Counted from the first letter of the stretch, positions 1 to 64,000 are shown. The stretch is DNA of 64,000 bases from Puniceicoccales bacterium (GCA_031255715.1 JAIRRZ010000021.1:286-64285); one strand, 5' to 3'. Notes: generated by a model from the letters alone, not told the origin. A program made the numbers and translations.

Positions 1-45
1 GCGGCAGCTCCTAACCCGTTTTGGAGAATAATACTGCAACCAAAT

Positions 46-954
46 GTGAGACTAGAAGAAGCAATGACTCTAGAAGACCAACTGTATCAAGCCTTAGAAA
101 GGGGAGATGAAAGGATGGTAGCTTTTCTGTTAGGAGCAGGGGTCGATTCTAATACAAGATATGGTCCAAACTTGCAGACTCTGGCGATGAAGGCCGCGCA
201 ATTATGGAGACGATCGGAAAATAGACATTCGGAATTGGCCTTGAGGATATTCTACTCCATAATAGAAATGGAAAATTTTGACCCTAATGTACGCGATTCT
301 AACAATGATACTATTGCTCATTATGCAATAAGGAACAAAAGTCCAGAGCTTGCAGAGTGTCTCTTTTTTAATCGGCCTGATATCGATTTAAATGCACTTG
401 GAAGCGACGGGCAAACGGTAATGCATCTCCTGTTAGAAAAGCAAATAACCTCACTCGAACCGGAGGCATGGGCTCCTATTGTCAGTATAGTATTAGATCA
501 TCCCAACTGGGATAGCACAACCAGAAATGGAAAAGGCCAAACTGTAATGGATATGTTAGCCGCTATCAAATTTGCCACCGAGGAATTGCTTGAAAGAATT
601 AATGCAGTACAGGCGGCGAATGGCAATCCTCAGCCAGAACAGGAATTAGCCGATCTCATCGTTTCAACGATAAATGAAGAGGATATTGGACTAATACCAG
701 ATTATTTCGACGAACATCCTGGTTTTAACATTAATTGGCAAGACCCAGAAACTGGACGCACACTGCCGATGTACGCTGTTGTGACAGGAATGGTAGGGAT
801 CGTGGAAGCATTGTTGGCTCGGAAAAGGGGTTATAATTTTGCGTTGAAAGACAAGGAAGGAAAAACTGTTTTTGACTATGCTGAAGCTAATCGTAATGAA
901 GACATGATGAACGTATTGCTAGCCGTAAGGGACGGGGCTGATATGCATGAGTAA
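46..954 (+). CDS. Ankyrin-repeat protein without a signal peptide (start GTG 46 or ATG 64)
   Basis: ANK-like units are visible, e.g. DTIAHYAIRNKSPELAECLF..PDIDLNALGSDGQTVMHLLL and GRTLPMYAVVTGMVGIVEALLA..YNFALKDKEGKTVFDYA. The long ORF has no competing frame. Confidence 0.7.
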   Translation: MRLEEAMTLEDQLYQALERGDERMVAFLLGAGVDSNTRYGPNLQTLAMKAAQLWRRSENRHSELALRIFYSIIEMENFDPNVRDSNNDTIAHYAIRNKSPELAECLFFNRPDIDLNALGSDGQTVMHLLLEKQITSLEPEAWAPIVSIVLDHPNWDSTTRNGKGQTVMDMLAAIKFATEELLERINAVQAANGNPQPEQELADLIVSTINEEDIGLIPDYFDEHPGFNINWQDPETGRTLPMYAVVTGMVGIVEALLARKRGYNFALKDKEGKTVFDYAEANRNEDMMNVLLAVRDGADMHE

Positions 955-981
955 TAAATAGGACATGAGTAATAGGGATAG

Positions 982-1371
982 TTAGATTTTAGCCGGCTCG
1001 TGTTTCATTCGAAGGGCAAGAAGGATAATTTTTAAAATTTCCTGATCAATGGGCTTTTTTATGACACAATCGGCTTTCATTCGTAGTACTCTTTGGATGA
1101 TATTCTGATCGACGTAGGCTGAAATAAAAATAAATGATGAGAATGGCGGTTTCGGAAAAAGTTTTAAAATTTTTTCTAAGCAACAAAAACCATCCATCAT
1201 GGGCATGTCGATATCACAAATAATAATGTCAAAAAAAGTTTTCATTTGTACCTTGGATAAACCTTCTTCGCCATTACAGGCTATCTCAACTTCGTTGTCT
1301 AGAAAAATTAAAAGTTTTTCTAGTGTAAACCGAACGGGAAAATCATCTTCAATAAGTAAAATTTTAGACAT
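982..1371 (-). CDS. Single-domain response regulator (CheY-like receiver)
   Basis: The sequence runs MSKILLIEDD...DIIICDIDMPMMDG...ISAY...KADCVIKKP. ATG 1371 overlaps the upstream kinase stop by 8 nt. The track start at 1416 would add a hydrophobic extension read through the kinase 3' end. Confidence 0.8.
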   Translation of the reverse strand: MSKILLIEDDFPVRFTLEKLLIFLDNEVEIACNGEEGLSKVQMKTFFDIIICDIDMPMMDGFCCLEKILKLFPKPPFSSFIFISAYVDQNIIQRVLRMKADCVIKKPIDQEILKIILLALRMKHEPAKI

Positions 1372-2227
1372 TGGCAAAAGGAAGAATAACACGAAAATGA
1401 GTCTCTTTATGCTCATGGCTAAAAACTTTCATCGTTCCTTGATGTAATTTTACACAACGTGTCGCTAAATACATACCAATACCAATACCTTGGCGTGAGC
1501 CCGTATTCGAACCACGCTTAAACAATTGGGATAATTTTTGAATTTCCGCCGAAGGAATGCCAATCCCATGGTCAATGACATCGAAGAGAATATGTTTATA
1601 TCGGACTCTTACCCGCAAGAGCACAAGATCATCCGAATATTTCAGTGCATTACTTAGAAGATTCGTTAGAATATGATCCAATAGTGATGCATCAATGTTA
1701 ACAATGGGTTTAACACTGTGTTCTATTATCGTTTGAATCCTTCTCAAGGATTTGTTCTGCTCCAAACCTTCAACAATTGACGAACATAAATGCAAAATAT
1801 TTGTCGGTTGCGGATTGTAATTAATCTGTTGATGTTGTAAGCGTCCGATGAGTACAATATCATCCATCATTTTTGTCATCCGGTTAATACTCTTGCGAAC
1901 ATTTTCAAAAAGGTGTAATTTTTCATCCTCATTCAATCGATCACTGTAATTCTCGAGGAGATCGATCGACGAGTAAATCGTCGTCATTGGATTGCGCAAT
2001 TCATGGGAAGCGATATTCACAAACATCCCGCGAATTTGGACCAATTCTTGCAATGCAACAAATTTTGAAAATATTTTCTTAAGCTTACGCTCATACAAAT
2101 AGCAAAGAATACTTGTAGCGAAAAATGAAATCCAAACAACGAATGCACAACACAGATGGCTATACATTAATAAATAAATAAAAACTGAATAAATGACAAA
2201 AATAATTACTAACAGTGCCTTACCCAC
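1364..2227 (-). CDS. Membrane sensor histidine kinase (2 TM, DHp, HATPase)
   Basis: H-box SHELRNPMTTI, N-box LTNLLSNALKY, G1 DHGIGIP and G2 GIGIGMYL are present, with two N-terminal hydrophobic segments. The start is GTG. Confidence 0.85.
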   Translation of the reverse strand: MGKALLVIIFVIYSVFIYLLMYSHLCCAFVVWISFFATSILCYLYERKLKKIFSKFVALQELVQIRGMFVNIASHELRNPMTTIYSSIDLLENYSDRLNEDEKLHLFENVRKSINRMTKMMDDIVLIGRLQHQQINYNPQPTNILHLCSSIVEGLEQNKSLRRIQTIIEHSVKPIVNIDASLLDHILTNLLSNALKYSDDLVLLRVRVRYKHILFDVIDHGIGIPSAEIQKLSQLFKRGSNTGSRQGIGIGMYLATRCVKLHQGTMKVFSHEHKETHFRVILPFANV

Positions 2228-2386
2228 GAAATATCTTCAACTAAGCCCATCAAAAAAAGCAATATTTTTTAATGAAAAATCTATTTTTGTTGTTTTTTTT
2301 ACGACAATCGCATCTATTGTTAGAATAAAATCAATGGTAAAATTATGCCGTCGCAATGAATTTTCGTAAAACTTTTAAGGCAAAGC

Positions 2387-2414
2387 TTGACAAAAAAAGA
2401 TAAGCTCCTAGATT
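2387..2414 (+). promoter_or_regulatory. Sigma70-type promoter upstream of tRNA-Asp
   Basis: TTGACA (2387-2392), a 16-nt spacer and TAGATT (2409-2414) lie 14 nt before the tRNA 5' end. Confidence 0.45.
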
Positions 2415-2427
2415 AAAAGCCATGGTT

Positions 2428-2504
2428 GGGGTGGTAGCTCAATTGGTTAGAGCGCCTGCCTGTCACGCAGGAGGCCGCGGGTTCGAGTCCCGTCCATCCC
2501 GCCA
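2428..2504 (+). tRNA. tRNA-Asp (anticodon GUC), CCA encoded
   Basis: A cloverleaf was drawn by hand. Acceptor GGGGTGG pairs with CCATCCC. D-stem is GCTC/GAGC. Anticodon stem is CCTGC/GCAGG with loop CTGTCAC (GTC at 2462-2464). T-arm is GCGGGTTCGAGTCCCGT. Discriminator G plus CCA follows, then a T-run. Confidence 0.95.
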
Positions 2505-2549
2505 TTTTTTGCTTGACGTATTTTTTATTGTCAATGTTTTCTAATAAGC

Positions 2550-3056
2550 ATGGGCACAACCGCTTATAAAACGGGATTGTTGTTGCTATTGTCCTGTTTA
2601 GTTATGTTTTTTGCATTTATCGACAGCGCTTGGCATGAACAAGAAGCATTCGTAATAGCTGGAAATTTTTTACGAATTATTATTCCATGTGTCGGCTGTT
2701 ATATTAGTTTGGCCAGAAAAGATAAAGTTGGCACCAAACAATTTTTCTATGCTATTTCAGTAACCATTCTGATAACCTATGCCATAAAATGGGCGACCTA
2801 TCGCATGGATATTGGCATTCGACCTTCCGGAGGTACAAAATCTTTTCCTTCGGGACATGCATCCTGCTCATTCCAAGGCGCATTTTTCTTATTTAAGCGC
2901 TACGGTTGGAAGCTAGGAATTCCAGCACTTATATTCGCTAGCTTGGCTACCTATAGCCGCATTTATGGCCGATATCACCACTGGAGAGATATTATTGTAG
3001 GATTTTTTATTGCACTTTTTGTTAACAAATTATTCGTAACCTCGAGGACAGCCTAG
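2550..3056 (+). CDS. PAP2-family membrane phosphatase
   Basis: The three PAP2 motifs are present: K..(x)..RP (IGIRP), PSGH (SFPSGHAS) and SR-x5-H-x3-D (SRIYGRYHHWRD). The protein has multiple TM segments. Confidence 0.8.
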   Translation: MGTTAYKTGLLLLLSCLVMFFAFIDSAWHEQEAFVIAGNFLRIIIPCVGCYISLARKDKVGTKQFFYAISVTILITYAIKWATYRMDIGIRPSGGTKSFPSGHASCSFQGAFFLFKRYGWKLGIPALIFASLATYSRIYGRYHHWRDIIVGFFIALFVNKLFVTSRTA

Positions 3057-3295
3057 GTACGGAATCACCCGATTCCCGCAAAAAAGTCAACGGGAAAAAG
3101 TTTTTTATCCAATGCTTCTCATTTTTCCACGAAGAAGTCCTAGGAATATTCATTCTAACCAACTTCTGCTCTAAGAATTTTCTTAAAATCTTTACCCCAA
3201 AGCCGTGAACCGCTCATCAACTGATCTACCTGCCTTTTGCCTCTTACGAAAAACCCAATTAGTCAATCTTAAAAATTTTTTCTAATAAAAAAGTA

Positions 3296-3347
3296 TTGAC
3301 TCGTGGGAAATTGTGGGAGAATATGGGAAAATATTACCAATTTGGGG
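3296..3347 (+). promoter_or_regulatory. mraZ promoter with MraZ-box direct repeats
   Basis: TTGACT lies at 3296-3301. Three TGGGA boxes at exact 10-bp phasing follow (3304, 3314, 3324), with a fourth TGGGG at 3343. They overlap the spacer and -10 region (GAATAT 3319-3324). Confidence 0.65.
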
Positions 3348-3359
3348 AAATAGAAGTTT

Positions 3360-3809
3360 GTGAGTTTTTCTGTAAAAAATTTTTATATCGGTGAACATGC
3401 GCGTTCCATAGATGAAAAAATGCGCATTGCTCTGCCTGTAAAATGGCGCCCAGAAAATGGAGAAGACATCTTTTTAGCACTCCCTAATCCTGTTGGGTGT
3501 ATCACCGTTTACCCACCAAAAATGATCGCACGCTTGGAAGCAAAGGTGGCAGAAGTCAGCTTCGGTGATACTCAAGGGCAAATGGTCCTCGCAAAATTGT
3601 TTTCTAAAGCAGATACTTTTTCCTGTGACTCCAGAGGTCGCATAAAAATCGAAGAAAAGTTGCTAAAACATGCCCAAATTCAATCGGAAGTTGTATTCGT
3701 TGGCGGAGGCAGCACGTTCAATATGTGGGAACCGGAAAAATTTAGAAATTATCTAGAAAAAGAACCACTGGAAGATGTTGCTTCCGTACTCAAGGGATTA
3801 GGTCTATGA
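3360..3809 (+). CDS. mraZ: Transcriptional regulator MraZ
   Basis: The protein has two SpoVT/AbrB-like halves carrying D-x3-R motifs (DEKMRIALP, DSRGRIKI). It starts at GTG and sits directly upstream of rsmH with an ATGA overlap. Confidence 0.9.
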   Translation: MSFSVKNFYIGEHARSIDEKMRIALPVKWRPENGEDIFLALPNPVGCITVYPPKMIARLEAKVAEVSFGDTQGQMVLAKLFSKADTFSCDSRGRIKIEEKLLKHAQIQSEVVFVGGGSTFNMWEPEKFRNYLEKEPLEDVASVLKGLGL

Positions 3810-4726
3810 TCGAAGAAAAAACATTGCTCCATATTCCAATTATGCTCCGCGAAGCAGCGCAATTTCTTAATTTGCAGTATGGTGAAAATTTTTTGGATTG
3901 TACCTTCGGCGGCGGTGGACATAGCCGCTATTTTCTAGAAAACTATCCTAATATTACCCTATTTGCCATCGATCGAGATCCACAAGTTGTTCCCCATGCC
4001 GAAAAATTACGGAAAGAATTTGGACATCGATTTCAATTCTTTACCTGTCCATTTTCAACAATTGATCAACTTTCTTTGCCACCTTTACGAGGTATTTTTT
4101 TCGATTTTGGAATTTCAACGCTTCAGCTCGACAATGAAACTCGCGGATTTTCATTTCGCTACCATACACCATTGGATATGCGTATGGATCCTCAAAGGGG
4201 TATGGCGGCCTGTGAATTTTTGGAAACGGCCGATCGTAGACAGCTCATCGAAGCCATTCGAGACTTCGGCGAAGAGCGACATTGGCGCAAAATTATCACG
4301 TTAATTTTATCCCATCGAGGAAGCGAAGTTATCCAATATGCGGATACCTTCGCCGAGTGTATTGCAAAGAATTTACCAAAAAAATCCCATGAAAAAATCC
4401 ATCCGGCCACACGTACTTTCCAGGGCTTGCGCATTGCCATCAATAAAGAATTAGAAGAAATTCGTACCGCACTTCCCAAAGCTTTCAAACAGTTGGACCA
4501 AGGTGGGCGTTTGGTGGCGATTAGTTTCCATTCCCTGGAGGATAGGATCGTAAAGCAATTTTTTAACGAAAAGGCAGGAAAAGCAATCGATTGCCATGAA
4601 AAATGGAACGGACGCTGTTCCGTAGCAGAAATTTTAACGAAAAAACCCATAACACCGACAGATGCGGAAATTGCTAGCAATCATCGCAGCCGATCGGCAA
4701 AACTTAGAGCATTGGAGAAATTTTAA
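3806..4726 (+). CDS. rsmH: 16S rRNA (cytosine1402-N4)-methyltransferase RsmH
   Basis: H(I/V)P(V/I)ML, TFGGGGHS, DRD, DFGISTLQLD, SFHSLEDR and SRSAKLR motifs are present. Confidence 0.95.
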   Translation: MIEEKTLLHIPIMLREAAQFLNLQYGENFLDCTFGGGGHSRYFLENYPNITLFAIDRDPQVVPHAEKLRKEFGHRFQFFTCPFSTIDQLSLPPLRGIFFDFGISTLQLDNETRGFSFRYHTPLDMRMDPQRGMAACEFLETADRRQLIEAIRDFGEERHWRKIITLILSHRGSEVIQYADTFAECIAKNLPKKSHEKIHPATRTFQGLRIAINKELEEIRTALPKAFKQLDQGGRLVAISFHSLEDRIVKQFFNEKAGKAIDCHEKWNGRCSVAEILTKKPITPTDAEIASNHRSRSAKLRALEKF

Positions 4727-4727
4727 A

Positions 4728-5084
4728 ATGAATAGACAATTTATTAATAATCAACTTATTGTATCATTGGTCATAAGTTTGGCATTTGTTGCATTTACAA
4801 CAACATTTGGAACACTATATTTCCGCCGAGAAACCTTTATTCATGCCAATAATCTGAAGAAAATTGAAATACAGTGCGCGGAGCTTGAAAATGAAAATCT
4901 TATTCTATCCGCACGAATCGCGCAACTGCAAGCTCCCTGTTGCCTAAAAGAAAAAGCCTTTTCCCTATCACTAAGGACACCTAAGGAACAGGTTTTACGC
5001 ATACGAGGTTGGAATGATTATAAAGAACTTTTCCTGACACGCAGCACATTAGCCATGAATACGCCATCTATGTCCGATAGCTAA
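4728..5084 (+). CDS. FtsL-like cell-division protein (single TM plus coiled coil)
   Basis: ATG 4728 lies 1 nt after the rsmH stop. The protein has TM LIVSLVISLAFVAFTTTFGTLYF followed by the heptad-like NLKKIEIQCAELENENLILSARIAQLQ. Position after rsmH matches the dcw convention. The track start at 4662 overlaps rsmH. Confidence 0.55.
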   Translation: MNRQFINNQLIVSLVISLAFVAFTTTFGTLYFRRETFIHANNLKKIEIQCAELENENLILSARIAQLQAPCCLKEKAFSLSLRTPKEQVLRIRGWNDYKELFLTRSTLAMNTPSMSDS

Positions 5085-5185
5085 CTAAAGTATTTAAAAT
5101 AGTCAAAGCTGCACCAATAGCTGAAATGAAAAGATAGAAAGAAATGATATGGTTTATATAATTCCAATTTTTAGACAGATATGCT

Positions 5186-5220
5186 AAAAACCCCCAAAAT
5201 TAAATTCGAGGGTTTTTTTC
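5186..5220. terminator. Possible bidirectional terminator between ftsL-like and rpsA (convergent genes)
   Basis: AAAAACCC...GGGTTTTT stems are flanked by an A-run and a T-run. The loop is long, so the call is weak. Confidence 0.35.
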
Positions 5221-5233
5221 GGATCAATAAAAA

Positions 5234-6904
5234 CTATTCGCTGCGATCGATATCAATTTTATCAAAAATATCGCCCAAATTAGTCAATTCTTGATCACTT
5301 TTTAATTTGTCATAGGCTTTAATTTCAGCCTCGAGTGCGTTGGCATCGTAGTTTGCGACCTTAATGGATAGCCCAATGCGGCGTTCATTGCGATCAATTT
5401 TGATCACACGAGCCGTAACTTCATTGCCAATCGATAGCACATCTTTAATCTTCTCGACGTGATTTTCAGAAATTTGACTGATATGAATCATGCCATCGAT
5501 ACCGTGTGGCAGTTCAACAAATGCACCGTACGAGGTAATTTTGACTATTTTCCCCGTCACTAAACTGCTAATTTGGAAAAGTGCATCGATATTTTCCCAG
5601 GGATCATTCATCAGTTGTTTTATGCCAAGAGCAATACGTTGCTGGGTAGGATCGATGTCAATGACAATGGCATCAACCATATCACCTTTCCTCAAAACTT
5701 CGCTGGGATGATTAACTTTTTTTGTCCAGCTGATATCCGAAACGTGAATCATACCATCAATACCTTCTTCCAATTCAACGAAAGCTCCGTAGTTAGTGAT
5801 ATTGCGAACGGCTCCACGTATATGTGCACCCACGGGATAATTATGTTTCACCATTTCCCAAGGATTTTCATCGAGTTGTTTAATACCAAGTGCAATTTTT
5901 TGGTTTCCTTTTTCGATACCAATTACAACGGCTTCGATTTCAGTGCCGACTTTCAATAATTCACTGGGCTTATTAATGCGTTTCGTCCAAGACATTTCCG
6001 CCACGTGAACAAGACCTTCTACACCCGGCTCAATTTCAATAAAGGCTCCATAGGGTACAAGATTGACTACTTTACCATGAATTTTACTACCGAGAGGATA
6101 GCGGTATTCGATATTATCCCAAGGATTATTTTTAGTCTGCTTCATACCAAGGGCTACACGCTCCTTTTCAGGATCGATTTCAAGGACCATGACTTCGATT
6201 TCTTCGCCTACGCGGACCAATTCATTGGGATGCGATACCCTTCCCCAGGACATATCGGTAATGTGTAAAAGTCCATCGAGACCATCTAAGTCGACGAATA
6301 CACCGTAATCGGTAATATTTTTGACAATACCATGGCATATCGCACCGACTTGGATATTGGACATGGCCTTCTGTCGTTTATCTTTACGCTCTTCTTCAAT
6401 GAGCTCGCGCCGCGAAATAACAATATTCTTGCGTTCCAAATTAATCTTAACGATCTTAAAGTCGAAAGTTTGGCCGATATACTGATCGAGGTTTTTTTGA
6501 GCCTGAATATCAATTTGAGATCCGGGTAGAAAAGCATCAACACCGATATTGACTATTAAACCGCCCTTTGTTTTCGACTTAACTTTACCATGAACGATGG
6601 AACCTTCAGGACAAGTTTCAATGATACGGGCCCAGTTTTTTTTCTGTTCCGCCTTATCAAAGGAAATAATAGGATTTCCTTCCCGGTCCTCAAGTTTTTC
6701 AAGAAAAACATCGATGGTCTGTCCTACCGAAAATTCATTAACATCATTAAACTCAATTGCAGGAATTTTTCCTTCCGTTTTTGTTCCAATATCGACGACA
6801 ATAGTATTATCGCCAATCTCCGTTATGATCGCTGGAATTACTGTACCTGGAAGCAGCTCCTTGATAGGTTTTTCTTCCAGTAATTTTTCCATTATATTTG
6901 ACAT
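5234..6904 (-). CDS. rpsA: 30S ribosomal protein S1 (six S1 domains)
   Basis: Six repeats of G.V..I..YGAFV.L..G..G(L/M)(L/I)H.S(D/E). The length of 556 aa is typical. Confidence 0.95.
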   Translation of the reverse strand: MSNIMEKLLEEKPIKELLPGTVIPAIITEIGDNTIVVDIGTKTEGKIPAIEFNDVNEFSVGQTIDVFLEKLEDREGNPIISFDKAEQKKNWARIIETCPEGSIVHGKVKSKTKGGLIVNIGVDAFLPGSQIDIQAQKNLDQYIGQTFDFKIVKINLERKNIVISRRELIEEERKDKRQKAMSNIQVGAICHGIVKNITDYGVFVDLDGLDGLLHITDMSWGRVSHPNELVRVGEEIEVMVLEIDPEKERVALGMKQTKNNPWDNIEYRYPLGSKIHGKVVNLVPYGAFIEIEPGVEGLVHVAEMSWTKRINKPSELLKVGTEIEAVVIGIEKGNQKIALGIKQLDENPWEMVKHNYPVGAHIRGAVRNITNYGAFVELEEGIDGMIHVSDISWTKKVNHPSEVLRKGDMVDAIVIDIDPTQQRIALGIKQLMNDPWENIDALFQISSLVTGKIVKITSYGAFVELPHGIDGMIHISQISENHVEKIKDVLSIGNEVTARVIKIDRNERRIGLSIKVANYDANALEAEIKAYDKLKSDQELTNLGDIFDKIDIDRSE

Positions 6905-7029
6905 GAATTATACTCCACTGGGGAGGTTAAGGGTTTATATATGTAACATCACCGTGATATTACTACTTGGGAAAGGATTTCAAAAAATAAAATTAGGCAA
7001 GATATAAAATATATTTTTAATAAATTACC

Positions 7030-7247
7030 AGAGGGCCCCAATGGGCTCCGCCACATACCTCACGAGGAATCATAGATTCCTTGACTTCGGAATTATCGCA
7101 AAACTTCGCATAATTAGGCCCTATGGTTTTTATAAACTCCCCCAACTGCCGCCACTACCGGATGTTACCCGAGGTGGCGGCCAAAATCCAAGTCTAAGGA
7201 AGGCATCCCCTAGCGGCAATCTCCAAGGGCACACCCTTTTTTTCACA
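7030..7247. repeat. GC-rich intergenic repeat element, copy 1
   Basis: It shares modules with copies at 44936 and 61397: TTCCTTGACTTCGG, a long GC hairpin (GCCGCCAC...GTGGCGGC), ATCCCCT(A/G)G, and a terminal AAGGG-N-CCCTT hairpin followed here by T7. Confidence 0.6.
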
Positions 7248-7301
7248 AAAAACTATAGATTTCTTTGGCCATTTTAAGAATAAATGCCCCTTTATTTCAG
7301 G

Positions 7302-8480
7302 CTAAGCATTTCTCACAAAATAGGTTTGCAATGGAGGGAATCCATTGAACCCCACGGCACAATAACTTGCCGTATAAGCACCCGTCGTCAGCCAATAAAC
7401 GCGAGAACCAATACTAATATTCTGCGGTAAAGGATTGCGAAAATTTTCATACAGGATATCCTGGCTATCGCAGGTTGGTCCTGCAATAATAAAATCGTCG
7501 CTCAAAGGTCCTTTTATCCCACAATAGAGTGGATATTTTAAGCTTTCTCCAATGGTCTCAATTAAACCATTAAATGTGCCAGTATCTAGATAAACCCAAC
7601 GATCTACGCCAACTCGCGATTTCTGTGAAATAAGCACTACTTCCGTCACCAAGACCCCAGCTCCTGCAACCAAGGAACGTCCCGGTTCCATGACGACTTC
7701 CAATGGATTTTCTTCGGAAAAATCTTCACGCAAATAGCGAGTAATCTCTTGGGCATATACATCAATATCGCACGTTTTATTAATATATCGCGCTGGTAAT
7801 CCACCACCCATATTAATTAATGTCAAAGGGATTCCCGCATCCTTTAAGTAGTTAAAAATGTAGCGAGCTTTAGCAATGGAAGAATCCCAGGCACCGATAT
7901 CACGCTGCTGAGAGCCAACGTGAAAGGATACACCGCATGGCTCTAAATGTAATTTTTGAGCTAGTAATAAAAGATCAATTGCCATGTCTGGATGGCAACC
8001 AAATTTGCGAGATAATGGCCAATCTGCCGTATCTGCACCTTCCGATGAAATACGAATAAAAATACGCGATTTGGGCGCCGCTAGGGCAAGATTGCGCAAG
8101 TCTGCTTCACTATCCGACACAAAAAGTTGAACACCTTTTTCATAGGCATATTCAATGTGCGAAACTTTTTTTATAATATTTCCATAGCTCATGCGATCAG
8201 GTGAAACGCCGATATTTAGCAAAATATCCATTTCATAGATAGAAGCGATATCAAAGAAACTCCCAAGGTCACGTAACAATTCTAAAACCGGTAGAGACGG
8301 ATTTGCTTTGACTGGATAATATATTGAAGCATAGGGAAAGCACTCCTTCATCCTAAAATAATTACGTCTAATGGTATCTAAATTGATCACAAGAAAAGGC
8401 GTTTCATGTTTGTCGGCCTCGGCTAACATCGTTTGCCAATCAACAGCCTCATAGTATTCAAGAGGGTTACATTTCATCAT
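7302..8480 (-). CDS. PLP-dependent ornithine/lysine decarboxylase (alanine-racemase-fold, group IV)
   Basis: YYPVKANP (PLP Lys), HVGSQ, GGGLP, EPGRSLV and GPTCDSQD (ODC-type rather than LysA CESGD) are present. Confidence 0.8.
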   Translation of the reverse strand: MMKCNPLEYYEAVDWQTMLAEADKHETPFLVINLDTIRRNYFRMKECFPYASIYYPVKANPSLPVLELLRDLGSFFDIASIYEMDILLNIGVSPDRMSYGNIIKKVSHIEYAYEKGVQLFVSDSEADLRNLALAAPKSRIFIRISSEGADTADWPLSRKFGCHPDMAIDLLLLAQKLHLEPCGVSFHVGSQQRDIGAWDSSIAKARYIFNYLKDAGIPLTLINMGGGLPARYINKTCDIDVYAQEITRYLREDFSEENPLEVVMEPGRSLVAGAGVLVTEVVLISQKSRVGVDRWVYLDTGTFNGLIETIGESLKYPLYCGIKGPLSDDFIIAGPTCDSQDILYENFRNPLPQNISIGSRVYWLTTGAYTASYCAVGFNGFPPLQTYFVRNA

Positions 8481-8667
8481 CTATTATTTTTCAGAAAATT
8501 ATTACAACCAATGCCTTCTTTTAGCCGTATTTTTTTGTTTGTAAAGATTTTTTAATAATAAAATAGAATTATCAATGAAACTGAGCCCATCTGACCGCAT
8601 TATCGAACATCGCCCGTGGCAAGAGTCGTAATCCGGGCCAGAGATAGATCTAGAGATCCTAAAGCTT

Positions 8668-11421
8668 TTAGGATCTTTCTTCTAATGCGGCTTGGGCAGC
8701 GGCAATTTTTGCCACAGGGATGCGATTAGGTGCGCAACTTACATAATCTAAACCAAGACTATGACAAAATTTTATGGAATCTGGATCGCCACCATGCTCC
8801 CCACAAATTCCAATCTTTACGCCAGGTCGTACTCTGCGGGCTTTTGTCACACCGATTCCCATGAGCTGTCCAACACCTTCCACATCAATGGACGCGAATG
8901 GGTTGCGCTTGACGACCTCCTGAGAGATATACTCTGGCAAAAATGTTCCCGAGTCATCACGGCTCATTCCTAAAGTCGTTTGCGTTAAATCATTCGTTCC
9001 AAAACTGAAAAATTCCGCCGTTTCAGCGATTTTATCCGCTACCAAGGCTGCACGGGGTAGTTCCAACATTGTTCCCACCGCATAGTTAAATTTTTTGCCG
9101 GTCCTATTCATAACTTCATCGGCCGCACTTCGAATACGTTCGACCTGACTTTTTAATTCACCCTCAAATCCTACGAGCGGTACCATAACTTCAACTTTAA
9201 CATCGATACCTTCCGAAACAGCTTGAGCAACGGCTTCAAAAATAGCCAAGGCTTGCATGGTTGTAATTTCTGGATAGGTCATTCCTAACCGACAACCGCG
9301 GTGACCGAGCATCGGATTTTGCTCATGTAACGCTTGGACACGTGCCCCTATGTGTTCCATAGGGATATTAAATTTTTTTGATAAAGCATCCAAAGCATCG
9401 TCCGTATTCGGTAAAAATTCGTGTAATGGCGGATCCAATAGGCGGATTGTAACCGGTTGTCCCTTCATTGCTCTAAAAAGTCCTTCGAAATCTCCGCGTT
9501 GGAGCGGTTTCAAGTGATCCAAAGCTTTGATGCGATCCTCCATTGTCGTTGCTAAAATCATTTTACGTACAAAATCGATGCGATCCTCCTCAAAAAACAT
9601 GTGTTCCGTACGGCATAAACCAATCCCCTCCGCACCTAATTGAAAGGCTTGTGCAGCCTGTTTAGGTGTATCCGCATTGGTACGAATACCAAGCTTACGA
9701 AATCCATCAGCCCAGTCCATCACCATAGCGAATAGGCGATAGGTATCGCTATTTTCTGCCTTCATGTTGCCGGCCAGCACACGGTTAACTTCGGAAGGCA
9801 CGGTGGCCACTTTCCCGGAAAACACTTCACCCGTCGTTCCGTCGATTGAAATATAATCGCCCTCCTTTATTATCGTTTCGCTAACCTGAATTGTTTTCGA
9901 TACATAGTCGATGTGCAGCGTTCCCGCTCCACAAACACAGACCTTCCCCATCTGTCTCGCTACCAACGCCGCATGGGAACTGACACCACCTCGGCTCGTT
10001 AGAATGCCTTCCGATGTCAGCATGCCGCGGATATCCTCCGGTGAAGTCTCGATGCGGCAAAGGACAACTTTCTCGCCCTGTGCATGGATTTCCTCCGCTT
10101 TTTTAGCGGAAAAGTAGACTTTTCCACAGGCCGCTCCCGGTCCTGCCGGTAATCCAATGGCTAATTTTTTTAAATTCTTTTTCTCCGCTTCATCGAAGAC
10201 GGGAACAAGCAGTGACGAAATCGAATCCGCTGGAATACGTCTAACCGCCTCCTCTTTGGAAATGCGTCCCTCATCGACCATTTCCACCGCAATGCGCACC
10301 GCCGCTAAACCCGTCCGTTTCCCGTTACGCGTCTGTAGCATGTAGAGTTTATCCTGTTCAATGGTAAATTCCAGATCCTGCATATCGCAGAAATGATCCT
10401 CCAATGTTTTGCAAACGGAGATCAATTGTTCAAAAACTTTGGGCATATCATTTTTGAGTGCGCTAATGGGTCGTGGCGTGCGAATTCCAGCAACAACATC
10501 TTCGCCTTGGGCATTGATCAAATACTCGCCATAAAATTCATGCATACCATTAGCGGGATTTCGCGTAAATGCCACACCGGTTGCGCAATTATCGCCCATA
10601 TTTCCGAACACCATCGATTGGACATTGACCGCTGTTCCCCACTCCGACGGAATATTATATTTTTGGCGATAAATAACTGCGCGCTCGTTATTCCAAGACC
10701 TAAAAACGGCACCGATTGCACCTTCTAACTGGGCGTAAACATCCTGTGGAAATTCCGCTCCGACAGATTTTTTAATTAAATCTTTGTATCGTCGGATTAA
10801 CTCTTGGAGCTGCTCCGCGGTCAGGTCGACATCATTCTGGATATTGACTTCTTGCTTCAGCTGTCCCAATACGGCATCGAACGGTTCCTCATCGCGGTCA
10901 TCGGTAGCCTGAACTCCCATGACTACATCGCCGTACATTTGAATAAATCGGCGGTAGCAATCATAGGCGAAGCGAGGATTATTTGTGTGTTTTGCAAAAC
11001 CTTGAACGCTTTGATCATTGAGTCCGAGGTTAAGAATTGTATCCATCATACCGGGCATTGAGTCGCGTGCTCCGGAACGAACGGAAAACAAAAGTGGATT
11101 TTCAAGATCACCAAATTTCTTCCCCTGTTGAGCTTCAACATTTTTAATCGCCACTTTAACCTGATCAAAAACGTAGGCGGGCAATTTTTCGCCATTTGCT
11201 TTAAATTCGGCACAAACTTCCGTTGTGATCGTAAATCCCGGTGGAACGGGTAATCCAATGCGAGCCATTTCGGCTAAATTTGCACCTTTGCCCCCCAGTA
11301 AAGAACGCATCGTCGCATTGCCATCCGTTTTTTGGCCGAATTCGTATATCTTACTATGATCAGACATGCTCCAATTAAATTGTTCTGGAACCCCAACGTC
11401 AACTTTTTTTGACATCAACAT
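8668..11421 (-). CDS. ppdK: Pyruvate, phosphate dikinase
   Basis: [12 protein letters not shown], the catalytic-His loop [26 protein letters not shown] and CGEHGGDP are present. The start is uncertain (11421, 11415 or 11367). Confidence 0.95.
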
Positions 11422-11469
11422 TTAATTTTGACCCTACGTTTTGGAGTATTTCAAAATTTCTAAATTTAC

Positions 11470-13050
11470 TCAATGGAAGCGTCGCCACTGGTAAGTCTTG
11501 TGTATTTCGTAAACTTTCAAGGAAAAAATTAGACAAAAAATAAAAAAAACCAGGCCAATCCCATTCGGTTTCGTCAAAAATTCAATGTGCCAAGGAATAT
11601 ACTCTTCAGCTAGGAACAACAATCCATTGATCCACGATACACCCTTCCGTGCTAATAAAAACAATATATCTCCAAGGAATAAATGCACATGCAATAGACC
11701 AAGTAGTAAGAATAAAAAACCGCAAACCACAACGGGTAATGCCATTTGTATGATGACCGGATTCAGAAAAATGCCCACTAAACTGAACATATTAAAATAT
11801 TCAAAGGTTAGGGGCGCACTCGCTAAGGTCGCCGCCATTGAAACGGATAGCAATTCCGCTATTTTCCAAGATATTATTCGTGTTTTATATAATTTTGTCA
11901 CCGGAAGCACACTGCAACGTATTTTGCGCAAAAACCATAGGGTTACTTGCTGTAGCGGAGCCGATAGAAGAAGTAACATTGCGACGACACCATAGGATAA
12001 TTGAAATCCGATATCGAAAAGTAGTATGGGATCGTAGAGAAGCATTAAAATTGCGGCCAATAGAAGTGAAGATAATCCCGATGATTTTCGCAAACAAAAT
12101 CCCGCACTCCAAAAACAAGTTAGCATGAGCCATGCACGAACCGCCGAAGGTGGAAATCCTATTGCTCCCACATAGAATAATAAAATACCTATAATCAGCC
12201 AACGGCGCCAAGATCTTTTCAGAAAAAAGCAGCGCAATAAAAAATCCAAAGCGAAACCGATTACGCCGATGTGCAATCCGCTAACTGCCAGTAAATGCGC
12301 CGCACTCGTGTTGTGAAAATTCATTTTTTGTTCCTTGGAAAGTTTCTTCTTCTCACTAAGTAAAATGCCATAAAGAATACCATCGGTGGAATGGCTGCCA
12401 TGTTTCTGAATGTAATATTCAATTTGATCATGTAACATTCGATTAATTTTAGCGAAAAAATGCCAAAAAATATTTTCCTTTGCAGATATTTTTAAAACTT
12501 TACCGCGATAGCCGTAGAGGTAGATATTTTTTTGAGTCAGATAGGAAAAAAACGTTTCCGATGTTGCTGGTTTTAAGAAACGTATTCCCGAATGTAACTT
12601 CAAAACCTGTGAGGGAATATAATCTTCGTCACCATTTAAATAAAAATAAATCCGATGCCCTTTCAACATTTTGTATTTCTTGTTGTATACTTTTACAATC
12701 TTTCCATAACCATATATCTTAGCGCGTTCTGATTTTAAATCAATTTTTTCAATTTTAACGTCGTAGGTTAGACTCCAAATTTGCTTTTGTTCGAGCAAAA
12801 TTGTCCCTTCAAAACGTAAAAAGGCATAAATAGCACTCACCAAAAAACAATATAGAAAAAATCGCTTCCTATTGCGAAAAAAATAACCGTAGCAAATACA
12901 AAAAGGGAGAATGCTAACAACAATTACTGTGGGAAAATTATTCCAATATTTCGCCAATAGTATTCCTAATACTGAGGGAATAAATATTTCCATTAGCGGC
13001 ACACGAAAACGACTATGAGTACAAAATATCAAGACCTCACGGTCTAACAT
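11470..13050 (-). CDS. comEC: ComEC/Rec2-family competence channel protein (no C-terminal MBL domain)
   Basis: The protein is polytopic and carries the signature SAAHLLAVSGLHIGVIG. Confidence 0.8.
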   Translation of the reverse strand: MLDREVLIFCTHSRFRVPLMEIFIPSVLGILLAKYWNNFPTVIVVSILPFCICYGYFFRNRKRFFLYCFLVSAIYAFLRFEGTILLEQKQIWSLTYDVKIEKIDLKSERAKIYGYGKIVKVYNKKYKMLKGHRIYFYLNGDEDYIPSQVLKLHSGIRFLKPATSETFFSYLTQKNIYLYGYRGKVLKISAKENIFWHFFAKINRMLHDQIEYYIQKHGSHSTDGILYGILLSEKKKLSKEQKMNFHNTSAAHLLAVSGLHIGVIGFALDFLLRCFFLKRSWRRWLIIGILLFYVGAIGFPPSAVRAWLMLTCFWSAGFCLRKSSGLSSLLLAAILMLLYDPILLFDIGFQLSYGVVAMLLLLSAPLQQVTLWFLRKIRCSVLPVTKLYKTRIISWKIAELLSVSMAATLASAPLTFEYFNMFSLVGIFLNPVIIQMALPVVVCGFLFLLLGLLHVHLFLGDILFLLARKGVSWINGLLFLAEEYIPWHIEFLTKPNGIGLVFFIFCLIFSLKVYEIHKTYQWRRFH

Positions 13051-13089
13051 AATTTTAGAATAAAAGCAAGTATTTTTTTATTGGATTAT

Positions 13090-13108
13090 TAGGGGCTGCG
13101 TGCCCTTA
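13090..13108. repeat. Solo copy of the AAGGGC-N4-GCCCTT-type hairpin module
   Basis: TAGGGGCTGCGTGCCCTTA has the same form as the terminal hairpins of the GC-rich elements at 45112-45130 and 61404-61422. Confidence 0.4.
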
Positions 13109-13226
13109 GACATCCTCTGATAAGAAAATTTCATAAGAAAAAAAAACTCCCCTTTGCAAATCGTACCGCAGATAAATTTTGTACAAATATTTCTAGTCAA
13201 AAGAAACGGGAATCTTATGGTGAGCA

Positions 13227-13901
13227 ATGATGAACGATTTTGAAGACGTATATAACTTCGAAGATGACGAGTTTTTTTACAGTCAGTGGTCCGAAAAGGA
13301 TTGGAAATTGTACCTCGAAAAAGCCGACTTACAAGTATCGCTATTTCTCAACCTATTCGTCTCCTCCCGCAATATCGTTAACCACATGGATCACATTGCC
13401 CTCCAAATAGGCTGGGCAAAAAACGATTGCGAATCCTTTCCTGGGAATTTTTTTCGCAGCAAGAATGATCCGGAAACAATTCACACCCATCCGGTCACGA
13501 CTGTCACACGGGGACTCTATCATTTTCTTGCCAAAAACTGGGAAATTTATCTAGAATCTTCTAAAGCCACTGACCTTAAACTTTGCTGGCTCTATGCCCA
13601 ACTACTCAATAATGGCGAACGCAATGCACTCTATGGTATTTCCTGCATGAATGCTGGAGATGAATCCTTGGCAGTTTGCCACTTCAAAAACGCCCTTCAA
13701 ATCCTGAATTTTACCATGGATCTGATCCAAAAAATTCCTAAAGATACGCTCAAAATCAATGTTATTTTTCATGATGCACTCATTGCCTGTTTCGATTTAC
13801 GGGAAGTCTGGCTAAAAGTAATGGAATCCTGCAAAAATCCTGACGAAAGCGATGACAGCGACGATGATAATGAACAAAACCATAGCGGTGACAAACTATG
13901 A
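13227..13901 (+). CDS. Hypothetical cytoplasmic protein with an acidic tail, translationally coupled to the sigma54 activator
   Basis: A clean 224-aa ORF has an ATGA overlap with the next gene. It has no TM or signal peptide. Its C-terminus is PDESDDSDDDNEQ. No recognisable motif was found. Confidence 0.55.
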   Translation: MMNDFEDVYNFEDDEFFYSQWSEKDWKLYLEKADLQVSLFLNLFVSSRNIVNHMDHIALQIGWAKNDCESFPGNFFRSKNDPETIHTHPVTTVTRGLYHFLAKNWEIYLESSKATDLKLCWLYAQLLNNGERNALYGISCMNAGDESLAVCHFKNALQILNFTMDLIQKIPKDTLKINVIFHDALIACFDLREVWLKVMESCKNPDESDDSDDDNEQNHSGDKL

Positions 13902-15088
13902 CACTTCCCCTACTACTCATCGTTGATGACGAAAAAAATACGCGGGAAGCTTTAAAAAAATTACTTTCCGTAGAATACGATATCTACCTAGCGGCCGGCG
14001 TTGACGAAGCCTTACAATATATTAATAGGCAACGGTTTTGCGCAGTGATTACGGATTTACGTCTCGGTGGCGATACTTCCGGCCTAACAATCGTCCAATA
14101 TGCTGCGAAGAAAAATATTCCTTCTATTATGATGACCGCATTTGGCGACGTGGATACGGCCGTAACCGCAATGAAAAATGGTGCCTTCGATTTCATCACC
14201 AAGCCACTCAATTTTCAAAAACTTAAAATTACACTCAAACAGGCCACAAATTATAAAAATCTTTCCCATTCCCCCCTCCACAATTCCTCCAATTGCCTAC
14301 CCTCTTCAAATACCCATGGACCGAACCTTAGTGTTATTGTTTCGGAAAATTCTCCATTTAAGCGAATTTTGGAATACGCGGCTAAAGTGGCGGATAATCG
14401 AGCCAACGTATTCCTTTTCGGTGAAACGGGAACGGGCAAGGAAATTCTAGCGCAAACGATTCACAATTCGAGTCCACGGAAAGACCAACCACTGATCGCT
14501 GTACACTGTGCAGCACTATCGAGTACACTCCTAGAAAGCGAGTTATTTGGCCATGAAAGGGGCGCATTCACGGGAGCTACAACAACGCACATGGGATATT
14601 TCGAGGCGGCTAATCAGGGAACACTTTTCCTCGACGAAATTGGTGAAATCGATGCTCCCACGCAGGTAAAACTTTTACGATTTTTAGAAACAAAAACCTT
14701 TGAACGCGTCGGTGGAACGCACCCCATTTCCATTGATGTGCGCATTATTTCTGCGACAAACAAAAATTTGGCACAAATGATTCAGGAAGGTACTTTTCGA
14801 GAGGATTTGTATTATCGACTCAATGTTATTGAATTGAAATTGCCACCGCTCCGCGAACGGAAGGAAGATATTCCACTACTTTTTCGCCACTATATCGAAC
14901 ATTTTTGCCAGGAAAATGCCATTGAAATTATCCCGGAAATTTCTATCCAAGCCATGGAAAAAATTATGTACTATTCCTGGCCCGGTAACATTCGGGAGCT
15001 AAAAAATACCTGCGAAAGTATCATTGCCCTTCTACCCAAAGGACAAAAAACAATTACTTTCAATGACCTTGGCGGAAAATTTATATAA
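13898..15088 (+). CDS. Sigma54-dependent response regulator (REC plus AAA+), lacking a C-terminal HTH
   Basis: The REC domain reads LLIVDDE...DLRL. Walker A is GETGTGKE, the sigma54-contact loop is ERGAFTGA, Walker B is LFLDEIGE, and the R-finger region is FREDLYYRLN. The protein ends about 30 aa after the AAA+ lid with no Fis-type HTH. Confidence 0.9.
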   Translation: MTLPLLLIVDDEKNTREALKKLLSVEYDIYLAAGVDEALQYINRQRFCAVITDLRLGGDTSGLTIVQYAAKKNIPSIMMTAFGDVDTAVTAMKNGAFDFITKPLNFQKLKITLKQATNYKNLSHSPLHNSSNCLPSSNTHGPNLSVIVSENSPFKRILEYAAKVADNRANVFLFGETGTGKEILAQTIHNSSPRKDQPLIAVHCAALSSTLLESELFGHERGAFTGATTTHMGYFEAANQGTLFLDEIGEIDAPTQVKLLRFLETKTFERVGGTHPISIDVRIISATNKNLAQMIQEGTFREDLYYRLNVIELKLPPLRERKEDIPLLFRHYIEHFCQENAIEIIPEISIQAMEKIMYYSWPGNIRELKNTCESIIALLPKGQKTITFNDLGGKFI

Positions 15089-15280
15089 AAATAAAATATA
15101 TCCGTCGCTAATCTTACATACAGAAATTAGTAAATTAATTTCACATGCCCATTAACTAGACAATGATTTTTCCATTGGTATGGCTCCGTTTTATTTTTAC
15201 GCTTTTAGATTTAAAATTCAAATTTTCTTACGGCTTGCTTTGGCTTGAAAATTTTCCGGGATCTATAGAAAAAGCAATCA

Positions 15281-17086
15281 ATGTCAATTAAACGAGAGTG
15301 CATCGAACACATTAAGGGAATTGCCGATTTGTACGATATCGTTTCGGGATACGTACAGCTTAAACGCTCCGGATCGAGTTGGAAAGGATTAAGCCCATTC
15401 ACGGTTGAAAAAACGCCATCTTTTTTTGTCCATCCTGGAAAAAAATTTTTCAAATGTTTTAGTACTGGCTACGCGGGAGATGTTTTCCGCTTTTTGGAGC
15501 TTAAAGAAAATTTTTCATTTCTCGAAGCCGTTGAATGGCTCGCCAAACGCTATGGCATCGCGGTAGACTACGAGCATAGCCAATCACAAAAAAATTATTC
15601 TAAAAATGAACTGTTTGATATTCATGAGGAAGCGGCAGCATACTACCGGAAAAAATTTCAAGAGGATGAAACCATCCAACGCTACTGGACCGAAAGGCGT
15701 CATTTTTCCTTAGATACCGCCAAACGCTATGGTATCGGTTGGGCACCAAATTTCGACCAGGGACTATTAGCACTGCTCAGACAAAAAAAACATACCACCG
15801 AAGCGCTGCAACAATGTGGACTGTTACGCTGCAATAATGGAAATAGAAAACAATTTCAACTACGTTTTACCGGACGCCTTATAATTCCGATTTACGATGT
15901 ACAGGATCGGATCGTTGCCTTTTCTGGACGTATCATCGAAGATCGCAATGATTTTGCTAAGTATATCAATTCCCCGGAAACACCAATTTTTCACAAAGGT
16001 AGCGTATTGTTTGGCCTAAACCATGCGCGAAAATTTGTTTCCGATCACTTTGTCATCGTGGAAGGACCGTTGGACGTATTGCGCTGCTGGGAAAATGGAC
16101 TAAATGAAACGGTTGCCCCACAGGGAACGGGAATTACGGAAATGCAAATGCATCTGTTGCGACGCTATGTACCGAAGATTCTATGTCTCATGGATGGCGA
16201 TACGGCCGGCCAACAATGTGCCCAACGGATCGTGAAACTCGCCTTCAAAACGAAAATAGAATGCCAAATCGTAACCCTAGACGAAGCGGATGATCCTGAT
16301 TCTCTGCTCCTGCGTGAAGGGAAACAGGGGTTCGAACGATTGAAAAAGGAATCAATGATTCAGTTCCTCTCACGTACTTTATTGCCCCAAGGCACCGGAG
16401 CGACAGCCATTGAAAAGGAAGCTTTTTTAAGGCAGATCTATGCAATGGTTCATGGCTGCGATTCGGAAGTGACGCGCAGAATCTATTTGGAGGAATTGAC
16501 TCACCTTCTCCATCTCGATCAAAACGCAATTCTTAGTGATTTCCATAATTTTTGTGGGGACATAAAATTTTCACCATCGACGGTGGAACCCCAAAATGTC
16601 AATAAAAATCTCTACCCAAAAACGGAAAAATTGCGAACGGCGGAATATGACCTCCTCTCACTGATTCTCCACCACGAAATACTGGGATCCAAAATCGCAA
16701 AAGTCATCGATGATCTCTGGATTCGGGGTAATGAACATGGCCCTTTACTGCTAAAAGTTTTAGGCGAAATCCGAGAAAATATGTGGGAAGGGCCACAAAG
16801 CGGCAGCCCAGCGTTCACTGCGGAAGAATTGAATGAACTTTTTTCGATTCTAGCCCTCGATGGTAAGGTAGAAGATCCCATCGAGACGGCCAATACGTGC
16901 CTGCGATCCATTTGCGCCGCTTTCGCAAAGGATCGATTGATAGAAATCAATCAAAAAGAATTGAAACAGAGAAAATTTATGAAAAACGAAAATCCGCTTG
17001 ACGATATGAGCTTTTTTCAAAATCTACAAAATGAGAGGACGCGTTTGCGCCGTTTGTTATTCGTTTGTCCTCGAATAGAGGCGTAG
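15281..17086 (+). CDS. dnaG: DNA primase DnaG (zinc-ribbon ligands degenerate)
   Basis: EKTPSF, the RNAP-domain and TOPRIM motifs ([18 protein letters not shown]) are present. The gene lies directly upstream of rpoD. Confidence 0.9.
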
Positions 17087-17103
17087 TACGCATCATTAAA
17101 TAT

Positions 17104-18795
17104 ATGGAAAATAAAAAAGCTTCGAACGGTTCCGGGAGTAATGTTAATGACCGGATGAAGGAACTTATTCGTTTTGCGCGTGAAAAGGGATATCTGACCC
17201 TCCAGGATATTAGTGCGCATCTTCCTGAGAGTATTGAAAATCCAGAGGATATTGAGAATATTATGAACATTCTCGATAATCTTGAGATTGAGATCATCGA
17301 TAGTGAGGAATCCGAGGTAGAAAAGCGGCGATCTTTAGCGGAGGCTGCGGCAAATAATCCATCGGAAAATGCCGGCGAAGATCCGGTACGCATGTATCTG
17401 CGGCAAATGGGCCAGGTCCCCTTACTGACACGCGAAGAAGAAATAGCGATTTCTAAACGAATTGAAAAGGCGGAATTACAAGCACAGGATGAGCTATTTT
17501 CGATTCATTTGACAGCCTCTTTCCAGATTGATCTAGCGGAACGTCTCCTGAACCGGGAAGAGCGTTTCGACCGCATTGTCTTGGATAAAAAAATAGAAAG
17601 CCGCGAAGTATACTACCGCATTCTGGATAGCTCGATTCAAGAAAGTAAGTTACTATTGGAAAAAATTCAGGAAATTTGGGATTATTTACAAAAAACAATC
17701 GATGAAAAAGAGCAAAAAAGAGCGTCCATCCGTTTGCATCAATTTCAATCGCAACTCAAAACGGTAATGAAGCGTTTTTGCTTCAAGATGAAGATTTTTG
17801 AAGATTTTTTACTGCGCCTTCGTCCCGATCTAAAGCAAATTGAGCAACTATTGCGTGAAATTGCAAAGGCAAAGATGGTTGCGGAACGCAAGAAGATTGA
17901 TATGAATGACCAGTTGGATCGTATTCGCCGGGCACTCATGAAGTTGGAGGAAAAATATAATGTGGATCCGGAACGCCTATTGGAAATTGTTAAAAATTTC
18001 CGAGAATACATGAAAGAAGCGCACAAAGCGAAACAGGAAATGGTTGAGGCTAATTTACGCCTAGTGATCAGCATTGCAAAAAAATATACTAATCGCGGCC
18101 TAACTTTTTTGGATCTCATACAGGAAGGTAATATGGGACTAATGAAGGCAGTGGAAAAATTTGAGCATCGGCGCGGCTACAAATTTTCGACTTACGCAAC
18201 TTGGTGGATTCGCCAAGCAATTACACGATCCATAGCGGATCAGGCACGGACGATTCGTATACCGGTACATATGATTGAAGTTTTAAATCGCGTGATGCAA
18301 ATTCAGCGTCAATTGCAACAGGAATTGGGTCACGAAGCAACGGCGGAAGAAGTGGCACAGGAAATGGCTCTACCTCTAGACCGGGTGAAAGCGATCATGA
18401 AAATGGCACAGCAACCAATTTCTTTGCAGAGTCCGGTTGGAGACAATGAGGATTCAACATTCGGTGATTTTATCGAAGATAAGTCGGCCGATAATCCCTA
18501 TGATATGACGGCGTACAGTTTGCTGCGCGAAAAAATTGATGATGTTTTAGTGAGTCTAAATACACGGGAAAAGGAAGTTTTGATGTTGCGCTTTGGATTA
18601 AAGGATGGCTATAGTCGGACCCTGGAGGAAGTGGGACAAATGTTCAAAGTGACCCGGGAACGCATCCGCCAAATCGAAGCAAAGGCATTACGCAAGATGC
18701 GACACCCAACGCGTATTCGCCAATTGCATGGATTTTTTGAGGGGGAGTTTATGACAAACGGTCCAGGGTTTGAGGATTTTATTCATCAAAACTAA
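17104..18795 (+). CDS. rpoD: RNA polymerase sigma factor RpoD
   Basis: [11 protein letters not shown], region 2 ([44 protein letters not shown]) and region 4.2 ([30 protein letters not shown]) are present. ATG 17104 is preferred over TTG 17065, which overlaps dnaG. Confidence 0.95.
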
Positions 18796-18811
18796 ATTGC
18801 GATGAAATAAT

Positions 18812-18836
18812 TTGAACTAAAAAACTTTTAGTTCAA
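18812..18836 (+). terminator. Perfect 11-bp AT-rich hairpin downstream of rpoD
   Basis: TTGAACTAAAA-AAC-TTTTAGTTCAA is a perfect hairpin, but no U-run follows, so terminator function is uncertain. Confidence 0.3.
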
Positions 18837-18905
18837 GGTAGTTGACTGGTGAGGATTGGGTTATAGTATTAGTTGCAACGGGTAAATCTATAACCGTATA
18901 ATGTT

Positions 18906-19913
18906 ATGTGGTACAAAATTTTAGTATTTCCATTTAAATTGATAGGGTCACTATACAAGTTGCTAGTAAGGCTAACGAGTGTTTTTGCATTTTTCATGGT
19001 AATTTTCACAGTAGTTTTCTTAATTGTTTTACTGTGTTTGACGTTATCACTCAACTGTTGGTTCCCAAAGGCATTGCAATTTTATACCTCTCATAAATCA
19101 GATTTTAAAATGTCAATTGGGATGTCGGATTGCTCGCTATGGAGAGGATCATTTCATCTGAAAGATGTTAAAATCGAAAATCCAGAAAAACAATTCTCAC
19201 AAAGGGAATGTTTGAAAATTCGTGACCTATTGATGCAGGTCGATATGAGATCGCTCATAAAATCTCAGGTAGAAATCGAAGAAGCCAAGGTAGATGTGGA
19301 AAAAATTATTTGCGAAAAAAATGACAATGGAGATATTAACATTGTGGAATTTGCGGAAATATTTATTCCAAAGAAGAAAAATAAACTTCCAAAATTCATA
19401 AAAAATGCAGGAAATATCGATGGCGCAATAGCCTATGACACCATAGTTTCTCCAAGGAAAAAGAGACATTTATCAAAAATGGCGGATAAGTCTTCAGCAA
19501 CTATGGACGAGGATTCGGAAAAAGATCAGTTTATCATAAAAAAAATAAAAATTGCCCTCGGGGTCTGTGAATTATACAACATTACAAATAAGGGAGACCA
19601 TAAAACGATAAAGCTCGATCTGCTATGGGATTTCCACAATGCTCACTCGCTTGACAAAATTGTTAAAAAAGTGGGGCGTGACCTTCAAAACTATGGCGTG
19701 TCCATTGTAGTTTATGGTATTTTGGAATCTATTTTCAATATACCGGGATTAAACGCAGCGAAGTATACCATTGAAAAAATCAGGAATATCGTGGGTGGCA
19801 CATTTAAAGGCATTACGGAAAACATTGTTAGGTTACTGCCGAATTACGATGAAAAAGAAAATACGCAAGCCATAGAAACTCAGGATGATACTGAAGTATG
19901 TACGGCAGCTTAA
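18906..19913 (+). CDS. Hypothetical membrane-anchored protein
   Basis: An N-terminal TM (VFAFFMVIFTVVFLIVLLCLTL) is followed by a hydrophilic K/E/D-rich region. A resemblance to AsmA/DUF748 N-termini is weak. Confidence 0.5.
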   Translation: MWYKILVFPFKLIGSLYKLLVRLTSVFAFFMVIFTVVFLIVLLCLTLSLNCWFPKALQFYTSHKSDFKMSIGMSDCSLWRGSFHLKDVKIENPEKQFSQRECLKIRDLLMQVDMRSLIKSQVEIEEAKVDVEKIICEKNDNGDINIVEFAEIFIPKKKNKLPKFIKNAGNIDGAIAYDTIVSPRKKRHLSKMADKSSATMDEDSEKDQFIIKKIKIALGVCELYNITNKGDHKTIKLDLLWDFHNAHSLDKIVKKVGRDLQNYGVSIVVYGILESIFNIPGLNAAKYTIEKIRNIVGGTFKGITENIVRLLPNYDEKENTQAIETQDDTEVCTAA

Positions 19914-20077
19914 TGAAAATGCTAACCCAAGAAGAGATAATTGAACTTGAAAATAAAAAAACCAATTGATGGAATAGGAAATTTTCTCCAATGGAGTTTG
20001 CACTTTCCATAGAAGGCGATTTCGGATAACTGGAACTCCAATCGGATATTCATTTCATTCCTTGGATTTTGCAGCTT

Positions 20078-20791
20078 TTATTTTGTTGGTACTGTAATTG
20101 TACCAAAGGAATTGATATGAAGTTCGAAAGCAGTATGAGCCTCTTTCTGTTTATAATATTGATTGGCTACAAAATGCACTGGATCACACAAACCACTAGC
20201 ATATACTGTAAAAAAAGAAGAGCTCGCCGAACGATTCGATCCCTCAGTACCACCATCATTTGATTTTTCAAATACATTTGGATTTGATGAAATTTGTTGA
20301 GAAGGATCATTCATATTTTGAATAATTGAATAGCATGGATAGTTATCATCAAAGACGAGTTTATTACTGGCATCGGTCACATAAAATAACGGTTTTTTGG
20401 TCGTATATTCATCGATAACATCACTCCAATGTTGAGGAGAACTTCCGGTTACGGTTTGGATGAACTGCATAAGTGCGTTTTGTTGATCACTATTGGTAAT
20501 GGCGCTTTGTAGACTTCCAGTGGAATCAGAACCTACGATCCATTCCCGTAATTTGAGCAGCTGATTATTGTCAAGAAAATGAATGTATCGATATGTTGCG
20601 CTGAAATGAGCTAATTTTTTAGCAAATCGGAGTGTTTCCAATAGAGCATCCTTAGGTTTTTTTTGCGATAACTCTTCTTGGCTTGGAAATTTTATGGCTA
20701 AAAACCCTATGCTGACAATAAAAATCAGCATAATCACAACGAGTAATTCAACGAGTGAGAAACCGCTTTTCCTATAACCCTTAATGTTCAC
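20078..20791 (-). CDS. Prepilin-type N-terminal cleavage/methylation domain protein (pseudopilin), orphan
   Basis: The leader is (V)NIKGYRKSG|FSLVELLVVIMLIF, with G-1, F+1 and E+5. The start is GTG. Confidence 0.8.
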   Translation of the reverse strand: MNIKGYRKSGFSLVELLVVIMLIFIVSIGFLAIKFPSQEELSQKKPKDALLETLRFAKKLAHFSATYRYIHFLDNNQLLKLREWIVGSDSTGSLQSAITNSDQQNALMQFIQTVTGSSPQHWSDVIDEYTTKKPLFYVTDASNKLVFDDNYPCYSIIQNMNDPSQQISSNPNVFEKSNDGGTEGSNRSASSSFFTVYASGLCDPVHFVANQYYKQKEAHTAFELHINSFGTITVPTK

Positions 20792-20978
20792 AGTTTTTGA
20801 TTATAATGCGGAAAGCCTTTTTAGCAAGAACGGGTTGCAAACATCGTTTCAACTGCACCACAGTTTTTGAAAAAGTCAACGGAAAACCAATATTGTAAAA
20901 TATGAACAAAAAACTTAATTTTTTATTTTCACAAAAACTTCTATTGCCAGCGGTTAATTCTCGTGTTGAATACCATGC

Positions 20979-22070
20979 ATGGAGTTATCCCCTATTCGAT
21001 TAATCGAAAGAACATTACTTTCTGGGCCGAAAAGTCCCAAAAAAGTCTATCATCTAGTACTATCCGAATCTACGCTAGAAACTTTTGATTTCAAGCCTGG
21101 GGATTCGGTAGCATTATGGCCCAAAAACAATCACCTAATGGTAAGCAAAATTTTACAGCATTTTGCTATTTCAGAAAATGATGCCATTGGCGAAAAAACA
21201 ATCATTGAATGGTTACAAAAGCAGTATTGTCTTTCCCATCTAACGGAAACGTTTTTAGATACCATCCGCACTCAATTAACTAGAAAGGAATGTGAAATCT
21301 TTGATCGTTATGGTGAGCAAAATGCCTTTAAAACGGCATCGTTACTCGATATTATCGAGTTATTTCCCAGCATAAAATTCTCTGCGGAAGAGCTTTTGCC
21401 GCTCCTAAAAAAGATGAAACCTCGACTCTATTCCATCGCCTCGGCACAGTCGATGTATCCACAACAACTGCAGCTAATCGTTGCCGAAGTGGTCTATGAA
21501 AATTTTAGACAGCAGAAGCGCTACGGTGTCGCTTCCCATTACATTTGCAATGAATTGGCACTCGGAGAGACAATTGAATGTGCCATCGTACATGCAAAAT
21601 TCAAATTGCCGGAAGATTATTCCAGAAATGTCATCATGGTTGGCCCAGGAACGGGTATCGCACCATTCCGTGCATTTTTACAGGAACGCGCCGTACTACG
21701 CAAGCAAGGTAAAAATGTTGGAGAAAACTGGTTATTTTTTGGCGACCAATATCGAAATGCTAATTTTTACTATCGACAGGAATTCGAACAATGGCAGCTT
21801 GATGGTAACCTAAGCCACCTAGATCTTGCATTTTCCCGTGACCAGGAACATAAAATCTATGTCCAAGACCGCATGCATAAGCACGGGGAAGAACTATGGA
21901 ATTGGCTTAAATGTGGTGCATATTTCTATATTTGTGGCGATGCGACATACATGGCCGTCGACGTTGAAGCCAAACTTAAGGAAATTATTCACCAATACGG
22001 CCAAATCAACCCCGATACCTTCCTAGCACAACTCAAATCAGAAAACCGCTACCAACGCGATGTTTATTAA
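20979..22070 (+). CDS. CysJ/CPR-family FAD/NAD(P)H oxidoreductase domain protein (no flavodoxin module)
   Basis: RLYSIASA (FAD), GPGTGIAPFRAF (NADPH), YICGD and the C-terminal RYQRDVY are present. Confidence 0.85.
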   Translation: MELSPIRLIERTLLSGPKSPKKVYHLVLSESTLETFDFKPGDSVALWPKNNHLMVSKILQHFAISENDAIGEKTIIEWLQKQYCLSHLTETFLDTIRTQLTRKECEIFDRYGEQNAFKTASLLDIIELFPSIKFSAEELLPLLKKMKPRLYSIASAQSMYPQQLQLIVAEVVYENFRQQKRYGVASHYICNELALGETIECAIVHAKFKLPEDYSRNVIMVGPGTGIAPFRAFLQERAVLRKQGKNVGENWLFFGDQYRNANFYYRQEFEQWQLDGNLSHLDLAFSRDQEHKIYVQDRMHKHGEELWNWLKCGAYFYICGDATYMAVDVEAKLKEIIHQYGQINPDTFLAQLKSENRYQRDVY

Positions 22071-22260
22071 AAAATTAAAATTAGCGGACAATATTTCGAA
22101 TGGGTAGGCTATTTTCGAGGTACCATACGGTAAGCGTATTTCAAGGCGAATAGAAAAGTATTATGAGAAAGATTAAAACTCGATACGGTGTTAGAGAGTT
22201 TAATCGCTTGAATAAATCTTTACAGCACGTATTTTTGATGTATGCTTATAACCAATCGTT

Positions 22261-23463
22261 ATGAAAATAAAAAAAGTTGGAATCTTAACCGCTGGAGGTT
22301 TGGCGCCCTGCCTATCCGCTGCAATCGGTGCCCTCATAGAAGCTTATACTAAAACCTTTCCTAAGGCAGAAATTGTTTGCTATCGCAGTGGATATAAAGG
22401 CCTTTTGATTGGTGACAGGGTAGTCATTACCGGTGAAACGCGGCAAAATATTGCTGCTTTTTTTGACTATGGCGGCAGTCCAATTGGTAATAGTCGCGTG
22501 AAATTGACCAATATGCGCGATTGTATTCGTCGAGGATATGTTACGGAAGATGCCAATCCACAGGAAGTTGCCGCAGAACAGCTAATGCGTGACGGCATTC
22601 AAGTGTTGCATACCATCGGTGGTGACGATACAAATACGGCCGCAGCCGATCTTGCTAAATTTTTAGAACAAAATGATTATAAATTAAGTGTCATCGGTTT
22701 GCCTAAAACGGTGGACAATGACATATATCCCATTTCACAGAGTCTAGGCGCTATCACCGCAGCCTGCGAGGGAGCACGATTTTTCGAAAATGTTATTGCC
22801 GAATCGACTGCGAATCCACGCATGCTGCTCGTACACGAAATCATGGGACGCAATTGCGGTTGGTTAACCGTTGCTACGGCACTAGAATATCGCCGCCGGT
22901 TAGGAAAAAAGCTTTTCTTACCGGAACTTGGACTAAGTCGGGAAGCATTTGATGTTCACGGCATATACATTCCTGAAAGAGAACTCAACATTGAAGCTGA
23001 AGCACAACGTTTGCGCAAGGTTATGGATCGACATGATTGCGTAAATTTATTCGTGAGTGAAGGGGCTGGAGTAGGGAGCATTGTCAAGGAAATGGAAGGA
23101 CAGGGAAAGGAAGTTGCACGCGATGCATTTGGACATATTAAGCTTGACACCATTAATCCTGGTCAGTGGTTTGCAAGTGAATTTGCCGATAAAATCGGCG
23201 CAGAGAAGAAACTCGTTCAAAAAAGTGGTTATTTCGCACGCTCTGCAAAGGCAAATGAAATCGACTTAGAAATGATTCGCGAATCGGCAGCGCTAGCGGT
23301 CAAGTGTGCTGGAGAAGGAAAATCCGGCGTAATTGGTTGCGATGAAGAAAACGACAATAAGCTATCATGCATCAATTTTTCGCGCATAAAAGGCGGCAAA
23401 CCATTTAATGTAAAAGATCCAGAATTTCTCGCCCTACTGCATACCACCGGACAGCTCGAATGA
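22261..23463 (+). CDS. Pyrophosphate-dependent 6-phosphofructokinase (PFK family A)
   Basis: GILTAGGLAPCLS, IGGDDTNT (GGDD is typical of PPi enzymes), PKTVDNDI and MGRNCGW are present. Confidence 0.8.
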   Translation: MKIKKVGILTAGGLAPCLSAAIGALIEAYTKTFPKAEIVCYRSGYKGLLIGDRVVITGETRQNIAAFFDYGGSPIGNSRVKLTNMRDCIRRGYVTEDANPQEVAAEQLMRDGIQVLHTIGGDDTNTAAADLAKFLEQNDYKLSVIGLPKTVDNDIYPISQSLGAITAACEGARFFENVIAESTANPRMLLVHEIMGRNCGWLTVATALEYRRRLGKKLFLPELGLSREAFDVHGIYIPERELNIEAEAQRLRKVMDRHDCVNLFVSEGAGVGSIVKEMEGQGKEVARDAFGHIKLDTINPGQWFASEFADKIGAEKKLVQKSGYFARSAKANEIDLEMIRESAALAVKCAGEGKSGVIGCDEENDNKLSCINFSRIKGGKPFNVKDPEFLALLHTTGQLE

Positions 23464-23596
23464 TTAATATTGTTGATGAATTCATAAGGACAGCTTCCTA
23501 ATTCAGGATTTACAAAATAGAAAAAACTCGAAATTGCAGCTCGCAGCTACCCTCTACATTTTAAAAAATTAAGCAAAAATAACTAACCCTATTGCT

Positions 23597-26293
23597 TCAG
23601 CTTATTGTCGAAAGCTTCGAAAATACCGCTTCCAGTTCTTTTTTTTTGGCCACATTTTCAGCCAATAAATTTCGCGCTCCTGCAATGACCTCTTCGGGCG
23701 CACGCCTTAGAAAATTTTCATTTTGCAGCTTTTTTTGATTCATTTCGATAAGTCGATCGAGCTCCATAAGCTCACGCCTTAAACGCTCCTTCTCCGCTAT
23801 TACATCGAGACTCCCCGCCGTATCCATATAAATAGAACCCAACGTCACAACGGTCGTCGGTAACTCCAAAGCTTCCGACGTTTCTTCAAAAAATTGTGTC
23901 AATAGTAAATATTTTATGTCGCATCGATGGCGCGCGATTATTTCCTTAACCCCTGAATCTGCCTTAAAATAGAATTTCACGTCCCGACGAGATGCTAGGC
24001 CAAATTGCGCCTTTAATGCCCGTGTCGCAGCCACTAGTTCTCGAATATGCTCGATCTCTTCCATTACCGCCGCCTTTCCGAAATCGATTTTGGATAATTT
24101 ATGGCGTAATTCATCGCTACTTTCCAATAATTCCTCACTTAAAAATTTTTCCCCATAGCCGTGTCTTTGCCAAAGTTCCTCCGTAACAAAGGGGATAAAG
24201 GGATGGAACAAAAGCAGCAGCTGGCGTAAAATGAGGTCGTGCACTACCCAAACGGTTCCATTGGCGCGCATCTTTGAAATCTCGATATACCAATCGCAAT
24301 AGTCATTCCAGAAAAAAGTGTATAAAATTTGCAGAGCACGATTAAATTCGTAGTCTGCCATCGCATGCTCGAATTCGTCCATTGTTTCCAATAGCTTGCC
24401 CAAAATGGCCATATCATCCGTCTCCAAAGCACTACTATCAATGCGTTCAACAATCGCCGCCAGAGAACCGCGATCGCCTTCCATACTACCCTGCTGACGA
24501 AAACGAAAGGAATTCCATAGCTTCGTGCAAAGTTTTTTCCCCTGGGCAACGCGATCCTCGGAAAATAAAATATCTTGGCCATGGGGTGCCATCGATAGGA
24601 GACCAATACGCACACCATCCGCTCCGTATTTTTCGATCAGATCCAAAGGATCCGGCGAGTTGCCCAAACTTTTCGACATCTTCCGCCCAAGATGATCGCG
24701 GATAATTCCCGTAAAATAAACGTTTTTAAATGGAATACGCCGACGTATTTCGTCGTCGGATAGCACCCCCTCACCGAGTAAACTTAATCCCGATATAATC
24801 ATCCGCGCCACCCAGAAAAAGATAATATCGGGTCCCGTAACGAGGTCCGCCGTGGGATAAAAATAGTCAAAACCCATCTCCTTCATCGCTTCTTTATCGG
24901 GCCAACCTAGGGTCGCCAATGGCCAAATCGCCGAAGAAAACCACGTATCTAACACGTCTTCATCCTGGTCCCAATTTTCGGGATCCCCCGGACCGTCCAC
25001 CGATACGTGCCAGTTTTGCGGATCGCTTCGGTCTTTGCCCTTCCGATACCAAACCGGTATGCGATGCCCCCACCAAAGTTGCCGGCTGATACACCAATCC
25101 TTGATATTGTCAAGCCAGTAGATATAAGTTTTCTCCCAACGCTCCGGCCGAAAGCGAATAAATCCTTTTTGTATCGCCCATTTCGCCTCCTCCACACAGG
25201 GATATCTTAAAAACCACTGCTCCGAAAGCATGGGTTCAACGGGTACTCCAGCCCGCTCCGAAAAACCAACACTATTGACATAGTTCTCTTTTTTGGAAAG
25301 AAGGCCATTTTTCTTTAAATACTCCCCTACTTTTTCACGCGCTTTGAAGCGGTCCATACCCGCAAATTCCAGTCCAGCAAATTGATTTAATTTTCCATTT
25401 TTATCGATTACACCGATGGCTGCTAATCCGTGGCGCTGGCCAATTTCGAAATCTACCGTATCATGGGCCGGTGTTATTTTCAGCGCTCCCGTTCCAAAGT
25501 CCTTCAACACCGCCTCATCGGCAATAATTGGAATGGCTTCCCGCCGGATGGGGCGCCAGCAGTGAAGCCCCAGAAAATCTTGGTAACGTTCGTCGGCGGG
25601 ATGTACGGCCACAGCCACATCGCCCATGATCGTTTCTGGACGCGTCGTCGCAACGGTGATAAATGTACCGGGCTTTTCGACTATCTCGTATTTAACGTAA
25701 TAAAGCGAGGAATCCTGTTGGCGCATGATGACTTCTTCATCGCTGAGCGCGGTCATACTGATGGGACACCAATTCACGAGCCGCAAACCCTTATAAATAT
25801 ATCCCCGCCGATACCACTCCACGAATGTGGCAAGTACGGCACGGGAGTAATCGGAATCCAGAGTATATTTTAGGGCAGACCAGTCGCAGGAAACGCCTAA
25901 TTTTTTAAGTTGATCGAGGATAATATTGCCATGTTTTTCGCGCCATTCCCTGGCGAGATTGAGGAAGGCTTCACGGCCAACATCGTGCCGCGTTTTATTT
26001 TGTTTAGCAAGCTCTTTTTCGACTTTAATTTGAAGGGAGATACCGGCATGATCAGTTCCAGGGATCCAAAATACGGATTGATTTTTCTGCCTTGCGCGGC
26101 GGACTAGGACATCCTGGATAGTATTATTAAGGATATGGCCCATGTGAAGAATTCCCGTCACATTTGGCGGAGGAATAACAATGGTATAGGCGTCTTTTGG
26201 AGGAGAAATTTTTCGCCTAAAGCAATCGTTTCTGAGCCATTTCGCGTACCATTTCTGTTCCAAATCATTGGAGGAGTAAGAGGTATCGATCAT
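23597..26293 (-). CDS. valS: Valine-tRNA ligase
   Basis: HIGH (PPPNVTGILHMGH), the editing domain, KMSKS (GRKMSKSLGN) and a C-terminal coiled coil are present. Confidence 0.97.
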   Translation of the reverse strand: MIDTSYSSNDLEQKWYAKWLRNDCFRRKISPPKDAYTIVIPPPNVTGILHMGHILNNTIQDVLVRRARQKNQSVFWIPGTDHAGISLQIKVEKELAKQNKTRHDVGREAFLNLAREWREKHGNIILDQLKKLGVSCDWSALKYTLDSDYSRAVLATFVEWYRRGYIYKGLRLVNWCPISMTALSDEEVIMRQQDSSLYYVKYEIVEKPGTFITVATTRPETIMGDVAVAVHPADERYQDFLGLHCWRPIRREAIPIIADEAVLKDFGTGALKITPAHDTVDFEIGQRHGLAAIGVIDKNGKLNQFAGLEFAGMDRFKAREKVGEYLKKNGLLSKKENYVNSVGFSERAGVPVEPMLSEQWFLRYPCVEEAKWAIQKGFIRFRPERWEKTYIYWLDNIKDWCISRQLWWGHRIPVWYRKGKDRSDPQNWHVSVDGPGDPENWDQDEDVLDTWFSSAIWPLATLGWPDKEAMKEMGFDYFYPTADLVTGPDIIFFWVARMIISGLSLLGEGVLSDDEIRRRIPFKNVYFTGIIRDHLGRKMSKSLGNSPDPLDLIEKYGADGVRIGLLSMAPHGQDILFSEDRVAQGKKLCTKLWNSFRFRQQGSMEGDRGSLAAIVERIDSSALETDDMAILGKLLETMDEFEHAMADYEFNRALQILYTFFWNDYCDWYIEISKMRANGTVWVVHDLILRQLLLLFHPFIPFVTEELWQRHGYGEKFLSEELLESSDELRHKLSKIDFGKAAVMEEIEHIRELVAATRALKAQFGLASRRDVKFYFKADSGVKEIIARHRCDIKYLLLTQFFEETSEALELPTTVVTLGSIYMDTAGSLDVIAEKERLRRELMELDRLIEMNQKKLQNENFLRRAPEEVIAGARNLLAENVAKKKELEAVFSKLSTIS

Positions 26294-26404
26294 ATTCGAA
26301 GAAATTTGATAATTGAAAATTAGGAAATTAAAAGTATAAAAAAGCCCTTTTGATGGAAGTTCACTCGCTTATTCAATTTTGCATAAAAAAATTAAAAAAA
26401 CTGC

Positions 26405-26983
26405 TTGACAAAAGGAAATATTTTTGCGGTGTATACAAGCGTTACGAAAAATACAAAAAATTTATTAATATTTGTTACATTAGTTGGTATGAGCAGTGCG
26501 CATGCAAGTTCACCTTTGAATGAAGATGCCTCCGAGTCATTATCATTGAATAAGATTAGGAGAGTAATTTCTCTTATGTCCATTCCGCGTCCTCACAATC
26601 CAATCGATGGGAACCCTAATCCAGATCGCAGTGGTCTTTGTTTCAATGGAAAAATGATTTACTTTGGCAAAGAATTTGTAAAGTTTGCACTTTTACAAGC
26701 ATTAACGGGACAGAGCAGCAATCCCAACGTGGATGTTTTAAAACATCTAGTGATTACCAGAGAAGACTTTGACAACTTGGAAATTATCAGAGAAGACTTT
26801 GACAACTTGGAAATTAACTTAATGGGCACTCCAGGATTCAAACGTTACTCACTTACGCTCAAAAAAGAAGAACCCATACTAACGCTTAATAGATTGGAGC
26901 TCGTCGTTTTAATACAAAAATTGGGAGAAGCTTTCGGTCTATCAGATGACGAAATCCAAAAAAAAATTAACTCACTCCCATAG
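26405..26983 (+). CDS. Hypothetical small secreted protein with a 30-bp in-frame tandem duplication
   Basis: A signal-like segment KNLLIFVTLVGMSSAHA|SS is present. The unit CAGAGAAGACTTTGACAACTTGGAAATTA occurs twice (26758-26817), encoding REDFDNLEI x2. The start codon is uncertain (TTG or GTG). Confidence 0.45.
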   Translation: MTKGNIFAVYTSVTKNTKNLLIFVTLVGMSSAHASSPLNEDASESLSLNKIRRVISLMSIPRPHNPIDGNPNPDRSGLCFNGKMIYFGKEFVKFALLQALTGQSSNPNVDVLKHLVITREDFDNLEIIREDFDNLEINLMGTPGFKRYSLTLKKEEPILTLNRLELVVLIQKLGEAFGLSDDEIQKKINSLP

Positions 26984-27030
26984 CCTGGCTCCCATTAAAA
27001 TTGGCTCAAAAAAGTAAAATTTGTTTTGAG

Positions 27031-27059
27031 TTGACAACACACATAAGGATTTAAAATAT
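27031..27059 (+). promoter_or_regulatory. Sigma70-type promoter of SRP RNA
   Basis: TTGACA (27031-27036) is followed by TAAAAT/AAATAT (27052-27059). Confidence 0.4.
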
Positions 27060-27063
27060 ACGT

Positions 27064-27160
27064 TGGACTGGGTACTATGCAACTTAGAACCGACTAACTC
27101 CGCCAGGTCTGGAAAGAAGCAACGGTCGTCAGGAATCGAGTGTGCCGTAGATTGCCTAGT
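27064..27160 (+). ncRNA. ffs: Signal recognition particle RNA (small 4.5S type)
   Basis: The domain IV core GCCAGGUCUGGAAAGAAGCAACGG....GAGUGUGCCG matches the E. coli 4.5S CCAGGUCCGGAAGGAAGCAGCC...GUGUGCCG. The 5' GGACUGGGUA pairs with the 3' UGCCUAGUC. A T8 run follows. Confidence 0.8.
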
Positions 27161-27365
27161 CTTCTTTTTTTACATGCACTTTTCTAAAAATTGCTTTTAT
27201 TAGGATTTTTCTACGATATTTAGAATTTTTCTATAATGGATCGTACTATTTCATAATTCCATTTCGGGAGAATATTTCTTTCAAAAACACAATTGTGAAA
27301 ATTTAATTTAATTTAATTTTTGACCTTTTTTACGATTTCACTATAAACTCCCTAAGGATAGTGTT

Positions 27366-30014
<2,649 letters not shown>

Positions 30015-30037
30015 ATCTAAAATAAAATGTTAAATCA

Positions 30038-30070
30038 ATCGGTCCGCAACCTAGCGGACTGATTTTTTTT
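30038..30070 (+). terminator. Rho-independent terminator of the WASP-like gene
   Basis: ATCGGTCCGC-AACCTA-GCGGACTGAT is followed by T8. Confidence 0.75.
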
Positions 30071-30221
30071 GTGAATTTTCTCCGTAAATTATTCCCAATG
30101 GAAATTTTCTATCTTCTGTGCCATTGGCTGAAATAATTTCATTTCAACGGAAAAGTATTTCAATTACATACTTTTTACTTGTGCAAAATTTGTCTCCTAC
30201 TAGTCTACTCTATGAAAAACC

Positions 30222-31376
30222 ATGCCAGAGGATACGGAATTTCCCATTATACGTTTCGTAGACCATGTACTCGAATACGCCGTAAAAAAAATGGCATCCG
30301 ATGTCCATTTTGAAACGTTTGTCAATAACGTACTCATTCGCCTGCGCATCGACGGCGTACTCATTGAATTGCCGGCACCTGAACGTAGCCTGGGTGATGC
30401 TATTATCTCCCGTGTTAAAACCCTCGCCAATCTCGACCTCGCTGAAAAACGCCTCCCCCAGGATGGCCATATCGAGCGAACCTGCCTAGGACGGTCCGTC
30501 GACTTTCGCGTCTCCACTTTACCTACACAATACGGCGAAAGTGTCGTACTCCGCGTTTTAGACCAAGGCTCGTGGCATTTTAATTTGAATGAAATCGGTA
30601 TCGCACCGGAAATTTTAGTGGAATTTCGTCAAACACTGAACTCTGGATCGGGCATTATTTTGACGACGGGCCCAACGGGTAGCGGCAAAACTACGACACT
30701 CTATAGCGCACTCAATGAAATTAATGATGAGGAAACTAAAATTGTAACGGTTGAAGATCCCGTGGAATACGAAACCGAAGGTATGGTTCAGGTTAACGTT
30801 CGCGATGAAGTTGGCCTCACCTTTGAAAGCGCTTTGCGTGCTTTTTTACGCCACGATCCTGATAAAATTCTCATCGGTGAGCTGCGCGATACAATTACAG
30901 CAAAAATTGCGATTCAAGCAGCGCTAACGGGACATCTCGTACTCGGAACACTTCATACCAATGACGCGCCCAGTGCAGTAACGCGACTTATTGACATGGA
31001 AATCGATCCCTATCTCATCGCAGATACGGTAAAAGGAATTATAGCTCAACGCCTGTTGCGACGCATTTGCCTAAATTGTAAAGAAGAAATGCCCATGGTC
31101 GATGGGGATAAAAAAAAATTTGAACCCTACGGATTTACAAAAGTTTACCACGGCCGAGGCTGCGCCAAGTGCGATGGCAAAGGTTATAAAGGACGCTTCG
31201 GCATTTATGAATGGTTGGCTCTAACACTCAATATTCGCAATGGCATTCGTAGACGTGTATCGCTGGACGAATTACATATATTGGCTGTTCAAAATGGTCT
31301 CATATCGCTAAAAGAAGCTGCCGCTCAAAGCGTCCGTAACGGCATCACAACAATCAATGAATTCGAAAAAATATAA
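30222..31376 (+). CDS. GspE/PilB-family secretion ATPase, short form (N2 plus CTD only), orphan
   Basis: Walker A is GPTGSGKTTT, the Asp box is VEDPVEY, Walker B is ILIGELRD, and the His box is TGHLVLGTLHTNDA. A tetra-Cys cluster (CLNCK...CAKCDGKGYKGR) is present. The N1 domain is absent, and the 200 nt upstream is non-coding. Confidence 0.85.
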   Translation: MPEDTEFPIIRFVDHVLEYAVKKMASDVHFETFVNNVLIRLRIDGVLIELPAPERSLGDAIISRVKTLANLDLAEKRLPQDGHIERTCLGRSVDFRVSTLPTQYGESVVLRVLDQGSWHFNLNEIGIAPEILVEFRQTLNSGSGIILTTGPTGSGKTTTLYSALNEINDEETKIVTVEDPVEYETEGMVQVNVRDEVGLTFESALRAFLRHDPDKILIGELRDTITAKIAIQAALTGHLVLGTLHTNDAPSAVTRLIDMEIDPYLIADTVKGIIAQRLLRRICLNCKEEMPMVDGDKKKFEPYGFTKVYHGRGCAKCDGKGYKGRFGIYEWLALTLNIRNGIRRRVSLDELHILAVQNGLISLKEAAAQSVRNGITTINEFEKI

Positions 31377-31411
31377 GGCAATATTCCATTTTATTTCAAC
31401 AATAAGGAAAC

Positions 31412-32482
31412 TTAAAATTCGAAGCGATCCTCCGGTTTTAAGGAACGTGCGAAGGAACAAATAAGGCGAATAATATTTTCGATGTCCTCAAGATTAGCCA
31501 TTTCAACCGGCGTATGCATGTAGCGCAATGGAATCGAAATGAGCCCAGTTGGAACTCCCCCACGCGTAATCTGCATGGAACGCGCATCGGTGCCCGTTGG
31601 GCGTGTATCCGCTTCGATTTGGTAGGGAATGTTGTCCTTTTCAGCACATTCAATGATGCGGTCAAAAATAATCGGATTAATATTAACACCACGGGTAATA
31701 ATTGGGCCTGCACCGAGTTCGATCTTCGAAAATCGTTTATTATTACAGTCAGGAAAATCCGTTGCGTGGCCCACATCAACCGCGATACCTACGGTAGGCA
31801 TACAGGAATAGGCAGCATTGATCGCACCGCGGGTACCGACTTCCTCCTGAGCCGAAGCAACGGCAGTAATATTGCAATTCAAAGCATACTTTTCGCCAAT
31901 GAGTCGGCGGATAACTTCCATTACAACATAGGTTCCCGCCTTATCATCAAATGCGCGACCGGTAACGTTACTGGTATCGTTAATAATGGCTGTTTCCGGA
32001 GTTTCGTAAACGACAGGATCACCAATACGTACAAGTTTTTTAGCCTCTTCCTCGGACTTTGCTCCGATATCAATCCATAGTTCATGAAGTTTCGGAACCT
32101 TATCTATCTCATCATCGTCGAGAAGATGGACCGCCCGTTTACCGGTAATGCCGAGCACATTGCCATTTTGGCTTAAAATTCTGACACGGCGCCCAGGGAT
32201 AATGCCACGATCATGGCCACCGATGGCATCGAAGGAGAGAAACCCTTTTTCGTCAATATAGGTTACAGAAAAACCTAATTCATCCATATGGCCGGAGAGC
32301 ATAAGCATTGGGTTTTGGTCATTTGTTTTGAGGACTGCAAAACGATTACCGATGGTATCTTTTCGATACTCATCGACGGCCTTTGCCATATATCGATCGA
32401 CCACTTTTTGCGCTTCAAATTCATGTCCAGAAGGCGAACACGCAATCATTAGCTCTCTCAAAAATTCGGGAATTATTGCCAT
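31412..32482 (-). CDS. M42-family metallo-aminopeptidase (FrvX/YsdC-like)
   Basis: SGHMDELGF, FDDKAG, QEEVGTRGA and the C-terminal PLRYMHTP are present. Confidence 0.85.
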   Translation of the reverse strand: MAIIPEFLRELMIACSPSGHEFEAQKVVDRYMAKAVDEYRKDTIGNRFAVLKTNDQNPMLMLSGHMDELGFSVTYIDEKGFLSFDAIGGHDRGIIPGRRVRILSQNGNVLGITGKRAVHLLDDDEIDKVPKLHELWIDIGAKSEEEAKKLVRIGDPVVYETPETAIINDTSNVTGRAFDDKAGTYVVMEVIRRLIGEKYALNCNITAVASAQEEVGTRGAINAAYSCMPTVGIAVDVGHATDFPDCNNKRFSKIELGAGPIITRGVNINPIIFDRIIECAEKDNIPYQIEADTRPTGTDARSMQITRGGVPTGLISIPLRYMHTPVEMANLEDIENIIRLICSFARSLKPEDRFEF

Positions 32483-32588
32483 AAACGGGAGCTAAATTGG
32501 ATAAAATTCGAAAAAAGTCCAGAATTTTATAAAAAAACAGCTAACCTGCAAAAGAAACATTTTGAAACATCCGCTATTTAATCCCATC

Positions 32589-32612
32589 AAAAAGCACCCC
32601 AAGGGGTGCTTT
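32589..32612 (-). terminator. Rho-independent terminator of ANK gene 1 (family-conserved cassette)
   Basis: GCACCCC-AA-GGGGTGC is preceded on the + strand by A5, which gives a U-run on the - strand. Near-identical copies lie at 34501 and 36913. Confidence 0.7.
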
Positions 32613-32707
32613 AATTGTTTTCCTATGGAACACAATAATTCACCAGAAAACTTGAAATCGAAAAGATAATGCTAAGCCTATGTTTTGCATATTCTATGTT
32701 ATTACCA

Positions 32708-41808: not shown

Positions 41809-41979
41809 CACAAAGTAAATAAAACATTTATTAACCCTTAAAGGGTTTTCGTGAAAAAAATTCAATGTAAATCGCAAAACATAATTAGTTAATTTGATTT
41901 AGTTTAATTTAATTTATACTAAATTTTGCTCCACATTCGTCATGGTAATTTTTTATCAATAATATGTTTGCGATTTTAT

Positions 41980-42711
41980 ATGGGTTTTAAAAGTAAAAAT
42001 CATTCATCGAAAACAGACTTGAACGAAATATCTGGATTAATACCTTTCTTAAAGGTGAATATCTACAATCAGTCAGGTATTACGGTGGACGTACTCTCCA
42101 TTGGTCCTTTGCGAACAAATGTCGGACTCGTCATTTGCCAAGGATATGGAATCGTTATTGACGCTCCACCTGAATCTGCAGAGACGATTTTTTCCATCGC
42201 CCTGGAAAAAAAAATTTCATTAAAAGCACTATTAATTACCCATTACCATTGGGATCACATTGGTAGTGCATCGATTTTTCGTAAAAAAGGATTGGCGGTA
42301 TACGCCTATGCACTCGATGCCCCTTTTATAGAACATACAGCACGCGCAAAACTGCTATTGCCACTGGATTTTTCGATCGAATCTTGCAAAGTTGACCACA
42401 TTTTAAGCGACGGTGAAAACTTTATGTTACAAGAATTATCGATTCAAGCGCTATGGATTCCAGGACATACCGAAGGCGGCGCAGCATACTATTTCAAGGA
42501 CCTCAGCATTTGTTTCGTCGGTGATACGCTCTTTGCAGGAACCGTAGGGCGCTCCGATTTGCCAGGAGGTAATAAACATGCTTTATTTGAAAATATTCGC
42601 AAAAAACTGTATTCCCTTCCCGATGAAATACAGGTAATTCCCGGACACGGTTGGTTAACTACGATTGGCAAAGAAAAAAAAGAAAATTCATATGTCCGGC
42701 CCAAAAAATAA
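41980..42711 (+). CDS. Metallo-beta-lactamase-fold hydrolase (glyoxalase II-like)
   Basis: ITHYHWDHIG (HxHxDH), PGHTEGG, GDTLF and IPGHG are present. ATG 41980 is preferred over TTG 41926. Confidence 0.8.
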   Translation: MGFKSKNHSSKTDLNEISGLIPFLKVNIYNQSGITVDVLSIGPLRTNVGLVICQGYGIVIDAPPESAETIFSIALEKKISLKALLITHYHWDHIGSASIFRKKGLAVYAYALDAPFIEHTARAKLLLPLDFSIESCKVDHILSDGENFMLQELSIQALWIPGHTEGGAAYYFKDLSICFVGDTLFAGTVGRSDLPGGNKHALFENIRKKLYSLPDEIQVIPGHGWLTTIGKEKKENSYVRPKK

Positions 42712-43006
42712 TCTTTTAATTGAAATTTTATTATACACATGAACTTTTTATCATACGCATATTAATCGATCCCTATACACGCCTATAGGATTTGCTACCA
42801 GCTCCCATAAAGAAGCTCCCCCTATGGAGCGCTTCTGAAAAAATATTTTTACTCAAAGCAAAACACACATTTCAAAGACTAGCCCAAATATTCCGTACAT
42901 GAGCTAGAGTAATTCTAAAATCGTAACTAACGGCTTAAATTCGATCTACTCAAGTATGAATCCAAGTATAATTTCAAAAAATCAAAATCCACGCCATTGT
43001 AAAAAC

Positions 43007-43462
43007 TTAAAATTCACGTCGAATCAAGGCCTCTTTTTGCTCTGGATTCAAGACCACCACTTGCTCTGGACTCAAGGCTCCTATCTGCTCTAGCTTTAGG
43101 TGTTTAATTTGCTTCAACGTTAGGCATCCAATTTGCCATGGATCGAAGGCAGCAATTTGATCGACAGTGAAAGCTTGAATTTGATCTCCAACAAAGGCTT
43201 GAATTTGTCTGCGCGTAAAGGATTTAATTTGTTTTGGAGTAAAACACACAATTTGCCATGGCCAGAAAGACCACATTTGCCATGGACAAAAGGCTTTAAT
43301 TGCCTCCGTATCTAAGGCTAGGATTTCATCTTGTGTTAATTTCACAATTTGCGACACCGATAGGAATCGAATGCACCCTGGATCTATGCTGCCCAACAAC
43401 TTTCCCCAGAAAAAACTTCCCAGGAAAAGGCTTTTCAATAATTTTATGGTAATATTTTTCAT
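43007..43462 (-). CDS. Secreted protein made of about 14 octapeptide (L/F)xxxQIxx repeats
   Basis: The leader MKNITIKLLKSLFLGSFFWGKLLGS resembles the ANK-family leader. The body reads ...FTPKQIKS FTRRQIQA FVGDQIQA FTVDQIAA FDPWQIGC LTLKQIKH LKLEQIGA LSPEQVVV.... Confidence 0.7.
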   Translation of the reverse strand: MKNITIKLLKSLFLGSFFWGKLLGSIDPGCIRFLSVSQIVKLTQDEILALDTEAIKAFCPWQMWSFWPWQIVCFTPKQIKSFTRRQIQAFVGDQIQAFTVDQIAAFDPWQIGCLTLKQIKHLKLEQIGALSPEQVVVLNPEQKEALIRREF

Positions 43463-43608
43463 TTTTTTTCGTTAAAATTACATATGAATCCTGTAAATCT
43501 TTTTAAAAATGTCAATTATTTTTTAGAAAAGTTTATTTCTATTAGAAAAACGCAAAAACCATTGATAGGATGAACAATTTTGGAATTAAGCTATGGCCGT
43601 GGATTGCG

Positions 43609-44901
43609 CTATTTTTTTCGACTCGCCCTAAAGTTTTTCAATTCGCGAAAGTGTTCTGCCAAAATTTTTTCGGCACCGATTTCCTTCGGTTCATAAAATT
43701 TCTTCGACGTTAACATATATTCCTGCCCAGAAATGTTCCAATCGAAATCATGGCTGTACTGGTAAAATTTTCCATGCTGCAGTTTCTTCGATGCCATACC
43801 ATGTGCATCGCGTAGCCAAATCGGAACCGGCTCTTTCCCATGCTTTTTGATGTAAGCCATTGCTGCCTCCAATGCCAAATATGTCGAATTGCTCTTGGGC
43901 GCTAATGCACAAAATACAGTCGTGTGCGCCAAATTTAATCGGCACTCCGGCAATCCAATGCGCTCGCAGGCATCAAAACATGCATTGGCTACTAATATCG
44001 CCCGCGAATCCGCCAAACCTATGTCCTCTGAAGCAATGATCAATAGCCGCCGCGCTATAAATCGCGGATCTTCACCCCCCTCTAACATCACCGCTAACCA
44101 GTAAATCGCCGCATCCGGATCACACCCCCTAATACTTTTTATATATGCAGAAATTGTATTGTAATGTTCGTCCTCATCGGCATCATAGGTCACCTGCTGC
44201 TTGAATAAAAATTTTTCTGCTTGTTCAATAGTAATCAATGTTCCCGTCGGTGTATTGAGTACAATCGCTTCCAGAATATTGAGCGCCCTTCGCGAATCGC
44301 CATTGCACTGCTCCGCAATAAGATTAAGTGCATTCGCTTCAAAAGTACATCGCATACTCCCCAGTCCACGCTCGCAATCGACCAAAGCATTTTTTAATAT
44401 ATTTATAATTGATTCATTCGATAGCGGCTCTAATTCAATTAAATGACAGCGACTAAGCAATGGATTGATAATGTAAAAACCCGGATTATGCGTAGTCGCA
44501 CCAATTAACTGAATGGTTCCCGTTTCAACATCGGGAAGTAAAAGGTCCTGTTGCGATTTGTTGAAACGATGAATTTCGTCAATAAATAAAATGGTCCGTG
44601 CCAATGGATCACATTGGGCTGATTTTAGAGTTTCACGCAATTCGGTAACATTCGATAAAACAGCATTAATTTTTATAAAACGACGTTTTTCTTCACTGGC
44701 AATCGCTTCCGCAATGGACGTCTTTCCACTGCCCGGTGGACCATATAAAATTACGCTCCCTAGTGACTGGTTGCGTACAAGATCGACGAAAGGCGATCGC
44801 ATGAGCACATCTTGCCCAATAATTTCATCGAGATGGCGCGGACGCATGCGTACGGCCAATGGTCCCGAACGCATACAACAGGTCTCAAAAAATTCCGTCA
44901 T
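43609..44901 (-). CDS. rarA: Replication-associated recombination protein A (RarA/MgsA)
   Basis: PLAVRMRP..LDEIIGQ, GPPGSGKTS and LFIDEIHRFNKSQQD are present, with a C-terminal MgsA domain. The start may be 44901 (ATG), 44874, or TTG 44919. Confidence 0.9.
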   Translation of the reverse strand: MTEFFETCCMRSGPLAVRMRPRHLDEIIGQDVLMRSPFVDLVRNQSLGSVILYGPPGSGKTSIAEAIASEEKRRFIKINAVLSNVTELRETLKSAQCDPLARTILFIDEIHRFNKSQQDLLLPDVETGTIQLIGATTHNPGFYIINPLLSRCHLIELEPLSNESIINILKNALVDCERGLGSMRCTFEANALNLIAEQCNGDSRRALNILEAIVLNTPTGTLITIEQAEKFLFKQQVTYDADEDEHYNTISAYIKSIRGCDPDAAIYWLAVMLEGGEDPRFIARRLLIIASEDIGLADSRAILVANACFDACERIGLPECRLNLAHTTVFCALAPKSNSTYLALEAAMAYIKKHGKEPVPIWLRDAHGMASKKLQHGKFYQYSHDFDWNISGQEYMLTSKKFYEPKEIGAEKILAEHFRELKNFRASRKK

Positions 44902-44935
44902 TAAAAAAAATCTATGCAAAGAAGCTCCCCGTTGT

Positions 44936-45142
44936 AAATGGTAGAGTTCTCAGAGAGCGAAACCTTCTGAACTCCCGCAAGAATCCATGGACTCCTTGAC
45001 TTCGGTACGCAGCTTCTCCGGAGGGCCCCAGGATCCCTCGGTCGTCCGGCACCTTGGGCGATGCCGGACAGATATCCAGCTCCAAGGGACAAATCCCCTG
45101 GACCTGGATTTTAAGGGCGCGCAGCCCTTAGGGCAAAAATAT
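44936..45142. repeat. GC-rich intergenic repeat element, copy 2 (same orientation as copy 1)
   Basis: CTCCTTGACTTCGG, hairpin GTCCGGCA-N10-TGCCGGAC, ATCCCCTGG, and terminal hairpin TAAGGGC-GCGC-AGCCCTTA (45112-45130) are present. Confidence 0.65.
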
Positions 45143-45545
45143 CGAACCAGGAAAGTTTTTCCACAAGTGTTTGTGTTGCAAAAATTGGAAATTGATTAAT
45201 AAGTGCAAGGGCAATGGCATCACTTGGACGCGCATCAAGGCATAGAAGAGTTCCTTTATTATTCAGAATAATCTTTGCAAAAAAAATTCCTTCGAAGGTA
45301 TCATCGATAACAATGGCTTGAACCGTAGCACCGAGAGCAGTAATACAATTCGAAAGTAACGTAAACGTATTGGGACGCTTAGCTATTTGTTTTTTTAGAA
45401 GATCGCGAAGAAGATTACCTGCTTCAACTGAAACATGAATCGGAAAACTTTTCCCATTAGTATGATTTTGCATAATCAGGGAAGAAGCCCCACTGGAAAA
45501 AACGATATCAGAAACAGAAATCCCAACCAAATCAACATAAACCAT
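45111..45545 (-). CDS. Bifunctional nuclease (BFN/DUF151) family protein
   Basis: LDARPSDAIALAL..FPIF is the signature. The last 7 codons (ALRAARP) and the stop lie inside the terminal hairpin of repeat copy 2. Confidence 0.75.
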   Translation of the reverse strand: MVYVDLVGISVSDIVFSSGASSLIMQNHTNGKSFPIHVSVEAGNLLRDLLKKQIAKRPNTFTLLSNCITALGATVQAIVIDDTFEGIFFAKIILNNKGTLLCLDARPSDAIALALINQFPIFATQTLVEKLSWFDIFALRAARP

Positions 45546-45707
45546 GATCCTATTCTGTTGAAATTAGATTTTCTCGCAAGCAGAAAATCTCTATAAAAAC
45601 CTTCACTAATTGCAATAATAAAAATATAAAAAACTCACAAAAACTCAAAATAAACGGACAAAATCTCATAAATTTCTTAAAATTATTATCAAATATTGAA
45701 TATATTT

Positions 45708-47543
45708 CTATTCCACAGTGACAGACTTAGCCAAATTGCGAGGACGATCGACATCGCAACCTCGTAATATCCCAACATAATAGGCAAAAAATTGCAACGG
45801 GATAATCGAAACAATTGGATTAATCCCGGAATGTACTTCGGGAATAGTAAGTACTTCGTCACAGACTTCCCTGGCAATACAATTATTATTTACAATTGCA
45901 ATTATTTTTCCTCCACGTGCCTTTATTTCTTGTATATTATTCATCGTTTTATCTAACAATTCATTTTGTGTCGCAATAAATAGGCAAACTGTCCCTTCGG
46001 AAACCAGCGCAATTGGGCCATGTTTCATTTCTGCCGTTGGAAATGCTTCCGCATGAACATAAGCAATTTCCTTTAATTTAAGTGCTCCTTCCAGTGCAAC
46101 CGGGTACATTGCCTGACGACCTAAAAATAAAAATCGCTTATAATTGTGATATTTTTTCGCAATTAACTGGATTGAATTGGATAATTTTAGCACTTCGCCT
46201 ATGATAACTGGTAATGATTTCAACGCTTGGACATATTGTACCCCAACAACCGTATCCATATCGCGTATCCGTGCTAATAGAAGTGCAAGCATTGACAGAA
46301 TTGTAATTTGCGAAGCAAAGGCTTTTGTCGAAGCCACACCCATTTCAAGCCCTGCATGCTGGTAAATACCCGCATCCGTTGCTCGCGCAATCGTTGAACC
46401 GACGACATTCGTAATACCTAGAACCGTATAACCTCGGCGCTTGGCCTCATGAAGCGCAGCCAGTGTATCAATGGTTTCTCCGGATTGACTTACTACGAAA
46501 ACGAGTGTATTGCGTTGAAAAGGTGCATTACGATAGCGAAATTCCGAAGCATGCTCAACGTCCACAGGAATGCGTGCGTATTTTTCGATGAGGTATTTTC
46601 CTTCCAAACATGCATGATAGGCACTACCACAGGCACAGAAAAGTAGATGATCCACTGCACGCAATTCCTGAGGTGTCAGTGAAATACCACCAAATTTTGT
46701 CGAACAACCATCCGTTGTAAAACGTCCGCGCATTGCATTTTCGATGACCGAAGGCTGCTCAAAAATCTCTTTCAACATGTAATGAGGATAACCTTCGAGG
46801 TCCATATCATGAATTTCCCAATCGAGTTCATGGCAAACAACATCGACTGTATTTTCATGGAGCGTCGTAATCAAAAAGTTATCGGAACGTACGGAAGCAA
46901 CTTCGCCATCGTTCAAATAGACAACACGCTTGGTATAGCGGGCAACGGCAGCGGCATCACTAGCAATAATATTTTCGCCTTCACCGAGACCAATCAATAG
47001 CGGTGAACTTTTACGTGCAATCACAATTTCATTGGCAAAAATTTCACTCATAACAGCAATCCCATAGGTACCTTTGATGTGAAGCAACGTTTTGCGAACG
47101 ATTTCCGCAAAATACGAGCAAGGAGCTTTCTGATAGTGATAGTCTATGAGATTAACAAGTACTTCCGTATCCGTATCGGAATGGAAAGTGTAATTTTTTT
47201 CGATTAAAAATGCCTTAATTTGTGCGTAATTTTCGACAATACCATTGTGGACGATGGCGAAATTGCCGCCAGTACTCAGATGGGGATGAGCATTACATTC
47301 AGAAACATTGCCGTGAGTTGCCCAACGGGTATGACCGATACCGATAGAACCGCGATAGGAAAAATTAATTTGAGCTCTGGCAAGTTCTGCAACTTTCCCG
47401 ACTCGTTTGAGCGAAAAAATATTTCCTTTATCTAGAACGGCAATCCCTGCCGAATCATACCCACGATATTCCATACGTTTCAAGCCATCAATGAGAATAC
47501 CATTAGCTTCCTTTTGTCCGATATATCCAACAATTCCACACAT
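45708..47543 (-). CDS. glmS: Glutamine-fructose-6-phosphate aminotransferase
   Basis: N-terminal MCGIVGY (Ntn Cys), two SIS domains (VSQSGET) and the C-terminal PRNLAKSVTVE are present. Confidence 0.97.
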   Translation of the reverse strand: MCGIVGYIGQKEANGILIDGLKRMEYRGYDSAGIAVLDKGNIFSLKRVGKVAELARAQINFSYRGSIGIGHTRWATHGNVSECNAHPHLSTGGNFAIVHNGIVENYAQIKAFLIEKNYTFHSDTDTEVLVNLIDYHYQKAPCSYFAEIVRKTLLHIKGTYGIAVMSEIFANEIVIARKSSPLLIGLGEGENIIASDAAAVARYTKRVVYLNDGEVASVRSDNFLITTLHENTVDVVCHELDWEIHDMDLEGYPHYMLKEIFEQPSVIENAMRGRFTTDGCSTKFGGISLTPQELRAVDHLLFCACGSAYHACLEGKYLIEKYARIPVDVEHASEFRYRNAPFQRNTLVFVVSQSGETIDTLAALHEAKRRGYTVLGITNVVGSTIARATDAGIYQHAGLEMGVASTKAFASQITILSMLALLLARIRDMDTVVGVQYVQALKSLPVIIGEVLKLSNSIQLIAKKYHNYKRFLFLGRQAMYPVALEGALKLKEIAYVHAEAFPTAEMKHGPIALVSEGTVCLFIATQNELLDKTMNNIQEIKARGGKIIAIVNNNCIAREVCDEVLTIPEVHSGINPIVSIIPLQFFAYYVGILRGCDVDRPRNLAKSVTVE

Positions 47544-48013
47544 AACATTTTTCTAATTTTTTAGAAAAAAACAGCAACACCTCATTGCCAATCCAATTTT
47601 TACATTATAAAAACAATAAATACTCTTCATAAAGTGATTACGAAATAATATTTCGTGGTGATTTTTGTTTATGTCAATGATTATTTTTTTAAAAAATTTG
47701 CAAAAACAATGTTTCCGTGGATGCATTTTGAATGCAGCATTTTTACCCTAAGTTTGAAAATTTCCTCTGACAAAAACATTTTTTAGTAATACAATTAAAG
47801 TCACGAATCGGCATAATAGGCTTATGGGGTTTGATATTGCGGCAACTATACCTGAAATAGTGCATGTTATCGGGGCCACCCTTGGATATGGGTTTCGAAA
47901 TAATAGTGTCCAATCCCAAAACTGCAAAGGTCCCTATTGACGAGCTATTTCTCTTGCAGAGGCACGATTTATTTGCGACCATGGATTATTCTGCGATTGT
48001 TTTGACAATCCAA

Positions 48014-48040
48014 TTGACAAAAACTCCCACTCTTTAGTAT
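48014..48040 (+). promoter_or_regulatory. Sigma70-type promoter of the 48052 gene (same TTGACA..TAGTAT type as the ANK genes)
   Basis: TTGACA (48014-48019), N15, TAGTAT (48035-48040). Confidence 0.45.
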
Positions 48041-48051
48041 CAAAAATTGAT

Positions 48052-49473
48052 ATGGATTACAAAATTCTAAATAAAAAAATACAATTAACAACCTTTTTCC
48101 TAGCTATTCCATTTTACATCAGTTTACAGGCAAGTGAGGAAGATGTTGGGAATGATCTGCAACCTTCGAGGAGGCATAACCCAATTTTACCCTCAGACCA
48201 AGCATCACAAACACTCATTGGTCAAACTAAACGCACAACATTAACTCCCAAAGAAAAGCAAATATCGAAATTAATAGGACGTCAATTTTTTCAATTGAGG
48301 AACAATGATATCGCTAGCAGAAGTCCATCCATCGGTCTATACGCTCTTGTAGCCATTGAACAAAAATCCAGCAATGATGAGAAAAACGGCCAACCAATCA
48401 CACTAGAATATGATGAACTTAAGCAAACTATAGCACAAATTTTTCCTAACAATCCAAAACCGCTTAGTGTGAAAATCGATCCCCATTTTGTTCAACAAAT
48501 TGCCGAAAAGACTAACATGTCTATTCTTTTCATTCATATAGGAAATAGAGGCTGTTCCTACGGCCCAGGTCCCATAGATATTGTCAAACGGATCATTTTT
48601 GTGAAGCGGGACGGAAAAGTTTTAACGCAAAACTCATGGTTTTTTGATGATCATTTAATAAATGATATCATTAATATCATTAGCCAATGCGGTTCTAACA
48701 CTGCAGTCGTTTGTTACAATAGTCATCTCGGGCGTACCGTATTTTCAACGCCAAATGGTCAAATTTTCGCTATATCACAGAAAGCTAATGCTCAAACACG
48801 GTCTCATCAAACAGCAATTGTTAATATCTCCAAAAAACGTACAATTAGGAATATCGGTCTTTCAGCATCTTTGTTAGCTGTGATATATGTTTTGAAAAAA
48901 ATCGTATTGCCAACGATCACGCAATATCAAAATTCCATGAATTTTACGGAAATTGTACAGCCACTGAAGCAAAAAGCTTCGCAACTTTTTGATCAAATTT
49001 CCATGAATTTTACGAAAACTGTACAGTTAGTGAAGCAAAAAGCTTCGCACCTTTTTGATCAAATTATTCCATCATCAGATTCTTCCTGTAGCCAAGCATG
49101 TGAATCCTCTTCAATGCCCAATTCAACAGCAACTCCGTCGCCCTCTCCTAGCCCGGTGTTGGGATCCTCTTCAATGCCCAATTCAACAGCAACTCCGTCG
49201 CCCTCTCCTAGTCCGGTGTTGGGATCCTCTTCAATACCCAATTCAACAGCAACTCCGTCGCCCTCTCCTAGCCCGGTGTTGGGATCCTCTCCAATACCCA
49301 ATCCAACAACAACTCCGTCGCCCTCTCCTAGTCCGGTGTTGGGATCCTCTCCAATACCCACAACAACAACTCCGTCGCCCTCTCCTGACCCAGCGCAGAA
49401 ATCCTCTTTAATGCTCACAATCCAACAGCAACTCCATCGCTTTTTCCCGGCCTTGCACGTGAATCCTTTCTAA
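48052..49473 (+). CDS. Secreted/membrane-anchored hypothetical protein with a Pro/Ser/Thr-rich repeat tail
   Basis: The signal peptide is ...LTTFFLAIPFYISLQA|SEE. An internal TM reads IGLSASLLAVIYVLKKIVL. A 22-aa duplication (SMNFTEIVQPLKQKASQLFDQI x2, 48934-49065) is followed by 20-aa repeats SSSMPNSTATPSPSPSPVLG. Confidence 0.75.
   Translation: MDYKILNKKIQLTTFFLAIPFYISLQASEEDVGNDLQPSRRHNPILPSDQASQTLIGQTKRTTLTPKEKQISKLIGRQFFQLRNNDIASRSPSIGLYALVAIEQKSSNDEKNGQPITLEYDELKQTIAQIFPNNPKPLSVKIDPHFVQQIAEKTNMSILFIHIGNRGCSYGPGPIDIVKRIIFVKRDGKVLTQNSWFFDDHLINDIINIISQCGSNTAVVCYNSHLGRTVFSTPNGQIFAISQKANAQTRSHQTAIVNISKKRTIRNIGLSASLLAVIYVLKKIVLPTITQYQNSMNFTEIVQPLKQKASQLFDQISMNFTKTVQLVKQKASHLFDQIIPSSDSSCSQACESSSMPNSTATPSPSPSPVLGSSSMPNSTATPSPSPSPVLGSSSIPNSTATPSPSPSPVLGSSPIPNPTTTPSPSPSPVLGSSPIPTTTTPSPSPDPAQKSSLMLTIQQQLHRFFPALHVNPF
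49104..49390. repeat. 60-bp in-frame tandem repeat (about 4.7 copies)
   Basis: Sequence lines 49141, 49201, 49261 and 49321 are nearly superimposable, giving an exact 60-bp period. Confidence 0.9.
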
Positions 49474-49572
49474 TTTAGAAGATAACTTCTGGGCTAAGAA
49501 GATAGAATATTCTTCAAACCCATTAAAATTATTGCCAATTAATGTAAACCGGTTCCCTCTGTGGAACCGCTT

Positions 49573-50160
49573 TTACTTTTCTGAAATAAAAACCAGCGAA
49601 TGGGCAGCGATTTTGGGAAACAGTTCAATTATATCACTATTTCGCATACCGATACATCCGCAAGTCCAAGGAATACCTATCTTTTTCTCATTCGTTATGC
49701 CGTGAATGTAAATATATCGACTATAGGTATCGCAATTTCCACCCAAATTATATCCTTCCTGAAGTCCCTTTAGTCGCAAGATTCGGCTCGTCACATAGCC
49801 TTTTGTTTCCCAATCGCCATATTCCGTAAAAATTTTTCCAGTATTTTTTCGACCTATAAAAACCGTCCCCCAGGGAATTCCTTCGCCAATTTTATCGGCA
49901 ATTTCATGCAATCCTAAAGGTGTACCATCCGAGTCTTGAATTTGGCTAATGCCCTTCACCGCCGTGGAAATTACATAAGTCGATTCGAAGCGCGCTTCAC
50001 TGTAGAAATACATACGCTGATCCTTGACTGAAACGTATAAACATTGGGACGTAATCCTGAGACCAATGGTATTACAGGCAAAAACAATTTCGTCATAATA
50101 ACATACACTCATCGATGACCCATAAAATACCTCAGCCAATTTCGAACAAAAATGCGCCAC
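49573..50160 (-). CDS. L,D-transpeptidase (YkuD) domain protein, no evident signal peptide
   Basis: The catalytic motif is IHGITNEKKIGIPWTCGCIGMRNSD (H...(S/T)xGCxxM). The start is GTG 50160 or ATG 50112. Confidence 0.75.
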   Translation of the reverse strand: MAHFCSKLAEVFYGSSMSVCYYDEIVFACNTIGLRITSQCLYVSVKDQRMYFYSEARFESTYVISTAVKGISQIQDSDGTPLGLHEIADKIGEGIPWGTVFIGRKNTGKIFTEYGDWETKGYVTSRILRLKGLQEGYNLGGNCDTYSRYIYIHGITNEKKIGIPWTCGCIGMRNSDIIELFPKIAAHSLVFISEK

Positions 50161-50274
50161 ATTTCAAAATAATTCTTATATGCAATATGACTTTCGTTAA
50201 GATAATTAACCCTTCGTTAATTAGATGCTGAAAAGTTTAGCGGTCAATAAATTCACAATACAACAACAAAACAC

Positions 50275-50511
50275 TTAAACGATAGCCTTTTGAATCTTAC
50301 CCGCCTTGATTGCTTTCACACAAACGAGTACGCGTTTCACTTGCCCAGAAGGCAAAACGATACGCACACGCTGTAAATTTGCTTTAAAAACGCGCCTTGT
50401 TCGCTTAATAATGTGTGTACCAATACCACCACTCTTTCGCGTCTGACCACGCCGACGAATGCGACTTCCCTTAACTTGACTCTTACCCGTAATAAAACAA
50501 ACTCTGGACAT
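50275..50511 (-). CDS. rpmB: 50S ribosomal protein L28
   Basis: The sequence runs MSRVCFITGK...RVFKANLQ. ATG 50511 is preceded by AGGGGG, so the 50541 start is rejected. Confidence 0.9.
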   Translation of the reverse strand: MSRVCFITGKSQVKGSRIRRRGQTRKSGGIGTHIIKRTRRVFKANLQRVRIVLPSGQVKRVLVCVKAIKAGKIQKAIV

Positions 50512-50761
50512 TATTTTCCCCCTTTCTTTAATGAAATTCATTCAAAAAAATTTGCAAACCTTTTTAGTAGCATACAATAAAAAAATAAGAAGCTTTATTC
50601 AGTAAACTTTACTCCAAAATAAAAGATATCTCGAGTGCTTAAAATACACCACCCGAGACTCTAACATTTAAAGGTTAAATTCCCAACACTTCCCTTTCTT
50701 CTTTAAAAAGAACCATCTAAAAAAATCCTATAAACATCTTAGATGATATGAATAAAAAAAA

Positions 50762-64000: not shown

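Follow-up and report, generated by a model that had tools for sequence, protein, structure and literature searches.

Modular palindromic DNA repeats in Puniceicoccales genomes: a lineage-restricted family that is probably selfish and non-autonomous

Our analysis of 64,000 nucleotides from a Puniceicoccales bacterium (GCA_031255715.1, JAIRRZ010000021.1:286-64285; hereafter the window) shows three full copies and one partial copy of a GC-rich element that is built from a series of hairpins. The element probably represents a family of modular palindromic DNA repeats that is new, non-autonomous and lineage-restricted and that behaves selfishly. We would expect such a family to multiply at the DNA level. 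It could be mobilized in trans via single-stranded hairpin intermediates, by an enzyme that is not seen in the sequence we examined, or it could spread by local duplication and by recombination among hairpins. Our sample covers 64 kb of the window genome and ~200 kb of related loci (designated by L numbers below), with ~25 sites in total.

Full copies in the window

An earlier note on this DNA had placed three full copies in the window, and all three are found there. The first, c1, lies at 7028-7247 on the plus strand (~220 bp, 51% GC) and is the copy with the most decay. The second, c2, occupies 44941-45137 on the plus strand (197 bp, 58% GC). The third, c3, is on the minus strand at 61397-61610 (214 bp, 59% GC) and is, of the window copies, the nearest to the family consensus. 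With 51-59% GC the copies stand in a window of 41% GC. An HMM that was made from c2 and c3, with c1 excluded, finds c1 at 7065-7232 (E=2.4e-5). A gapped pattern of three motifs (TCCTTGAC, ATCCCCT and AAGGGC) matches c1, c2 and c3 and no other site in the window, and it matches none of 100 dinucleotide shuffles.

Most of what the earlier note said about the parts of these copies also stands. The shared motifs TCCTTGAC(Y)TC and ATCCCCT(R)G are present, as are the long GC stems whose sequence has changed and whose pairing has not. The terminal AAGGGC...GCCCTT hairpin is present too, and only its loop has to be corrected: instead of the four nucleotides given for all copies, it has 5 nt in c2 and c3, and 4 nt on a 5-bp stem in c1.

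The family HMM is a ten-sequence profile that includes copies from other genomes. It gives c3 131 bits, c2 124 bits (E < 1e-37 for both) and c1 37 bits (E=5e-11). The window copies are at differing stages of decay, as these scores show. In BLAST comparisons c2 and c3 share blocks of 26 and 19 nt, and c1 has one 13-mer in common. When whole elements are folded and compared with shuffles, c3 stands out (z=-6.8), c1 less so (z=-2.8), and c2 as a whole folds no better than its shuffles (z=-1.1). An independently assembled contig of reads contains exactly the same c2 sequence, and therefore c2 is not an assembly artefact.

Architecture of the element

The backbone keeps one order of modules, P0-P1-variable-P5-P6, across the 18 5' and 14 3' modules that several genomes provide. 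The idea that module order differs between copies had come from a single 10-mer (GAGGGCCCCA) and has to be given up. P0 reads GGGGC-TCC-GCCCC with outer pairs that vary, and a linker, ACCCCG, joins it to P1, which reads CAAGGAGTC-nnn-GACTCCTTG and continues into TTGACC. The interior is made of 1-4 interchangeable, long, GC-rich palindromes that are almost perfect. It is followed by P5, CCAGGGGA-TGGA-TCCCCTGG, which is bracketed by ATCC/GGAT, and by P6, (C)TAAGGGC-nnnnn-GCCCTTA(G). The commonest loop size is 3 nt (GAA, GAT, TCC, TTC or GCA). Interiors differ by subfamily (AGAGTCCCGCGGCG(A/C)AGCCGCGGGACTCT; GGCCGGTACCACGGGCGATGCCCGTGGTACCGGCC), and those of the window read GTCCGGCAC...GTGCCGGAC or GCCGCCAC...GTGGCGGC.

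All modules can be located in the window copies. In c2, a degenerate P0 (44946-44972) is followed by P1 (44978-44998), the TTGAC box (44993-45003), internal hairpins at 45000-45039 and 45044-45069, P5 (45076-45107) and P6 (45112-45130). The decayed c1 starts with a half-P0 (7028-7042), continues with P0 (7041-7056), P1 (7064-7083) and internal hairpins at 7091-7115 and 7148-7181, and closes with P5 (7194-7213) and P6 (7225-7238). In c3, which runs on the minus strand, P0 is at 61573-61595, P1 at 61545-61569, the internal hairpins at 61511-61545 and 61461-61497, P5 at 61427-61457 and P6 at 61403-61423; its flanks form an inverted repeat of 9-10 bp (61596-61605 and 61397-61405).

Single elements are ~150-310 bp long. 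Partial duplications are frequent, in the form of an additional 5' module upstream or an additional unit of half a P5 plus P6 downstream, and a cluster in L033 measures ~680 bp from its first 5' module to its last 3' module (1949-2632). Variation lies in the count and identity of the internal hairpins and in these partial duplications of end modules. The end modules, P5 and P1 above all, are far better conserved in sequence than the interior. Conservation of the P5 and P1 ends would also suit a function at the level of protein or RNA.

The two ends of the element resemble each other faintly. When the consensus end modules are aligned locally in inverted orientation p is ~0.024, and in direct orientation there is no similarity. 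Each end-module CM also matches the opposite end on the other strand (E of 0.002 and 0.02; both values are rough). Judged from the sequence, the symmetry of the ends is a degenerate inverted one without a sharp TIR. A coding function of the elements was considered as well and rejected, because the ORFs are short, unlike among copies and disrupted by hairpin indels.

Partial copies are less common in the window than the earlier note had proposed. The fragment it had seen at 63205-63270 is a real 5' module, at 63207-63264. This partial copy consists of the 5' module alone (63196-63274, minus strand), with a half-P0 at 63259-63274, P0 at 63242-63258 and P1 at 63216-63235, and it terminates in a short GACC/GGTC hairpin followed by eight Ts (63196-63216). 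The family HMM finds it at 63210-63262 (E=1.2e-6). The CM called R2 gives it 58 bits, a score that is not independent because the fragment is in the R2 seed alignment. A second fragment, proposed at 13090-13108, is marginal. It would be a lone hairpin of the P6 type, TTAGGGGCTGCGTGCCCTTAG, between divergent genes (13086-13125, minus strand); it receives 16.9 bits from the CM called R1, with E ~0.002 on a rough calibration, and an HMM E-value of ~0.03-0.05 (13090-13116). The remaining two proposals find no support: around 42800-42840 the 3'-module CM reports only a hit with E=2.4 (42780-42838), and 8580-8650 matches neither end-module CM. Both end-module CMs were run unfiltered over the window, where their E-values are rough, and 13086-13125 is all that CMs add to the HMM matches in the whole window.

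Restriction to related genomes

To find copies elsewhere we scanned one genome per prokaryotic species for exact matches to the gapped three-motif pattern, a procedure that would miss diverged copies and remoter hosts. There were 22 matches. Six of them fall into four GTDB MAGs named "Puniceicoccales bacterium", which are Nc350_bin186, Ncb351_bin30, Gsp477_bin70 and Cc175_bin33, and can be aligned with c2 and c3 over their whole length. The remaining 16 are scattered across unrelated phyla, and about 17 matches by chance had been estimated when the pattern was designed. The MgsA/RarA protein of the window is 85% identical to proteins that bear the name Puniceicoccales. At least two of the four family-bearing MAGs come, according to their name prefixes, from the guts of lower termites: Gsp477 and Ncb351 stand for gut metagenomes of Glyptotermes and Neotermes cubanus (PMC11707648). 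In the genomes scanned, the family thus appears as a multi-copy one that is confined to a few related Puniceicoccales MAGs.

A 20-mer from P5 gave six matches in a scan of metagenomes. We attribute these matches to chance because all of them lie on contigs of 60-70% GC and nothing beyond the 20-mer is alike. Viral contigs scanned with P1 and P5 patterns gave nothing, nor did PLSDB plasmids searched by blastn with a canonical copy. The orphan protein of 473 amino acids that is encoded beside c3 (LBH08_01985) found itself alone in a homologue search.

Within the related loci the density of copies is uneven. L033 has four sites in 7 kb, and both arrays in tandem and lone modules are found among L008, L030, L033 and L038. 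In L031, L032 and L037 (21 kb each) and in L036 (13 kb) there is no canonical copy. Many copies are found where contigs end (in L033, L034, L038 and L021), as is expected for repeats that break assemblies.

Variation between orthologous sites

Orthologous sites vary in presence of the element, in copy number and in hairpin content. One example is the site of c2. Relatives with an MgsA of 84-85% identity keep the gene order glmS-BFN-mgsA. The spacer between the BFN-domain gene and mgsA holds one copy in the window and two tandem copies of ~310 bp plus remnants in L030. These copies probably go back to one insertion, because the mgsA-proximal flank TCTACCATTTACA is common to both spacers. In L031, L032 and L036 the same spacer has no canonical copy. 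L031 and L032 carry instead a hairpin cluster of ~80 nt that contains TCCTTGACCTTCTT and has the TCCTTGACC box in the opposite orientation. The cluster looks unrelated and escapes the family HMM, and no other site in our sample has it. The L036 spacer equals the L031 and L032 spacers in length. Orthologous spacers without the element hold other sequence, and there is no clean empty allele.

At the same site the element has also changed a protein. In L031, L032 and L036 the BFN protein ends in ...IQTPNT(F/S)FLC(H/R). The window protein ends in ...DIFALRAARP, and its last seven codons and stop are the reverse complement of the P6 of c2. The L030 gene ends in another P6-like hairpin with a different junction. 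The comparison of these gene ends indicates that the element overwrote the 3' end of a conserved BFN gene in the window, and that the same happened in L030.

Two further sites tell a similar story. Downstream of the decarboxylase gene, L033 and L034 (protein 90% identical) carry copies that are oriented like c1, with P6 ending 0-4 nt from the stop codon; L035 (81% identical) has no element there. In L021 an element lies 2 nt past the stop codon of a sigma-54 activator gene, and the window ortholog of this gene is followed by an AT-rich spacer without any trace of it. Finally, one pair of orthologous copies, in L034 and L038, can be compared closely, since the flanking protein is 95% identical. 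The two copies differ by the insertion or deletion of a whole hairpin, and they also differ in P5. Recombination, duplication and deletion alone could give rise to such differences between sites.

Insertion sites and neighboring genes

All ~25 sites are intergenic or overlap a gene's final codons at most. The genes that flank them are unrelated housekeeping genes: rpsA, the PLP decarboxylase gene, mgsA, the BFN-domain nuclease gene, yidC, yebC, hprK, dnaN, fabH, priA, ligA, a secretin gene, proS, topA, thrS and an ABC ATPase gene. In the window, c1 lies between rpsA (5234-6904, minus strand) and an ornithine/DAP decarboxylase gene (7302-8480, minus strand), and c2 between mgsA/rarA (43609-44901, minus strand) and the BFN-domain gene (45111-45545, minus strand); both copies are antisense to both of their neighbors. 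The neighbors of c3 are an AAA_28 gene (60739-61365, minus strand) and the orphan gene for 473 amino acids (61696-63117, minus strand), and here the element is in sense orientation. The flanking ORFs bear out the earlier observation that all three copies sit between same-strand genes. Also in sense orientation is the partial copy at 63 kb, directly downstream of the stop codon of the gene at 63278-63970 (minus strand).

Across the whole sample, full copies between tandem genes are antisense in five cases (c1 and c2 among them) and sense in two (c3 and the L033 cluster), and fragments with a 5' module only are in sense orientation. The site counts are small and the trend in orientation is not significant. 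Divergent gene pairs host one partial copy among the ~25 sites, plus the marginal hairpin at 13.1 kb. Of the 14 sites that include a 3' module, about 11 have the end of P6 at a distance of 0-25 nt from a stop codon, which belongs to a gene in the opposite orientation; CTAAGGGC at times provides the stop codon of the neighbor. That P6 is so frequently found at stop codons might mean that it has a selected role in 3'-UTRs.

One could argue that elements at such positions are maintained by the host, for transcription termination, gene insulation or protection from 3'-5' exonucleases, and that they are functional before they are parasitic. Nearly all copies are directly past a stop codon and the space between divergent genes is strongly depleted of them, as this argument would have it. 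The GC-rich stems are very stable for a genome of 41% GC, with a computed stability of -95 to -215 kcal/mol per copy. There are even terminator-like ends, since c1 terminates in AAGGGCACACCCTT followed by seven Ts and the 63 kb fragment also ends in a hairpin and a T-run. However, most copies have no T-tract behind any of their hairpins, the same gene ends are free of elements in close relatives, and the window copies are in decay. Moreover, purifying selection against insertion elsewhere in a compact genome predicts a position at the stop codon equally well. We therefore consider maintenance by the host unlikely. For a selfish repeat, survival would be limited to harmless insertion points, directly past stop codons and off promoters, and hairpins that are co-transcribed from there would probably be passive 3'-UTR structure.

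How the repeats reach these points could be more unusual than we assume. The family might represent a novel type of non-autonomous mobile element whose moving form is single-stranded hairpin DNA, with a Verrucomicrobiota enzyme that recognizes P1, P5 and P6 and with an interior that serves as a palindrome-exchange cassette, kept perfect by template switching. Alternatively, the end modules might be the relic, or the active form, of a guide-type RNA from a transposon. We regard readings of this kind as rather improbable. Some results speak against our main reading of a mobile repeat as well. No flanking direct repeat (target-site duplication) is visible in the copies examined, and the 5' flanks show a loose preference for YCC and no defined tetra- or pentanucleotide target. 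No transposase or mobilizing gene was found by Pfam in the ORFs of the window or in the ~200 kb of related loci; in the window and six MAG loci Pfam reports housekeeping and ankyrin genes only.

Covariation in the hairpin stems

Base pairing in the hairpins is clearly maintained. In the 5' module, changes on both sides of the stem affect seven of 15 pairs (18 cells), a value that none of 500 column shuffles reaches, and all slid controls are lower. Two pairs of P6 show compensatory changes. So does P5, which is invariant elsewhere and reads CCAGGAGGC/GCCTCCTGG in L034. In at least two places the orthologous copies in L034 and L038 differ by a double substitution that is mirrored in the two arms (GCGCA/TGCGC to GTGCA/TGCAC; GGATTG/CAATCC to GGTTTG/CAAACC).

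Covariation of this kind is usually what one would look for in a structured RNA, and the earlier note had named a structured-RNA family as an alternative. Such a family could consist of trans-acting sRNAs or of guide-like RNAs derived from a transposon, in which P0/P1 and P5/P6 are functional and the interior stems are expansion segments. Compensatory changes that maintain hairpins, the strong sequence conservation of P1, P5 and P6, and the fold of c3 (z=-6.8) would all fit. Nevertheless, several observations weaken this alternative and make it very unlikely in our eyes. First, the elements belong to no known RNA family. In a scan of the whole window at Rfam gathering thresholds only a tRNA-Asp and the SRP RNA pass, and when c2, c3 and the L008 array of three copies are scanned by E-value, nothing comes near threshold (the best is sX13, with 28.5 bits where the gathering score is 50). 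Second, the copies scanned share no promoter-like signal, and c2 and c3 have no terminator-like site. Third, the elements occur in both orientations and form tandem arrays, and some are truncated to an end module or overlap coding sequence. Fourth, the stems (54-116 pairs per copy) are nearly perfect Watson-Crick helices. Among 31 single mismatches, four are G-T and ten A-C on the element strand, a difference that is not significant and that shows no preference for G-U on the top strand. Fifth, window copies decay (c1 has 37 bits, c2 a z-score of -1.1), and entire hairpins are gained or lost between orthologous copies.

Pairing can be maintained without any RNA. Arm-against-arm correction, that is, template switching in quasi-palindromes, yields mirrored changes. 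From the nearly perfect Watson-Crick stems, the mixed orientation, the gain and loss of hairpins and the decay we infer that the covariation is probably a property of hairpin-forming DNA and does not reflect selection on RNA. In the selfish repeats that we propose, mismatch correction of one arm against the other would keep the stems paired.

That the copies are merely unrelated GC-rich, terminator-like hairpins that look alike by chance, or an artefact of assembly, might be suggested by the short exact words that are all c1 shares with c2 and c3 in BLAST and by the poor fold of c2, but this reading is refuted by the HMM that detects c1 without having been trained on it, by the three-motif pattern that is absent from all 100 shuffles, by the identical c2 in an independent contig and by collinear homologues in several other MAGs.

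Implications for annotation

The family is worth masking and annotating in these Puniceicoccales MAGs. Its copies break assemblies, as shown by the many copies at contig ends, and they cause spurious ORF calls, such as an ORF of 88 amino acids (61420-61686) as well as small ones in L030 and L033. They can also rewrite the C-terminus of a conserved protein, as we have described for the nuclease-domain (BFN) protein. The double changes between orthologous copies provide a natural data set in which template switching can be weighed against selection at the RNA level. Our results are also a caution that covariation alone is no proof of a functional RNA.

Relation to known repeat families

The palindromic elements of Rickettsia (RPEs) are typically inserted in frame within ORFs. 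The earlier note had likened our elements to them, and there are indeed common traits if both are compared by description: they are palindromic repeats of higher GC content in an AT-rich, host-associated bacterium, and both may contribute to coding sequence. The analogy fails, however, at the decisive point. There is no in-frame insertion inside an ORF here. The elements are intergenic and replace the 3' end of a gene only, its last few codons at most, and the taxon is unrelated.

PATEs are non-autonomous derivatives of IS200/IS605 single-strand transposons. Like them, our elements are centered on hairpins, have subterminal hairpins at both ends (P0/P1 and P5/P6) and lack an obvious target-site duplication, and their architecture would be compatible with single-stranded DNA intermediates. 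Unlike in PATEs, the hairpins on the left do not have the same sequence as those on the right, and no fixed flanking target can be defined. No gene for TnpA or TnpB was found in the window or in the related loci.

The other comparison of the earlier note, with hairpin repeats like REP sequences and MITEs, holds in a general sense. Copies in relatives, polymorphism at orthologous sites, both orientations, arrays and fragments all speak for it, and the specific signs of either group are what is missing. REP sequences are palindromes of 20-40 bp that are tagged with GTAG or CGTC at one end, and such tagged palindromes have been reported in large numbers from Opitutus terrae, a verrucomicrobium (Di Nocera et al. 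2013, PMC3733652). Our elements share with REPs, BIMEs and REPINs that they are GC-rich, extragenic, lineage-specific palindromes, arranged in mosaic arrays at gene 3' ends in both orientations. The tags are not found in the same way: at the feet of 99 hairpins of at least 6 bp from 19 copies, GTAG is never seen and CGTC twice. Instead of one repeated palindrome there is a fixed 5'-to-3' series of unlike hairpins with conserved ends. Elements of the REP group are mobilized by RAYT transposases (Y1 HUH enzymes), whose gene is flanked by the repeats in the same genome; neither in the window nor in the ~200 kb of related loci did we see such a gene.

Similarly, MITEs such as Correia/NEMIS of Neisseria and RUP of pneumococcus resemble our elements in size, in being non-coding and multi-copy, in a degenerate inverted symmetry of the ends, in indel polymorphism and in the alteration of gene ends. 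They differ in that our elements have no clear perfect TIR, no demonstrable target-site duplication and an interior of exchangeable palindromes. A parent IS is not known for the present family, and the exact-pattern matches are all non-autonomous copies.

A close match in overall design is with the BOX elements of Streptococcus pneumoniae. BOX elements have the form boxA-boxB(n)-boxC and are 67-637 bp long; TIR and target-site duplications have been reported for them, and they are judged to be parasitic with slow turnover (Croucher et al. 2011, PMC3049150). Sequence homology to BOX is not expected for a GC-rich element in an AT-rich genome of another phylum; the two are compared here by description. 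Both are small, modular, non-coding repeats (~150-610 bp here) whose end modules are conserved and whose internal modules vary in number. Both occur as lone modules too, contain extensive predicted stem-loops, are restricted to a group of species and occasionally modify a gene end. In BOX, boxA pairs with boxC and a single module, boxB, is repeated; here, each module forms a perfect hairpin of its own, the internal modules are several different palindromes, and the TIR is weak. Taken together, these likenesses suggest that in functional terms the family would stand closest to BOX, BIME and MITE elements. It is otherwise a lineage-specific selfish repeat of a familiar kind: the family is new, and its class is ordinary.

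Hairpins in relatives without the canonical element

The spacer between the BFN-domain gene and mgsA, which holds a full repeat copy in the window, carries a different structure in two relatives that are without a canonical element. In loci L031 (9835-9960) and L032 (9875-9929), both from related genomes, hairpins nested within one another form a cluster, roughly 80 nt long, that the family HMM does not detect. Within it lies ATCTCCTTGACCTTCTT, which agrees at 14/14 positions with the 5' box of the copies at another related locus, L007, but is in the opposite orientation; in L031 GATGTCCATGGATTT is present twice in tandem. Among the sampled loci the cluster is confined to this spacer. It was read in the L031 and L032 spacers; that of a third relative, L036, has the same length and was left out.

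The surroundings of copy c3

The full copy c3 is bracketed by an inverted repeat of 9-10 bp (ATATGGCTAG at 61596-61605 and TAGCCATAT at 61397-61405), which closes the entire element in the predicted fold and is absent from all other family copies. The inverted repeat could be due to chance. Alternatively, c3 may have inserted into a palindrome that already existed.

Next to c3 lies a gene for a 473-aa protein (61696-63117, minus strand), with the fragment at 63.2 kb, a partial copy, on its other side. The protein is without a Pfam domain, and in a set of 5.8 billion proteins it matches only itself. Short ORFs also run over the repeat itself: one in the mechanical ORF listing of the window (61420-61686, minus strand) and two in public gene tables of related loci (L030, 9223-9517; L033, 2096-2479). 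All three are most likely spurious products of GC-rich hairpin arrays.

Other repeats and genes in the window

An ORF of 882 aa (27366-30014, plus strand) without any Pfam domain encloses a tract of 74-86% GC (29319-29793), compared to 41% for the window. The tract is built of period-3, -9 and -48 repeats, such as (CGCCGCCTC)n, and is probably a low-complexity coding repeat. Two large minus-strand ORFs are filled with repeats (34637-36757, 706 aa; 37047-41729, 1560 aa): in one, units of 15 bp, (CGATCGTCGGGTTCC)n, make up higher-order repeats of 159-426 bp in which they are nested, and in the other there are repeats of 57 bp (x3.3) and 438 bp (x1.9). Shorter tandem arrays lie within an ankyrin protein gene (72 bp x5.6, 32957-33368) and within ORF 48052-49473 (60 bp x5.6, 49104-49440). 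Over the window, Rfam and ARAGORN give no match beyond tRNA-Asp(GTC) (2428-2504) and the bacterial small SRP RNA (27066-27164).

Several ankyrin-repeat proteins are encoded in the window (46-954, 32708-34345), and in the relatives represented by L030-L032 there are clusters of ankyrin genes together with genes for a CesT-type chaperone and for flagellar/T3SS export. Such a gene complement points to a clade that lives in association with eukaryotes.
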